From positions 1-64,000 of the forward strand of contig JBBILD010000005.1 in assembly GCA_037445065.1 (NCBI GenBank): a stretch of 64,000 bases of DNA, given 5' to 3'. The translations under genes were made by a program, and so were the position numbers. This document shows, one piece after another, positions 1-64,000 of the stretch. The notes beneath the pieces are model-generated. The model was given only the letters and a program-made list of their open reading frames with translations. It ran no database searches and was not told the DNA's origin. Each line of letters opens with the position of its first letter. Position 1 is the stretch's first letter. Source of the DNA: Myxococcales bacterium (GTDB lineage Bacteria > Desulfobacterota > Binatia > HRBIN30).

Positions 1-1549
1 GATCCGTCTCAGCTACGGCTTGTACTACCAGCTCGACCATACGAGCCACATGCAACGGATCAAGCTGCCCGCGGGGGTCATGACTGCGGAGCAAGCGCGC
101 GCCATCGCGAAGGTGGCGGAAGAGTACGCGCGGGGCGTCCTCCACGTGACGACCCGGCAAGACATTCAGTTGCACTGGGTCGAGTTGAGCAACGTCATTC
201 CCATGTATGAGCGCCTGCACGCGGTTGGGATCTCAACCCGTGGCGCCTGCTCGGACAGCATCCGCAACATCACGGGCTGCTTCCATTCGGGCCTGCTGGC
301 CGGCGAACCTTTCGACATTATCCCGTACGTGTTCGCGCTGAACGAATACTTCCTGTTCCATCCTCTCAACCTGACTCTGCCACGCAAATTCAAGATTTCG
401 TTCTCCAGTTGCGCCTACGACTGCGTACAAGGTCCCGTGAACGACATTGCCTTCTACCCGCACGTCCGCGATGGCCAGCCCGGGTTCCGTGTACTTGCCG
501 GCGGCGGGCTCGGGGCGCAACCCTTCCTTGCCAAACCTGTGCAAGACTTCGTGCCTGCCGAGCAGTTGCTTTCGATTGCGGAAGCGATCGTGCGAGTTCA
601 GCACCGCCTCGGCGAGCGCAAGAACCGGAAGAAGGCGCGGATGAAGTACGTGGTACAGCGCCTGGGCCTCGAGAAATTCCGGGCAGAGGTGGAGGCCACC
701 TGGCGCCAAGTCGAAGCCGAAATGGGAGACGCGCTCCGTGCTGAACTCCGGGAATTGGTGGATTCCTATCGACCAGCGCCGCCGGTTTTGCCGCCTGCGC
801 CGCGCCCCACGCCGCGGGGCGGGGCGTTCGCTCGCTGGATCGACACGAACGTCTTTGCGCAAAAGCAAGAGGGATACTTTGGCGTTACCGTGGCGCTCCC
901 GTTGGGGGACATCACCAGCGAGCAATTGCGCTCCCTTGTGGTGCTGGCGGAGACGTACGGGTCGGGAGAGATCCGGACTTCGAACGACCAGAATCTGTTC
1001 CTGCCGTGGATCCCCGGCAACCAACTGGAGGTAGTCTGGCAGGAGCTATGCACCCTCGAGCTTGGAGCTCCTGACGCGCTGCACATCACGGACGTGGTCT
1101 CTTGTCCCGGCGCAGATTATTGCAGCCTGGCAGTCAGCCGCTCCATGGGCATGGCAGAACTCTTACGTACAGAATTGGCCAGTGCCCACCCGCTGATCGA
1201 GAAACTCGGAGTGTTCCGCATTCGGATCAGTGGTTGTCCGAACGCCTGCGGCCAACACCATGTGGGTGACATCGGCCTCACGGGCATGTCGTTGCAGGGG
1301 GAGGATGGGCTACACCATCCGCATTATTCTCTGCTGGTCGGTGCTCGCTTGGGTGAAGATGACGCGATGATCGGCAAACGGGTGCACGGCCGTTTCCCAA
1401 TTACGGAAGTGCCGAAGGTCGTGCGTGCCATCGCGGAGTGGTTTTGCCAGGAGCGACGCGCCGGGGAAAGTTTCGCTGACTTCGTCGCCCGGGTCGGGAC
1501 AGATCGTGTCAGCGAGGTTGCACGAGGGGCGGCAGCGGTTGTTCACTGA
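1..1549 (+). CDS. Ferredoxin-dependent nitrite/sulfite reductase hemoprotein (5' truncated by window)
   Basis: Frame open from the window edge; motifs TTRQDIQLH, RNITGC, LPRKFKI and siroheme/[4Fe-4S] ligands SCPGADYC...SGCPNACGQH. Confidence 0.9.
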   Translation, partial: IRLSYGLYYQLDHTSHMQRIKLPAGVMTAEQARAIAKVAEEYARGVLHVTTRQDIQLHWVELSNVIPMYERLHAVGISTRGACSDSIRNITGCFHSGLLAGEPFDIIPYVFALNEYFLFHPLNLTLPRKFKISFSSCAYDCVQGPVNDIAFYPHVRDGQPGFRVLAGGGLGAQPFLAKPVQDFVPAEQLLSIAEAIVRVQHRLGERKNRKKARMKYVVQRLGLEKFRAEVEATWRQVEAEMGDALRAELRELVDSYRPAPPVLPPAPRPTPRGGAFARWIDTNVFAQKQEGYFGVTVALPLGDITSEQLRSLVVLAETYGSGEIRTSNDQNLFLPWIPGNQLEVVWQELCTLELGAPDALHITDVVSCPGADYCSLAVSRSMGMAELLRTELASAHPLIEKLGVFRIRISGCPNACGQHHVGDIGLTGMSLQGEDGLHHPHYSLLVGARLGEDDAMIGKRVHGRFPITEVPKVVRAIAEWFCQERRAGESFADFVARVGTDRVSEVARGAAAVVH

Positions 1550-1550
1550 A

Positions 1551-1934
1551 ATGCCTGCGGACGGCGACAGCCGCGAGGCACAAGTACTTTTGGGGAATTT
1601 CTATCGCGGCCGAATCGTGCGCCTACGTCACGGTAGCCAAACAGGTATAATCCGAGCCGAAGGAAGCGGGCGACTCATCCCATTCCGCTTCAACCTTGTG
1701 CGGCTGCTCGGCGTAGAAAGCTTCCGGGATCTGCAAGAGGGGATGATTGTCGGCTTCGACGTGGGCTGGACCTCTGGAGGCCTGCGGGTGTCGCTGATCA
1801 AGGTTTTCTCGGAGGAGCCCACCACAGAAGCTGCGGCTGCGGGCCCGCAAGAGGGCTCCGCACCTGCGTCCTGCCCCAGCGAACTCGAACAGGGGGTTGA
1901 CCAGGCTAACAAACCAGACACCTCTTCCAACTGA
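1551..1934 (+). CDS. Small cold-shock/OB-fold-like protein with acidic low-complexity tail
   Basis: ATG 1 nt after the reductase stop; pattern G-x-I...G-I-I...F-x-x-L-x-E-G-x-x-V-x-F resembles a cold-shock domain. Confidence 0.55.
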   Translation: MPADGDSREAQVLLGNFYRGRIVRLRHGSQTGIIRAEGSGRLIPFRFNLVRLLGVESFRDLQEGMIVGFDVGWTSGGLRVSLIKVFSEEPTTEAAAAGPQEGSAPASCPSELEQGVDQANKPDTSSN

Positions 1935-2051
1935 CCCTCGTGCCACCAGCTTCTCACGGCACGGTTCGAGCGAAACTGCGCGCATCCGCATTGTTCTCGT
2001 CTCAAGTCGGCCCTAAAGCCGCTTGCACATCGCAAAGATGGTCTTAGCCCG

Positions 2052-2426
2052 TCACTTGGCCCCTGAGAAGCTGAAGCGGCCGCCGGTCCACTTCCTCCGA
2101 CTCAGAATGACGCTCAGGACAAGGGCGAGCACACCGAGAAGCATCAGGACCCGGCCCCCAAACTCGACGGTCCGGTAAAATTCGAGTTTCTGGCGAGTCG
2201 CGGCTGCACGTCCGAACGGGACGCGAAACGCCTGCAGCAGGCCCCGGTTTGTGGTGGCGGAGAGATTCGGGAAATCTTCGTGCGGCACCACTCCTGCGCC
2301 ACCGTCAAACTGGGCGAGCAGGATGGCGTGCTCCTGCACCTTTTGTGAACCTACCCACCAGTTTCCGGCCCCCAGCACAAAGAGCGCCAGGCCAGCCCAC
2401 AGTAAAACCGCCGGCACGCGCTTCAT
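2052..2426 (-). CDS. Hypothetical membrane protein (2 TM)
   Basis: Hydrophobic N- and C-terminal segments; start at MKRVPAVLLW assumed. Confidence 0.6.
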   Translation of the reverse strand: MKRVPAVLLWAGLALFVLGAGNWWVGSQKVQEHAILLAQFDGGAGVVPHEDFPNLSATTNRGLLQAFRVPFGRAAATRQKLEFYRTVEFGGRVLMLLGVLALVLSVILSRRKWTGGRFSFSGAK

Positions 2427-2559
2427 GACCGCCCAGCGTAGCGCGCCTTTGCATGTAGCTGCCAGAGCGCGAGAAGCTCCTTGCATCAACGCGTACCCTG
2501 CTGCCATGCTGGGATACGAGCGAACCTCGGAACTCGGCGTGCTGGGGTTCGGTTATCCC

Positions 2560-3522
2560 ATGAATACGGACAAACTCCTCGAACGAATGATGCAAGGGGA
2601 TCGCCGTGCCCTGGCGCGGCTCATGACCTTGGTTGAAAACGGCCACCCGCAGACCAGTTTGATCTTGAGTCGCATCCATCCGCGCTGCGGGAACGCCTAT
2701 GTCGTCGGATTCACCGGTCCACCCGGGGCAGGGAAGTCTACGTTGGTGGATCGGGTCACTGGGCTCCTGCGCCAGGATGGCAAGTCAGTGGGGATTGTCG
2801 CCATTGACCCTTCCAGTCCCTTTTCTGGTGGAGCAGTCCTGGGAGACCGAATTCGCATGCAATCCCACTACCTGGATGACTCTGTGTTCATCCGCAGTAT
2901 GAGCACGCGCGGTAGTCATGGCGGACTCTCGCGTACCACTCGCCAGATCATTCAACTGCTTGACGCCTTCGGGAAGGAGTTCATCCTGGTGGAAACTGTG
3001 GGCGTCGGGCAAACCGAACTCGATGTGATGCGGGTTGCAGACACCACCGTGGTGGTACTGGTCCCCGAGGCTGGGGACACGATCCAAACCATGAAAGCTG
3101 GGCTGCTCGAGATCGCGGATATTTTTGTGGTCAACAAAGCAGACCGCGAGGGAGCCGGGCGGCTCAAGAGCGAACTCGAGGCCATGCTGCAGATCCGGCC
3201 CGAAGGAGAGTGGACCGTGCCGGTGCTGCTCACTCAGGCAGCAAATGGAAGCGGTGTAGAGGAACTCCTGCAGTTCATTTACAAACACCGGATTTTTCGC
3301 GAGCACAGTGGGCTCCGAGCACAAGAAAATACCGCCGCACGGCAAGAGGAGTTTTTACAGGCTCTGCAGGAGGAACTCGCTCGCCGTGTCCAACGAGCCG
3401 CCGACGCGGGCCGCTTGGCGTCCGTTTTCGACCGGTTGCGACGTGGAGAAACCGACCCATACCGTGCCGCGCTCGAAGTCGTGGAGCAACCTGACCAACT
3501 GCTGGCCGTTTTGGGTTCATGA
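2560..3522 (+). CDS. meaB: MeaB/ArgK family GTPase (methylmalonyl-CoA mutase chaperone)
   Basis: GPPGAGKST, DPSSPFSGGAVLGDRIRM, ETVGVGQ, NKAD. Confidence 0.92.
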   Translation: MNTDKLLERMMQGDRRALARLMTLVENGHPQTSLILSRIHPRCGNAYVVGFTGPPGAGKSTLVDRVTGLLRQDGKSVGIVAIDPSSPFSGGAVLGDRIRMQSHYLDDSVFIRSMSTRGSHGGLSRTTRQIIQLLDAFGKEFILVETVGVGQTELDVMRVADTTVVVLVPEAGDTIQTMKAGLLEIADIFVVNKADREGAGRLKSELEAMLQIRPEGEWTVPVLLTQAANGSGVEELLQFIYKHRIFREHSGLRAQENTAARQEEFLQALQEELARRVQRAADAGRLASVFDRLRRGETDPYRAALEVVEQPDQLLAVLGS

Positions 3523-4232
3523 TGAACGAGGGCCGTTGTTTCGTCATCGGAGACATCCACGGATGCATCGAGGAGCTGGAAATTCTCCTGAACAGCCTCG
3601 CCCCGGGCTCTGACGATACGGTCGTGTTCCTAGGAGATTACGTCGATCGCGGCCCGGATTCAAAGGCGGTGGTGGATCGGCTGATCCGGTTGCAGGGAGA
3701 GGTCGGGCGTTGCGTCTTCCTCAAAGGCAACCACGAGGACATGTTTCTGGCCTTTGCCGGCCAACCTGGTCATCACGGGCAGGCATTCCTTTACAACGGC
3801 GGCGATGCCACCCTGCGCAGTTACGGTCTCGAGGGGTACGTGGGTCCCGCTCTCTGGGAACGCCTTCCAGACGACCACAAGCTTTTCTTCCTGCGCCTGG
3901 TACTCCACTACCGGAGTGGAGATTTTCTCTGCGTGCATGCGGGGCTCAATCCAGCGCAGCCTCTAGACGGGCAAAGCGAGGAGGATCTCCTCTGGATTCG
4001 CGGTGAGTGGATCCGCGCAAGCCATAACTACGGGTTTACGGTGTTGTTCGGTCACACACCGATGCGCATGCCTTTTGTTCACTGGCCGTACAAGATCGGA
4101 CTGGATACGGGCTTGGTCTACGGGAATGCGTTGACCTGTTTCGAGACTTCCGAGCGCCGGTTCTGGCAAGTACGGCGAGGAGAGACTCAAGTTCGGGAAT
4201 GGATCCCCAACCGGGTGATCCCGATGCCGTGA
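3519..4232 (+). CDS. Ser/Thr protein phosphatase-family metallophosphoesterase
   Basis: GDIHG, GDYVDRG, GNHE, HAG, GHTP, DTG motifs; ATGA overlap with meaB. Confidence 0.9.
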   Translation: MMNEGRCFVIGDIHGCIEELEILLNSLAPGSDDTVVFLGDYVDRGPDSKAVVDRLIRLQGEVGRCVFLKGNHEDMFLAFAGQPGHHGQAFLYNGGDATLRSYGLEGYVGPALWERLPDDHKLFFLRLVLHYRSGDFLCVHAGLNPAQPLDGQSEEDLLWIRGEWIRASHNYGFTVLFGHTPMRMPFVHWPYKIGLDTGLVYGNALTCFETSERRFWQVRRGETQVREWIPNRVIPMP

Positions 4233-4323
4233 GCAAACGGAGTATGCTTGCGTCGGGGCCCTCCAGTGTGCGGGGAACCCGCAAGGCCGCTGGAGCTTCC
4301 TCTTGCTGAGCGGCGCTCGCGTT

Positions 4324-4785
4324 TTAACTTACCGTGGCAAGCGAGGACGCAGAACGGACCCGCGGCGCACCGCATGGCACGGCGCGTTTCCTCCGACGCC
4401 GCACCTGCAAATACAACCGGCCGCCATGCTTTTGTTGGCGGATCCAGGACTCTTGAACACGGGAGGCGTAGCGGCGCACGGGTTTCGATGCCTCGTTCTG
4501 AGGTGGCTGTGAGATACATCGGCGGATGTAGTCTGCATTCAATCCCAGAGCATCACAAATGCACTCGAAGGCAAAAGGATGACTGCGATCCGGCGACAGA
4601 AACCAGCTCATTTCCCTCACCAGCTCGCGTTCCCTCACCAGCGGCAGCGGATGAGTCGATCTCTCCTTTTGTAGCGTGCGCGTCACCCGTACCGCATCAA
4701 TCAGTACCGCTAACATGAGCCGCCGTTCACCGTCGGGCGGCAATGCATCTACGAAATCCAGCCCTAGTCCTCTCCTCCTAGTCAC
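4324..4785 (-). CDS. Conserved hypothetical protein
   Basis: GTG start after AGGGAGGGAG RBS; ERRLMLAVLxDA...WF...FxFExICxxLG pattern; basic C-terminus. Confidence 0.7.
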   Translation of the reverse strand: MTRRRGLGLDFVDALPPDGERRLMLAVLIDAVRVTRTLQKERSTHPLPLVRERELVREMSWFLSPDRSHPFAFECICDALGLNADYIRRCISQPPQNEASKPVRRYASRVQESWIRQQKHGGRLYLQVRRRRKRAVPCGAPRVRSASSLATVS

Positions 4786-4922
4786 GGCTCCCTCCCTTGC
4801 AGCACCCCCAAAACTACAGCGCGGCATTCAAGGCGACTATCGGGGAATTTGGGTAGTTTCGCCCACGAGGTTGTGGAGAACGAAGACCGGATTTCTCGCA
4901 CCAATCGGCTTCGATCCCAGCG

Positions 4923-5384
4923 TCAGTAGCCTGAAAAGTGCCGCAACGTCACCGCTCGCAGCCCCGCCGCTTGAGCAATGGCAGACCAGATGACCTCGGG
5001 TTCTTCCGCTTTGCAGAGGAACCCGACTGCACCCACGGCGAGCGCCCGCGCCAGGTACTCGGGGTCTTTCTGAGCCGACACCAGTAGGACCTTCACCTTC
5101 GGCACCTCCACCCGCAACCGCGCCGTAGCGGCAAGGCCGTCGAGGTCCGGCATGTGTAGATCCATGAGCACAACGTCGGATTTCAGAGCACGAGCGAGGG
5201 CAACGGCTTGTTCCCCGTCCGCCGCTTCGCTCACCACCTCGGCCCAAGGGAGAAACTCGACAAGCCTGCGCAGACTCGCCCGCAAGGCATCGTGGTCATC
5301 GACCAGCAAGACCCGGATCTTTCGCGATGCGTGCATGTCCATCCCGAGAGCCAGCCTTGTGGCTTTGCGACAATGCCAAGGCAT
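4923..5384 (-). CDS. Stand-alone response regulator receiver domain protein
   Basis: LLVDDH, MDLHMP, VSA and conserved K; no output domain; true start probably near 5342. Confidence 0.85.
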   Translation of the reverse strand: MPWHCRKATRLALGMDMHASRKIRVLLVDDHDALRASLRRLVEFLPWAEVVSEAADGEQAVALARALKSDVVLMDLHMPDLDGLAATARLRVEVPKVKVLLVSAQKDPEYLARALAVGAVGFLCKAEEPEVIWSAIAQAAGLRAVTLRHFSGY

Positions 5385-5479
5385 TCACGGTAAATAGGGA
5401 TTCCTCGCAAACGAAATCGGGGATGAAGGATCCGTTCTTCCGGTCCCGGGCTACCGGTCCCGCACCGACCTGCAGGCTC

Positions 5480-6139
5480 CTAATCCACCAATCCCTTGCG
5501 AACCGCGAAGCGCACGATCGCGGCGGTCGAGTGCAGGCCCAGCTTGTCCATGATGTGCTTGCGGTGCGTTTCTACGGTGCTCACGCTCAAATCCAACAGT
5601 TGTGCGATCTCCTTACTGCTCTTTCCTTCGGCAACCAGTTGGAGCACCTCTCGTTCTCGGTCGGAAAGACGCCCGAGTTCGTCTTCGGCAGGACTGCCCC
5701 CTTTACCACTCAAGAAGCCCTTCCGCACCATGCCCGAAATGGACGGGCTGAAATAGGATCCACCTTCGCTGAGAGCCAGAACTGCCTTGGTCAAGTCGAG
5801 ATCGTCGGCATCCTTGACCAAATACCCACGAGCCCCCGCGCTCAGCGCACGGCGCACATAGGCCGGGTCAGAATGCATGGACAAGATCAGCACTCGGGTC
5901 CGTGGTGCCAAGCGGCGTAGTTGGCGCGTGACTTCCACGCCGTTCAACAACGGCAGCGTAATATCGACAACGGCCACATCCGGCTGGCATCGCTGCGCAA
6001 GCTGCAACGCCTCTCGCCCGTCCCCCGCCTCGGCGACCACCTGGATCTCCGGTTGCGTTTCGAGGACGCGGCGCAAGCCCTTGCGGACCACAGTGTGGTC
6101 CTCAACCAACAGCACGTTGATGGTCTTCGACCCCGGCAC
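5480..6139 (-). CDS. NarL/LuxR-family DNA-binding response regulator
   Basis: REC domain plus LSDREREVL...GKSSKEIA...TVETHR HTH. Confidence 0.95.
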   Translation of the reverse strand: MPGSKTINVLLVEDHTVVRKGLRRVLETQPEIQVVAEAGDGREALQLAQRCQPDVAVVDITLPLLNGVEVTRQLRRLAPRTRVLILSMHSDPAYVRRALSAGARGYLVKDADDLDLTKAVLALSEGGSYFSPSISGMVRKGFLSGKGGSPAEDELGRLSDREREVLQLVAEGKSSKEIAQLLDLSVSTVETHRKHIMDKLGLHSTAAIVRFAVRKGLVD

Positions 6140-7472
6140 TTACGCTTTCCCCCCTTCGCACGCGCTTGGGAAGCTCGAGCACAATTTCCGTTCCCTTCCC
6201 AGGTTGCGAGTCAACTTGCAAGCGGCCCTCGTACAAATGGGCACGCTCTCTCATCCCGACCAGACCCAGGCCGGAGACTGAGCGCTCTAAATCGCCCCCT
6301 CCGGTCTTCAGGCCCTGGCCATCGTCACGGACCCGAAGCAAAACCGTCTCTCCGTGACTTTTGAGACTCACCCACACCCTCCTTGCGGAAGCGTGCCGCG
6401 CCACGTTCGTGAGCGCCTCTTGCAGGGTCCGGTACAAGGCCAGCTCCAAAGGCCGTTCGAGTGAAGGTTCTTCCGACGGCAAGTCCAAGTGCACTTCTAG
6501 CCCAGTCCGCTCTGCAAAGCGTCTCGCATAAGACTCCACGGCGGCAGAAAGTCCTAAGTCGTCCAGTACGGCTGGGCGGAGCAACTGTGCCAAATTTCGA
6601 ATACTCTGCAGGACCGCGCCTAGTTGCTGGCGGGCCGCACAGAGCTGCGCACGTGTCGTGCTGGTAGCCGGAAGCTCCCGTTCTACACGGGCCAGGTCTA
6701 AGCGGATCGCGGTAAGCGCTTGCCCGAGGTCATCATGTAGCTCCCGCGAGACAAGTTGCATCGTGGATTCACTCACTTGCACCAAGCGCTCCGACAACTC
6801 CCGCAAGAGTTTCTGATCGAGCAAAGACTGGGCGTAGAGCTGCTGCTGAACCGTCAGGGCAGCCGCCAGGTTCCTTTCCCGCTCTGCCAGCTCGCGAAAG
6901 AAGCGCAGCGCACCGATTGCCCCGACGGTAAACAAAAGAACCCCGAAGGCCAGAGTAATTTGCTGCCGGGTTGCCTCGGGCACTTTTGCCAAGGCATCCG
7001 AATGCTCGAATCCAGCTTTTCCACTCGCCCACAACAGGAGAACCAGTGCAAGCGTTACGCACAAGCTCCACACGCCCGTACGCACGCTGTAAATGAGCCC
7101 GTAGTTGCCCACTTTGATGACGAAAATTGCTAGCAGGGGGCTATACAGGCCGCCGGACCAGTGGGCCGCCGCAGCCATCGGCAACAAGTTGGCCACGATA
7201 TCCGCCCAAACGAGGCGAGGGGTCAGTTCGCAGCGTCGCTGGGGGACGATCAAGAGAACATTTGCGAGTGCATACAGGAGAAAATTCAATCGGATGAGCC
7301 ACGGGTGCCCAGTCAGGCCAGCGTAAAACAGCTCCAAAACGAGCCAGGCTCCGAGGCCCTCGATCAGGCGCGCCCCGAGCATGTGAAAAGCCCGGTCTCG
7401 GATTCGCTCTAAACAAATACCACCCCTTTGGGGCTCCATCGGTAGAACGGCCGAGTGCGCTCCCTGCGGCAT
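6102..7472 (-). CDS. Membrane sensor histidine kinase (HisKA_3 type)
   Basis: Multi-TM N-terminus; RELHDDLGQ H-box, QEALTNVARH, DDGQG, GLGLVGMRER; start uncertain. Confidence 0.92.
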   Translation of the reverse strand: MPQGAHSAVLPMEPQRGGICLERIRDRAFHMLGARLIEGLGAWLVLELFYAGLTGHPWLIRLNFLLYALANVLLIVPQRRCELTPRLVWADIVANLLPMAAAAHWSGGLYSPLLAIFVIKVGNYGLIYSVRTGVWSLCVTLALVLLLWASGKAGFEHSDALAKVPEATRQQITLAFGVLLFTVGAIGALRFFRELAERERNLAAALTVQQQLYAQSLLDQKLLRELSERLVQVSESTMQLVSRELHDDLGQALTAIRLDLARVERELPATSTTRAQLCAARQQLGAVLQSIRNLAQLLRPAVLDDLGLSAAVESYARRFAERTGLEVHLDLPSEEPSLERPLELALYRTLQEALTNVARHASARRVWVSLKSHGETVLLRVRDDGQGLKTGGGDLERSVSGLGLVGMRERAHLYEGRLQVDSQPGKGTEIVLELPKRVRRGESVSAGVEDHQRAVG

Positions 7473-7544
7473 CTTCCCGTGCTCTCGCAGGTCACCATAT
7501 CCCGAAAAGAGCCGGAAAAGAAAGCCTTCTTCATCCCGGATTTC

Positions 7545-9038
7545 CTACGCGCGGCCATGGCCGAGCCGTTCGACCTTTTCCCGCAAGTAGGCCAACAAAG
7601 GCTCCGGAGACGGTTCCTGTCCCGTCGCACGCCGCATTAGCTCGCGAGCCCGGTAGAGTCGGCCGAAGCAAAAGATTCTTTCATGCAGCCACTCCCGAAT
7701 CGGGTGGAACTCGCCGTTCTGCAACAGCTTGCCTAGATCACCCAGGTCCTTCCCCATCGCTCGAAACAACTGGACGGCAAAGACGTTGCCCAAGGAGTAG
7801 GTGGGAAAGTACCCGAACGCACCGCTCGGCCAATGAATGTCCTGGAGCACACCCTCGCGATCGCTTTGCGGCCTGACGCCAAGCAAATCCTGCATTCCTT
7901 GGTTCCAAGCGGCGGGCAGGTCCTCGACTGCCAATGCACCCGCGATCAGAGCGCGTTCCAGAGAAAACCGCAACGCGATGTGCAAGTTGTAACTCACCTC
8001 GTCCGCATCCGTGCGAATCAGCGACGGTCGTACTTGGTTTACCGACTGAACGACCGCGTTGACACCTGACGAAGCAAGGGAAGGGAACAACGCGACCAGC
8101 TTCGGCCAAAGAAACTGCCAGAACTGCTCATGGCGACCGATGAGATTCTCCCACAGCCGGGATTGAGCCTCATGCATCCCGAGCGAGCAGGCAATCCCGC
8201 GCGGCAAGCCATACGCTCGAGAGTCCAAGCCTTGCTCGTACAGGGCGTGGCCCGCCTCATGGAGCGTCGAGAAGAGAGCTTCGCGGAGGTCCGCTTCATC
8301 ATACCGCGTCGTGATGCGGTGATCCTGCCCGACCGTGATCGAGAATGGGTGCAAGGACTCGTCGAGTCGGCCCCGCCGGAAATCGAAGCCGAGCCACTCG
8401 AGCAGGTATGTACACAGCCGGTGTTGCTCCGCGACCGGAAACGGTCCCTGCCATCGTACTTCCTCCCCCATCGGGGCTCGATGCAGCAGATCCTGACACG
8501 CTGGCGTGAGAACCGTGAAGAGCTGCTCGAGATTCCTCGCACTGGCCCCAGGCTCGTATTCTTCCAAAAGTACCTGGTAGGGGTCTTGTCGCGAATCCAC
8601 GTATGCAGCAAATTCTCGCTCCACCTGAACCACGCGGGTTAGAGCGGGAGCCAAGATGGAGAAATCGTCGTGCGTGCGGGCTTCTGCCCAAGCCGCTCGA
8701 CCGGTTGCATGGACGCGGGCGCGCTCGGCGACGAAATCGGCGGGAAGCTGTCGGACTCGGTCTGCCTGCCATTTGACTTCCCGCAAATTTCTCTGCTGCT
8801 CCTCCCCCAGCTCTGAACTCCGTTCGTGCAGCTCATCCACCAGCGCCAAAAACCCTGGCTCGACGGTGGCCTGATGCACCAGCATTGCCAGCAGGGCGAG
8901 TTGTTCCGCGCGGGTCGACAAGGCACCAGCCGGCATGTACGTTGCCTGGTCCCACTCGAGAAGTCTCATCACATTCGCGAGATGAGCCTGCCTGCGCAAA
9001 TGAGCCGTGAGGCTCTGGTACAGTTCACCCACCGTCAA
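7545..9038 (-). CDS. M32 family carboxypeptidase (Taq type)
   Basis: HPF, HEAGHALYEQ, HEAQS, IRTDADE, QDIHW, GYFPTYSLG. Confidence 0.95.
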   Translation of the reverse strand: MTVGELYQSLTAHLRRQAHLANVMRLLEWDQATYMPAGALSTRAEQLALLAMLVHQATVEPGFLALVDELHERSSELGEEQQRNLREVKWQADRVRQLPADFVAERARVHATGRAAWAEARTHDDFSILAPALTRVVQVEREFAAYVDSRQDPYQVLLEEYEPGASARNLEQLFTVLTPACQDLLHRAPMGEEVRWQGPFPVAEQHRLCTYLLEWLGFDFRRGRLDESLHPFSITVGQDHRITTRYDEADLREALFSTLHEAGHALYEQGLDSRAYGLPRGIACSLGMHEAQSRLWENLIGRHEQFWQFLWPKLVALFPSLASSGVNAVVQSVNQVRPSLIRTDADEVSYNLHIALRFSLERALIAGALAVEDLPAAWNQGMQDLLGVRPQSDREGVLQDIHWPSGAFGYFPTYSLGNVFAVQLFRAMGKDLGDLGKLLQNGEFHPIREWLHERIFCFGRLYRARELMRRATGQEPSPEPLLAYLREKVERLGHGRA

Positions 9039-9112
9039 GCAGCCCGTCGCCTCCGCCTTGCTGGTTTCCAGGTTCCATGCCTTGTCGCGTCGCGCATTCG
9101 AGCGAGGCTTTG

Positions 9113-9652
9113 TTACCGCGCCGACTGAGCGGCTCCGCGGGCCCGCACATGCGCGTCGGCAAGAAACAGCGCTAAGGCGCTCTTCGCGTCCACCAATTCC
9201 CCACTGACAATCATCGCGAGGGCTGTTTGGAGCGGCACCCGGTGAACACTGATGACTTCGTCCGCTTCCAATTTTTGTGGAGCGGGAGACAGTTCCTCGG
9301 CGAGAAACAGGTGAATCCGCTCATCCGTAAACCCCGGCGTGGTAAAGATCGTGCCGAGTCGAGTGAGGCGGTTGGCCGCAAGGCCGGCTTCCTCGGCTAG
9401 TTCCCGAATCGCGCAGACTGCCGGGTCTTCGCCGTCTAACTTCCCTGCCGGCACTTCCCAGATGAACCCTCCGGCAGCGTAACGGAACTGCCGGATCAGA
9501 CTGACCGAGCCGTCCGCATGGAGCGGCACGACCGCTGCCGCGCCCGGGTGATGGATCACTTCGAGCTGGGTACGGTGGCCATTCGGCAAATCAACCGTTT
9601 CGAGCCACAAATCCACCACTCGGCCTCGATACAGCGGCTTGCGCTCAGCCAT
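9113..9652 (-). CDS. NUDIX hydrolase (ADP-ribose pyrophosphatase-like)
   Basis: EVPAGKLD...AIRELAEEAG Nudix box; RQFRY; TPGFTDE. Confidence 0.92.
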   Translation of the reverse strand: MAERKPLYRGRVVDLWLETVDLPNGHRTQLEVIHHPGAAAVVPLHADGSVSLIRQFRYAAGGFIWEVPAGKLDGEDPAVCAIRELAEEAGLAANRLTRLGTIFTTPGFTDERIHLFLAEELSPAPQKLEADEVISVHRVPLQTALAMIVSGELVDAKSALALFLADAHVRARGAAQSAR

Positions 9653-9681
9653 GTTCCGACTTCCTTGTCCTCCGTGTTTTC

Positions 9682-10938
9682 TCAGATCACCGTGCCTGGT
9701 GGCAGCCGTGCCCCCTTGGGTACGATCACAATCCCGTCCCGGATGTAAAAGCTCGGGCCGTCGGCGTGTTTCTCGCCGGATTCGTTCCGAATCACCACGC
9801 CTGCCCCAATGCGCGCGTTCTTGTCAATGATGGCGTTCTCGATCACGCACTCGGGGCCCACACCGATGGGGATCTCGTCCTGAGCTTCTCCCTCGTAAAA
9901 GTCGGCTCCCATCATGACGACACGGCGCAGCCGACTTCCCGAGCGAATGACACTGCGAATGCCGATGACACAGTGCTCGATGGTCGCCCGCTCGATTCGA
10001 CAGCCTTCGGTGACAATGCTCGAGCGGACTGCGGCATCCAGAATTCGGCTTGCCGGTAAGAAGCGGGCACGCGTGAAGATTGGCCGTTCTTCGTTGAAGA
10101 GATCGATCGGCGGCTGCTCCGAAGTCAAATCCAAGTTGGCTTCAAAAAAATTGCGGATCGTGCCGATGTCCTCCCAATACCCTGCGAAGAAGAACGCGCG
10201 CACGTGGTACCGGCGGATCGCATCGGGGATAATTTCCTTGCCAAAGTCCACTTGGCGCTGGTCGAGCAAACAATCCACCAAGATCTCAGGTCGAAAAACG
10301 TAAATGCCCATGGACGCGAGGAAGCGGCGGTGCTCCGCCAGTCCCCGCCGCCTAAGTTCCGCCTCCTCCAAGGCGAGCCGTTGCAAAGTCCGCTCATCGC
10401 GCGGCTTTTCCACAAAGTCATCGATCCTGCCCTCCGGATTGAGGCGCAGGATGCCAAATTCGCTGGCATCTCGCTCAGTGACCGGAGTGACCGCCACGGT
10501 AATGTCGGCACCACTCTGTGTATGCTCCTGCAAAATGTCGCGGAAGTCCATCACGTAGAGTTGGTCTCCGGAAAGAATCAGGATCTGTTCCACCCCTCGC
10601 CGCACAAATCGGTGGAGTTGCTTGCGCACCGCGTCAGCCGTGCCCTGGTACCAATCAGAGCTTGCTTCGGTCTGCTCTGCGGCCAGGATCTCCACAAAAC
10701 CCGGCGTAAACGGGTCGAAATGGTACGTACGTGCCACGTGGCGATTTAACGAGGCGGACTGGAACTGGGACAAAACAAAAATCTGCCGCAGACCGGAGTT
10801 GATGCAATTGCTGATCGGAATATCCACAAGCCGGTACTTGCCGGCGAGCGGTACGGCGGGCTTGCTGCGTAGTTGTGTGAGCGGGTACAGGCGAGTTCCC
10901 CGCCCTCCTCCCAGGATCACCGCCACGACGTTTTTCAC
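9682..10938 (-). CDS. glgC: Glucose-1-phosphate adenylyltransferase
   Basis: GGGRGTRLYPLT, KPAVP, WYQGTADAV, SGDQLY, FVEKP, ASMGIY, DFG, YWEDIGT. Confidence 0.97.
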   Translation of the reverse strand: MKNVVAVILGGGRGTRLYPLTQLRSKPAVPLAGKYRLVDIPISNCINSGLRQIFVLSQFQSASLNRHVARTYHFDPFTPGFVEILAAEQTEASSDWYQGTADAVRKQLHRFVRRGVEQILILSGDQLYVMDFRDILQEHTQSGADITVAVTPVTERDASEFGILRLNPEGRIDDFVEKPRDERTLQRLALEEAELRRRGLAEHRRFLASMGIYVFRPEILVDCLLDQRQVDFGKEIIPDAIRRYHVRAFFFAGYWEDIGTIRNFFEANLDLTSEQPPIDLFNEERPIFTRARFLPASRILDAAVRSSIVTEGCRIERATIEHCVIGIRSVIRSGSRLRRVVMMGADFYEGEAQDEIPIGVGPECVIENAIIDKNARIGAGVVIRNESGEKHADGPSFYIRDGIVIVPKGARLPPGTVI

Positions 10939-10996
10939 GTGCGCCAGCCTACCGTAGCCTGCGCAAACCGTCTACCACCCCACACGGCGTCCCGAG

Positions 10997-13114
10997 TCAA
11001 AGGAAGCGTTCCGCGAGCTGGTCCAGCATTGGCCGCAGGATCGGGCTCGGGCTAGCCACGCAGGTAAGCCACAGTTGGTGAATGGCACGCGTGGCGCCAA
11101 CGTGCAGCAGTCTTCGGGCAGCGGGGGTGTCGGGGTAGTAAGCGGCACTGACCTCGATTAAGACGACGTAGTCGAACTCTAGGCCCTTGACCTGCTCCAC
11201 GTCCGTCACTTCCACCCCGGGCGCGAAGCGGAAATTTTGGGCTTCGACCAAATGCAGCTTCGGGACCCCACAGTTCGAGAACCCCTGATAGTACAGCCGG
11301 CTCAACTCTGCAGTGGGAGTCAAGATTGCAACCGAGGCCAAAGGTTCTTCACGCATAAGTTCACGCAACGCTTCCGAGAGGAACGCAACACAGGCACCTT
11401 GGTCCGTGAAGCGGAACAGTTCCACTGGTGGGCCGGAACGGACCGTGACTGGCGGTTTCGGGTCCTCCTGATAAGGGCCAAGAACCTCGGAAGCGAACTG
11501 TGCGACCGGCTGGGAACAACGGTAGCTTACCTCCAGTGTATTGACCTCAGTCCCTTCGATCCCGAGCGCACGGAACAAGTCGGCCCATGAGCTAAAGCCC
11601 CCTTGTTCGACAATGTGTTGCTGGGTGTCCCCAGCTAGCGTCAAGCTACGCCGCTCGTCTAGACACTCGATCAACACGCGCATTTCAAGGGGCGCGAAGT
11701 CCTGAACCTCGTCAATCGCAATGTGTCGGTACTGCAAGGGTTGACCCGAGGCTGCTGGAATCGGCCCCACACGCCGCTGCCAGAGAAAAAGCAAGAGCGG
11801 ATCGTCCTCTGGGTCGAGTTCTGCGATGGTCGATGTATCGCCTTCGCTCCAAGCGACAACCTCGCGGCAGCGATCCCGACACCAGTCAACAGCGCGCACA
11901 AGGTCACTCCCTTGAAAGGCGCCAGGGGCCACCTCGTCAAACACCGCGCGCAAAAGCGCTTCTTGACTCAGGAGGCTTGCCCAGTCGTCTAGAACCTGCG
12001 CGGGAGTGGCAGCACCAGGCTGGCTGCGGATGTACCGCTCCGCGGCCACCAACAAGGCGGGATGGAGCTTGAGCCGCTGGACCACCGCAGGAGTGTACTC
12101 GCGAACCTTGCGCGGCAGCTTCGGAAAAAGTCTCCGTACTTGCTCGGCAGCCCATTCCTGGAACGTGCGCACTTGCACCCGCCGCACACCCAGTGCGGGC
12201 AGCACATGGCTTACATAATCGCGCAGAGCGCGAGAAAAAACGATCACTAACGTACGCGGAGAGTCGAACGCCGGCTCCTGATACACCAGGTAGGCGATGC
12301 GGTGTAACGCCACGGTGGTCTTTCCTGAACCCGCGGTCCCCCGAATCACAACGAAGCCCGCTGACGGTTTGGTGATCAATTCGAACTGGGTCGGGTCGAT
12401 CAATCCGGCAATATCAGGCAAGTGTTTATCTGCGCGCCGCGGCGCTCCCGCGGCATCCGTACCCAATCGGCGGCCCTGGGTTTGGCTTCCCTCGTACGCC
12501 CAGAAAGCAGCCCCCTGCCCACCTCCTAACCGCGGGCGGCGAACACTTTCCGTTCTCCAACCCTCAGGTGCGCTCCCGTCGCGCACAAAAACCCCTTCTG
12601 GCGCCTCGATGCGCAGCAGTTCCCGATCGCGGATGGTTACGGTCCGCCGCACCAACAGCCGGCCATGCATGGTGCGACCGGCGATTTCCTCCTCGAACTC
12701 CTCCCCTTGTTGGTAACGGTAAAAAATCCGCGACACCGGGGCGTGGCGCCAGTCTACGATCCTGATGTCCCGCTCGACGCAAGTGGCCTTGCCCAACAGG
12801 ACATCGCGCTCGCTTCCGTTCTCTCGCAAACGCATGTGGGCAAAGTAGGGACTATTCGGATCCACCTGCGGAGCTTGCTTCGAGGCACGGATCTGTTCCA
12901 GCAAGGCACGCTGCCGATCCCACTGCTGTAAAAGCGCAGCGTGGTCCTCGCTCTTCTCCCCCTCGCGGAGCATGTCCCGCAGCCGCTCGAGCTCCGCAAC
13001 TAAGGCAGCTTCGGATGGGCCCTTGGGTGGGGTTCGGTCCAGTAAGGCCCGATTGACTCGATCGAGAAGCTCCAACTCCTCGGCTACGATTGGGTGGCGC
13101 ACGACAACCGGCAA
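10997..13114 (-). CDS. HelD-like SF1/UvrD-family ATPase
   Basis: SPYFA, IVDWRHAP, GTAGSGKTTVALHRIAYL, DEVQD, GDTQQ, SYR, VKGLEFD, TRA. Confidence 0.85.
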   Translation of the reverse strand: MPVVVRHPIVAEELELLDRVNRALLDRTPPKGPSEAALVAELERLRDMLREGEKSEDHAALLQQWDRQRALLEQIRASKQAPQVDPNSPYFAHMRLRENGSERDVLLGKATCVERDIRIVDWRHAPVSRIFYRYQQGEEFEEEIAGRTMHGRLLVRRTVTIRDRELLRIEAPEGVFVRDGSAPEGWRTESVRRPRLGGGQGAAFWAYEGSQTQGRRLGTDAAGAPRRADKHLPDIAGLIDPTQFELITKPSAGFVVIRGTAGSGKTTVALHRIAYLVYQEPAFDSPRTLVIVFSRALRDYVSHVLPALGVRRVQVRTFQEWAAEQVRRLFPKLPRKVREYTPAVVQRLKLHPALLVAAERYIRSQPGAATPAQVLDDWASLLSQEALLRAVFDEVAPGAFQGSDLVRAVDWCRDRCREVVAWSEGDTSTIAELDPEDDPLLLFLWQRRVGPIPAASGQPLQYRHIAIDEVQDFAPLEMRVLIECLDERRSLTLAGDTQQHIVEQGGFSSWADLFRALGIEGTEVNTLEVSYRCSQPVAQFASEVLGPYQEDPKPPVTVRSGPPVELFRFTDQGACVAFLSEALRELMREEPLASVAILTPTAELSRLYYQGFSNCGVPKLHLVEAQNFRFAPGVEVTDVEQVKGLEFDYVVLIEVSAAYYPDTPAARRLLHVGATRAIHQLWLTCVASPSPILRPMLDQLAERFL

Positions 13115-13156
13115 CTGTATCGTTTCACCATCCGCTCGTACAGAGGGCGTGAAGCG

Positions 13157-14290
13157 CTACCCTGGTGCCACGGCAGAACGCTTGCGACTGGCCAACCAGG
13201 TCACATTCTGTTGCCGCCTTGGCCGCCTTGCTCGGGTCCGGTAAAGCGAACGCGCACGTTGACGTTCCAGCCAATCCAGGATGACCGGGTATACGTCCGC
13301 CTTCGCATGGAGGCCCAAGATCAAATCCGCATGTGCGTAGTCGTTCCTCGCCCCTGTCGCGCGGCCAATCACCCGAAACTCTTTCTCAGGAGACCGAATC
13401 CTGTCGTACACTTCGCGCAAATCAGCTACCGGAGTCAGGTGGTCCTGGCTACCCGCCACGATCAAAATCGGAGTGGTGATGCGCTCCAAGTGTTCGGTAA
13501 AATCAAAGAGCCCATAACGGTCGGTCATCGAACGCATGTCGTACCAACGGGCGAACTCACGCAGCAGCGAGGCGGGGATGTCATCCACCGCAAGCAGCAT
13601 CAGGGCGCGAACCAAAGCGACGTCTGCATTCCCTCGGTGCCACCCTAGCTCGTGAATAGGCCGCGCGAGCAAGCGGAACAGCGGGCCCCCAAACGGCGCT
13701 GCAAGCCGCGCCAGCGTTCCGACCGGAACTCGCTCCGGCAGGTAACGCAGCAACGAGCGATACGGTAACCCGAGATCGAGCATCGGATGACCCACGCGCG
13801 ACATCATCGGTGAACCCAAGGTAACTGCGCTTGCGATCTTGGTGTGCATCGGCGTCATCAAAAGGGCGTACGCAATCATCCCGCCCATCGAGTGCCCAAC
13901 CCAATGCACCTGTCCCACTTCCACATGCCGCAATACGAGTCGGAGAATGGCAGGGGCGTCGTGGTACACGTAATCCTCAAAGGTCCAATCGTACCGCTTG
14001 CCATTCCAAAGGGTCGGGCGCATCGACCGACCTGCGCCACGCAGCTCAGCGACCCATGTGTCGTAGCCGGCGCGGTGCAGGTAACGGGCGAGCGAAATGT
14101 CGCCGGGACCATCCATGTCCCAACGGTTCGATGACATCCCGTGACACAGCACCACCGGAGTGCGGTGGGACTCCGGTCCCGGGTCGTAGCGATGCACCGC
14201 CAGCCGCCACCCGTCGCTAGTGCGGACGACGTACAGCCGAGGTTGCACCTCCCGCTGCCGCTCGAACCAAGAGTCTATCAGGGCTCTCAT
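13157..14290 (-). CDS. Alpha/beta-hydrolase (lipase/esterase-like)
   Basis: HG oxyanion motif, GHSMGG nucleophile elbow, GSQD, YAHADL. Confidence 0.88.
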   Translation of the reverse strand: MRALIDSWFERQREVQPRLYVVRTSDGWRLAVHRYDPGPESHRTPVVLCHGMSSNRWDMDGPGDISLARYLHRAGYDTWVAELRGAGRSMRPTLWNGKRYDWTFEDYVYHDAPAILRLVLRHVEVGQVHWVGHSMGGMIAYALLMTPMHTKIASAVTLGSPMMSRVGHPMLDLGLPYRSLLRYLPERVPVGTLARLAAPFGGPLFRLLARPIHELGWHRGNADVALVRALMLLAVDDIPASLLREFARWYDMRSMTDRYGLFDFTEHLERITTPILIVAGSQDHLTPVADLREVYDRIRSPEKEFRVIGRATGARNDYAHADLILGLHAKADVYPVILDWLERQRARSLYRTRARRPRRQQNVTWLASRKRSAVAPG

Positions 14291-14381
14291 TGTCCCCAGC
14301 GTACCACAAAGAGAGGCAAAAACAGCGCGAGCGGTAACACGACAAGATAAATCGCAGTCTGCGACTGAGAGTCGGGTGCGC

Positions 14382-15083
14382 TCAGGCCGCCTTGGGGACA
14401 GGCGCGGGGCGCTCTGTTTCGGTCTGCATGGGCGACCCGCTTCTGCGCGGTGAGCGAGCGTCGGTCAGCGGGATGTAAAGCGAGCCAGAGCGACGCAACT
14501 CCCCAGGGCCAAAGACCCGCATGTTGCCTGCGGGGAACACCACGATGTGCATCCACTCCGGATGCGAAATCCTGATGTGGAAGTACCTCGCCTGCCCGCG
14601 CCCGTTCGCACCGGCCGCACGCACCGCATGCGGGCAATGCACCGCGACCGGAGTTCCGTTGATTCGCAGGCGCCGTCGCGGCAGCAACTCGACAAGCCAG
14701 CCCTGCTCTTCCGCCATGCGAACCACACGCAAGATCTCCCGCCCCCGACCGGTAGACTTCGATAGTGCCCGTATGGCTCGCCGCGTCAAAAGCGCTTCTC
14801 GCACCAACGCCCTCCGGATTCGTCTTTGCGCCCGGCGCGTCCGCTCTAGCTCCGGACACTTACGCAACTGGGCGTGGATGCATTGGCGCGTGACGCCCAA
14901 GGCATCGGCAATCTCCTGGAGCGTCCACCCCTTTCGCACTAGCTCCGCTAACGCACGCTGCCTCTCAGGTCGGATTCCCCTAGTACGGCCCACCCACCGC
15001 TGCGCAGGTGAGTGCTGGGCAGCACGCTCGGACCTATGGCAACCCTTCCAGAAAACCGCCTGCGTGTTCCGCGCTGGTGTCAT
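14382..15083 (-). CDS. Hypothetical basic protein with N-terminal helix-turn-helix
   Basis: GWTLQEIADALGVTRQCIHAQL HTH; start uncertain. Confidence 0.6.
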   Translation of the reverse strand: MTPARNTQAVFWKGCHRSERAAQHSPAQRWVGRTRGIRPERQRALAELVRKGWTLQEIADALGVTRQCIHAQLRKCPELERTRRAQRRIRRALVREALLTRRAIRALSKSTGRGREILRVVRMAEEQGWLVELLPRRRLRINGTPVAVHCPHAVRAAGANGRGQARYFHIRISHPEWMHIVVFPAGNMRVFGPGELRRSGSLYIPLTDARSPRRSGSPMQTETERPAPVPKAA

Positions 15084-15097
15084 GACGTCAACGGCAT

Positions 15098-15114
15098 AGC
15101 AAAAGCTCCGCCAG
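15098..15114 (-). promoter_or_regulatory. Putative sigma54 (-24/-12) promoter
   Basis: Minus strand CTGGCGGAGCTTTTGCT: GG-N10-GC with TGGC and TTGCT, directly upstream of the HTH gene. Confidence 0.55.
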
Positions 15115-15627
15115 CCCACCTAAGACCAACCTGCCAATCCCATTTCGCACTTGCTGAAGCAGAGTTCCAGACAAAAGTGTGGCATTTTGTTCGATTTTGC
15201 GGTCTTCCCGCAACGCTCACCTAAATGTTCCTGGATCGAGGCGATTCCCGGGGGCTTTGCGATCTCCCTGCAGAAGAGGCAACGCTGCCGCAGTTTCGAG
15301 CGAAAGACACCGGGCAGCGCGGGATTGATGTGAGCTACAGGTGTTTCCCAGTGGCCCTACCAAGGATCCTTCGCTGTGCGCTCCCCTCCTACCGGCCGCC
15401 GGAAGCCGCCGCACGAAGCGCTTCCGGGCCGCGCCGTGACTGCCGGAACGGGTCATCGTATCGGTGCAAAAGCACCACCCGCGCGTAAAACGCTTTCGCG
15501 GCGCACCAAGCTGTACCATCTCCACCGCACGGAAAGCGCGCCGTGCATTTTACGCAACCTGATGCTAGCGTGGTGTCCTCGGTTGCCGAGATGCGATACG
15601 CGTAAGATCCTAATTCAAAAGGCTCCT

Positions 15628-15713
<86 letters not shown>

Positions 15714-15874
15714 TTCCCCCGAGCCGCGGTCGACCCGGCACTGTCCCCATCGCTCGCTCGCTTGCCTAAAAACTAGCGCAAGCAAGCCTTCGGCGGTCTC
15801 CCGCACTCCCACTCACCTGCAAGGGCTGGATTCCAAGGTCCGATGCCTGCTTGCGGAAACCCGGACGGCTCGCC

Positions 15875-18115
15875 TCACTTGAAGTCCTCCGTGAACAAGA
15901 CCTGTTGCACGTAGACGAAGCGCGGCGTCAGCGGCGGTAGGTTGGCCGCGTTCATGAAAAACGGGTCAAAGTTCCAGTTCCGGTTCGGGGGATTGTAAAT
16001 GTTGCAACCCGACGACAAGGTTCCCCCGGTTCCGCACCAGCGGCCGTTGACGTGAACAGGCGTACCTAAGCTTACGAAGCTTCCCCAGTAGGTGAAAGTC
16101 TTACCGGACCAGTCCTCATGAAAACGCGGGTAATTTTCGAGCCCGCCGTTGTACACGCCAGGCCGCGTGTCATCCACTCCGGCAAGAAAGCCGGCATTGA
16201 TCCAGGTAGCGGAGGCGTCTCGGCTGGAATCGCTCAAGCTTTTGTTGCTTTGGCAATCATTCTTACATCCGGCCCGGTCGAAGTAGGCATTCGACAGAAT
16301 GTTGATGCTGTCTGCCAGAAACGCGGCCGGCTGTTTGGGCAAGTTGCTAGCCGGCGCAGACGGGTTTCCAAACGGAGAGGGCGCGTTGTTTCCCTGGTTA
16401 AAGTCGCCCTGCACGTACATCGCTTGGTCCGAGACAATCGTGATCCCAGTCGGGTCTTGCCCAGGTCCCGGGGTTGTAGGGAACCAGAGATTGCCCGAGC
16501 CAAACACCCGGACCCCATAGTTGTTTGCTGCTGCACCGGAGTCGGGGCCCACAACCGTGAGGTACAACACCAGGCCACCGTCGCTCGTGTCGGCGTTATT
16601 GAAGAGCTTCGCGTCGGCCGGCTGGAAGCGGTTCCACTGCAGCAAATCGGCGACGTTCACGTTCAATAAGTACATCCACTTCTTCTCACGCCAGTTGTAA
16701 AAACCACCACGGCGGTAATCGAGGTCGCCCAACATCCCGAGGGTCGAGCCCAGCCCCACGAAGTTGTTGCTCGTGTAAGTTCGGTTAAAAGGATTGGCGC
16801 TGACAGCTTGCCCGCCGTTGTTACACGTTCCTGCGCCCGCCGGACAACCGATGTAGCGGTTGGTTGCGTACCCGAGCGTTGAGGGATTGATCTGCGGATA
16901 ACACGATGGGTTTGTGCTGTTACAGTTCGGACTGCTGTTGCTGCAGGTACACGAAGTTGCGTGGCTCAATGAGAGTCGGAAGCCCGTTACTGGAACCTCG
17001 GTGTAAAAGATCGGCCTGGTTCCGGCGAGCGGGCCTGTCATCGAAGTGGGGGCTCCGTTTGCGTATGTCCCACCCAACTGAGGATCGGCTATAAAGCTCC
17101 ATAAGAGCGTCGTTTTTGCCACATCGCGGGCACCGGTTGCATCTTGGACCTCGATTGTCGCTGGCACGAGCGGCCCTCCGGGAAGCTGGCCAGGGGTGTT
17201 CAGCACCAGGGCAATACGCAAATCCGCCTTTTGCCAAAAGGTTCCGGCGCCCTGAGGAGGCCGCGCTAACACATCCGGTTGCGGCACGGAGATGTTCTCG
17301 ATGTTGGCGACAATACTTCCCTTCCACTGCGCTAGGCTCGCGGTGGTTTGCAGCATCGTGCCGCTACTGCCGCATGGCATGGCACGGGGATCCAGATCCC
17401 CAAATGGGGCGACAACGTCTTCCAATTTGTCAATCGTGACGCTGCCTGCATTGCAGACGTTGGAGTCTTTCCTTCCCCGATAAATGTTTCCTTTGGCAGA
17501 GACCTGCACACTTGTCACTCCGTTCGCAGGGTCGTCGCCAATGGTCAGGGAGTTCCCTGAATTCAAGTACAGATCGCCGTTTGTGTGTACGCGCCCGCGC
17601 AGGGTCATCGGCGGCCCGGGGGCGATTTCCAAATCTCGATTGTAAAATGCAACGAACTGAAACAACGGAATATTGCCGACGAGGAACTCTGCCCCCAACG
17701 TGGCTTCCTCGTCGCCGCTGACGAGATTGGTTGCTTTAGAGAGAACTGTGTACCCGTATTCCAATGAATTGAGTCCTGCGAACAACTGTCCTGCAGGGAT
17801 CGTCACGCTGCGAGGATTGCCCGGCTTCTCCGTGAGCTGGTAAACGACGCTGCGCCCCTCCATGGAACTCGAACGGGGATCGAAGTCGGAACCGCTTGGT
17901 ACCCGGTATTCCAGAAACTTATTCTTGAATTCCGCCATGCCGCGGTTAAGGCCGCCTTCGGCAGCACTGAAGCCGATCATCGCCTGGCGAAACGCTCCGC
18001 CCATTTGCGTATCCATACGCAGCTTCGCAGCTAGGGTGGCGACTAACGCTGATAGGAAAAACAAGGTAACGAGTACTCCGATGAGAGCGATCCCACGTTC
18101 CGCCTCGTATCGCAT
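15875..18115 (-). CDS. PilX-like type IV minor pilin with large C-terminal domain
   Basis: ERG|IALIGVLV class III signal lacking E5; AAEGG; C-terminal GGLENYPRFHEDW...LPPLTP. Confidence 0.85.
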   Translation of the reverse strand: MRYEAERGIALIGVLVTLFFLSALVATLAAKLRMDTQMGGAFRQAMIGFSAAEGGLNRGMAEFKNKFLEYRVPSGSDFDPRSSSMEGRSVVYQLTEKPGNPRSVTIPAGQLFAGLNSLEYGYTVLSKATNLVSGDEEATLGAEFLVGNIPLFQFVAFYNRDLEIAPGPPMTLRGRVHTNGDLYLNSGNSLTIGDDPANGVTSVQVSAKGNIYRGRKDSNVCNAGSVTIDKLEDVVAPFGDLDPRAMPCGSSGTMLQTTASLAQWKGSIVANIENISVPQPDVLARPPQGAGTFWQKADLRIALVLNTPGQLPGGPLVPATIEVQDATGARDVAKTTLLWSFIADPQLGGTYANGAPTSMTGPLAGTRPIFYTEVPVTGFRLSLSHATSCTCSNSSPNCNSTNPSCYPQINPSTLGYATNRYIGCPAGAGTCNNGGQAVSANPFNRTYTSNNFVGLGSTLGMLGDLDYRRGGFYNWREKKWMYLLNVNVADLLQWNRFQPADAKLFNNADTSDGGLVLYLTVVGPDSGAAANNYGVRVFGSGNLWFPTTPGPGQDPTGITIVSDQAMYVQGDFNQGNNAPSPFGNPSAPASNLPKQPAAFLADSINILSNAYFDRAGCKNDCQSNKSLSDSSRDASATWINAGFLAGVDDTRPGVYNGGLENYPRFHEDWSGKTFTYWGSFVSLGTPVHVNGRWCGTGGTLSSGCNIYNPPNRNWNFDPFFMNAANLPPLTPRFVYVQQVLFTEDFK

Positions 18116-18127
18116 GGCAACGACTCC

Positions 18128-18997
18128 CTACTGTGGTAACAGGTTGCGAGGCTTGATGTTCACTGTCATCGTACGGGTATGAAAGCCACCTTCGGGCCGC
18201 TCCTTGTCCGAACGAGCGCGCACCGTGAGGATGACTTGCTCCACGAGGCGCCACTCGTCCTCGCTAGATGGTAACGGCACGACGTCGCAAGGAGGGCAGT
18301 TGCGGCGCAACTGATACTGGAAGTCCAAGCGTTCGATGCCGACCGCAAACGGCTGCGGATCTGCTGGCAACACTTGCATCATCAACTCCGGTGTGTCGCC
18401 CCAAGGTGCAGCCCAGTGGTTTAGATAGTACCGGCGCTCATCAATTGCGTACACCCCACTCCCCGCGGGGTAGCTGTTGTCAAACGCTCCAGACTTTCCG
18501 AGCCGCTTATTCGCTTGATCCACCGAGGTAACCGTGAAGTACTCCCCAAATCCAGCCGGAGCACGAATGTAAGCGCGGATCCCGGCCACAAAACCGTCAG
18601 TGATCTCCACCGGGAGCGCGGTCGCCGAGCGCGAAACGTCCGCCGTGGTGGCTGTGCGCACGCACGCCAAGTCCGGCCGCACCAAGCCGCTGCGAATCCA
18701 AATTTCGTCCTCATCGCCACCGTCGCCACCATCGAGCGCGATGAAGTCGCCCGTGATCGGCAGGCACGCTCCGGCCAAGCGGATGTCTCGCACCAGTACA
18801 TCAATTGCGGCTCGAGCGTTATTCGTTGCTTCTACCGCCAACTCTTGAGAGGTTGCGGTACGGCGGGTCGCTGACAAAAGGGTGGTTGTCACCGCGACTG
18901 CGGTCACGGTTACAGCAACCGCGACGAGCAGCTCCATCAACGATGCGCCCCGCTGCTCACCGACGAACTTGAGTGTAAATCGTTGCCAATTTGACAC
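18128..18997 (-). CDS. PilW-like type IV minor pilin
   Basis: QRG|ASLMELLVAV; NARAAIDVLVRDIRLAG; C-terminal PRN. Confidence 0.88.
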   Translation of the reverse strand: MSNWQRFTLKFVGEQRGASLMELLVAVAVTVTAVAVTTTLLSATRRTATSQELAVEATNNARAAIDVLVRDIRLAGACLPITGDFIALDGGDGGDEDEIWIRSGLVRPDLACVRTATTADVSRSATALPVEITDGFVAGIRAYIRAPAGFGEYFTVTSVDQANKRLGKSGAFDNSYPAGSGVYAIDERRYYLNHWAAPWGDTPELMMQVLPADPQPFAVGIERLDFQYQLRRNCPPCDVVPLPSSEDEWRLVEQVILTVRARSDKERPEGGFHTRTMTVNIKPRNLLPQ

Positions 18998-19352
18998 TGC
19001 GCGCTCCGCGAATGTCCGTCCAATCCACTTTCACTTCGACGGTCTTCATATTTGCCGCCGGGCTGTTTTCGAACACGTTCGTCACAACCGAGTAGGTGAC
19101 TCCGCCCAAGGTCTGGGTGCTCGACCTCGGCGCAATGGCTCCGTAGTCCAACGCACGCACAGCTTCGATCTCCTGTTCGGCAAGCGCGTACGCGTAGGAA
19201 TCTCGGAAATTGTTGCCAGCCGCGCGGACGTGTTGCACAAGGAATGAACTAATCGCGGCCAGAGCAATCGCGAAGAGAGCCAACGCCACCATGGCTTCCG
19301 TCAAGGTCACACCGCGCTCTGGGCGCATTCGAGTCAGCTCAGAACTCTTCAT
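18957..19352 (-). CDS. PilV-like type IV minor pilin
   Basis: ERG|VTLTEAMVAL; AYALAEQEIE; VEVKVDW. Confidence 0.85.
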   Translation of the reverse strand: MKSSELTRMRPERGVTLTEAMVALALFAIALAAISSFLVQHVRAAGNNFRDSYAYALAEQEIEAVRALDYGAIAPRSSTQTLGGVTYSVVTNVFENSPAANMKTVEVKVDWTDIRGARSVKLATIYTQVRR

Positions 19353-19815
19353 AAGCCTGTCCCGATGGCCACAACGAGATTTGGTGTACGGACCCGAAGG
19401 TGTCCCAGAACCAAGCATACAGGGGATACGGGTTGTTCAGATCCGGGTACGCCACCTGCAAGCCGCGGGTGTTAAACTTGATATGATTGCCGGTGGCCGC
19501 GCCCAAGTACCAGCTCACGCCCGCCGGCAGAGTCACGTCCCTCAATACTCGATCCAACACCCAATTGCTCCCGCTCTGGCGCAAGCGACGGACTTGGTAA
19601 CGATTCGCGCTCACGATGTGCACGCAAACGTGCGTACCGGTCACAATGGCCTTTGCCCGAGCATAGCGCACGTCACCGAGGAATGTTTCGACAGCCGAAT
19701 TCGCCCGAAGCGGCCGCGGATCCAACCGGGGGAGGGCCACTCCCAACAAGATCGCCAGGATCGCCACGAAGGTGATCAGTTCAATTAAGGTAAAACCCTG
19801 ATTCGACCCGCGCAT
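19339..19815 (-). CDS. FimT/FimU (GspH)-like minor pilin
   Basis: QG|FTLIELITFVAIL; ARAKAI; FNTRG. Confidence 0.88.
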   Translation of the reverse strand: MRGSNQGFTLIELITFVAILAILLGVALPRLDPRPLRANSAVETFLGDVRYARAKAIVTGTHVCVHIVSANRYQVRRLRQSGSNWVLDRVLRDVTLPAGVSWYLGAATGNHIKFNTRGLQVAYPDLNNPYPLYAWFWDTFGSVHQISLWPSGQAYEEF

Positions 19816-20202
19816 CGCCGGTTTAGTTCGCCGAGCAACAGGCGTGCCCCTTACCCCGGATCGCATGCATGACCGAATCGGCGAGCTTGCGCCAAAAACC
19901 TAGACACCTCCGTGCCGCTGGCTGGCAAAAACTCGTCCGGACAGGCCACGGCAGACACCGATCGCCCTCTCGGGAGGAGGAGCCTGGCCCACTTTCGACC
20001 ATCCTAGAGCGTGGTTCCCACTGCTTCCAACCAGCGCGAGCGAAGGCCCCCGAACCCGGGCCAAACAACGCCGGATGATGCCCCGATCGCACGCTCTCGG
20101 GCGCCGGCATTACGCTGCCCTCGACGCACATCGGACCATGGAGCACAGCTCCCCTTTCTTTGCCGGCGGCGATCTGCCATAACAACTGCCCTGTCTCAGG
20201 CC

Positions 20203-20336
20203 GGAGGTGATCCAGAGTGATAGCTAGGTCCCACGCAAGAGAGCTTCGCCAACCCCGCCAGGTCCGGAAGGAAGCAACGGTAGCGAATGCTTCTCTGTGC
20301 CGTGGGGAAACCTAGCTATCACTTTGGACCACCTCC
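20203..20336 (+). ncRNA. ffs: Signal recognition particle RNA (4.5S)
   Basis: Domain IV signature GCCAGGTCCGGAAGGAAGCAACGG inside a long hairpin; located just upstream of dnaX. Confidence 0.93.
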
Positions 20337-20454
20337 CCTCTCGCGGGCAGCTAGACGACGGCTCGCGGGCGGGAGTTCGATCGTCGTGAAAAGAGCACAG
20401 CACTACGGGTGGATTCGGCCATAGCAGGAGCGAACAAACAGGGACCGCAATCTC

Positions 20455-22179
20455 ATGAGCTACCTGGTACTCGCTCGAAAGTGGCGCCCGCAGACCTTCG
20501 CGGACATCGTGGGCCAGGAGCACGTCACTCGGACGCTACAAAACGCCATTCGCGCCGGACGGATCGCTCATGCGTTCCTCTTCACCGGGGTCCGCGGCGT
20601 CGGAAAGACCACTGCCGCGCGCGTGCTCGCCAAAGCTTTGAACTGTGAACATGGCCCCACACCGGAGCCGTGCAACCATTGCGAGCCCTGCGGGGAGATC
20701 GCGCGCGGGCAGTCCGTCGACGTGATCGAAATTGACGGCGCTTCCAACACCGGAGTGGATGATGTGCGCGCGATCATCGAGAACGTGCGGTACCAGCCGG
20801 CCGCGTACCGTTTCAAAATTTACATCATCGACGAAGTTCACATGCTCTCGACCAGCGCGTTCAACGCGCTTCTAAAAACGCTCGAGGAACCGCCACCACA
20901 CGTCAAATTCGTGTTCGCCACCACCGATCCCCACAAAGTGCCGGCTACGGTTCAGTCGCGCTGCCAGCGCTACGACTTCCGGCGAATCCCTCTGCGCACA
21001 GTCGTGGAGCGCCTAGCCGAAATTGCTCGCGCAGAAGGCGTAGAAATCAGCGAGCGGGCCCTGTTTGCGGTGGCGCGCGAGGCAGAGGGGAGCATGCGCG
21101 ATGCGCAATCCCTGCTTGACCAGCTGATTGCTTACGGCGAAACGCGGATTGCGGACGAGCACGTGTACGAGGCCCTTGGCTTATCGGACCGGCGGTCGGT
21201 TGCTGCTCTGGCGAACGCTTTGCTTTCGCGCGACTGCCAGCAGTGCCTCTCTTTGCTGCATGAAGCCTATTCGGCGGGTCACGATCTGCGGCGCCTAGCC
21301 CGCGAGCTGCTCGAATACTTCCACGATCTCAGCTTGGTTCGCGTCGGCGCCGTGGGCGCATTGCGCGAGCGCTGGGGCAATGAGGAGATCGAGGAGCTGG
21401 AAATCGTCGCTCGCAAGACCGCACCCGTGGAACTCGATCGCTTTTTCCGGGGGCTCATGCCCCTCGAAGGCGAGCTGGCCAGATTGCCCTTCCCGAAGCT
21501 CCTTTTCGAAATGGCACTGATTCGCCTCGCAACGCAGGAGCCTTTGCTAGACCTGCGCGAAGTCCTCGAAGAGCTGCGCAACCTGGAGCGCCGCCTTAAC
21601 TCCACCGCTACCGGTCCCAGCTCTGCAGGGGCTTCGGGTACCCCACCCCGAGCGAGTAGCCACGCGCGCTCCACCCTGCGGGCAAGTGCCGCTCATCAGC
21701 CACCCGGGAAGGGAGTGGAGACCGGCAACGCGGTTCCAACCGCGGCTCGAGCACCGGGGCCCACCTTCGTGCATCCTCGTGGCGATGCGGACTGGGCGGC
21801 GTTTGTGCGCTTTACAGCTCAGCGGAGGCCCGTGCTGGCCACGCACTTGGAAGCCTGCCCGATAGCAGAAATTCACGAGGACCGGCTGGTGCTGGAGGCC
21901 CCTCGGGGCCATCACTTCGACTACCTAGAAAAGACGCAGAACCGTGCTGCAATCGAGGCTTTAGCAAGTGAATTTTTTGGCCGCAGACTCAAGGTCATCG
22001 TCAACCACAATGCCGCTGCGTTGCCGAACGCAAGCCAAGCGCTCAACGATCGCAAGAGTCAGAAACAAAGCGCGGCAGAACACCCCTTAGTACGAGCAGC
22101 GGTCGAAATCCTCGGGGCCCAAATTCAAGAAGTTCGGCCGCGTAGCTTTGCGCAAGCACAGAAAGAGGAACGGCAATGA
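20455..22179 (+). CDS. dnaX: DNA polymerase III subunit gamma/tau
   Basis: LARKWRPQTF, GVRGVGKTT, DEVHML, SRCQ, GSMRDA. Confidence 0.97.
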   Translation: MSYLVLARKWRPQTFADIVGQEHVTRTLQNAIRAGRIAHAFLFTGVRGVGKTTAARVLAKALNCEHGPTPEPCNHCEPCGEIARGQSVDVIEIDGASNTGVDDVRAIIENVRYQPAAYRFKIYIIDEVHMLSTSAFNALLKTLEEPPPHVKFVFATTDPHKVPATVQSRCQRYDFRRIPLRTVVERLAEIARAEGVEISERALFAVAREAEGSMRDAQSLLDQLIAYGETRIADEHVYEALGLSDRRSVAALANALLSRDCQQCLSLLHEAYSAGHDLRRLARELLEYFHDLSLVRVGAVGALRERWGNEEIEELEIVARKTAPVELDRFFRGLMPLEGELARLPFPKLLFEMALIRLATQEPLLDLREVLEELRNLERRLNSTATGPSSAGASGTPPRASSHARSTLRASAAHQPPGKGVETGNAVPTAARAPGPTFVHPRGDADWAAFVRFTAQRRPVLATHLEACPIAEIHEDRLVLEAPRGHHFDYLEKTQNRAAIEALASEFFGRRLKVIVNHNAAALPNASQALNDRKSQKQSAAEHPLVRAAVEILGAQIQEVRPRSFAQAQKEERQ

Positions 22180-22502
22180 GCAAAGGACCAGGCGGATTCT
22201 CCTCGATCTTGGAACAAGCACAACGGTTGCAGGAACAAATGAGCCGGTTGCAGGAAGAAGTGGGAGCACGGACCGTAGAGGCCAGCGCGGGCGGCGGGAT
22301 GGTAACGGTGACCATGAATGGCCGACTTGAGGTTGTGCAAGTGCGCATCGAACCCGCGGTGCTCAAGACCGGCGATGCGGAGATGCTACAGGATCTCGTT
22401 GCAGCGGCGGTCAACCTTGCGATCCGCAAAGCGCAGGGAATGCTCGCCGACGAAATGAAGAAACTCACCGGTGGGATGAAGATTCCCGGGCTCCCTTTCT
22501 GA
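22176..22502 (+). CDS. ybaB: YbaB/EbfC nucleoid-associated protein
   Basis: AGGGMVTV, EMLQDLVAAAVN; position between dnaX and recR. Confidence 0.95.
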   Translation: MSKGPGGFSSILEQAQRLQEQMSRLQEEVGARTVEASAGGGMVTVTMNGRLEVVQVRIEPAVLKTGDAEMLQDLVAAAVNLAIRKAQGMLADEMKKLTGGMKIPGLPF

Positions 22503-22530
22503 ATCCCGTTGTTTTTGCTTCTGTGCAGGT

Positions 22531-23130
22531 ATGGCCGAACTGCCTCCGCCATTGATGCGAGTGATCCAAGAACTCACCCGACTTCCCGGAATCGGGGAGA
22601 AAACCGCAACCCGATTGGCCTTTCATCTCTTACGGGTTGATCGGCGCGAGGTGGAGCAACTTGCAGACGCCTTGCGCGAGCTTCGCTCCGCGATCCGCTT
22701 GTGCTCTCAGTGCCTCGCATTTACCGCCGACGATCCTTGCCGCCTCTGTTCCGATCCACGACGGGACCCTGATACGCTCTGTGTGGTGGAGCGCCCGGCC
22801 GACGTAGTGGCGATCGAACGAACGGGGAGCTTCCGCGGGCGATACCATGTGTTGCACGGCAGTCTTTCTCCCTTGGATGGCGTCGGCCCCGAGCAACTGC
22901 GAATCGGTGAATTACTTTCCCGCTTGCAGAACGGCGGGGTGCGCGAAGTCGTTCTCGCCTGCAATCCGACCCCGGAAGGTGAAGCCACTGCGCTCTACCT
23001 GGCGCGTTTGATCAAACCGCTGGGCATCCGCGTGACCCGCATTGCTCACGGCCTGCCCGTGGGAGCGGACGTGGAATACGCCGACAGTGTCACACTTGGA
23101 AAAGCATTAGAAGGCAGGCGAGACCTGTAG
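22531..23130 (+). CDS. recR: Recombination protein RecR
   Basis: LPGIGEKTA HhH, C4 zinc finger, Toprim EGEATA. Confidence 0.97.
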   Translation: MAELPPPLMRVIQELTRLPGIGEKTATRLAFHLLRVDRREVEQLADALRELRSAIRLCSQCLAFTADDPCRLCSDPRRDPDTLCVVERPADVVAIERTGSFRGRYHVLHGSLSPLDGVGPEQLRIGELLSRLQNGGVREVVLACNPTPEGEATALYLARLIKPLGIRVTRIAHGLPVGADVEYADSVTLGKALEGRRDL

Positions 23131-23142
23131 AGCCTCACTCCA

Positions 23143-24450
23143 GTGCCAGGCGTCGTACGCATTGATTTCGGTCGAGAAGGCTTGACGCTTTCTATCCCGC
23201 CGACGGTGTCGGCAATCATCGCGCAACCCCAGCGTGATCCTCCCCTTGCCCACCCGACCGAGAGTGTTCGTCAGGCGCTGCGTTCCCCGCTGGGGAGCCC
23301 CCCCTTACAACAGGTGGCGCGCGGCAAGAGGCGGGCGGCGGTCGTGGTTTCGGACATCACTCGTCCCGTGCCCTATCGCACCTTGCTCCCACCCCTGCTC
23401 GGCGAATTACACGACGCGGGCATCGAAGGCCGCCAAATCGAAATCATCATAGCCACCGGTCTGCACCGCCCGAACACGGTTGCTGAAATCGAGGAAATGC
23501 TCGGCACCGAGATCGCCTCCCGCTACTCCGTGCGCAACCACATTGCGCGCGACGAAGCGCAACACGAATATCTCGGGCGCACGAGCAGGGGCACGCCAAT
23601 CTGGATTGATCGAGGTTTTCTTGCAGCCGATTTGCGCATTCTCACAGGCCTCATCGAGCCCCATTTAATGGCAGGGTACTCCGGGGGTCGGAAGGCGTTA
23701 TGCCCTGGTCTCGCCGCTGTCGAAACTGTGCGCCATGTGCATGGCGCCGCGATGCTGGATAGCTTTGTGGGGCCCGGCATTCTGGCGGGCAATCCGTTCC
23801 ACGAGGAATTGTTGGAAATCGTCACCCGGGTTGGGGTGGGTTTCCTTTGCGACGTCACCATTGACCGGCAGCGCCGGCTTACGGGTGTGTTTGCTGGCGA
23901 CGTGCGAGACGCACATGCCGCAGGAGTGCGCGAACTCGACCGCCAAGTCCATGTTCCTCTCCCTCAAGCAGCCGAGGTGGTTCTCACTTCGGCTGGAGGC
24001 TACCCCCTGGACCGCACCTTCTACCAATCGATCAAAGGCCTGGTCGCCGCCCTAAACGTCTTGCAACCAGGAGGGACGATCGTTCTGTTCGCAGAACTGA
24101 GCGAGGGCATCGGAAGTCCCGAGTTTATCGCTCTGCTAGCGGCGGCTGGATCCCCCGAAGCTTTTCGCGAGCGACTGCGCGATGCCAACTTTTTCCAAAT
24201 CGACCAGTGGATGGTACAACACCTCTGCCAGGTGTTGGCACGGGGCCGGGTGGTGGTCGTGAGTCCGGCGCCCCGGCCGGCCCTCAGCGAGAGGTTCGAC
24301 ATCGAGTGGCTGGCCTCGTGGGAGCAAGCCAGCGCGCTCTTGCTTGCGCGACACGGCAGCCGAGCGCGCTGGGTCATCCTTCCCGAGGGCCCGTACACGC
24401 TTGCCACCGTGGAAGGGGTTAGGCTTCCCCTGACTCTGCAGGCCGGCTAG
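23143..24450 (+). CDS. LarA-family nickel-pincer-dependent racemase/epimerase
   Basis: SDITR, TGLHR, EPHLMAGYSGGRK, YQSIKG motifs. Confidence 0.88.
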   Translation: MPGVVRIDFGREGLTLSIPPTVSAIIAQPQRDPPLAHPTESVRQALRSPLGSPPLQQVARGKRRAAVVVSDITRPVPYRTLLPPLLGELHDAGIEGRQIEIIIATGLHRPNTVAEIEEMLGTEIASRYSVRNHIARDEAQHEYLGRTSRGTPIWIDRGFLAADLRILTGLIEPHLMAGYSGGRKALCPGLAAVETVRHVHGAAMLDSFVGPGILAGNPFHEELLEIVTRVGVGFLCDVTIDRQRRLTGVFAGDVRDAHAAGVRELDRQVHVPLPQAAEVVLTSAGGYPLDRTFYQSIKGLVAALNVLQPGGTIVLFAELSEGIGSPEFIALLAAAGSPEAFRERLRDANFFQIDQWMVQHLCQVLARGRVVVVSPAPRPALSERFDIEWLASWEQASALLLARHGSRARWVILPEGPYTLATVEGVRLPLTLQAG

Positions 24451-25265
24451 TGCGACCGAGCTTCCGGGTTGGCGCGCCCCAGTACCGAGCGCTTCGCCCG
24501 GCAACCGGCACAGTCTCGCTGCTCACAAAACAGCGCGAGCGGGTCGTTCCGGAGTACACGCGTGGCAAGCTGAAGCAAGTAACGGAACGGGACAATCCGG
24601 ATCGAGCCGGCTGGTAAGGCAATCTCCCGAACGGCTTCACCATCGAGTAACGGTTCGAGCTTGTCGAACGCTCGAGTGCACCCGGGGAAGTGATCGATCA
24701 CCACTCTTTCCCGATACCCCGCAGCGTTGATCCGAAGGGCAACCATCTTCTCGCGAATACTGAGCCCTGCCATTTCCAGCGCTAGATGGAGGCCGACGAC
24801 TCGTTGCAGCGAGCATCCCAGAAGCAACACAGAGCCGCGGAATACGTTGAGCTTCTTCAAGGGCCCGAGTGGGTTATTGTCCCGATGCGTAGAGAGAAGC
24901 TCACGGGCGAGCGGGCCCTGCGCAGCGAAAGAGTGCGTAGGATGGTGGCTGCGCAACACGCCCGGCAACCGGCGGAAGGCCTCCGCAACTGGCTCGCTCG
25001 TCGCTAAGTCCGGGTGAAACGGCACGACGGCAGGCCGGGACCGCACAGCGGGGCCAGTCGAACCTACATCGAGGAGGGTCTTCTCAACCGTGAAAGTCGG
25101 CATGAGTACCGTGCCTGCTGGGCCCGCTGCCTCCAGGACCGTCTCCACGACCCACTCTGCTTGTTCCTCTCGAAGCCCGAGCCTCTCCAAGTCAGCGTGG
25201 ACGACGAGGTTCTTGCCGTGCATCTCGAGACGGGCCAAGCAATCCCGCAGTTGTTCTCGAGTCAC
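24447..25265 (-). CDS. AAC(3)/YokD-family acetyltransferase-like protein
   Basis: LVVHADL, MPTFT, EAFRRLPGVLRSHHPTHSFAAQG; C-terminal Cys cluster. Confidence 0.8.
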   Translation of the reverse strand: MTREQLRDCLARLEMHGKNLVVHADLERLGLREEQAEWVVETVLEAAGPAGTVLMPTFTVEKTLLDVGSTGPAVRSRPAVVPFHPDLATSEPVAEAFRRLPGVLRSHHPTHSFAAQGPLARELLSTHRDNNPLGPLKKLNVFRGSVLLLGCSLQRVVGLHLALEMAGLSIREKMVALRINAAGYRERVVIDHFPGCTRAFDKLEPLLDGEAVREIALPAGSIRIVPFRYLLQLATRVLRNDPLALFCEQRDCAGCRAKRSVLGRANPEARSH

Positions 25266-25270
25266 GCCAC

Positions 25271-26173
25271 CTACGCTCCGGGAAGAACACTTGCACACGT
25301 GCGAGCGACCCTCGCCGAGTACTCCAACACTGCCCGCGCCCGCTCCGGCGACGCCGCGCCGAGGCCACAAGCCGGGCCAAAGTGCACAGCGGGCAGATGG
25401 TACCGTTTCAGCGCCTGGACCAAGCTCGGCGCTAGATCTTCGAGAACGGGGAACTCGGCATTGGCACGCGCAACGCCAATGTACAATTCCTGACTGGCAC
25501 CCACCGTGCCGAGCAAGCCCAGAAGACCGGGCTCGCTGACAAAATCCAGCGCCAACACATCCGCAGGTATGGAGTGAAGCTGCGCATACAAAGGTGCGGC
25601 CCCGGGTCCCCAAGTCGACACGATGAGCCGTGCCCGTCCGCGCGCTTCCCAAATCGGCTCGAGCAACGAACGCAGAAAACGAACCTCGCTCGGACGTCTC
25701 AAAATTACGGGTTCATCGAGCTGGATCCAATCTGCACCAGCCTCTGCCAAGGCAGCGACTTCCTCGAGCAGCAGCGTCGCCCATGCCTCACTTAGAGCAG
25801 CGCGGGTCGGATAGACACCTCGGTCCCGAGTCAGCTCGGCCATTGTCAAGGGCCCCGCAAGCACCACCTTCACCGGTCGGCTCGCTTGCTCTTGAGCCGC
25901 ACGCCAGTGCTCTACCGCCGCATTGCGAACCGAGTGAAGGTGGTCCCGGATGATCGGAGCGGGCACCGAAAAGCCTGCGCCGAAGTAGTCTTGCAACCCT
26001 CCAGGGTCCGCACCTGAAGTCAGTTCCAGAACCAGCCAAACCGGATCGCGGCTGTAAAAGAAACCATCGGTCAACACGTCGCAGCCGAGTTCTTCTTGCC
26101 AATGCAGCACAGTGCCAAGACTCGGGGCCGTGTCTGCCGGGAGCGTGCTGTGATTGTGGGCCAGCGAGATCAT
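25271..26173 (-). CDS. Cobalamin-independent methionine synthase-like single-barrel protein (degenerate)
   Basis: QEELGCDVLTDG, KVVLAGPLT, WIQLDEP, PACGL. Confidence 0.75.
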   Translation of the reverse strand: MISLAHNHSTLPADTAPSLGTVLHWQEELGCDVLTDGFFYSRDPVWLVLELTSGADPGGLQDYFGAGFSVPAPIIRDHLHSVRNAAVEHWRAAQEQASRPVKVVLAGPLTMAELTRDRGVYPTRAALSEAWATLLLEEVAALAEAGADWIQLDEPVILRRPSEVRFLRSLLEPIWEARGRARLIVSTWGPGAAPLYAQLHSIPADVLALDFVSEPGLLGLLGTVGASQELYIGVARANAEFPVLEDLAPSLVQALKRYHLPAVHFGPACGLGAASPERARAVLEYSARVARTCASVLPGA

Positions 26174-28074
26174 TGCTGCTCTTGCGCCTTCAGTACCAAC
26201 AAAGCGAGCGGCGGCAAAGTGACGGACAGAGAGTACGGCCTCCCGTGACAGGGGACCGACTCGGCAAGAACACCGCCAGCGTTCCCGACATCGCTTCCCC
26301 CGTAATGGCGAGAGTCGCTATTCAAGAGTTCACGCCAAAACCCTGGCTGCTCGACCCCGACGCGAAAACCCTTGCGCGGCACTGGAGTAAAGTTCAGCAT
26401 AACCAGCACGGTCTCGCCGCTCCGGGCGCGGCGCAAGTAGCTGAGCGTACTCTGCTCCGAGTCGTGGCAGTCCACCCACTCGAAGCCGGAGCGCTCCCCG
26501 TCTAACTCGTGCAACGCAGCTTCCTGACGGTACAAAGCATTCAAATCGCGGACGTAGCGCTGCAAGGCCCGGTGCGGCTCGTATCGCAAGAGCTGCCATT
26601 CGACCTCCGCCTCGTGATTCCACTCGCTCCACTGCCCTATGTCGTTACCCATGAACAACAACTTTTTGCCCGGCTGCGTGTACTGCCAGCCAAATAACAA
26701 GCGCAGATGAGCAAACTTCTGCCACTGGTCGCCCGGCATCTTTGCCAGCAAGGAGCCCTTCCCGTGCACCACTTCGTCATGCGACAGCGGCAGCACGAAG
26801 TTTTCGTCGAAGGCGTAGAGCATGCGGAAGGTAATATCGTTGTGGTGATACTTGCGGAACAACGGATCACGCTGGAAGTAGCGCAGCGAGTCGTGCATCC
26901 AGCCCAAGTCCCACTTGAACCCAAACCCAAGTCCCCCGAGGTAGGTAGGGCGGGACACCATGGGCCAAGCGGTAGATTCTTCTGCCACCGTAAAAATCTC
27001 CGGATGCAAGGCGTACACCCTTTCGTTGAGGTGCCGTAGGAAGGAGATCGCTTCGAGGTTTTCGTTGCCCCCGAAAACATTCGGAATCCACTCGCCAGGG
27101 CGGCGCGAGTAATCCAAATACAACATCGAAGCGACCGCGTCGACGCGCAGCGCATCAACGTGGTAGACCTCACACCAGAACAGGGCGCTGGCGAGCAGGA
27201 AGTTGCGCACTTCCCACCGCCCGTAATTGAAGATCAGCGTGCCCCAATCTGGGTGCTCGCTCTGCCGGGGGTCGGCGTGCTCGAAGAAGCATGTACCGTC
27301 GAACCGGGCCAACCCATGCTCATCGCGCGCGAAGTGGCCGGGAACCCAATCGAGAATCACCCCGATCCCATTTCGGTGGAGCGAGTCAATCAGAAACATG
27401 AGATCTTGCGGGGTACCGTACCGGCTCGTGGCGGCGAAGTACCCTGTGGGTTGGTAGCCCCAGGAAGCATCGAGCGGGTACTCCGTCAGTGGAAGGAACT
27501 CCACGTGTGTGTACCCCTGCGTTACGACATACTCCACGAGGTCGTTGGCTAACTCCCGATACGACAGCCAACGCCCATCCTCTTTCCGCATCCACGATCC
27601 CAAATGCACTTCATACGCCGCGATGGGCTCGTGAACCCAATGCTTGTGACGACGGGCTTCCATCCATTCTGCGTCACCCCACGGATATCCCCTGAGATCC
27701 CAGACGCGAGAAGCGGTGCCCGGGCGCATCTCCGCGTAAAACGCGAATGGGTCAGCCTTTGCGCATCGATATGCACGATCGCGCGATTCGATCAGGAACT
27801 TGTACAGTGCCCCTTGCCTCACGCCCGGGACGAAGCACTCCCACACCCCCGCTTCAGGCCGCAAGTGCATGGGGTTGCGGCTGGGGTCCCAACCGTTGAA
27901 ATCTCCGATCACCGAGACCGCACCGGCATTCGGAGCCATGACGGCAAAGTACGTGCCCTCCAACCCGTTAGCGGTCACGATGTGCGCTCCTAACTTCTCC
28001 CAACAACGCTCGTGCGTTCCTTGCGCCAAGAGGTGGAGGTCAAAATCCGAAAGGAAACTCCAAGTCGGTGTCAT
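26170..28074 (-). CDS. glgB: 1,4-alpha-glucan branching enzyme
   Basis: YEVHLGSW, SWGYQ, DWVPGHF, RVDAVASM, AEEST, SHDEVVHGK; alternative coupled start at 28158. Confidence 0.97.
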   Translation of the reverse strand: MTPTWSFLSDFDLHLLAQGTHERCWEKLGAHIVTANGLEGTYFAVMAPNAGAVSVIGDFNGWDPSRNPMHLRPEAGVWECFVPGVRQGALYKFLIESRDRAYRCAKADPFAFYAEMRPGTASRVWDLRGYPWGDAEWMEARRHKHWVHEPIAAYEVHLGSWMRKEDGRWLSYRELANDLVEYVVTQGYTHVEFLPLTEYPLDASWGYQPTGYFAATSRYGTPQDLMFLIDSLHRNGIGVILDWVPGHFARDEHGLARFDGTCFFEHADPRQSEHPDWGTLIFNYGRWEVRNFLLASALFWCEVYHVDALRVDAVASMLYLDYSRRPGEWIPNVFGGNENLEAISFLRHLNERVYALHPEIFTVAEESTAWPMVSRPTYLGGLGFGFKWDLGWMHDSLRYFQRDPLFRKYHHNDITFRMLYAFDENFVLPLSHDEVVHGKGSLLAKMPGDQWQKFAHLRLLFGWQYTQPGKKLLFMGNDIGQWSEWNHEAEVEWQLLRYEPHRALQRYVRDLNALYRQEAALHELDGERSGFEWVDCHDSEQSTLSYLRRARSGETVLVMLNFTPVPRKGFRVGVEQPGFWRELLNSDSRHYGGSDVGNAGGVLAESVPCHGRPYSLSVTLPPLALLVLKAQEQQ

Positions 28075-28157
28075 TCCTCTGCTGATCCTCTCCTGTGGAC
28101 TGAGCAGCTCCTCGCCTCGGCAACTCCTTTGCCAGGCATGGGCGTGGACCTTCTCCA

Positions 28158-28511
28158 TCAAGGGGAGCAAGCGGCAAGCAAGCGGTGCCACACATCGCGG
28201 GGGTTTGCGGCTCGCACGGCGAGAGTCTTCACGCGCGAGGTCGCCCCATGTACGAGCTGGATATTCGAACGTGGGATCTTCAGAACCGACGACACAAAGG
28301 CGAGCAGTGCCCGGTTTGCCTTTCCCTCCACAGCGGGGGCGGTCACGCGCAGGCACAATGCGCCGTCTCGCTCGCCACAAATTTGATTCTGCTTCGCACC
28401 AGCTTGCACCCGCAGGCGAATCCACACTTGATCACCGTGAACGCTGCACCAAACCGGCCAGGCTTCCGTGCCGAGTTTTCGATTCTGCGCCGCCCTCTCT
28501 TTGGCGTCCAT
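28158..28511 (-). CDS. DUF167/YggU family protein
   Basis: VTAPAVEGKAN, GATSRVK. Confidence 0.88.
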   Translation of the reverse strand: MDAKERAAQNRKLGTEAWPVWCSVHGDQVWIRLRVQAGAKQNQICGERDGALCLRVTAPAVEGKANRALLAFVSSVLKIPRSNIQLVHGATSRVKTLAVRAANPRDVWHRLLAACSP

Positions 28512-28662
28512 CGGTCCGCTTCCCATAATTCGCAGTTCCGTGCCGAGTCTCCGCACCCAGATACACTCTTTTGATCAGTGAATCATCGCACCCAGGATTG
28601 CGTCCATGCTAGCCTACAATGCGCGCTGGTATCTCGGCAGTGAGGCGCAAGGAGGATGGTTC

Positions 28663-29208
28663 ATGGAGCGAACCTGGCACGAGCCGATCATGCGGTTGTT
28701 TGTGATCTGCGTTGGCGTTTTTCTCACGACCAGTTCAGCGGCGGCAGTCCGCGGAGGGGCGTGCAAGGAGGACGTTGCAAAATTCTGTGCGAACGTGCCC
28801 GCAGGCAAGGGGCGCATTCGCGAGTGCCTACAAGCCCATCTGCCAGATCTCTCGCCGCAGTGCCGTGCCCAACTGACCCTTGCTACTAGCCGCGGCTGGG
28901 CCCACGGTCCCTGTGCCGAGGATGTCCGCAAGTTTTGTTCCGACGTTCCTCCGGGGCAAGGTCGTCTGCGGGTCTGCCTCGAACAACATCGGAACGAACT
29001 CTCCCCTGCCTGCGCCGAACGGCTCGCGGCGCGCCAAAGAGGCTGGAAAGCCAGTGCCTGCGCCGCCGACGTGGAGCGGTTTTGCCGCGACCTCCCACGT
29101 GGTGGCGGCCGCATCCGCGCTTGTCTCGAGCAACACCTTGACCAGCTCTCCGTACAGTGCCGGGAACAGTTGAGCGGCCGGGGGCAGCAGCGAAACCAAG
29201 CCCGCTAA
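28663..29208 (+). CDS. Exported cysteine-rich repeat protein (3 repeats)
   Basis: AGGAGG RBS; signal-peptide-like N-terminus; three C-x-x-D-V-x-x-F-C...G-x-G-R...C-L...L-S-x-x-C repeats. Confidence 0.85.
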   Translation: MERTWHEPIMRLFVICVGVFLTTSSAAAVRGGACKEDVAKFCANVPAGKGRIRECLQAHLPDLSPQCRAQLTLATSRGWAHGPCAEDVRKFCSDVPPGQGRLRVCLEQHRNELSPACAERLAARQRGWKASACAADVERFCRDLPRGGGRIRACLEQHLDQLSVQCREQLSGRGQQRNQAR

Positions 29209-29351
29209 CCGCCGCGAATTTGCCTCCGGTGAGCGGTTTCCATGGCTGCTCCAGTGGACGCTGGTAGAAGGATCTTGAGAAGAGTGCATTGCACGGCAGT
29301 CGCAGCAGCTTACGTGGCAAGTCCTCGTTGATGTCAGGGGGTCCTAAGACC

Positions 29352-29511
29352 GGGCTTCTTGAGTCTCCCGGCAAGAGGGTCGGCCGCTACGGTCGTGTCC
29401 CTCGGGCCGGTTTCCTGGAGATGGACCGGGCTCCCGCTTCCGGTTGTGGAATCGAGCCGTTCGCAGGGAGCAACGCTTCCCTCTTCGAGCGACACAGGAC
29501 AAGCCCCTTTT
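29352..29511. ncRNA. Candidate structured ncRNA (rod with central bubble, 6S-like)
   Basis: Nested pairings GGGCTT/AAGCCC, AAGAGGG/CCCTCTT, ACGG/CCGT, CCGGT/ACCGG in a 400-nt intergenic gap. Confidence 0.4.
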
Positions 29512-29610
29512 TGAACCTGTGGCAACGTTTCGAGGCACGAAACCAGCTTGCCCAAACCAGTCGACTTGCATACAAGCGCTGCCGCAACGCAAGCAATCAG
29601 GAGGACGATC

Positions 29611-30540
29611 GTGGCCAAAATGCTGGAAGGCCGAGTAGCCGTGGTCACAGGAGCAGGCCGCGGCATTGGTCGTGCGGTCGCCTTGGGCTTGGCGGAGGCG
29701 GGGGCACGCGTGGTCGTGAATGACTACGGGGTGGACGTGCACGGGGAAGCTCCGAGCACGGGACCTGCCTTCGAGGTGGTGGGAGAAATCTGCGCTCAGG
29801 GCGGTGAAGCGGTCGCCAACACAGATTCGGTCGCCACATGGGATGGTGCGGCACGGATCATCCAGACCGCCATAGATCACTTTGGCCGCCTGGACATTTT
29901 AGTCACCTGTGCGGGCATCCTGCGCGATCGCATGATTTTCAACATGACCGAGGCAGAATTCGACGCAGTGGTCGCCGTGCACCTGAAAGGCACGTTCTGT
30001 TGCATCCGGCACGCTGCGCCGATCTTCCGCAGCCAACGCTCCGGCCGCATCATTACCTTTTCCTCGGGTGCTGGATTGTTCGGCAATCCGGGCCAGTCGA
30101 ATTACGGTGCCGCCAAATCGGGAATCGGGGGGCTCACCAAGGTAGTCGCACGCGATTTGGGCAAGTACGGCGTGACTTGCAACGCGATCGCTCCGGTGGC
30201 GGCCACGCGCATGACTCTTACGGAGGAGTTTCTGCGCGCCAGAGAGATTCGCCGCCAGCAAGGGATCGTCCGCGAGGAGCGGGCCCTGGCGCGGCTCGAG
30301 GAGTTGAAACCGGAGGACGTGGCCCCGATGGTGGTATTCCTGGCAAGCGATCACGCGGCGAACGTCAATGGTCAGTTCTTTTTGGTGGCCGGCAGTTCGA
30401 TCTCGCTGTTGTCACAACCCCGCCCAGTGAAGACCATCTTTAAGGCTGATGACCGCTGGACCTTGGACGAACTCGACGCCATTGTACCGCAGACCCTCGC
30501 CGAAGGCCTCGTCAATCCAGCGCCTCCTCGGGAAGGATGA
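29611..30540 (+). CDS. Short-chain dehydrogenase/reductase (3-hydroxyacyl-CoA dehydrogenase-like)
   Basis: TGAGRGIG, VVVND, AGILRD, GNPGQSNYGAAK; AGGAGG RBS. Confidence 0.92.
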   Translation: MAKMLEGRVAVVTGAGRGIGRAVALGLAEAGARVVVNDYGVDVHGEAPSTGPAFEVVGEICAQGGEAVANTDSVATWDGAARIIQTAIDHFGRLDILVTCAGILRDRMIFNMTEAEFDAVVAVHLKGTFCCIRHAAPIFRSQRSGRIITFSSGAGLFGNPGQSNYGAAKSGIGGLTKVVARDLGKYGVTCNAIAPVAATRMTLTEEFLRAREIRRQQGIVREERALARLEELKPEDVAPMVVFLASDHAANVNGQFFLVAGSSISLLSQPRPVKTIFKADDRWTLDELDAIVPQTLAEGLVNPAPPREG

Positions 30541-30570
30541 TTTGATTCCGCGCTTCGGGAGGAATGCGAA

Positions 30571-31515
30571 ATGGGTGAACGCTTGACAGGGAAGGTTGCG
30601 GTGGTCACGGGTGCCGGCCGGGGGATCGGCCGCGAAATTGCCATGCTCCTCGCCGAGGAAGGGGCGGCTGTCGTTGTCAACGATGCAGGCGTCAATGTAG
30701 ACGGAACAGGGGGAGAGAGTACGCCGGCCCAAACGGTCGTGGAAGCCATCCGGGCGCGCGGGGGGCAAGCGGTCGCGAATTACGACAATGTCGCCGATTT
30801 CCAAGCGGCAGAGCAAATCATCGAGACCGCCGTGCGCGAGTTCGGGAGAATTGACATCCTAGTCAACAACGCGGGCATTCTGCGTGACCGGATGGTCTTT
30901 AACCTCAGTGAGGACGACTGGGATGCGGTTATCGCTGTCCACCTGAAAGGCACGTTCAACTGCACGCGTCATGCCGCGGTGCGGATGCGGCAACAAAAAG
31001 CTGGGCGAATCATCAGCATGTCTTCGACTTCAGGGCTTTACGGCAACACTGGCCAAGCGAACTACGGTGCGGCAAAGGACGCGATTGCGGGTCTGACTCG
31101 GGTGGTGGCACGCGAACTCGGCAAGTATGGGGTGACCGTAAACGCGATTGCTCCAGCGGCACAGACACGCATGATTGCAACCATCCCCAGCAAAGCACGT
31201 GAGATCCGTGCCCAGCGCGGGGTGGCCCTGCCCGGACAGCGGGTCACGGAGCTTCCCCCTCTGCGAGCCGAACCTGGCGACGTGGCTCCCTTCGTCGTCT
31301 ACCTGGCAACAGACGCCGCCAAGAATATCAATGGGCAGATTTTTCTCGTTCGCGGCGGCCTCGTTGCGTTGCTCAACGACCCTGCACCGGTTCGCACAAT
31401 CACAAAGAACGGGCGCTGGAGCGCGGAAGAGATCGCGCAGGTCTTTCCCCTGACCCTCGGCATGGATCTCGTGAACCCGGCACCAGCCCAACCGCCCGCT
31501 GAAGCGAGCCAGTAG
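30571..31515 (+). CDS. Short-chain dehydrogenase/reductase (paralog of the preceding gene)
   Basis: TGAGRGIG, NNAGILRD, GQANYGAAK. Confidence 0.93.
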   Translation: MGERLTGKVAVVTGAGRGIGREIAMLLAEEGAAVVVNDAGVNVDGTGGESTPAQTVVEAIRARGGQAVANYDNVADFQAAEQIIETAVREFGRIDILVNNAGILRDRMVFNLSEDDWDAVIAVHLKGTFNCTRHAAVRMRQQKAGRIISMSSTSGLYGNTGQANYGAAKDAIAGLTRVVARELGKYGVTVNAIAPAAQTRMIATIPSKAREIRAQRGVALPGQRVTELPPLRAEPGDVAPFVVYLATDAAKNINGQIFLVRGGLVALLNDPAPVRTITKNGRWSAEEIAQVFPLTLGMDLVNPAPAQPPAEASQ

Positions 31516-31533
31516 CCCGCTTAGGGGAACGAA

Positions 31534-33285
31534 GTGGATCGGACCACTTCTTCTCCGCCCGTTCCTCCTCTACGTGTCGCGGCCGTCGCCGCCCTTGCGG
31601 CATTTGCCCTGTACACACCGGCACTGCGCAACGGCTTCGTGTGGGACGATCCGATCGTCCTCGAACAGCTTCGCCATTTTCGCCACGCAAAGGATTTCTT
31701 TTTCCAACCCGACGTGGTGCCAAAGTTTTACTACCGCCCCGTCACCTTTCTCTCTTTTGCCTGGGACCAGCTCCTCGGCGGGCACCGCCCCTTTTTCTTT
31801 CATCTCACCAATTTGCTGCTGCACGCGGCAAACAGCTCGCTGGCAGCACTCATTCTACTGCGTCTTCCTGGGCTCACCGCGCCCCTCCCAGCGCTAGCCG
31901 CTTACCTCTTTGCGGTGCACCCAGTACACGTGGAAGCTGTTGCTTGGGTGGCCGGGCGCGCTGATCTGCTCGCCGCGTTGTTCATCCTATTGGCCACTCT
32001 CGTCGCGTTGCGAACCGCCACAACGATTGGTCTTTGCTGCCTCACCCTGCTCTACTTTGCTGCGTTGCTTTGCAAAGAAACGGCGCTCGGTCTGCTCGCG
32101 GTCTTACCCTTTCTCGACCGGACCCTCGGGCGCCCGTGGCAATGGCGACGCGAGATCCTGTTGCTCACTGCCACCGCATTCTACCTTCTTTTGCGAGCAG
32201 CGAACATCGGCAGCGTGCTCGGGGGACACACGCAGGACCTCAGTCTGGACGCAACCCTCCCAGAGCTTGCTCGGGGCCTAGGGCTGTATTTGGCCCATGC
32301 GTTCGTTCCTGGGCTCACGAATCCATATATGCCCGCCGTCCCTAGCTCCCCGGCCGTGGTCGTCGGCGCGATCGCGTGCCTCGCGCTGGGTGGACTGGCT
32401 TGGGTGAGCGCCCCCGCAAACAAGAGACTTTTTGTTTTCTTTGCCGTTTGGTTTTTCTCTTTCCTCGGACCCGTGGCGCTGATCTTCTTTCGGAAGAGCG
32501 CCACAACGCTGGTGGCGGACCGTTACCTCTACCTTCCATCCCTTGCTTCCTGCGCAGGACTGGTCTTGGCAATCACGGCCGTTATCTCTCGGCTTCCCTC
32601 GCGGCCCCGCGCCTCGATTGCGCTGTGGGGCTTGCTTCTCACCGGAAGCGCCCTCGCAACTCTTTGGAAGGTCCCCGTTTGGCAGGATAACCTGTCCTTT
32701 TGGTCCGCAGCTCAGGCGGCCGCTCCGCAGGACCCGATCGCAAACCGGGAACTGGGGCTAGCCGTTTTGGAGCGGGATCAGCCCAGCAAAGCCAAGCCCT
32801 GGCTCGAAAAGGCGTGGAAGCTCAGCCGGACCGGGGAGGAAAAGGCCATGGCTGCCAGTAACCTAGCCTCGCTGTACCGACGGAGCGGGGACTTTGCCGC
32901 TGCCGTTGCTCTCCTCCGGGATGCGATTGGATCAGCTCCACACCCCGCGCTTTTTCATAATCTCGGCATGACGCTGATGAGCGCCGCGGAACAGGCGCAA
33001 CGAGAGGGCCGCACCGCCGAAGTCGCCGCCAACGTGCTCGGTGCGCGTGACGCGTTTCAACGAGCACTCGACTTTTTGTCTTCTCCTCAGGCTTCTGCGT
33101 TCCGGCCGCTGTGGGACCCCGCCAAAACGCACTCCCTTTTGGGCCAAGTGTACTGGTCGCTCGGCCAGCGCGAGCGGGCTCGCGAGCACTTGCGCGCAGC
33201 ACTGCGACTGGCACCCACCGGACCGATCGCCGAGGCCACTCGCCGCTACTGGTCGCAAGCCTTTCCCGGAGAGGCTCTGCCCTGA
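31534..33285 (+). CDS. TMTC-like GT-C membrane glycosyltransferase with C-terminal TPRs
   Basis: NGFVWDD, YYRPV, HPVHVEAVAWVAGRADLL, KET, ADRYLYLPS, WQDNLSFW, then TPR-like helices. Confidence 0.8.
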   Translation: MDRTTSSPPVPPLRVAAVAALAAFALYTPALRNGFVWDDPIVLEQLRHFRHAKDFFFQPDVVPKFYYRPVTFLSFAWDQLLGGHRPFFFHLTNLLLHAANSSLAALILLRLPGLTAPLPALAAYLFAVHPVHVEAVAWVAGRADLLAALFILLATLVALRTATTIGLCCLTLLYFAALLCKETALGLLAVLPFLDRTLGRPWQWRREILLLTATAFYLLLRAANIGSVLGGHTQDLSLDATLPELARGLGLYLAHAFVPGLTNPYMPAVPSSPAVVVGAIACLALGGLAWVSAPANKRLFVFFAVWFFSFLGPVALIFFRKSATTLVADRYLYLPSLASCAGLVLAITAVISRLPSRPRASIALWGLLLTGSALATLWKVPVWQDNLSFWSAAQAAAPQDPIANRELGLAVLERDQPSKAKPWLEKAWKLSRTGEEKAMAASNLASLYRRSGDFAAAVALLRDAIGSAPHPALFHNLGMTLMSAAEQAQREGRTAEVAANVLGARDAFQRALDFLSSPQASAFRPLWDPAKTHSLLGQVYWSLGQRERAREHLRAALRLAPTGPIAEATRRYWSQAFPGEALP

Positions 33286-33314
33286 CACGCCAGCAGCAAG
33301 CGCTACATTTCAGT

Positions 33315-33731
33315 GTGAGACAGGTCTCAGGACCCAGCGAGCTCGCACTTGCGCTCTTCGTTCGCCGCCGTGTCTTCGTTGATGAGCAACGCATCCCCTA
33401 TGGGATCGAATTCGATACCGCAGACTGCGCCGCCCTTCATGCGCTGGCTTTGCGTGGAACGATGCCGATCGGCACAAGCCGCCTCCTCCTCACTGGGAAA
33501 AGTGCTCGAATCGGCCGTCTCGCTGTTCTGCCAACTGCGCGCCAGCTCGGCGTCGGTACGGCGATCCTCCAATTCTTGCTGCAACTCGGCCGGCGACACG
33601 GCGCAACGCACTTCCTCCTGCACGCCCAGCTCCCCACCTTGCCACTGTACTTGAGAGCAGGTTTTCACGTCACGAGCTCGGTCTTCTGGGAGGATGGCCT
33701 GCCTCACTGCCGCCTCGAGCGCACCGATTGA
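33315..33731 (+). CDS. GNAT family N-acetyltransferase (ElaA/YjcF-like)
   Basis: RRRVFVDEQ, IGRLAV, RQLGVG, LHAQ, EDGLPH; start approximate. Confidence 0.85.
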   Translation: MRQVSGPSELALALFVRRRVFVDEQRIPYGIEFDTADCAALHALALRGTMPIGTSRLLLTGKSARIGRLAVLPTARQLGVGTAILQFLLQLGRRHGATHFLLHAQLPTLPLYLRAGFHVTSSVFWEDGLPHCRLERTD

Positions 33732-33765
33732 CTCACGAGCCAAAATTTCCTACTTGCAGGGAAAC

Positions 33766-33782
33766 ATGAAAATGAGTTTCAA
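33766..33782 (+). promoter_or_regulatory. Putative Fur box
   Basis: ATGAAAATGAGTTTCAA: AT-rich palindrome upstream of an operon ending in bfd-bfr; TTGACT -35-like hexamer at 33728. Confidence 0.7.
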
Positions 33783-33855
33783 AATCGTAGGTGGCCCGCG
33801 CGGGGCTTTTGCCGGCGGAGAACAACACACCAAACCGTTGCGGAAGGGAGGACGT

Positions 33856-35235
33856 ATGCGACTTGCTTGTTGGGTGGTTGCACTGTTCGTGCTGGTCGGT
33901 GGATGGAGTCCACCTGCAGAGGGCCAATCCGGCTCAGGAAAGGACACCCTCAAGGAACTCCGTGAGGAGCAGGAGAGACTGCGTCGCGAACTGGAACGAC
34001 TCAAGCAGCAACTGGGTACACAGCGGGATGAGCAGAAACGGCTCCAGGAAATCGAGCGCAAGCAGACGATTGTCACGGACGAATTGCGGCGCTTGCGCGA
34101 AGCCTTTGTGCTTCCCGAAACCCGAGAGCTCAAGAGCTACTACGGTCTCGGCCCGGCGGCTTCGAAGGTGTACGGGCTCGAGCGCGGCCTCTCGATTGGT
34201 GGTTACGGAGAAGCGAATTTGCGAAGCGTCGTCGGCAATAAGGGTAGCGACAACGACGTGTTCGACTTTTTGCGCTTGGTTCTGTACGTCGGGTACAAGT
34301 TCAACGATTGGATCGTGTTCAACTCGGAAACGGAGTTCGAACATGCATCCACAGGCGAGAGTGGAGAAGTCTCGGTAGAGTTCGCCAATCTTGACTTCTT
34401 TCTTCATCAGATGGCGAACGTCCGCTTCGGCCTTGTGCTGGTACCGATGGGCTTCATCAACGAAGTGCACGAACCGCCGTTCTTCTTTGGGAACGTGCGC
34501 CCGCCAGTCGAGACGGTACTTTTGCCATCCACATGGCGGGCCAATGGGCTCGGGTTCTTCGGCGAAATCTTCCCCGGCCTCACCTACCGCACCTACGGCA
34601 TTACGAGCCTCGATGCAGCAGGGTTCCGCTCAAGCGGGATTCGAGGCGGCAGGCAGAGTGGCAGCCTAGAGCGGGCGGAGGATTTTTCCTGGGTCGGCCG
34701 CCTCGACTATTCGTTTCTACCCTCCTCATTCGTGGGCGTGTCTGCTTACGTCGGCGATCAAGGGCAAGGCCGTCTCTACGGACCGTCGGGATTACAAGAC
34801 GATGTCGGGGTTTTTACGCAAATCTACGAGGGCCACTTCCAACTTCGTTATCAGGGACTGGAGTTTCGCGCTTTAGGGACGGTAACCCTGCTCGACAACG
34901 CAACTCGCCTGAGCCTCGACCCGAGTATTAACCAACCAATCGGAAACCGGATGCTCGGCTATTACGCGGAGATCGGCTACGACATCTTGCCGCTGATCCT
35001 GCCCGGAACGACGCAATACCTCGCGCCTTGGTTCCGTTACTCGCACACGGACACGCAACAGAGCGTACCCTCGGGCCTAAGCGCGGACAATCGCCAGAAC
35101 CGCGACTACTTCGAAGCGGGATTGCAGTACAAACCCATCCCGCAGGTGGTGGTCAAACTCGACTACCGGAATCTGGACGCCGAGACTGGCACTCTTCCAG
35201 ACGAAATTCGCATCGGCGCTGGATTTGTTTTCTAA
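33856..35235 (+). CDS. Outer-membrane beta-barrel/porin with N-terminal coiled coil
   Basis: GGGAGG RBS; signal peptide; heptad-rich segment; GGYGE, FNSETEFEH, NEVHEP; terminal GAGFVF. Confidence 0.82.
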   Translation: MRLACWVVALFVLVGGWSPPAEGQSGSGKDTLKELREEQERLRRELERLKQQLGTQRDEQKRLQEIERKQTIVTDELRRLREAFVLPETRELKSYYGLGPAASKVYGLERGLSIGGYGEANLRSVVGNKGSDNDVFDFLRLVLYVGYKFNDWIVFNSETEFEHASTGESGEVSVEFANLDFFLHQMANVRFGLVLVPMGFINEVHEPPFFFGNVRPPVETVLLPSTWRANGLGFFGEIFPGLTYRTYGITSLDAAGFRSSGIRGGRQSGSLERAEDFSWVGRLDYSFLPSSFVGVSAYVGDQGQGRLYGPSGLQDDVGVFTQIYEGHFQLRYQGLEFRALGTVTLLDNATRLSLDPSINQPIGNRMLGYYAEIGYDILPLILPGTTQYLAPWFRYSHTDTQQSVPSGLSADNRQNRDYFEAGLQYKPIPQVVVKLDYRNLDAETGTLPDEIRIGAGFVF

Positions 35236-35238
35236 GTC

Positions 35239-35799
35239 ATGGAGCCTTTCCGCCGATCGCGGCTGCTCGAGGTGGTTCTGTTGGGGAGCTGGCTTACCGC
35301 CAGCTCCCCATTCCTGGTTTCGGCCGGTGTGCTGCACTCGCGTGATGAAGCACTCGCCATCGCCTTCCCAGACGCGGAGGAGATTCGGCCTCTCGACTTT
35401 TACTTGACGCCGGAGCAAAAGTCCGAAATCGAGCGCATTGCGGCAGCTAGCGTCGAATCGAATCTCATCACGGTGTACGCTGGACAGCGTAACGGTGCGC
35501 CCGCTGGCTACGCCTTTTTCGATACACACATCGTGCGTACACTGCCAGAAACGTTGCTCATTGTGCTTTCCCCGCGCGGAGAGGTAACGGGCGTTCATTT
35601 GCTCGCCTTCTACGAACCTCCCGAGTACGCACCACCGCAAGCTTGGTTCGAAAAATTCCGAGGTTGGAGCATGCCGGAGTCGGGCAATGCTCCACCAGAG
35701 GTAGCAGCGATCGCTGGTTCGACATTGTCGTCGCGAGCAGCCAATGCAGCGGTGCGCCGCGCCTTGGCAGTCTACCAAGTGCTGCTACGGCGGAGGTGA
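35239..35799 (+). CDS. Exported FMN-binding domain protein
   Basis: Signal-like N-terminus; C-terminal AIAGSTLSS resembling the [S/T]GA[S/T] flavinylation motif. Confidence 0.72.
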   Translation: MEPFRRSRLLEVVLLGSWLTASSPFLVSAGVLHSRDEALAIAFPDAEEIRPLDFYLTPEQKSEIERIAAASVESNLITVYAGQRNGAPAGYAFFDTHIVRTLPETLLIVLSPRGEVTGVHLLAFYEPPEYAPPQAWFEKFRGWSMPESGNAPPEVAAIAGSTLSSRAANAAVRRALAVYQVLLRRR

Positions 35800-35802
35800 G
35801 CG

Positions 35803-36327
35803 GTGCGCTTCGTGATCTCCGGGGAATGGACGCGCAACCGACTACTACGGGTCATCGTGTGGTGCTTCCTCGCTTACACCTTCGTGCTCTGGCTCACGAA
35901 CTTCGGATTGTACTTCAGTAAAATGGGCCTCAGCCCCAGCTCCGTTGCAAGCTATTACCGTGGCAACCAAGAACTGTTCCTGCAACCGAGATCGCTCCTC
36001 GGCCTCCTAGAGCAGCTTCACTTTCACAGTTTCGCCATGGGGATCTTGCTGCTCACCCTGACCCACCTCTTGCTTTTCGTTCCCATCTCGCTGTCCACAA
36101 AGGCCTGGGGCATTGCCGTCAGCTTCGCTTCGGCGCTTCTTGGAGAGGTTTCCGGCTGGGCCATCCGCTTCGTTCATCCTTCATTCGCTTATCTCAAAGT
36201 AGCTTCGTTCCTAGCACTACAGGGAACCTTGCTGTGGCTCATGGTGTGCGTGGCACGAGCGCTGTTCAGCCGCGCCCCGAGCGCGTATCCCGGTCGTGGG
36301 GCACCGCCGACATGGCCTGTCGAGTGA
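35803..36327 (+). CDS. Hypothetical ~4-TM membrane protein with clustered His residues
   Basis: Hydrophobic helices; YYRG; HFHSFAMGILLLTLTH. Confidence 0.75.
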   Translation: MRFVISGEWTRNRLLRVIVWCFLAYTFVLWLTNFGLYFSKMGLSPSSVASYYRGNQELFLQPRSLLGLLEQLHFHSFAMGILLLTLTHLLLFVPISLSTKAWGIAVSFASALLGEVSGWAIRFVHPSFAYLKVASFLALQGTLLWLMVCVARALFSRAPSAYPGRGAPPTWPVE

Positions 36328-37286
36328 TCCTCATGTTCGCCGCGGTATGTTTGTGTGCGCCGCACCTCGGTCAAGCGGCGAGCGCGCGCACAGGAGGTTT
36401 GGTGATGGGCACCATCCTCGACGTCGAAATCGAAGCTGCGACGCTGTCCGAGGCCCGTGACCTCGGTGCCCTCGCCCTTACCGTGGCCCGCCACTGGGAT
36501 GATGTGTTGAGCACCTGGAAAGCAGAGGCAGAGCTCGAACGGCTAAACCGACATGCGGGGACTTGGGTGCAACTCAGCTCTGACCTAGCGTGGGCAATCG
36601 AGCAAATGCGCGCCCTCTCGATCCAGACCCAAAATGCCTTCAATCCGTGCGTGGGGAGGTTTGTGCTTGGGCCAGCGTCGCATCCCACGCCGCCGCTCAT
36701 CCCCGAGTTGGGGAACGCCCTGGGCCTCCTGCAAGGAGCCGCGCGCGTGTCTGAGGATTGTCGCCTCGACGCTGGGGGAATCGGCAAAGGCATCGCACTG
36801 GATGCCATCGCTTCGGTTCTTTTGGCTCGCGGGGCACGGACCATCTTCCTCAACTTTGGGGGTTCGAGCCAAACGTTCGTATCGCGCAGCCCTGGGGCGC
36901 GCGTGGCGGTGGCACTGCCCCGCCTCAGCTCGAACGGATCCGCGGGAATCCTGTGGCTTCGCCAAGGGGCCGTTGGGACTTCACGTACCCCCGCCGAAGC
37001 GAGTTCCGGTGAGATTATAGACCCGCGTTCGGGCCAACCCGTCCAAGAAGCCCGCATGGCGACGGTCTGTGCCGCCAGCGCAGCAGAAGCAGACGCTTGG
37101 TCAACGGCAATCGTCGTTCTTGGGGACCAGGGCGTAGAGCTCGCGCAACGCGCCGGAATTTATGCCGTATTTCAGGACATGAGCACGTGGCGGGTTGGTG
37201 CACCTTTTTCTGACCGCGCCGCGACGGATCAAGCCGCTCCTCTTTTTGAGTGCGAATTCCAAGGATTCACAGGGGACCCCTCATGA
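36324..37286 (+). CDS. apbE: FAD:protein FMN transferase (divergent)
   Basis: MGT, LDAGGIGKGIALD, NFGG, IIDPRSG, ADAWSTA; GTGA overlap with the upstream gene. Confidence 0.85.
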   Translation: MILMFAAVCLCAPHLGQAASARTGGLVMGTILDVEIEAATLSEARDLGALALTVARHWDDVLSTWKAEAELERLNRHAGTWVQLSSDLAWAIEQMRALSIQTQNAFNPCVGRFVLGPASHPTPPLIPELGNALGLLQGAARVSEDCRLDAGGIGKGIALDAIASVLLARGARTIFLNFGGSSQTFVSRSPGARVAVALPRLSSNGSAGILWLRQGAVGTSRTPAEASSGEIIDPRSGQPVQEARMATVCAASAAEADAWSTAIVVLGDQGVELAQRAGIYAVFQDMSTWRVGAPFSDRAATDQAAPLFECEFQGFTGDPS

Positions 37287-37525
37287 TCGTCTGCTTTTGC
37301 CACCGCCTTACCGAGGCGGACGTTGCGCGCTTCCGCTCGCTGGGTATCCGCGACTGGAAGAGCTTGGCTCGCCTCACCAAAGCGGGGAGCCGGTGCCGGC
37401 CCTGCCGCAGGGAGCTTGTCCGACTTCTCTCCCCCCAAAACAGCATCTCAAGCGGGGAGCAGCAGCTTGACTGCCTTCTCGAGAACCTGCAGAAGGATCA
37501 CCAAGTGGAGGCGGCGAAACCGTGA
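37283..37525 (+). CDS. bfd: Bacterioferritin-associated [2Fe-2S] ferredoxin
   Basis: MIVCFC...GSRCRPC; ATGA overlap with apbE; adjacent to bfr. Confidence 0.85.
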
Positions 37526-37992
37526 AAGGGAATCCGAAGCTCATCGAGCTGCTCAATGAGGTACTCACCGGCGAACTGACCAGCATCAATCAGTACTTTG
37601 TGCATGCGAAAATGTGCGAGAACTGGGGCTACCACCGCTTGTACGAGAGGATCCGGAAAGAATCGATTGACGAAATGAGACACGCTGATGAACTCATCGA
37701 GCGGATTCTCTTCCTCGACGGTGTACCGAACGTGCAAAGGCTGGGGAAAGTGCGCGTGGGAGAGACCGTACCCGAGCAGCTCAAGCTCGATCTCGCACTC
37801 GAGAAAGAAGCAGTGACTCGCCTAAACCAAGCGATTGCCTTGGCAGTGGAAGTAGGCGACAACGGCACGAGACACCTGCTCGAGTCACTGCTGAAAAGCG
37901 AGGAAGAACACATCGAGTGGCTTGAAGCGCAGCTCACGCTTCTCGAACAAGTTGGAGAGAAAAATTACTTGGCGCAGCAAATCCGTGATTAA
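37522..37992 (+). CDS. bfr: Bacterioferritin
   Basis: [41 protein letters not shown]. Confidence 0.97.
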
Positions 37993-38002
37993 CACTGGCG
38001 GT

Positions 38003-38524
38003 ATGCCGGTATTCACCTGCACGGTACCCTGTCCAGCTGGAGCCCTAATCGTTTCGGCCACACCCGTTTCGATCATCGCCGTCCACTGGTGCTCAGAGGA
38101 AGTGGGAGAATCGCCAGTTTCGCACTCCTCATGCGAGGGAGCGTCCAGCCCGAATCCCGTCCTTCTGCAGCGGGCCAGTGAAGAACTTCGTGAGTACCTC
38201 GCTTCTGCGCGCACCCGGTTCACGGTTCCCTGGTCCGTAAGCGGCACTCCGTTTCAGACGAAGGTATGGGAGGCCCTGTCCCGTGTGCCCTATGGGGCTA
38301 CGTGGAGTTACCGTGAACTGGCACAGGCCGTCGGCGCACCACGAGCGGTGCGGGCAGTGGCCAACGCAGTCGCTGCCAATCCCATCGCCATTATCCTTCC
38401 CTGCCATCGAATCGTGTGTTCGGACGGCACCTTGGGCGGCTACGCTGGGGGTGTGGCTCGCAAGCAATGGCTCTTGGACATGGAACGAAACCGACCCGTT
38501 CAGACGGCGAGTTCTTCCTCTTGA
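38003..38524 (+). CDS. ogt: Methylated-DNA-protein-cysteine methyltransferase
   Basis: GTPFQ, VPYG, SYRELA, RAVA, PCHRI. Confidence 0.93.
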   Translation: MPVFTCTVPCPAGALIVSATPVSIIAVHWCSEEVGESPVSHSSCEGASSPNPVLLQRASEELREYLASARTRFTVPWSVSGTPFQTKVWEALSRVPYGATWSYRELAQAVGAPRAVRAVANAVAANPIAIILPCHRIVCSDGTLGGYAGGVARKQWLLDMERNRPVQTASSSS

Positions 38525-39426
38525 CCCAATGCGGCTGGCCCGCCACGGCGCCGGCCTTGTAGCGCTAACACCAGCAGGGTCAAAACGTACGGAAAAGCCA
38601 GCGACAACTGATAAGGGACTGCCCAACCGAGGGCCTGAACGTGGAACTGCAAGGCGGTCGCGAGACCGAACAGCAGAGCGCCACCGGCGATTGCAGAGGG
38701 GCGCCATCCGCCAAAGATGACCAAAGCTAGGGCGATGAACCCGCGACCGGCTGACATCCCTTCGATAAACGTGCGCGTGTACGCCAACACCAAATAAGCG
38801 CCGGCCAACCCTGCCAACGCCGCCCCAGCCACCACTGCTAGCACGCGTACCCGCGCCACGTTTACCCCCAAGGCCTTGGCTGCGGAAGGATTCTCCCCTG
38901 CCATGCGGCAGCGCAGGCCAGGGAGCGTGCGAAACAAAAACCAGCTCACTATGGGAATGAGAGCGAAAGCCAAGTAGCCGACCCATGGCTGATCGAAGAC
39001 AGCTCGCCCGAGCACGGGCAGCGTGGTAAGTCCTGGCACCGGTACAGACCCAAAACCCGGCACAACCAGTGCAGCGCCCGTGACACCGAACACAGCGCGG
39101 TAAACGACGCCGCTCGCCCCGAAGGCCAGCAGGTTTAACGCCGTTCCCGCAACAATCTGGTTTGCCCCCACACCAACGACCACGATCCCAAAGATCAGCC
39201 CGCAACATGCGCTGGTCGCGATCGCCGCAAGGAGCCCCCAACTGGGCGTCCCAGAGTGGAAGGCCGCAACGGCAGCGGCCAACGCACCAAGAAGAACGAG
39301 CCCCTCCACCCCTACGTTGATCACTCCGCTCCGTTCGACGATCAGTTCCCCCAGGGCGGCGAGCAACAAAGGGATTGCCATCACCACGGCCGTTTGCAGC
39401 AGGCTGCCGAGGAGCGTCGAGTCCAT
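38500..39426 (-). CDS. Nucleoside/sugar ABC transporter permease
   Basis: ERSGVINVGVEG, GENPSAA, GRGFIALA, PYVLTL. Confidence 0.9.
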   Translation of the reverse strand: MDSTLLGSLLQTAVVMAIPLLLAALGELIVERSGVINVGVEGLVLLGALAAAVAAFHSGTPSWGLLAAIATSACCGLIFGIVVVGVGANQIVAGTALNLLAFGASGVVYRAVFGVTGAALVVPGFGSVPVPGLTTLPVLGRAVFDQPWVGYLAFALIPIVSWFLFRTLPGLRCRMAGENPSAAKALGVNVARVRVLAVVAGAALAGLAGAYLVLAYTRTFIEGMSAGRGFIALALVIFGGWRPSAIAGGALLFGLATALQFHVQALGWAVPYQLSLAFPYVLTLLVLALQGRRRGGPAALGQEEELAV

Positions 39427-39676
39427 ACCGTGCCCGGTGATTAACTGCCTTCCGCAGGCCAGGCCAGAGTGCGCAGACCACCGTAGAGCTGTTCTGTCCA
39501 CCACAGGGCAGGTACGAGGCCTCGCGGCTTGCGCATACCGCCAGGCCTGCATCGGAACGGGGAATCTTCGATCAAAGGCACGCAGCCCAAGCTTGGCAGG
39601 TCAGCAGAACTGGGATAGACGACGTTGCTTCCAGCGCGAAGCGTTGGAGGCACGTGTGGAGGTTTGGCCCGAACGT

Positions 39677-41452
39677 ATGGATTGGACGCGAAATCAGCTT
39701 GCACAGGTACAGCTTCACGCTCGCCCCGAAAGCAGTGAAACCGAGCAGTTCGCTGTCCAAGAACTCGGCGCCTACCTGCATCGCCTCGCAGGGAGGCCAC
39801 AGCTGGTCCCACTCCCCTTGGAAGCCGACCATCCTGAAATTGTCCTCGGCGCGCCTTCGCAGGCAAGGCTCAGTCCTTGTCCCCAGCAGGGCTTCGCGAT
39901 CGAGATCACGGAAGATACCGTCACACTTCACGGACACACGGCGGCGGACCTCCTGCATGTCGTGTACGCGTTTTTGGAACAACTCGGCTGCCGTTGGTCA
40001 GTGCGCGGCCGTAGTGAAGAATTCGTACCTTCCACCACCGAGCGGTTCTCCCTTCGTTCGCAAACCTGGGGTGCATCGGGCATTCGCTTCGGCTTTTGCA
40101 GCGACTTAATCAGTTGGCATTACACGCAGCCTGCACTCTACGAGGAGCGGATTGGCGAGGACCGCGAACTGGTCGACTGGATGGCGAAAGTCGGGGCCTC
40201 GACGTTGTTTTTCATCCGCCACCCGTTCGACTCTCAAAATACGATTCCTGAACTCGTTCTGGAGTGCGGGCGCCGCGGGATTTCTGTCGAGCACGGCGGC
40301 CATATCGTGCCCTTACTCTTGCCGCGAGAACTCTTTTCGGAACATCCTGAGTATTTTCCTGTAGGGCCTGCTGGGGAACGCACAGGCCTCGGGAACGTCT
40401 GTGCGAGTCAGGCCGGCGCACTGGACACGATCGCCCGTAACGCCGTGGCTTGGGTGAGGGAGCTACCGAAGTCGCGCTTCTTTCACGTGTGGGGCGCTGA
40501 TCTGTGGAAGGGAGGGTGGTGTCACTGCCCCGGTTGCAGCCCGCTTTCGCCCCAAGACCAAAGCCTCAGGGTCTGCAACGCAGTCGCCGTGGCACTCTCA
40601 CGAGCAGGGTACAACGTGCCTGTGTGCTATCTCGCTTACCACGACACCATCGACGCGGAACTTCGGGAAACCCCAGCGGAGAACGTTTGGTGCGAGTTTG
40701 CGCCCCGCGAGCGTTGTTACGCCCACTCGATCGGCGACCCCGAATGCACGCGCAATCAGCGGTACTGGAGAGCTGTGCAAGGGTACGTGCAACAGTTTCG
40801 AGGCAGGGTACGCGTCTTCGAATATTACGGCGATGCCATCTTGTTCTTTGGTTGCGCCGCGCCGATTTCCCAAACGATCGAGGCAGACCTTCGCCAATAT
40901 CGCTCCTTGGGCATTGATGACGTCCTCATGCTTCAGTTCGGGAGCTACAGCCGATGGGCGTACGCGACCAATTTTCTGGCCTTCACCCGCGGGATCCATG
41001 CAGGGTCGCGGTCGAATGACCGGCCCCGGCCGGACTGGCCGGAGGCCGATGCGGAACTCATCGAGGGTTTGTTCCGGCTCGAGCCTCTGATTTGCCCCTT
41101 GCTATGCTACGGCGATGTGCGCTTGGCCCCGCGAGACCCCGAGCTGGCAGCCACGGTCGTACACTTGGTGTCTCGTACCCTTCCTCTCCTTGGTGCCATA
41201 GCCGACGATCTGGAAGCGCGCGGAACAGCCTCGAGCACCGCTCTCGCGCGGCTAGCGCGGTATACACAAACCGTCTTCGCGGGAGTGGAGCATGAAATTC
41301 GCACCGGGAGCCGAGTGCATTCGATTTATGCCGCAGCGCTAGAAACGTTACGAGCCGTGGATCACCGCTGGAAAGGGGTGTGGGGCGAGGTAGATCTGCC
41401 GACAATCCACAGCTTGTACGAGGGAGCGTTGTTAACCCTACCCAACGAATAA
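39677..41452 (+). CDS. DUF4838-like protein (glycoside hydrolase-like)
   Basis: VYAFLEQLGCRW, HPEYF, CHCPGC, YLAY, FEYY pattern. Confidence 0.65.
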   Translation: MDWTRNQLAQVQLHARPESSETEQFAVQELGAYLHRLAGRPQLVPLPLEADHPEIVLGAPSQARLSPCPQQGFAIEITEDTVTLHGHTAADLLHVVYAFLEQLGCRWSVRGRSEEFVPSTTERFSLRSQTWGASGIRFGFCSDLISWHYTQPALYEERIGEDRELVDWMAKVGASTLFFIRHPFDSQNTIPELVLECGRRGISVEHGGHIVPLLLPRELFSEHPEYFPVGPAGERTGLGNVCASQAGALDTIARNAVAWVRELPKSRFFHVWGADLWKGGWCHCPGCSPLSPQDQSLRVCNAVAVALSRAGYNVPVCYLAYHDTIDAELRETPAENVWCEFAPRERCYAHSIGDPECTRNQRYWRAVQGYVQQFRGRVRVFEYYGDAILFFGCAAPISQTIEADLRQYRSLGIDDVLMLQFGSYSRWAYATNFLAFTRGIHAGSRSNDRPRPDWPEADAELIEGLFRLEPLICPLLCYGDVRLAPRDPELAATVVHLVSRTLPLLGAIADDLEARGTASSTALARLARYTQTVFAGVEHEIRTGSRVHSIYAAALETLRAVDHRWKGVWGEVDLPTIHSLYEGALLTLPNE

Positions 41453-41478
41453 GACGTTTCTACACACCAGGCCCAATT

Positions 41479-43182
41479 ATGCGCAAGTGGTTGCGGAGAA
41501 CTCTGTTGCTTGCCGCTTTGCTGGCCTTGCTCGGCCTATGGTGGCAAGCTCATCGTGGGCCCGCCATTCCGGCGGGGTCGTTCGTGGTCTTTAAACTGGA
41601 GGGCCGCTACCCGGAGTCGCCGCCGGATGGCTTGCTGCGACGCATTCTGCTGGGGGGCGAGCGAAGCCTGATCGAGCTGCTCATGGATTTGCGCAAGGCC
41701 GCAGCGGATCCGCGCGTACGCGGGATCGTGGTTCGGTTGTCCTCGCTGGAGATCGGGTGGGGAAAAGCAGCGGAGATCCGGCAAGCTCTGCTCGAGTTCC
41801 GCAAAAGCGGGAAGCTGAGCGTGGCCTTCCTCGAGCAAGAACTCACGAGCAGTAACATGACCCACTACATCGCCAGTGCAGCGGACCGAGTTTACGTCAG
41901 CCCAGCGAGTAGTGCTCCCTTGTCCGGACTGGCCGCGCAGTATTTCTTCCTGGGAGGCCTGTGGGAGAAGCTCGACATCGAGCTTACCGTCGAAAAGCGA
42001 GCGGAGTACAAGACCGCGGGGGACGTTCTCGCTGGTCGCGAGATGACCGGCCCGCACCGGGAGATGGCGAACTCGCTGTTGGACAGCCTCACCCAAGAAT
42101 TCTTGCAGGGTATCGCCGTGGCCCGCTCGCTTCCCACCGAGCGACTGCGGTTTCTGGTTGAAGAGGAAGCTCCTTCTTCGTCGGAGGAACTGCTCCGAGC
42201 GGGCCTAGTTGACGGCAGCAAACACTGGGAAGACCTCCGCCAGGAACTCGGGGGGAGCGATGCTCGATTCATCGAAGAAGCAACTTACAGCCACGTTCCT
42301 CCCGAGCGGGTTGGCTTGCAAGAAGGGCCTTCCATCGCGGTCGTTTTTGGCAGCGGTCAAATCGTAGCTGGGGAGAGCCAGAGAGGCCCCGGGGGCGTCC
42401 TGCTTGGTTCTGACACCTTGCGCAAAGCGCTCGAGCAGGCGGCGGAGAGTGCACGAGTCCGCGCAGTCGTGTTGCGGATCGACAGCCCGGGTGGCTCAGC
42501 ACTCGCGTCTGACACGATCTGGCGAGCCGTGCGTGAGGTGAAGAAGCGGAAGCCAGTGGTCGTCTCGATGTCCGATCTAGCGGCTTCGGGCGGGTACTAC
42601 AGTGCAGTGGCGGCGGCGAAAGTGCTCGCCCAACCCACCACCCTTACGGGCTCAATCGGCGTCGTGCTCGCTCGTCCCAACATCCGCGGGTTTTTACAAC
42701 GGCTAGGCATTCAAACAGAGACGTTGACCCGCGGTAAGTTCGCCGCCTTGAATGATATCACCACACCTGTCGACGAAGCAGGCAAAGCACGGCTCGCAGC
42801 GGAGGTCGAGCGAATTTACGACTTGTTTATCCAGCGAGTTTCGGAAGGGCGGGGCCTACCCGTTGGCGAGATACGCGCGGTCGCTCGGGGGCGAGTCTGG
42901 ACCGGACAGCAGGCACTCGAGCGGCGTTTAGTGGACCAGCTCGGCGGGCTGTTCTCGGCGGTAGATGCTGCCAAAGAGCTTGCTGGAATCGAAACTTCCG
43001 CTCCCGTTCGTTTGGAATTCTTCCCTCGGGCAGCAAGCTGGGCAGAGCAGCTCGCGGAAATCTTTTCGAGTAGTGCGGTCGCTTCCTTGCCACGCCAACT
43101 CCGGGAACTGTCGCAGGCATTCCCTGCCAGCGAGGATTCAGGCCCCGCGCTCCTCATGCCCTGGCAGATTCATGTCCGCTAG
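41479..43182 (+). CDS. sppA: Signal peptide peptidase SppA (67K type)
   Basis: EYKTAG, RIDSPGG, AASGGY, TGSIGV, GRVWTG. Confidence 0.93.
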   Translation: MRKWLRRTLLLAALLALLGLWWQAHRGPAIPAGSFVVFKLEGRYPESPPDGLLRRILLGGERSLIELLMDLRKAAADPRVRGIVVRLSSLEIGWGKAAEIRQALLEFRKSGKLSVAFLEQELTSSNMTHYIASAADRVYVSPASSAPLSGLAAQYFFLGGLWEKLDIELTVEKRAEYKTAGDVLAGREMTGPHREMANSLLDSLTQEFLQGIAVARSLPTERLRFLVEEEAPSSSEELLRAGLVDGSKHWEDLRQELGGSDARFIEEATYSHVPPERVGLQEGPSIAVVFGSGQIVAGESQRGPGGVLLGSDTLRKALEQAAESARVRAVVLRIDSPGGSALASDTIWRAVREVKKRKPVVVSMSDLAASGGYYSAVAAAKVLAQPTTLTGSIGVVLARPNIRGFLQRLGIQTETLTRGKFAALNDITTPVDEAGKARLAAEVERIYDLFIQRVSEGRGLPVGEIRAVARGRVWTGQQALERRLVDQLGGLFSAVDAAKELAGIETSAPVRLEFFPRAASWAEQLAEIFSSSAVASLPRQLRELSQAFPASEDSGPALLMPWQIHVR

Positions 43183-43235
43183 GGCACAAGGCCTGTTGGG
43201 CGCAGCCCTTGGCCGGTAATCCAGTTGCTCACCGC

Positions 43236-44639
43236 ATGAACGCCGACGCCAAGCGCCGCACTTCGCAAACCCCGAGGGACCAGTCCGCCGGCGCCGGAGG
43301 ACTCCAGCTCCCACCGCTTTTCGCGCAGCGCCCGCTGGCCGCAGTCGTGCGCTTAGCCTTGCCAACCACTGTGGTCATGCTCGTAGCGGCTGCGTCGAAT
43401 ATTCTGTTCACGTACTACGTCAGCCGGCTCGGACCAGAGGCCATTGCGGCGGTTTCCCTGGTGTTTCCGCTTTCTCTCATCGCATTAACGTCGCTTGGGG
43501 GAGGGGTGGGCACAGGGACGGCTTCGGCTGTGGCCCGCTCCATCGGGGCCGGGCAGCTTCACGAGGCAGCCCTCACCGCAATCCATGCGACAGCTTTGTC
43601 GTTGTTCCTCGGACTCGGCTTTGCGGTACTGGTGTACGCGTCGGCAAACCAACTGTTCGCTCTGCTAGGTGGCCGGGGTGTTGTCCTGGAACAAGCGGTC
43701 CTGTTTGCGCGCTGGCTCTTTGCGGGTTCTGCGGTGGGCTTTGCTACCCAGGTCATCGACAGCGTTTTCCGCGCGCAGGCGAATGTTCGTACGCCGGCCC
43801 TGTGGTCTACGGTTTCGCTGGGATTGCAGGCCGCACTGACGCCTGTGTTTCTATTTGCATTCCGCCTAGGGCTTCCCGGCGCGGCCTTAGGCATGATCGC
43901 TGCGCAGGGCTTGACCCTGCTGCCGCGTATCGTGCACTTTACCCGTGGCCCCGGGCCCCTGTGCGTGGCCACGGTGCGGCTGCGCTGGTCGTACCGCTAT
44001 GTGCGCGAAATCTTACGCGGGGGGCTGCCGGCCTCGCTTTCCACCACGATCCACTACACCGGTTTCATGGTGCTGACCGGCGTGGTGGCCCGCTTCGGAG
44101 ACGCGTCCCTGGCAGCATACGGGCTGGCCACTCGCTTGGACTTTCTCCTCGTCTCCGTTGCCTTTGGTTTCGCTTCTGGGGTGCTGACGCTTGTTGGATT
44201 CGTCACCGGGGCCGGCCAAGCCAGTCGCGCTTGGCTGTATGTGCGCAGTGCCGGCCTCTGCGTCGGAGTCGTGTTTGCCGGGCTCGGTACGCTGCTGTTC
44301 CTGTGGCCCGACCTTTGGTTCGGGCTGTTCACTCGCGAGGCAAAGATCCTGGACACCGGTGCGCTGTATTTACGCTGGGTGGCGCCCTCTTATCCGTTTG
44401 TCGGTGCCAGCATGATTCTTGCGTTTGCGTTTCAGGGGCTCGGGAGGGCTAGCGTGCCAATGCTGTGGAACCTAGCACGAGCTAGCAGCGTGGTTTTCAT
44501 TACATCGCTCGGGGTCCGTTACTTACAGTGGAGCGAGAACGGCGTGTTCGCAGCCATCGCGGTCGCGAACACACTTTCGGCACTCGCGCTCGCATGTTTG
44601 TTTCGGATCGTTCTGCGCGCCTACCAGCCGAGCCGATGA
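43236..44639 (+). CDS. MATE family efflux transporter
   Basis: ~12 TM segments; LALP, RLGPEAIAA, GLPGAA, FQGLG. Confidence 0.88.
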   Translation: MNADAKRRTSQTPRDQSAGAGGLQLPPLFAQRPLAAVVRLALPTTVVMLVAAASNILFTYYVSRLGPEAIAAVSLVFPLSLIALTSLGGGVGTGTASAVARSIGAGQLHEAALTAIHATALSLFLGLGFAVLVYASANQLFALLGGRGVVLEQAVLFARWLFAGSAVGFATQVIDSVFRAQANVRTPALWSTVSLGLQAALTPVFLFAFRLGLPGAALGMIAAQGLTLLPRIVHFTRGPGPLCVATVRLRWSYRYVREILRGGLPASLSTTIHYTGFMVLTGVVARFGDASLAAYGLATRLDFLLVSVAFGFASGVLTLVGFVTGAGQASRAWLYVRSAGLCVGVVFAGLGTLLFLWPDLWFGLFTREAKILDTGALYLRWVAPSYPFVGASMILAFAFQGLGRASVPMLWNLARASSVVFITSLGVRYLQWSENGVFAAIAVANTLSALALACLFRIVLRAYQPSR

Positions 44640-44663
44640 GAACGGGCCGCTGGACACAAAAAA

Positions 44664-45743
44664 TCAGAGATAGTTCTGGGTGAGCAGATACTCAGCAACC
44701 AGCACCGCGCCTTTGGCCGCTCCCATCTTGGTATTGTGCGAAAGGAGCACGTACTTGATCCCGCGACCAAAAACCGCATCCGGCCTGAGACGCCCCACGT
44801 GAGTCGTCATTCCTCCGTCCGCCTCGCGGTCGAGCCGCGGTTGGGGCCGGAACGGATCCGTATGTACGGTGATCATTCGGCGTGGTGCGGAGGGCAGATC
44901 CAACTCCAGGAATTCCTTCCCGAATTCTTGAAATGCAGCGGCGGCTGCTTGCACAGTGCATTCCTCGCGGGTCCCAACCAGCACGGACTCCGTGTGTCCT
45001 TCGAGCACCGCGGCCCGGGTGCACGTGGCACTCATGGTCACGTCCGCGAGAGCGATGGCGTCGGCGTGCAGGCCGCCCAGGATTTTGGCTGTTTCCCGGA
45101 CGACCTTTTCTTCCTCTCCAGAAATAAACGGGATCAGGTTGTCGAGAATGTCCAACGCCAGCACCCCGGGGGAGCGACCGGCTCCGGAAATGCCTTGCAT
45201 GGAGGTCATCACCACGCGTTCCACGCCGAACCGGTCGAACAGCGGTTTCAACGTGATCACGAGCCCGGTGGTGGTGCAGTTGGGCAGTGGGGTGATGTAA
45301 CCTTTCCACCCGCGGCGCTGCCGCTGCACATCCAGCAGGCGCACATGCTGCAAGTTCACCGCGGGAACCAAAATCGGCACGTCCGGCTCATAACGGAAGG
45401 CAGAGGCCAAACTAATCACCGGCGTGGTGCGGGCGTACAGCGGCTCGATCTCGCGTGCGACGTCCGACTCCACGCAACTGAATATGGCGTCAATGCCGGA
45501 TACGTTCAGCTCCAGCGCATTGTGGACGGGTAGCCGCAGCACATGATCCGCCGGCTCTTCCGGACACCACCAGCGCCGGGCCCCGTTTTGCGGATCACGG
45601 ATCGCCTCCCCGTACGTCTTACCCGCCGAGCGCTCCGAAGCCGCCAACAGGACAATTTCGAACCACGGGTGGTTTTGCAACGCGACAACAGCTTGCTGCC
45701 CAGTGATCCCAGTCGCTCCTACAATGGCCACGCGCCGCTTCAT
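44664..45743 (-). CDS. asd: Aspartate-semialdehyde dehydrogenase (archaeal/fungal-like subtype)
   Basis: GATGITGQ, PNCTT, SGAG, RPQPRLDR, SHNTKMGAA. Confidence 0.92.
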   Translation of the reverse strand: MKRRVAIVGATGITGQQAVVALQNHPWFEIVLLAASERSAGKTYGEAIRDPQNGARRWWCPEEPADHVLRLPVHNALELNVSGIDAIFSCVESDVAREIEPLYARTTPVISLASAFRYEPDVPILVPAVNLQHVRLLDVQRQRRGWKGYITPLPNCTTTGLVITLKPLFDRFGVERVVMTSMQGISGAGRSPGVLALDILDNLIPFISGEEEKVVRETAKILGGLHADAIALADVTMSATCTRAAVLEGHTESVLVGTREECTVQAAAAAFQEFGKEFLELDLPSAPRRMITVHTDPFRPQPRLDREADGGMTTHVGRLRPDAVFGRGIKYVLLSHNTKMGAAKGAVLVAEYLLTQNYL

Positions 45744-45866
45744 TTTGCATCGCCTCGCTTGCACCGAGAGTCGATCAAGGTGCTAGGCAACGCAGACGCA
45801 TCCTGCAATCCGCGGCGGTTTCCAACATTGTTGACTGCATCCACGTTCATTAAGCATGGCGCGGCC

Positions 45867-46814
45867 ATGATCGAGGCAGAGGGTCTCACGAAGCGCTTCG
45901 GCACGTTCACCGCCATCGAGGGCGTAACTTTCCATGTCGAGGCGGGGGAAATCGTTGGCTTTCTTGGCCCGAACGGTGCGGGCAAGAGTACAACAATGAG
46001 GATCTTGGGGGGGGTCTTCCCTCCCACAGTTGGACGCGCATCTGTGGCCGGGCACGACGTGGTGCGCGACTCTCTGCGCGCTCGCCGCGCCCTCGGATAC
46101 TTCCCGGAGCGAGTGTCCCTGTACACAGACATGACGGTTTCGGAGTTTCTGGAATACTCGGCCGCAATCAAGCGAGTCCCACCTGCGCAGCGGGCCCGTG
46201 AACTCGGCCGGGTCATGGAACGATGCGGGGTGCAGCACATGGCCCATCGTCTCATCGGTACCCTCTCCAAAGGTTATCGGCAGCGGGTCGGGATTGCGCA
46301 GGCATTACTCGGGCAGCCGCCAGTACTGATCCTGGACGAGCCGACGGCCGGGCTCGACCCGGAGCAGGTCTCGGAGGTGCGCCAACTGATCCGCGAACTC
46401 AAGGGGCACAGCACCGTGATCTTATCCACTCATATCTTGCCGGAGGTGGAGGCCACGTGCGACCGCGTCATGATTATTAACAAGGGTCGAATCCTGGCGG
46501 TGGACACGCCCCGGAGGCTCAGCCAGCGGCTACAGCGGCTCTCCGAAATCCATGTCGAGGTGCGCGGTGCGGATGCAGCCGCCGCACGGTCGGCGTTGGG
46601 GTTGCTAGCCGGCGTGCTGTCGGTTGAGGTTTTGCACAACGACCGTGGCAACGTGACTCTGCGCGTGCACACTGAGCCGGATCGCGACTTGCGCGACCGG
46701 GTGGCCGAGGCGGTAATGAGTCGGGGCTGGCGGTTGCTCGAGTTGCGCCCCATCCAACTCTCGCTCGAGGAAATCTTTCTCAAGCTGGTCCACGAGGAGA
46801 GGGTCTCCGCATGA
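45867..46814 (+). CDS. ABC-2 type ATP-binding protein (GldA-like)
   Basis: GPNGAGKST, LSKGYRQR, LDEPT, STH. Confidence 0.93.
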   Translation: MIEAEGLTKRFGTFTAIEGVTFHVEAGEIVGFLGPNGAGKSTTMRILGGVFPPTVGRASVAGHDVVRDSLRARRALGYFPERVSLYTDMTVSEFLEYSAAIKRVPPAQRARELGRVMERCGVQHMAHRLIGTLSKGYRQRVGIAQALLGQPPVLILDEPTAGLDPEQVSEVRQLIRELKGHSTVILSTHILPEVEATCDRVMIINKGRILAVDTPRRLSQRLQRLSEIHVEVRGADAAAARSALGLLAGVLSVEVLHNDRGNVTLRVHTEPDRDLRDRVAEAVMSRGWRLLELRPIQLSLEEIFLKLVHEERVSA

Positions 46815-47563
46815 GTGCGGCATGGATTATTTGCAAACGTGAACTGCGCTCCTACTTTGGTTCCTACGTGGCGTATGTGCTCACTGGGCTCTTTCTGCTG
46901 TTAACCGGTGGTTTTTTCTACAGTTGGCTGCGGTACTTCATCTTGTTCGGCGGGTACGTCCTGCCCAGTGGCCTGTGGCAGCAGGTGTTCCTCGACATGC
47001 GCTACTGCACGATGATTGTTCTGCCCCTCGTGACGATGCGCCTGTTCGCGGAGGAGAAAAAGCTGGGTACGATCGAATTGCTGTGGACCTACCCATTACG
47101 GGATGGCGAGATTGTCTTAGGAAAGTTTCTTGGCGCCTGGATCTTCTACCTGTATATGCTTGTGCCAACGGTGGTGGGTCCACTGGTCTTTTACCAGTTC
47201 TACGCGTTCGATTTGAGCCCGTTTCTTTGTGGATACCTCGGGGTGCTGCTGCTGGGAACGGCTTTCCTGGCGTGCGGGATGTTCGTCTCCTCTCTTACGG
47301 AGAATCAGGTTGTTGCAGCAATGGGAACTTACGGGATCATCATTACCTTCTGGTACCTCACTTGGAACGAAGCCGTAGCCAGCATGGGTGTGATCGAGGT
47401 ACTGCTCAAGGTATCCCTGTTCGACCGCTTTCTGAACTTTGCACGTGGGGTTATCGACACCCAAGACATCATCTTCTTCGTCCTCTTCATCGCATTTTTC
47501 GTGTTCCTCACGCTTGAATCACTCGCCGCCCGCAAGTGGCGCGGAGTCGGATCGGCTTCCTGA
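46811..47563 (+). CDS. ABC-2 permease (GldF-like)
   Basis: KRELRSYF, TMRLFAEEKKLGTIELL, SSLTENQVVA. Confidence 0.9.
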   Translation: MSAAWIICKRELRSYFGSYVAYVLTGLFLLLTGGFFYSWLRYFILFGGYVLPSGLWQQVFLDMRYCTMIVLPLVTMRLFAEEKKLGTIELLWTYPLRDGEIVLGKFLGAWIFYLYMLVPTVVGPLVFYQFYAFDLSPFLCGYLGVLLLGTAFLACGMFVSSLTENQVVAAMGTYGIIITFWYLTWNEAVASMGVIEVLLKVSLFDRFLNFARGVIDTQDIIFFVLFIAFFVFLTLESLAARKWRGVGSAS

Positions 47564-48945
47564 TGCGCTTTCGCAACCAAACGGTCTTGCACGTTGCCCA
47601 TTTGGTTCTGCAGATCGCCGTCGTTGGCACGACGTGCGGGTTCGCGTTGCTGCTTGCCGAACGTCACAACCGTCGTTTCGACCTGAGCCCGACCCAACGG
47701 TTCGTTCTCTCGGAGGCGGGCCGCAAAATCGCCCAGCAAATCGACCGCCCTGCGCAAATCATCGCGTTCTATACCCCGGACGAACCCGGGCAGCGGCGGG
47801 AGTTGTTCGACACGCTTGAGCTGTTCGCACGTGCGAATCCGTTGATTCGTTATCGCCTCGTAGACCTGAACCGTTCGCCGGCGCTTGCCCAGAATTACGG
47901 AATCTCGAACGCTGGTTCCGGAGTGCTTGAGCTGGACGGGCAGAGGGAAGTGATCCGCTTCCTCGACGAGGAAGGAATCGCCACCGCAATTTTGCGCCTG
48001 ACCCGACGAGGAGAGCGAACCGTCTGCTTTGTAACCGGCCATGGAGAACACTCCCCCTTCGACAATGATGAGCGACGCGGTTACTCGGAAGTGGGCAAGG
48101 CACTCGAGCGCGAGACCTTCCAGATCGAGGAACTCGAGTTCTTGCCGGCTGGGAGGATTGCCGAGCGGTGCCGGGTCGTGATCCTCGCCGGACCGACCCG
48201 ACAGTTTCTGCCTGGAGAGCTGGAATCGCTGCGCAGCTATTTAGCACAGGGAGGACAGGTCCTGCTGCTGGTCGACTCCGGAGCTCCGAATGACCTCCTG
48301 GCCTGGCTGGAACAGCAAGGGGCACGGGCCGGTCGAGACGTGGTACTGGACGAGCGCAATCGCCTGATCGGCATGGATCCTTCCGTGCTGACTGTTCCGG
48401 CGTTCAACAAGTCGGTGTTGCGAACCGATCTCGAGCCGGCCGTCTTCCCTGTCGCTCGGAGCATCGTCCCGACCGAGGAAGGGGACCGCTCGGGGCGTGT
48501 TCGTGTTTTGGCCCTGAGTAGCCCCGACAGTTGGGCTTACGTGGAAGATGGCCAGCTCCCAAACCGCGATGTGCGTTTTCGCCGTGGCAAGGACCAGCCG
48601 GGCCCGCTTCCGGTGGGGGTAGACATCGAATTTCCGGTCGCTAGCGGCGACCAGGTAGCCGGCCGGCTGATTGTTTTCGGGGATGCGGACTTTGCAACGA
48701 ACCTATCTTTGAACTGGCGCGGGAATAAGGACCTGTTCTTGAGCAGCGTTGGCCTTTTGGCCGAAGACCCGACGCTGGTGGCGGTCAGGAAAAAAGGCAT
48801 GCCGCGTGGCTCTGTGTCACCCATTTATCTCACAGAACGCCAGGATGCGCTCGTCTTCTGGACCGCTGTCGTGGTCGTTCCATCGCTGGTGGTACTGTTC
48901 GGCATCGTCGTGGCAACAACGCGCAGGCGGCGTGGATCGCGCTGA
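47563..48945 (+). CDS. GldG-like ABC auxiliary component
   Basis: RFDLS, GHGE, GDADF motifs; N- and C-terminal TM segments. Confidence 0.85.
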   Translation: MRFRNQTVLHVAHLVLQIAVVGTTCGFALLLAERHNRRFDLSPTQRFVLSEAGRKIAQQIDRPAQIIAFYTPDEPGQRRELFDTLELFARANPLIRYRLVDLNRSPALAQNYGISNAGSGVLELDGQREVIRFLDEEGIATAILRLTRRGERTVCFVTGHGEHSPFDNDERRGYSEVGKALERETFQIEELEFLPAGRIAERCRVVILAGPTRQFLPGELESLRSYLAQGGQVLLLVDSGAPNDLLAWLEQQGARAGRDVVLDERNRLIGMDPSVLTVPAFNKSVLRTDLEPAVFPVARSIVPTEEGDRSGRVRVLALSSPDSWAYVEDGQLPNRDVRFRRGKDQPGPLPVGVDIEFPVASGDQVAGRLIVFGDADFATNLSLNWRGNKDLFLSSVGLLAEDPTLVAVRKKGMPRGSVSPIYLTERQDALVFWTAVVVVPSLVVLFGIVVATTRRRRGSR

Positions 48946-48957
48946 AAGACGCGGATC

Positions 48958-49539
48958 ATGAGCGGCAGATTTACGATCGTGGCTACCGCCATTCTCGTAC
49001 TCACGGCGGTTGTCTATTTCCTCGACCGTACGCCTGAACCGCCGCCGCGGCGTGTGGGTCTGCCGGGAGCCAGCACCCCCCGCCCCACCCTCCCTCCAGT
49101 CACGCCCATCGTGGGCATTAAGGCGGAGCGGTTCCGCAAACTGGTCTTGCGCATTGGCCCAGAAACGCGCGTGACGGAGCGCACGGGCAATGGGTGGTCT
49201 CACACGGACAGAAGCAGCCTCGTGGAGGATTTCGTGGCCGATTTAACCAGTTTGGGGGTGCTGGACCGGATCGCGGTCGAGAACGCTGATGCGCTGCAGG
49301 AGTACGGGCTACTCCCTCCCCAAGCAGTGTTAGAAATCCATACGCTCGACTCCGAGCGGCCGATCGAGGTCTATTTCGGCAATCTCAATCCGCCGGGAAC
49401 GAACCTGTACCTACGTGTTCCTCCGAGCCAGGACGTCCTCCTGGGTGGGGCACTCTTGAAATGGAGTCTAGAACGCACTTTTCAGGTTCTCCACAGCTCA
49501 GAGCCCAGCCCTGCGCCTATCCAGCGCACGAATTCCTGA
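48958..49539 (+). CDS. DUF4340-like anchored protein
   Basis: N-terminal TM; EYGLLPP, G-x-x-N-P, Y-x-R; follows the GldG-like gene. Confidence 0.7.
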   Translation: MSGRFTIVATAILVLTAVVYFLDRTPEPPPRRVGLPGASTPRPTLPPVTPIVGIKAERFRKLVLRIGPETRVTERTGNGWSHTDRSSLVEDFVADLTSLGVLDRIAVENADALQEYGLLPPQAVLEIHTLDSERPIEVYFGNLNPPGTNLYLRVPPSQDVLLGGALLKWSLERTFQVLHSSEPSPAPIQRTNS

Positions 49540-49616
49540 GGCGCTGAGGGTCACCCTCTCCCGCGGGCCAAAGATCTCCTCGGTCCCCACCTTCCACAGT
49601 TGCGGAAAACGAACAC

Positions 49617-49645
49617 TTGCGTCATAGACTCATTGAATCCATAAT
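49617..49645 (+). promoter_or_regulatory. Putative sigma70 promoter
   Basis: TTGCGT-17 nt-CATAAT upstream of a small ORF. Confidence 0.55.
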
Positions 49646-49671
49646 TGGTCGCACGCAACGGAGTCTCACCC

Positions 49672-49929
49672 GTGAAAGGCAAACCTACGATCAAATCTCT
49701 ACGAAAAGTCTACATCGATGTCGGGGGGCAACGCGTGGTCGCTTGGGAACCAAAGGATCCAGATCTTCGCTCCTTGGGTCGTTGGACTGACGCGCAAGCG
49801 CTCCTGCGCCGAATTGATGAGCTCGACAATCCCACTGCCGACGCCGCGGGCCCTGCCCGGCAGTGGCAGCAAGCGTGGCGTGGCCGCATCGCTGTAGCGG
49901 GCAAGGCAAAATCCAAGCGAGCGGCGTAA
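49672..49929 (+). CDS. Small basic hypothetical protein (85 aa)
   Basis: GGAG RBS, GTG start and its own promoter-like element. Confidence 0.6.
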   Translation: MKGKPTIKSLRKVYIDVGGQRVVAWEPKDPDLRSLGRWTDAQALLRRIDELDNPTADAAGPARQWQQAWRGRIAVAGKAKSKRAA

Positions 49930-50101
49930 CCGGCAGCCATCCCGCGCCCGGTTTGGAGGGAGAGAACCAAGGGATCGGAACCGGCTGCTCGACGGCCGGT
50001 TGTGATCTGCGTTCCCGAGCGGAGGTGCGCTTCCGTAGCCGCGAGAGACAGGGGGGTTCGTTGCCCGCGCAGGGACTTCCCGTCTGCACGGCAAGCTCTG
50101 C

Positions 50102-50545
50102 TCACGAGCCCTGAGAGAGTTTGCGAATCAGCTCACTGGCCAGCTTCCCATCGAACCGACCTGCATAACGCTCGCGCAGCTTTTGCATGATCGGCCCGAT
50201 CTGGAAACCGCCGACTTCCTTCGCCAGGTCCCGAATCACTGCTTCCAACTGGTCCACAGAGAGTTCTCGCGGGAGGTACGATTCGAGAATCGCCTTCTCC
50301 CGTTCATTTCGCTCCGCCAGATCCTGCCGATTCGCTTGCCGCGCAAACTGTGCCGCCTCGGCCCGTTGGTTCGCCTCCTTCCGAAGAAGCTGGATGATGT
50401 CCGCTTCGCTCAGCGAGTTCACCATCCGCTGCACCTTGAGGTTCTTGATCGCGGTCATGACGCCGCGCAGTACCAGAACCTTCTCGGTCTCGCGGGCCTT
50501 CATGGCCCGTTGTAGGTCTGCCTGGAGTTGTTCTTCAGTGGGCAT
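50102..50545 (-). CDS. GatB/YqeY domain protein
   Basis: AMKARE, ILESYLP, GPIM, DGK; strong RBS. Confidence 0.9.
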   Translation of the reverse strand: MPTEEQLQADLQRAMKARETEKVLVLRGVMTAIKNLKVQRMVNSLSEADIIQLLRKEANQRAEAAQFARQANRQDLAERNEREKAILESYLPRELSVDQLEAVIRDLAKEVGGFQIGPIMQKLRERYAGRFDGKLASELIRKLSQGS

Positions 50546-50564
50546 GAACCCCCTCCCGTTGGAG

Positions 50565-53024
50565 CTAGCGGAATAGCCGGCCCGGCAGGCTGGCGATGTC
50601 GAGGGCTGTGATGAGCCCGTTGCCATCAGCGTCCGCCCCTGCTGAGATCCGCACGGAGCCGCGCGCCGCGACATCTTCCACGCGAAGTACCAGCCGTTCT
50701 GAGATTTTCCTCGCCAACGCTACGCAATCCGACGCAGTCACACGGCCGTCACCATTGCCATCCCCGCGGAACAGCCCAGCCGCACGGATGTTTGTCAGCA
50801 CAGACATGGTGGGCGCGGGCGAAGTGGTAGCCGCAGCAGCATCGTATCGTCCATCGCCATCGAAATCTGCTGTGACGAGGCTCACCGGGCGCCGATTGAC
50901 ACCGGTCACATCAGCGCTTTGAAATGCTCGCGGATTTCCGCCACTGCGAAGGAACAAGCGGATACTGTTGTTGGTCTCCCCGGCCACCAAGACATCCGGG
51001 GCACCATCTCCATCCATATCTCGCGCCGCCACGGCGGCCGGAACCTCCCCAGCACCTACACTGAGGGGCCGCGTGATGGAATTCGGGAAACGACCGGTTC
51101 CGTCACCAAAGAACACGTTCACACCTGCGGGCTGCACAGTGCTGACTGCGATGTCGTCGAGGCCGTCGCGATCAAAGTCTGCCACCGCAATACTGCGAGG
51201 CCCGCCCGAAACGCCCAAAGACGTGGGAGTGCCAAATGTGCCATCCCCGTTCCCCAAGGCAATCGAAACATTGCTGGACGCGTTATTTGCGGTGACCAAA
51301 TCAGCAATGCCGTCCTGATTAAAATCTCCGACGTCCACTCCCAGCGGTAAGTCACCCACTTGGAAAGAGGTACGTGGCACAAACACCCCGCCAGGACCTC
51401 CGGAAAGGACTTGCACCACGCCTTCCCCGGAAACTTGCTGCCCAACGAGTGCAAGGTCGGTGCGCCCATCACCGTCGAAATCCCAAGCCACAGCAGCGTT
51501 CACGCTTCCAGCGGAGTGCCCAATGGGCGCTTTGTTCTCGAAGGAACCGGACTGATTTTGACGGAAAACACTCACCACCGCCGGGGACCGATTGATCAGC
51601 GCAAAATCGGCTCGCAAATCACCGTCAAAGTCGCCCGCCACCACGGCAATCGCGTCTCCGGCCGAAAGCAACTCTCGCGCAGCACCGAACCCGCCTGTTC
51701 CAAAAGACGAAAACACCCTTGCCCGCCCCACCTGCGCCCCTGCTCCCACTTGAGCGACAAGCGCATCCGAAAGCCCATCTCCCTCGAGATCGGCGACCGC
51801 CACCTGAACCGGGGCACCCGATAACGGCACGTTTTCCACGCCCGACAGTCTGCCGCCACCGAGACTGCGCAACACCGCAGCGCTGGGACTTGTCCCTCCG
51901 CCGCGCGTCAACCCCACCGCGTCCACACGGCCGTCGCCATCCAGATCACCGGCCAGCACTCCCAACGGCTCGGCGTCGGCCACAAAGGCACGGGCGGCCA
52001 GAAATCCGCCCTGCCCGTCACCACGCAGCACGGCGACATCGAAACTGAAATTGTTGGCGACCAGAGCGTCGAGCCGTCCATCCGCATCCACATCACCAAG
52101 TGCCAGCCCCCGCGGGGTTGCCGCTACCGCCCCCACCGGGAATTCTTGGGCTGCGGCAAAGTTCCCCCCTCCCACGTTTCGGATCACACTGACGCTGTCA
52201 CTGTTCCCATTGGTTAAGAGGATATCCAGCCGACCGTTTCCGTCCAGGTCCGCCAGCGCCACGGCATTGGGGGCCTGCCCGACCCCCACCCGGCGCAGCA
52301 GGGTAAACCCTCCGGCACCGTCGCCTCGCAGGATGTACACCTCGTCCGTGCCTTCATTGGCCACCGCAAGATCCACGCGGCCGTCTCCGTCGAGGTCCCC
52401 GGCCGCCGCCGAAGCCGAGCCGAAACCGGCGTCAAAAAGCTCCGGGGTGGGGGTGAACGACCCATCGCCGTTGCCGTACAGTACACGCCCCACCCCCGCC
52501 TGTTGGAGAGTATCGCCAACGGCAATCAGGTCCAACAACCGGTCTCGATTCAAATCCACCGCTACCAGGCTACGTGCAGAGAATGCCAGATCCAGCGAGC
52601 TGCCGAAGGAGGCGAAAGTTCCGTCTCCGATTCCTCGCCACAGACTCAACAAATTGGAGCTGTCGGCGATCGCAAGGTCGATCAATCCATCGCGATTCCA
52701 ATCGCCGCCGACCACCGCGGAAGGGATCACGCCCACAAGGTCCGTCGAGGGCCCGCTTACAAGCCGCCCGCCCTCAGACCCAAACAAAACGGTGAGGGAC
52801 TGGGCCTGGGAAAGGACCACTGCATCCAGCCTCCCGTCTGGCTGTCCGTTCGGGGATCCGACATCCGCCAGCACTCCGAGCCCCGTTGCATCGCTGGTCG
52901 TGCCCGGTAGCACGCTCAGCGAAGCCGCTCGAAACGTAGGCTGTGCCACACCGACCGCTGCGACTCCCATCCATAGGCTTGCAACCGCTACTGCCAAACC
53001 CGAAGGCAACGCTCGTCGTCCCAT
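50565..53024 (-). CDS. Secreted FG-GAP/VCBS repeat protein with C-terminal dockerin-like domain
   Basis: Signal peptide; 14 D-x-D/N-x-D-G-x-x-D-type repeats; GDGNGDGRVTASD...ADADGNGLITALD. Confidence 0.88.
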   Translation of the reverse strand: MGRRALPSGLAVAVASLWMGVAAVGVAQPTFRAASLSVLPGTTSDATGLGVLADVGSPNGQPDGRLDAVVLSQAQSLTVLFGSEGGRLVSGPSTDLVGVIPSAVVGGDWNRDGLIDLAIADSSNLLSLWRGIGDGTFASFGSSLDLAFSARSLVAVDLNRDRLLDLIAVGDTLQQAGVGRVLYGNGDGSFTPTPELFDAGFGSASAAAGDLDGDGRVDLAVANEGTDEVYILRGDGAGGFTLLRRVGVGQAPNAVALADLDGNGRLDILLTNGNSDSVSVIRNVGGGNFAAAQEFPVGAVAATPRGLALGDVDADGRLDALVANNFSFDVAVLRGDGQGGFLAARAFVADAEPLGVLAGDLDGDGRVDAVGLTRGGGTSPSAAVLRSLGGGRLSGVENVPLSGAPVQVAVADLEGDGLSDALVAQVGAGAQVGRARVFSSFGTGGFGAARELLSAGDAIAVVAGDFDGDLRADFALINRSPAVVSVFRQNQSGSFENKAPIGHSAGSVNAAVAWDFDGDGRTDLALVGQQVSGEGVVQVLSGGPGGVFVPRTSFQVGDLPLGVDVGDFNQDGIADLVTANNASSNVSIALGNGDGTFGTPTSLGVSGGPRSIAVADFDRDGLDDIAVSTVQPAGVNVFFGDGTGRFPNSITRPLSVGAGEVPAAVAARDMDGDGAPDVLVAGETNNSIRLFLRSGGNPRAFQSADVTGVNRRPVSLVTADFDGDGRYDAAAATTSPAPTMSVLTNIRAAGLFRGDGNGDGRVTASDCVALARKISERLVLRVEDVAARGSVRISAGADADGNGLITALDIASLPGRLFR

Positions 53025-53168
53025 TCCCCTCTCTCCTGCAACTGGGGCCAGCCGGCCCACCGTTCTGGTGCACGGTGTCGGTCAGCACCGGCGATCGACC
53101 CGGCACGAGCGCCCATGCTTCCACGAAAGCCGCGCCAAGTAACCCGCTTACATAAAGGCGCCCCGTCT

Positions 53169-54968
<1,800 letters not shown>

Positions 54969-55038
54969 TGCAGAGCGAGGCCCCCAGCAAAACTAAAAGA
55001 AGAGGCTCGCTTTTGCCAATGCGACGACTGGCCCGCCG

Positions 55039-55962
55039 TCAGCGCAGCTGGCTGCGGAAAAACTCGACGGTGCGTTCCAGTCCGCTGCGCAAGTCTACTT
55101 GTGGCCGCCAGCCCAAGACCCGCTCTGCAAGAGCACTGTCAATGGCGCTCCGGCGCTGCTCCCCTGGCTTCGCGGGGCCGTGCTTCTCCGGCAGTCGCAC
55201 ACCCGTTACCTCGCACAACATCCGGAACAGCGTGTTCACATCCGTTTCGCGTCCGGTACCGAGGTTCAGCGGGCCGCAGTAGTCCGATTCGAGTGCGAGC
55301 AGGTTCGCCCGCACCAAATCGCCCACGTAAACGTAGTCGCGTGTCTGGAATCCATCGCCATGAATCACCGGCTGCTCCCCGCGTAACAGTTTCTCGGTAA
55401 AAATGGCGACGACACCGGCCTCGCCATGCGGGTTTTGCCGCGGCCCGTAAACGTTCGCGTAACGCAAACCGACCCATGAGATTCCGTACTGCACGGAGTA
55501 AAAATGCAGGTACCGCTCGCTGGCTAATTTGGCCACCCCATAGGGGCTCACCGGCTCGGTTCGGTGCGATTCGGGACAGGGAAACACATCCTGTTCGCCG
55601 TAAATGGCTCCTCCCGTCGAGGCGAACAACACCCGACGCAGTCCGCTCTCTCGCCCCGCCTCCATCAAATTGAGCAGCCCGAGGATATTGACAGAGGCAT
55701 CGAAGGCCGGATCCGCTACACTCCGACGCACGTCCATCTGGGCAGCGTGGTGGCACAACACTTCCGGCCGTTCCTGCCGAACGATTTCGCGCACCTCGGG
55801 TGCACGCACGTCCAGCTGGTAAAAGCGTGCGCGCTGGGGAAGGTTCTCCCTGCGCCCAGAAGACAAATCGTCAATCACGGCCACTTCGTGCCCTTCGCGC
55901 ACGAATGCCTCAGCAACGTGGGAACCGATGAAGCCGGCTCCGCCGGTCACCAAGATTCTCAT
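55039..55962 (-). CDS. NAD-dependent nucleotide-sugar epimerase (GalE-like)
   Basis: [29 protein letters not shown]. Confidence 0.9.
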
Positions 55963-56918
55963 GGAGCCTCCAAGCCAAGAAGCCTGCGAAAGTATTCGAT
56001 CGTGTAGGTCAACCCCTCCTCCAGCCCGACTTGCGGCTCCCACCCCAACAACGTTCGCGCGCGCGTAATGTCGGGCTGGCGGATATGGGGATCGTCTTTG
56101 GTGCGCTCGTCTTTCGGAGTTACAAATTCGATCGGCGAGCGCCCGCCCGTCAGCCGTTGCACCACCTTGGCGAACTCGAGCACGGTCATCTCCCGCGGAT
56201 TGCCCAGATTCACCGGCTCGACCACATCGGACTCGAGCACGCGCACCATGCCTTCCACCAAGTCGCTTACGTAACAGAAGCTGCGCGTGCGCGAACCATC
56301 GTCATACACGGTCAAGGGCTCGCCGCGCAGTCCCTGGGCGATAAAGTTCGTGACAACGCGGCCATCATCCGCACGCATTCGCGGCCCGTACGTGTTGAAG
56401 ATGCGAACGATGCGCGTGTCGATGCCGTGGTAACGGTGGTAGGCCATCGTCATCGCCTCGGCAAATCTCTTCGATTCGTCGTAAACGCCGCGCGGGCCGA
56501 TCGGATTGACGTTGCCCCAATACGTCTCAGGCTGGGGGTGAACTTGCGGGTCCCCGTACACCTCTGAAGTCGAAGCGAGTAAGAATCGCGCCTTGTGCTT
56601 GCGAGCAAGCCCGAGAGCCTTGTGGGTCCCTAGCGCCCCGACCTTCAAAGTCTTGATCGGTTCGCGCAAATAATCCACCGGGCTTGGCAGCGAGGCTAGG
56701 TGGAGAATCGCATCGAGGTGCCCGTCAATGTAAATGTACTCGGTCACGTCGTGTTTCACAAAGCGAAAGCGATCGTGCCCGGCCAAATGGGCAATGTTAC
56801 GCGGGTGCGAGGTGAAAAAGTTGTCCATGGCGATCACCTCGTGCCCGTCCGCCAGCAGGCGATCGCACAAGTGTGAGCCAATGAAGCCGGCACCGCCCGT
56901 GATCAGAATTCTAGCCAT
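55959..56918 (-). CDS. UDP-glucuronate decarboxylase (UDP-xylose synthase)
   Basis: [36 protein letters not shown]. Confidence 0.9.
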
Positions 56919-58231
56919 TAGGGTTTCACGGGCCGTCGCCCGATCGAATAGTACACAAAGCCGAGGGCGCGCATGTCTTCTGGGTCGTAAATGTTCCGAC
57001 CGTCAAAGATTACCGGGCGCTTCATGAGTTTCTTCATCCGTTCGAAATCCGGACGGCGAAATTCGTTCCACTCGGTCACTACAAGCAAAGCGTCCGCCCC
57101 GTTCAGTGCATCGTAGTTCACCCGGTGGTAGACGATGCGGTCGCCGAAGATCTTGCGTGCCTCGCCCAGCGCCTCCGGATCGTGCGCGTGTACCTCGGCA
57201 CCTTTGCCAAGCAGCGCCTCGATAATCGTAATCGAGGGAGCCTCCCGCATGTCATCGGTGCGTGGTTTGAACGCCAAGCCCCACACGGCGAAACGCATGC
57301 CTCGCAAGTAGTCTCCAAAGTGCTCCGTGACCTTTTCCACCAACGTGCGCTTTTGCCGCTCGTTGACTTCTTGCGCCGCTCGCAGCATGCGGAAGCTAAG
57401 CCCGTGTTCCTCCGCGGTGCGAATCACGGCCTGCACGTCCTTTGGGAAGCAAGACCCCCCATAGCCCACGCCGGGAAAGAGGAAGTGCTGTCCGATGCGC
57501 CGGTCAAACCCAACGCCACGACGCACGTCGTCAATGTTCGCTCCCACTTTTTCGCACAAGTTGGCAAACTCGTTCATCAGGGAAATACGAGCCGCGAGCA
57601 TTGAGTTGGCGCAATACTTGGTCATTTCCGCGCTTGCCGGGCTCATCACCAAAATCGGTTGCTCCGTACGCACGAACGGCTCGTAGAGTTCCTTCATCAA
57701 CTCAATCGCGCGCGCGCTATCCGCCCCGATCACCACTCGATCTGGCTTCATGAAATCTTCGATCGCAGCCCCTTCTTTCAGAAACTCCGGATTCGACACC
57801 ACGTCGAACGGGTGCACCGTCCGGGAGGCAACAATCTGGCGAATGCGTTCCGCCGTGCCCACGGGAACGGTACTCTTGGCCACGATCACGCGGTATCCAT
57901 CCATCGCCTCGCCGATTTCTGCGGCTACGCGCACCACCGCGCTCAAATCAGCGCTACCGTCGTCGCTTTGCGGGGTTCCGACCGCAATGAAGCACACCAG
58001 AGACTTGCGCACAGCGTCAGCCAAATCGGTGGAGAAGGACAGGCGTCCTTCCTCGAGATTGCGGCGAATCAACTCCGCCAGCCCCGGCTCATAAATCGGT
58101 ACGTGGCCCTGCCGGAGCCGTGCGATTTTCTCCGCGTCAATGTCCACGCAAATCACGTCATTGCCACTTTCGGCAAAGCACGTCCCGGCCACTAAACCTA
58201 CGTAACCCGTACCAACGACGCAGAGTTTCAC
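56918..58231 (-). CDS. ugd: UDP-glucose 6-dehydrogenase
   Basis: [42 protein letters not shown]. Confidence 0.95.
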
Positions 58232-58320
58232 GATCCCTCCTCAGCTCGAAGCGTAGAGTCTGGACTCGACAGCCGGGTAGCAAACAAAGCTACGAAGCAA
58301 GCAAACAAGGCGAGGCCGGT

Positions 58321-59283
58321 CTAGCCAGGGTGACTCGGCAAGTCAACGCGCCGTGCTAGCCGATAAATGGGCTTGCGCTGGGATTCGTGGTAGGTCCGCA
58401 CGAGCAGCTCCCCAAGCAATCCCATGGTGACGAACTGTAAGCCCATCAGCGTGAGTAAGATGCCGAGCCAAAGCAACGGGCGGTTAGCTAGCGGGTGGCC
58501 GAGCAGCAAACGCTGGAGCCCGAGATACGCGGTCAGTGCGAGGCCCGCAGCCCCGCAAACCACTCCAATCGAGCCAAAGATTTGAATGGGGCGTGTCGAA
58601 TAGCTCGACAGGAACTTTACCGTGATGAGGTCGAGCAAGACCTTCCACGTCCGCGACAGGCCATACTTCGACCTGCCGTAGCGGCGGGCTCGGTGGTGAA
58701 CCGGAATCTCTTGAATCCGTGCACCCAAGTCCTCAGCCAAGGCAGGAATAAAGCGATGAAGTTCGCCATAGAGGCGCAGGCCCTTGGCCACCGGCTGGCG
58801 TAAGACGCGCAGCGTGCACCCGTAATCGTGTAAGCGTACGCCGGTAATCCAGCCGATGAGCCGATTCGCCACCCACGAGGGCAGGCGGCGACTCCAGAAC
58901 GGATCCTGACGAGGGGTCCTCCACCCGTTGACCAGGTCGTACCCCTTTTCCAACTCGGCGAGCAGCCTGGGGATATCCCCCGGGTCGTTCTGCCCGTCGC
59001 CGTCCAGCGTGACAACGAACTCACCCCGCGCGTGATCGAAGCCCGCCGCTAGCGCCGCCGTCTGCCCGTAATTGCGGGCTAGATGCAAGACCGCAACGTG
59101 TGGATCCTGCTGCGCAAGCTCGTCGAGCAACGCCGCGCTGCCGTCGCGACTGCCGTCGTTCACATAAAGGATCTCGTACGGAAGCCCCAACGGCTGCACG
59201 GCCCGAACGATCTCCGCGTGCAGGGGGCGAAGGCTCTCCACTTCATTGTATACCGGGACGACGATGGAAAGCCGTACGCTCAT
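58321..59283 (-). CDS. GT2 polyprenyl-phosphate glycosyltransferase (ArnC/DPM-like)
   Basis: PVYNE, DGSRD, RNYGQ, DGDGQNDP, HRFIP; two C-terminal TM segments. Confidence 0.9.
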   Translation of the reverse strand: MSVRLSIVVPVYNEVESLRPLHAEIVRAVQPLGLPYEILYVNDGSRDGSAALLDELAQQDPHVAVLHLARNYGQTAALAAGFDHARGEFVVTLDGDGQNDPGDIPRLLAELEKGYDLVNGWRTPRQDPFWSRRLPSWVANRLIGWITGVRLHDYGCTLRVLRQPVAKGLRLYGELHRFIPALAEDLGARIQEIPVHHRARRYGRSKYGLSRTWKVLLDLITVKFLSSYSTRPIQIFGSIGVVCGAAGLALTAYLGLQRLLLGHPLANRPLLWLGILLTLMGLQFVTMGLLGELLVRTYHESQRKPIYRLARRVDLPSHPG

Positions 59284-60188
59284 GCTCCATTGAGGTCGGT
59301 CAAGCTCAGAAACTGCCGATAGCGCCGCTTGATTTGATCACGATCCAGCGTACGCAGACGACGCAGACCAAAGTCCTCGACCACAAACGAAGCCACGACG
59401 CTCCCGTACACGATCGCCCTGCGTAGGCTCGCCTCGGAACGATCGCGTAACTCGGCCAGCGCTCCCATGAAGGCGCCAGCAAACGCGTCTCCCGCACCGG
59501 TGGGATCGAACACCTCCTCCAGCGGGAAGGCGGGAACCGCAAACACGGAGTCGGCCGAAAATTGAATCACGCCGTACTCGCCGCGTTTGATGAGGACCCT
59601 CCCGGGTCCGAGTCGCAGCAGCCTGCGCGCAGCGCGCACCACGTTCGTCTCGCCGCTCAATAACCGCGCCTCTTCGTCGTTGATCACCAGTACGTCTACC
59701 TGGCCAAGCAGGCGCTCCAACGCTGAGCGCGAGCCAGTGATCCAGTGGTTCATCGTGTCGCACCCAACCCATCCGGGTGCGGTGAGTTGGCCCAGCACCT
59801 CGCTTTGCAGCTCCGGGTCAATATTCGCGAGAAACACGTACTGGGCGTCGCGATACTCCTCGGGGAGGCGAGGCCGGAAATCGGCAAACGCACCCAGGTC
59901 AAGCTCGAGCGTGTCCCGTTTGTTCATGTCCTCATGGTAGCGCCCGCGCCAGAAGCCGGTCCGCCCCGGGCGCACCTCAAGGCCCCGCAAATCAATCCCC
60001 CGCCTACGCAGGAACTCGCGTTCCTCCGGCGGGAAATCTTCCCCGACCGCAGCGACCATCTGCACCGGCGAAAAGAAACTGGCAGCGACCGAAAAATAGG
60101 TGGCGGAACCGCCCAGAGTCCGTTCAACTTTGCCATGGGGTGTCTCGAGGCTGTCCATAAAGACCGAACCAACAACGAGAATACTCAC
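59280..60188 (-). CDS. PfkB family carbohydrate kinase
   Basis: GGSA, NDEEA, DPTGAGDAF. Confidence 0.92.
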   Translation of the reverse strand: MSILVVGSVFMDSLETPHGKVERTLGGSATYFSVAASFFSPVQMVAAVGEDFPPEEREFLRRRGIDLRGLEVRPGRTGFWRGRYHEDMNKRDTLELDLGAFADFRPRLPEEYRDAQYVFLANIDPELQSEVLGQLTAPGWVGCDTMNHWITGSRSALERLLGQVDVLVINDEEARLLSGETNVVRAARRLLRLGPGRVLIKRGEYGVIQFSADSVFAVPAFPLEEVFDPTGAGDAFAGAFMGALAELRDRSEASLRRAIVYGSVVASFVVEDFGLRRLRTLDRDQIKRRYRQFLSLTDLNGA

Positions 60189-61063
60189 GTTCCACTCCTC
60201 CCTTGCTTGTTCCAGTACTTGCCGAGCAACGGCTGCAGGTCGTGGCGGACGGCCTCCGGAATCCGCCTCGCATCGGTAATCACCGCGTGCTCGAGGGCAG
60301 ACGCGCACGGGCAGGAGCGCTCGAACGGCAAGCGGGAGGCGGCACTGCCAACAATACGCCGTGCCATCGCTACGTTCTGTTCCAGAATTTTGAGCACGTC
60401 CAAGATGGCTACGTCCGCTTCTGCCTCGTGCCAGCAATCATAGTCGGTGGCCAAGGCTAAGGTCGCAAAGCAGATCTCAGCCTCGCGGGCCAACTTTGCT
60501 TCTTGCACGTTCGTCATCCCGATGACATCCGCTCCCCAAGAGCGGTACAGGTGCGACTCCGCGCGCGTCGAAAACTGGGGACCCTCCATGCATAAGTACG
60601 TACCGCCATCATGAACCGTCGCACCCTCCGCACGCGCTACTTCGACCAAGAGAGAGGAAAGCTTAGGACAGACCGGCTCGGCAAAGCTCACATGGGCAAC
60701 AACGCCATTGCCGAAGAACGTACTCGGGCGGCGGTAGGTTCGGTCAATGAACTGTCGGGGAACGACCAGGTGCCCCGGCGCAATGTGCTCACGCAGGCTT
60801 CCTACCGCGCCGACTGAGATCAGCCACTCTACGCCGAGCTTCTTCATGCCGTAAATGTTGGCGCGGAAGTTGATCTCCGAGGGGAGCAAGCGATGCCCTC
60901 GCCCATGGCGCGGCAAAAACACCAGATCGAGTTCGCCCAAGCGGCCTACCACATAGTCATCCGAGGGGTGGCCGAAGGGGGTAGCCATTTGTACCGAGCG
61001 TACGTCTTGCAGGCCCGGCAACTCGTAAAGCCCGCTGCCACCAATGACTCCGAGCGCGCGCAT
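60185..61063 (-). CDS. mtnP: S-methyl-5'-thioadenosine phosphorylase
   Basis: GGSG, RHG, EGPQFSTRAES, IGMT, TDYDCW. Confidence 0.95.
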   Translation of the reverse strand: MRALGVIGGSGLYELPGLQDVRSVQMATPFGHPSDDYVVGRLGELDLVFLPRHGRGHRLLPSEINFRANIYGMKKLGVEWLISVGAVGSLREHIAPGHLVVPRQFIDRTYRRPSTFFGNGVVAHVSFAEPVCPKLSSLLVEVARAEGATVHDGGTYLCMEGPQFSTRAESHLYRSWGADVIGMTNVQEAKLAREAEICFATLALATDYDCWHEAEADVAILDVLKILEQNVAMARRIVGSAASRLPFERSCPCASALEHAVITDARRIPEAVRHDLQPLLGKYWNKQGRSGT

Positions 61064-61073
61064 GTTCTTCTCC

Positions 61074-62024
61074 TCAATCGCCTTGCACGATAGTCAGGCG
61101 GGGACCGATCTCGCACCGGAGCTGTCGCACCTCCGGAAGCAAATCGCCATCGATGGTGTAGGAAGTCTCTTGTTTGAATTCGACCAAAACCACTTGCGCT
61201 AGGTTGTCGTACAAGGTGGGAATGCGCAATGGACACCCGCTGCGCAGGTGGGGAAGCCGCGCAATCACATCCCGCGCCCTTACCCGCCCGGCCAGGCAGT
61301 GGAAAAAACCGCGCTTGCGGGTTGCCAAGTACGTTGCCGAGAAACCCAGCCCAATGTCTTCGATCGTACTGGCATACAAAACATTGTAATCCGACAATGG
61401 AACCCGCTCACCGTCGCAATCCACCGTTGCCCGGAAACCCTGCAGCAGCGAGTGGGCGAGCCGGCCGCCGACCAGGCCGGACGCAACCGCGCGCCCCAAA
61501 CACACGGCAGCGGCAACCGGCCCTCTACGCGCACCGCTGTAATACACCTGCAGAAAGTTCACGATCACTCCAGCACCGACCATGAAACCGTAAAAGTCCC
61601 CATTCACCCGGATCAGATGCCGCTCGGTCGTGCGCAGTGCTTCTCCAGCCCGGTAGCGGGAGACCACGCTGCGCAGCACTTGCTCGGGGCTGCCCGGACG
61701 AACGTTCACGGAGCGTGCAATCGTGTTCATGGAGCCCGCGCGCAGCGGCAAAAATGCCGGCAGAGTCTGCGCGCCAAAGGCTCGCACGAGCGCTGACAGG
61801 GCCCGGAAAAAACTCCCGTCTCCGCCGCATACGGCAACAAGATCCGCACCACACGTGCTGAGTAGTTGTGCAAATCGGTCCAACGCTTCCAAGGACTCTG
61901 GTTGTTCGACTAGGCCATCCCCACCCACGATCTTTCTCAGCGCTGGCAGACGCTCATCGCGGCCGCGATTTCGGCCTGCGTGCGGGTTCACGATGACTCC
62001 GATCACGAGTGGCCGTCCGTTCAA
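61074..62024 (-). CDS. Diacylglycerol/lipid kinase family protein
   Basis: NPHAG, GGDGS, GSMNTIA, IDGD; start uncertain. Confidence 0.85.
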   Translation of the reverse strand: MNGRPLVIGVIVNPHAGRNRGRDERLPALRKIVGGDGLVEQPESLEALDRFAQLLSTCGADLVAVCGGDGSFFRALSALVRAFGAQTLPAFLPLRAGSMNTIARSVNVRPGSPEQVLRSVVSRYRAGEALRTTERHLIRVNGDFYGFMVGAGVIVNFLQVYYSGARRGPVAAAVCLGRAVASGLVGGRLAHSLLQGFRATVDCDGERVPLSDYNVLYASTIEDIGLGFSATYLATRKRGFFHCLAGRVRARDVIARLPHLRSGCPLRIPTLYDNLAQVVLVEFKQETSYTIDGDLLPEVRQLRCEIGPRLTIVQGD

Positions 62025-62037
62025 AAGGCGCGGGGTT

Positions 62038-63120
62038 TCAGACCTGCGCTTCCTTCGAGGCCCCCGCTGGGCGTGACAAAGCGAGCTGCCCACAGGCAGC
62101 CTGCACGTCTCTACCGCGACTCCGCCGCACGGTTGCCAACAAACCCCGGCTCAAGAGCCGCTCCTGAAACGCACGAACCGCGGCTTCAGTCGGGCGCCGA
62201 AATTCCACCCCTGGAAACGGATTCCATGGAATGAGGTTCACTTTCGCGCGTAAGCCGCGCAGCAACGTAGCAAGTCGCTCGGCATCTCCCATGGAATCAT
62301 TCACACCCGCCAGCAAAACATACTCGAACGTGATCCGCCGCCGTTGTGGCAGAGGCAGAGAACGGCAAGTGTCCAGCAGCTCCCGCAACGGGTAGCGGCG
62401 ACTAATCGGCATCAGTTGCGCTCTCTGCTCTTCGCTAGTTCCCGTGAGGGACACGGCGAGTTGCACCGGCGTTTCAGAAACCAAGCGCCGCATCTGGGGT
62501 AAAAGCCCCACGGTGGATACGGTGACGCGCCTCCCCGACAACCCAAAGCCCCATTCGGCCAAAAGCACCTCGATTGCTTGCAACAAACTGTCGTAGTTGG
62601 CCAGGGGCTCTCCCATTCCCATGAATACGACGTTGGTCAGGCGCTCTCCGGGATCCAAGTGTTCCAGGGCAACCAAGACCTGGGCCAAAATCTCTGCCCC
62701 ATGGAGATTCCGCCGCAGGCCGAGGCGGGCTGTGGCGCAAAACGCGCAGCCCATTCCGCAACCGACCTGGGACGACAAGCAGAGGGTGAGACGCGGGGCA
62801 TCTGGAATCAACACACTTTCCACCGCGGCCCCGTCTGGGAACGCTAGCAGCAGCTTGCGCGTACCGTCCCAACTCCGCTGCACCTCGACCCGTTGGGGAG
62901 CGAGCAGGAAAAAGTCTCGCTCTAGCGCCGCCCGCAGGCCGCGCGGTAGGTCGGTCATGCACGAAAAGGACTTGGCGCGCCGAGCGTAAACCCACGAGAG
63001 AATCTGTTGGCACCGATACGGTGGTTCGCCGCGGTCGGCAACCCACCGGCGCAGCGCAGCAGGAGTGAAGAGGATGCGACCGCCGCCCTCGGGCGCCTCA
63101 GTGGATCTCGGACTCCGCAA
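62038..63120 (-). CDS. rlmN: Dual-specificity RNA methyltransferase RlmN (radical SAM)
   Basis: [25 protein letters not shown]; start (TTG overlapping ndk) uncertain. Confidence 0.95.
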
Positions 63121-63514
63121 AAAAGAAGCCGATTTCCCACCGTGCGGTGTCGGGGCCATCGGATCCATGCACAGCATTTTTCTCCACATCCGTGCCAAAG
63201 TCGCCGCGGATCGTGCCCGGCGGAGCTTTGCGAGAATCCGTCGGTCCCATGATCTCGCGGTTGCGAGCAATTGCGTTTTCACCCTCTAGCACCATGACCA
63301 GGACAGGCCCCGAGGACATGAACCGAACTAGGTCCTGGTAAAACGGACGTTCGCGATGAACCGCGTAAAACCGCGCTGCCGTATCGGGAGAGAGGTGCAG
63401 CATTTTCGCCGCGGCAATCCGCAAACCAGCGGCCTCGAAACGCCGCAGGATCTCGCCCATCACACGCTTTTGCACTGCGTCCGGTTTGATAATCGAAAGG
63501 GTTCGTTCGATCAT
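63098..63514 (-). CDS. ndk: Nucleoside diphosphate kinase
   Basis: IIKPD, GTIRGDF, NAVHGSD. Confidence 0.97.
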
Positions 63515-63550
63515 TCCAATGTCCTCGCTTGTGAGAAAGGAGCCGGAGGC

Positions 63551-64000
63551 TCAGTTCAGACTCAGGCCACGGTCCTTCAAGGCCGTCAGCATAGTGCTCC
63601 CGAGTTCTGCCGGGCTACGGGCTACGTACATCCCCGCTGCCTCGAAGGCACGAAACTTTTCTGCCGCGGTTCCCTTCCCCCCTGCGATAATGGCCCCGGC
63701 ATGACCCATTCGTTTCCCCGGCGGAGCGGTGGCCCCAGCGACAAAACCCACCACCGGCTTGCTCATCCGTTGTTTGACAAATTCTGCCGCTTCTTCCTCC
63801 GCGCTTCCCCCAATCTCGCCAATGAGGATAACACCTTGGGTTTCGGGGTCGTTCTCGAACAGTTCCAAGATGTCAATGAACCCAGTGCCAGCCACTGGGT
63901 CTCCCCCAATTCCAACACAGGTAGACTGTCCCAAGCCGAGGCGTGTGAGTTGGTGCACCGCTTCGTATGTCAACGTCCCGCTCCGCGAGACCACCCCGAC
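63551..64000 (-). CDS. sucD: Succinyl-CoA synthetase alpha subunit (5' truncated by window)
   Basis: [27 protein letters not shown]. Confidence 0.95.

Follow-up and report, generated by a model that had tools for sequence, protein, structure and literature searches.

ApbE-flavinylated extracytosolic electron-transfer systems tied to iron assimilation comprise MsrQ-like, PepSY-like/FoxB, DsbD/DUF3570 and NQR/RNF-like types as well as P19–FTR1-associated FMN_bind proteins, as set out in the main text of Meheust et al. (2021, eLife, PMC8238504). According to that paper, the characterised FMN_bind systems all encode a membrane electron donor within their own cluster. DUF4405/FezC proteins are flavinylation- and ferrosome-associated membrane cytochromes b, and the heme sites of FezC are proposed to arise via a homodimer (Huang et al. 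2024, bioRxiv 10.1101/2024.03.13.584918). Here we analysed a 64-kb window from a Myxococcales bacterium ("the window" being the whole stretch of 64,000 nucleotides), in which six co-oriented genes on the + strand (33856–37992) follow a Fur-box-like palindrome:

33768..33786, no strand assigned, Fur-box-like palindrome GAAAATGAGTTTCAAAATC, 70–88 nt upstream of the porin ATG
33856..35235, + strand, outer-membrane porin (459 aa, TAA stop)
35239..35799, + strand, exported RnfG/NqrC-like FMN_bind protein (186 aa; ATG 3 nt after the porin stop)
35803..36327, + strand, inner-membrane four-helix protein (4TM), PF27139 (Aq_1264_TM) (174 aa; GTG start after a 3-nt gap)
36311..37286, + strand, ApbE flavin transferase with N-terminal signal sequence (start at ATG 36311 or GTG 36324)
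37283..37525, + strand, Bfd, bacterioferritin-associated [2Fe-2S] ferredoxin (80 aa; ATG, ATGA overlap with the ApbE stop)
37522..37992, + strand, Bfr, bacterioferritin (156 aa; GTG, GTGA overlap with the Bfd stop)

Direct reading of the ORFs gave junctions of 3 nt and 3 nt followed by three start/stop overlaps, which confirmed the tightly coupled six-gene operon of the initial annotation; co-transcription of the six genes is what we infer from this layout. All three overlaps had been given as 4 nt. This is correct for bfd and bfr, whereas the overlap of the ApbE gene with the 4TM stop is 4 nt (GTGA) for a start at GTG 36324 and 17 nt for a start at ATG 36311, which improves the n-region (MACRV...) and is perhaps the genuine start. 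Profile scores and a fold model bore out the product families as first named, that is, porin, FMN_bind protein, membrane protein, ApbE, Bfd and Bfr.

As in the main text of Meheust et al. (PMC8238504), ApbE, a secreted flavinylation substrate and a small membrane partner are encoded in one cluster, and Fur regulation (predicted here), links to ferrous-iron transporters in some clusters and a proposed assimilatory reduction of iron are common to those systems and this one. The locus differs in that the 4TM protein, by a Pfam search at E≤0.01, belongs to none of the membrane families described there and that its core includes a dedicated porin; neither 'porin' nor 'bacterioferritin' appears as a word in that main text (PMC8238504). 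A literature search found no published description of a porin, FMN_bind, 4TM, ApbE, Bfd and Bfr composition, in agreement with the initial annotation, which knew of no characterised system with these parts. The module is most likely an undescribed variant of flavinylation-linked reductive iron-assimilation systems. At a probability of roughly 0.55, we read the operon as a Fur-repressed periplasmic reductive iron-acquisition module to which bfd–bfr was appended in the taxonomic family of the source organism.

Of 121 genomes of the class, 71 carry the 4TM family, as do 12 of 201 genomes of a phylum sample, and it also occurs in several other phyla. Beside the 4TM gene, 80 species loci carried FMN_bind (78/80), porin (71/80) and ApbE (64/80) genes; in 17 of 20 class loci all four genes lay next to one another, FMN_bind–4TM–ApbE did so in 20 of 20, and 10 of 11 phylum loci had the outer-membrane protein (OMP)–FMN_bind–4TM trio side by side. 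The unit that is conserved comprises porin–FMN_bind–4TM(–ApbE), and since this arrangement is kept in relatives, the gene layout is not a matter of chance. The full set of six is not conserved as one system, though: bfd–bfr is attached only in the source's family (4/4 genomes), compared with 0/16 and 0/11 loci for the pair and 2/80 for bfr in the wider sets detailed below.

In other lineages the gene orders Fur–FeoB–DtxR/FeoA–ApbE–OMP–FMN_bind–4TM and OMP–FMN_bind–ApbE–4TM–FTR1 occur, P19 and FTR1 flank the module in loci L020, L023 and L145, and further neighbours include FTR1 with P19, FeoB, and imelysin with DUF1513. With FeoB, FTR1, P19, imelysin and DtxR genes as its neighbours in these lineages, an iron-acquisition role, predicted from gene context, is likely. 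The statement that no Feo genes are present holds for the cluster but not for the genome, which encodes FeoB elsewhere (157.7 bits). FTR1 was not found in this genome (97.7% complete), and the cluster was therefore not assigned to the P19–FTR1 flavinylation-associated iron system, which combines both genes.

The FMN_bind protein matched PF04205 with 28.9 bits (cut-off 22), and a profile of 28 homologues matched the solved RnfG 9eri_G (E 1e-12). Its flavinylation motif reads IAGSTLS, in which, among 28 sequences, G160 never varies and T162 shows conservation of at least 90%; a G-[AS]-[TS] motif was present in 29 of the 29 homologues listed. The profile match and the G-[AS]-T flavinylation motif are thus common to this protein and the Rnf/Nqr subunit RnfG/NqrC, whereas, in contrast to RnfG/NqrC within its multi-subunit pump, the operon's protein has a cleavable-looking signal peptide. 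It is the one FMN_bind match in the whole genome, so that no second RnfG/NqrC-type protein was found. Likewise, the operon's ApbE (128.1 bits to PF02424, cut-off 25.6, profile positions 1–266) is the genome's one ApbE match, and we propose that it is the dedicated, predicted flavin transferase for the FMN_bind protein.

The porin consists of a signal peptide, a long, coiled-coil-like N-terminal helix (31–84) and a 16-strand beta-barrel in the AlphaFold model (pLDDT 79.7). Foldseek matched this model to OmpT, OmpU, OmpF, OprP and DcaP in the PDB (E 5e-12 to 1e-9), and no sequence match was found in the PDB. The protein thus has the 16-strand barrel of general trimeric porins and DcaP/OprP-type channels but no family-level sequence match to them; in DcaP, too, a long N-terminal helix precedes the barrel. 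The Glu/His motifs pointed out in the initial annotation, ETEFEH (157–163) and NEVHEP (202–207, in the strand 5–6 loop), proved real and conserved across 25 sequences: E158, E160, E162, N202 and H205 are invariant in the alignment and H163, E203, E206 and P207 at least 90% conserved. The constriction region is Glu/His-rich where OprP has an arginine ladder. Against Pfam, the porin scored below threshold for OMP_b-brl (25.4, cut-off 28.7), and weak matches among the 25 porin sequences were to OMP_b-brl (9/25) and Porin_O_P (5/25). Membership of the phosphate-selective porins O/P (PF07396) was rejected, as the window porin gave no match and five of 25 relatives gave weak ones (best E 3.3e-6); the likeness to OprP/OprO is at the general level of 16-strand porins in the fold search.

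For the 4TM protein, a direct profile search returned no Pfam family at E≤0.01, and its assignment to PF27139 comes from precomputed Pfam annotation of all 120 homologues listed, including the 99%-identical P0001; atlas clusters named Aq_1264_TM scored 0.97. PF27139 (Aq_1264_TM) is a family without known function. The model (pLDDT 93.3) contains four long helices, and no specific fold or sequence relative was found among PDB structures, fold searches giving only generic helical bundles. Membership of the known flavinylation membrane carriers (MsrQ-like PF01794, PepSY-like PF03929/PF16357, DsbD PF02683 and NqrB/RnfD) was rejected at the same E-value limit. Kinship with DUF4405 (PF14358) was likewise rejected, as hhalign of the 4TM alignment against one DUF4405 protein gave a probability of 0.4%; DUF4405 was not found in the genome. 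Residues Y52, G54, E70, H73, H75 and H88 are conserved in the alignment. H75 and H88 sit on the same helix at a distance of 13 residues, as is typical of heme ligands; any cofactor of the 4TM protein would be a putative one.

In 17 tandem-duplicated members the N-terminal half keeps, of these, only E70 and H73, whereas the C-terminal half keeps H75 and H88. These tandem forms suggest a dimer, and the different residues kept by their halves argue against a symmetric bis-His two-heme dimer; the split would fit a single asymmetric metal or ligand site equally well. As described by Huang et al. (10.1101/2024.03.13.584918), DUF4405/FezC proteins resemble the 4TM protein as small membrane proteins beside flavinylated proteins with conserved helix histidines; they differ in having six helices rather than four, and the 4TM tandem forms keep their histidines asymmetrically. 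Natural 4TM–ApbE fusions occur (P0124, P0126, P0127 and P0167), as do C-terminal fusions of 4TM to DtxR_C/FeoA (P0171) and PilZ (P0137). Modelling weakly supports docking of the FMN_bind protein on a 4TM dimer, with an ipSAE of 0.45 against 0.00 for the best control, at least 82% of contacts in common between runs and partner pLDDT of at least 80. Of 157 solved complexes, 116 scored 0.45 or higher, as did 2 of 215 mismatches, and the range from there up to 0.60 contained 18 of the 157 solved complexes together with both mismatches.

Upstream of the module, GAAAATGAGTTTCAAAATC sits in the 124-nt gap between a GNAT gene and the porin gene and matches 14 of 19 positions of the Fur consensus. It is the only site with at least 13/19 matches in the 64-kb window and one of seven with at least 14/19 in the 3.79-Mb genome, in which the pattern GAWWWTGANNNTCAWWWTC has just two copies. 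Among 95 related loci, 54 had a Fur-box-like site (≥14/19) upstream of the module, and in 58 the best-matching site anywhere in the locus fell within the 320-nt upstream region; for the remaining 37 of 95, part of the shortfall is accounted for by gene starts that were roughly estimated in the related loci. A Fur-family gene adjoins the module in 27 of 80 species loci and 6 of 20 class loci, and a simple scan found no promoter-like site. Both the operator-like palindrome, which recurs in most related loci, and the adjacent regulator genes favour the Fur-type control put forward earlier: iron control of the operon, as a prediction, is well supported, and Fur-type control through the predicted operator is likely. 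PerR, Zur, Mur and Nur also belong to the Fur family, whose members sense zinc, manganese, nickel and peroxide as well, so a regulator next to the module is not necessarily one that senses iron.

Bfd matched Fer2_BFD (PF04324) with 31.1 bits (cut-off 26), and its translation contains Cys4, Cys6, Cys38 and Cys41. Bfr matched the Ferritin family and the equivalog model TIGR00754 (bfr), with 211.6 bits (cut-off 125.55), and shows Met52 and the ferroxidase-centre residues E18, E51 and H54, on a numbering that we take from E. coli Bfr. The Bfd–Bfr pairs of Pseudomonas aeruginosa and E. coli likewise have adjacent genes and these defining residues (four Cys; Met52 plus ferroxidase centre); here, by contrast, the pair is coupled at the level of translation to an envelope module that a single Fur-box-like site precedes, an arrangement seen only in the family. 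There, bfd follows the ApbE gene in 4 of 4 genomes, with Bfr 70–89% identical in those four loci, which span two other genera, and the ApbE-to-bfd junctions are tight or overlapping as they are here. Within about 7 kb of the module, bfd–bfr was found in none of 16 class loci outside the family and none of 11 phylum loci; in the species set, bfr lay near the module in 2 of 80 loci, once on the opposite strand. The link is lineage-specific, so being wired to bacterioferritin is not a general property of the module.

Based on these features, we suggest how the module would work. When iron is scarce, Fur would leave the palindrome at 33768–33786 and the operon would be transcribed. Iron species would cross the outer membrane through the 16-strand, trimeric-type porin, whose constriction carries conserved Glu and His residues. 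The Sec-exported RnfG-like protein, which the operon's ApbE would flavinylate on Thr162, may act in the periplasm as a ferric reductase or a carrier of single electrons. The 4TM protein, probably a dimer, would be its inner-membrane partner and most likely supplies it with electrons taken from the membrane or the cytoplasm; substrate and direction of electron flow are what we infer. The Fe2+ formed would enter by a separate importer, which may be the FeoB encoded elsewhere in this genome and, in other lineages, FTR1/P19 or FeoB beside the module, and Bfd–Bfr would buffer or mobilise the incoming iron. TonB independence and a conduit wired directly to bacterioferritin, as originally suggested, would be further putative properties. 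That an iron store should be co-expressed with an uptake system when iron is limiting is unusual, which counts against this reading. So do the fold, sequence and DUF4405 comparisons, which point to no redox cofactor site in the 4TM protein.

A different role for the 4TM protein is possible within iron uptake, although we hold it to be unlikely: it may be an inner-membrane permease or gate for Fe2+ or another metal, with the flavoprotein's electron donor encoded elsewhere. The E70/H73 versus H75/H88 split in the tandem forms could then reflect a single Glu/His site built asymmetrically, of the kind that pseudo-symmetric transporters have, the fused DtxR_C/FeoA and PilZ domains resemble the cytoplasmic regulatory domains of transporters, the protein is not similar to known membrane cytochromes, and no other transporter for the inner membrane is encoded in the core module. 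However, FTR1 or FeoB directly beside the module in several lineages, together with the FeoB of this genome, means that an importer is already available, and the spacing of H75 and H88 would suit heme ligands. In addition, characterised FMN_bind systems have a cluster-encoded membrane electron donor in the main text of Meheust et al. (PMC8238504), and 4TM is the sole candidate here. A further reading, in which 4TM would be a new minimal transmembrane redox or metal relay, is very improbable in our estimate: as a dimer, with Glu70, His73 and His75 on the periplasmic side and His88 on the cytoplasmic side, it would couple the flavoprotein to the cytoplasm, with Bfd as the cytoplasmic partner in the source's family, so that electrons or iron would pass directly between bacterioferritin and the flavoprotein and porin in a three-compartment iron redox conduit.

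It is also improbable that the module, under a Fur-family regulator, serves periplasmic redox purposes other than iron uptake, such as the handling of peroxide or oxidative stress or of another metal (Mn, Cu), with its iron-related neighbours as coincidental regulon members. The breadth of the Fur family would allow this, and in the Methylococcales loci L127 and L153 a CCP_MauG di-heme cytochrome c peroxidase gene lies between the porin and FMN_bind genes; however, CCP_MauG-type proteins occur also in iron-regulated imelysin clusters, the operator resembles the iron-Fur consensus at 14–17 of 19 positions, and the neighbours across lineages are FeoB, FTR1, P19, imelysin, DtxR/FeoA and bfd–bfr. 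We give a greater, if still minor, chance to the view that the quartet and bfd–bfr are two functionally independent units, brought onto one transcript by neutral rearrangement in the source's family, in which case the bacterioferritin link would have no mechanistic meaning. The scarcity of bfd–bfr near the module in class, phylum and species loci beyond the family speaks for such a rearrangement, whereas its retention in all four sampled family genomes across two other genera, the tight or overlapping ApbE-to-bfd junctions and the common concern of both units with iron speak for a functional tie. This two-unit view is compatible with the reductive iron-acquisition module that we prefer, in which bfd–bfr is already a lineage-specific add-on.

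Direct reading of the open reading frames and their junctions confirmed the six genes and positions of the initial annotation, and Pfam and NCBIfam matches bore out FMN_bind, ApbE, Fer2_BFD and bacterioferritin among the products. The operon is laid out as follows:

33856–35235 (+), porin, first gene of the operon, with a TAA stop
35239–35799 (+), FMN_bind flavoprotein, 3-nt gap behind the porin TAA
35803–36327 (+), 4TM protein, GTG start, 3-nt gap behind FMN_bind
36311 (ATG) or 36324 (GTG) to 37286 (+), ApbE, overlapping the 4TM stop
37283–37525 (+), Bfd ferredoxin, ATGA overlap with the ApbE end
37522–37992 (+), Bfr bacterioferritin, GTGA overlap with the Bfd end

The 4-nt overlap described for the ApbE gene holds for a start at GTG 36324, which yields GTGA, but the alternative ATG 36311 yields a 17-nt overlap and may be the true start, the n-region of the signal peptide being more typical from there. 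A scan for promoters and terminators returned no promoter-like site and one terminator-like site, within the porin gene, a count under the shuffle mean. An O6-methylguanine-DNA methyltransferase gene (38003–38524, +) begins some 10 nt beyond the end of bfr and may share the operon's transcript; it was not found beside the module in relatives.

The six genes had been taken as one system. This view stands within the organism's own family, in which bfd and bfr follow ApbE in 4/4 sampled genomes, but not beyond it, as the pair was found behind ApbE in 0/16 other loci of the class and 0/11 loci of the phylum. Because bfd–bfr is restricted to one family, the six-gene form is a family-specific extension of a far older module of four genes, those for the porin, the FMN_bind flavoprotein, the 4TM protein and ApbE. 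The bfd–bfr lineage, with uptake and storage behind one operator, offers a natural case in which to study their balance.

The survey of gene neighbourhoods proposed for this quartet revealed its co-occurrence elsewhere: FMN_bind, 4TM and ApbE were together in 20/20 class loci, all four genes being contiguous in 17/20, and the outer-membrane protein, FMN_bind and 4TM genes were adjacent in 10/11 phylum loci, with ApbE also adjacent in 7/10 of these. The 4TM family was present in 71/121 sampled class genomes and 12/201 sampled phylum genomes, and a search of 1.84 billion representatives gave 406 clusters at E ≤0.001; the homologues bearing organism names were Candidatus Binatia MAGs. A motif-seeded scan of species genomes with the narrower 4TM alignment (A3), for which about 760 stretches were estimated, yielded 80 loci, distributed among Binatia, Myxococcota, Methylococcales, Spirochaetales, Entotheonella, Cloacimonadota and further groups. 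In this set, which is skewed to 4TM members with the E-x-[TSA]-H-F-H motif, includes at least five repeats of loci fetched earlier and has several loci ending at contig ends, we counted FMN_bind in 78, the outer-membrane protein in 71, ApbE in 64, a Fur-family gene in 27, FTR1 in 3, Bfr in 2, FeoB in 2 and P19 in 1. As the module is common, being present in more than half of the sampled class genomes and in Myxococcota, Methylococcales, Spirochaetales and further groups, a biochemical answer would annotate hundreds of genomes.

Several loci carried further iron genes beside the module. A Fur–FeoB–DtxR/FeoA set lies immediately 5′ of it in two small genomes; FTR1 lies immediately past the 4TM gene in one genome, and P19 with FTR1, FeoB, and imelysin with DUF1513 were each near the module in two. 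The imelysin (Peptidase_M75) and DUF1513 genes belong to Entotheonella MAGs (L089, 8607–10958; L091, 8590–10974), directly 3′ of the module and encoded on the other strand. One 1.9 Mb genome contains two near-identical whole Fur–FeoB–DtxR/FeoA–ApbE–porin–FMN_bind–tandem-4TM loci (L024 on contig C24 and L025 on contig C4 of G048); both are at contig ends and may be an assembly duplicate. In two MAGs of Methylococcales the porin and FMN_bind genes are separated by a gene for a di-heme cytochrome c peroxidase (CCP_MauG; L127, 5425–6750; L153, 5982–7340), and ApbE was not found in the fetched flanks of these loci. A cytochrome P460 gene is near the module in L127 and the related L133.

Reductive iron acquisition is the best-supported reading of the module. 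Iron would be admitted through the porin, Fe(III) would be reduced by the flavinylated periplasmic protein, with the 4TM protein, which may carry either electrons or iron, as its membrane partner, and the resulting Fe2+ would be taken up via a separate importer. FeoB is encoded on another contig of the genome, and FTR1 was not found in the genome (97.7% complete). ApbE-flavinylated proteins are now regarded as general extracytoplasmic electron carriers, and several known systems of this kind serve iron assimilation. The FMN_bind protein is RnfG-like, its profile matching solved RnfG at E 1e-12, and has a cleavable-looking signal peptide. In the flavinylation motif of its family G160 is invariant and T162 at least 90% conserved, and G-[AS]-[TS] was present in all 29 of the 29 printed homologues. 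The same 97.7% complete genome has a single ApbE match and a single FMN_bind match, both inside the operon, so ApbE appears to be dedicated to the operon's flavoprotein alone. In one class genome a further ApbE-like match, weak at 29% identity, lies divergently upstream of the porin gene (L018, 10763–11584, +).

The 4TM protein belongs to Pfam PF27139 (Aq_1264_TM), a domain without described function, and is modelled (pLDDT 93.3) as a four-helix bundle whose first loop contains a short helix. Foldseek of the model against the PDB gave zero matches at E ≤0.001, the VIA wide search gave only generic four-helix bundles (Z ≤9), a sequence-profile search of the PDB with the family gave no match, and no paper was found on PF27139 or aq_1264. 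Kinship to DUF4405 was rejected at an hhalign probability of 0.4%, tested against one DUF4405 protein; most DUF4405 HMM matches in the class resembled cytochrome b-type proteins, and none was found in the genome (97.7% complete).

The conserved 4TM residues are Y52, G54, E70, H73, H75 and H88. Natural C-terminal fusions suggest an N-in/C-in topology: four proteins are fused to ApbE (P0124, P0126, P0127 and P0167, joined by a basic linker and ApbE's own hydrophobic anchor), one to PilZ (P0137) and one to a regulator of the DtxR type that carries a FeoA domain (P0171, possibly an artefact of gene calling). In this topology E70, H73 and H75 would lie close to the periplasmic end of helix 2, with H88 close to its cytoplasmic end. 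In 17 proteins Aq_1264_TM is tandemly duplicated (P0131, P0148, P0149, P0151, P0165 and 12 more; about 305–340 aa, P0167 being 600 aa), the N-terminal half retaining E70 and H73 and the C-terminal half Y52, G54, H75 and H88. This split points to one putative asymmetric site across a dimer interface and would fit one heme or metal site; it weakens the idea of a symmetric two-heme homodimer, which drew on the spacing of H75 and H88, 13 residues apart on helix 2.

Complex prediction with two 4TM copies and the mature flavoprotein gave an ipSAE of 0.45 against 0.00 for the best control, a mark reached by 116/157 solved complexes and 2/215 mismatches, with 18/157 solved complexes and both mismatches among those reaching it at ≤0.60. 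At least 82% of contacts were common to the runs, with a partner pLDDT of at least 80. These models tentatively suggest that the flavoprotein docks on a 4TM dimer.

At the outer membrane, the porin is predicted (pLDDT 79.7) to comprise a signal peptide, a long helix near the N-terminus (31–84) and 16 β-strands, and Foldseek matched the model to OmpT, OmpU, OmpF, OprP and DcaP (E 5e-12 to 1e-9). By sequence, no PDB match was found and Pfam matches were weak overall, with OMP_b-brl sub-threshold only. The Glu/His motifs noted initially (ETEFEH and NEVHEP) proved to be among the best-conserved positions across 25 homologues, in which E158, E160, E162, E175, N202 and H205 are invariant. In the model NEVHEP lies in the long loop joining strands 5 and 6, which serves as the constriction loop in porins of the 16-strand fold; we infer the same role here. 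A dedicated Glu/His-lined porin suggests a TonB-independent iron route over the outer membrane.

The closest described systems are flavinylation-associated iron-assimilation clusters (Meheust et al. 2021, PMC8238504) and DUF4405/FezC cytochromes (Huang et al. 2024, 10.1101/2024.03.13.584918). None of their membrane families matches the 4TM protein, and the core porin of the module is absent from the systems as described there, though the supplementary cluster tables of Meheust et al. may list such clusters without naming them. A literature search combining ApbE, Fur regulon, FMN-binding and porin returned unrelated papers only. The module adds a variant of flavinylation systems with a membrane component of undescribed function, for which neither a relative by fold nor a published study was found, and it brings its own Glu/His-lined porin into flavinylation-linked iron systems.

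A Fur-box-like 19-mer (33768–33786) between the GNAT and porin genes matches the Fur consensus at 14/19 positions; it is the sole site in the window with at least 13 matches and one of seven with at least 14 in the 3.79 Mb genome, which has two Fur-family genes, on contigs C15 and C22. In 54 of the 95 related loci whose upstream region could be used, the highest-scoring site there reached at least 14, and in 58/95 the 320-nt upstream stretch contained the best site of the entire 4–17 kb locus, gene-start estimates being rough and some misses being sites just beyond the stretch. Operator-like sites here and in relatives, with adjacent Fur-family genes, support Fur-type control, with 33768–33786 as the candidate operator. 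The GNAT acetyltransferase gene (33111–33731, +) that precedes this site is also upstream in 3/4 same-family genomes. The palindrome pattern occurs twice genome-wide, the second copy, on contig C3 at about 155567 (about 4050–4090 of the fetched locus L181), having identical extended flanks (TGAAAATGA..TCAAAATCGT). It sits 5′ of a small Cys-rich ORF and of genes for 391-aa and 342-aa proteins, the latter two with no Pfam family, so that this copy was of no help in delimiting the regulon, to which these downstream genes may also belong.
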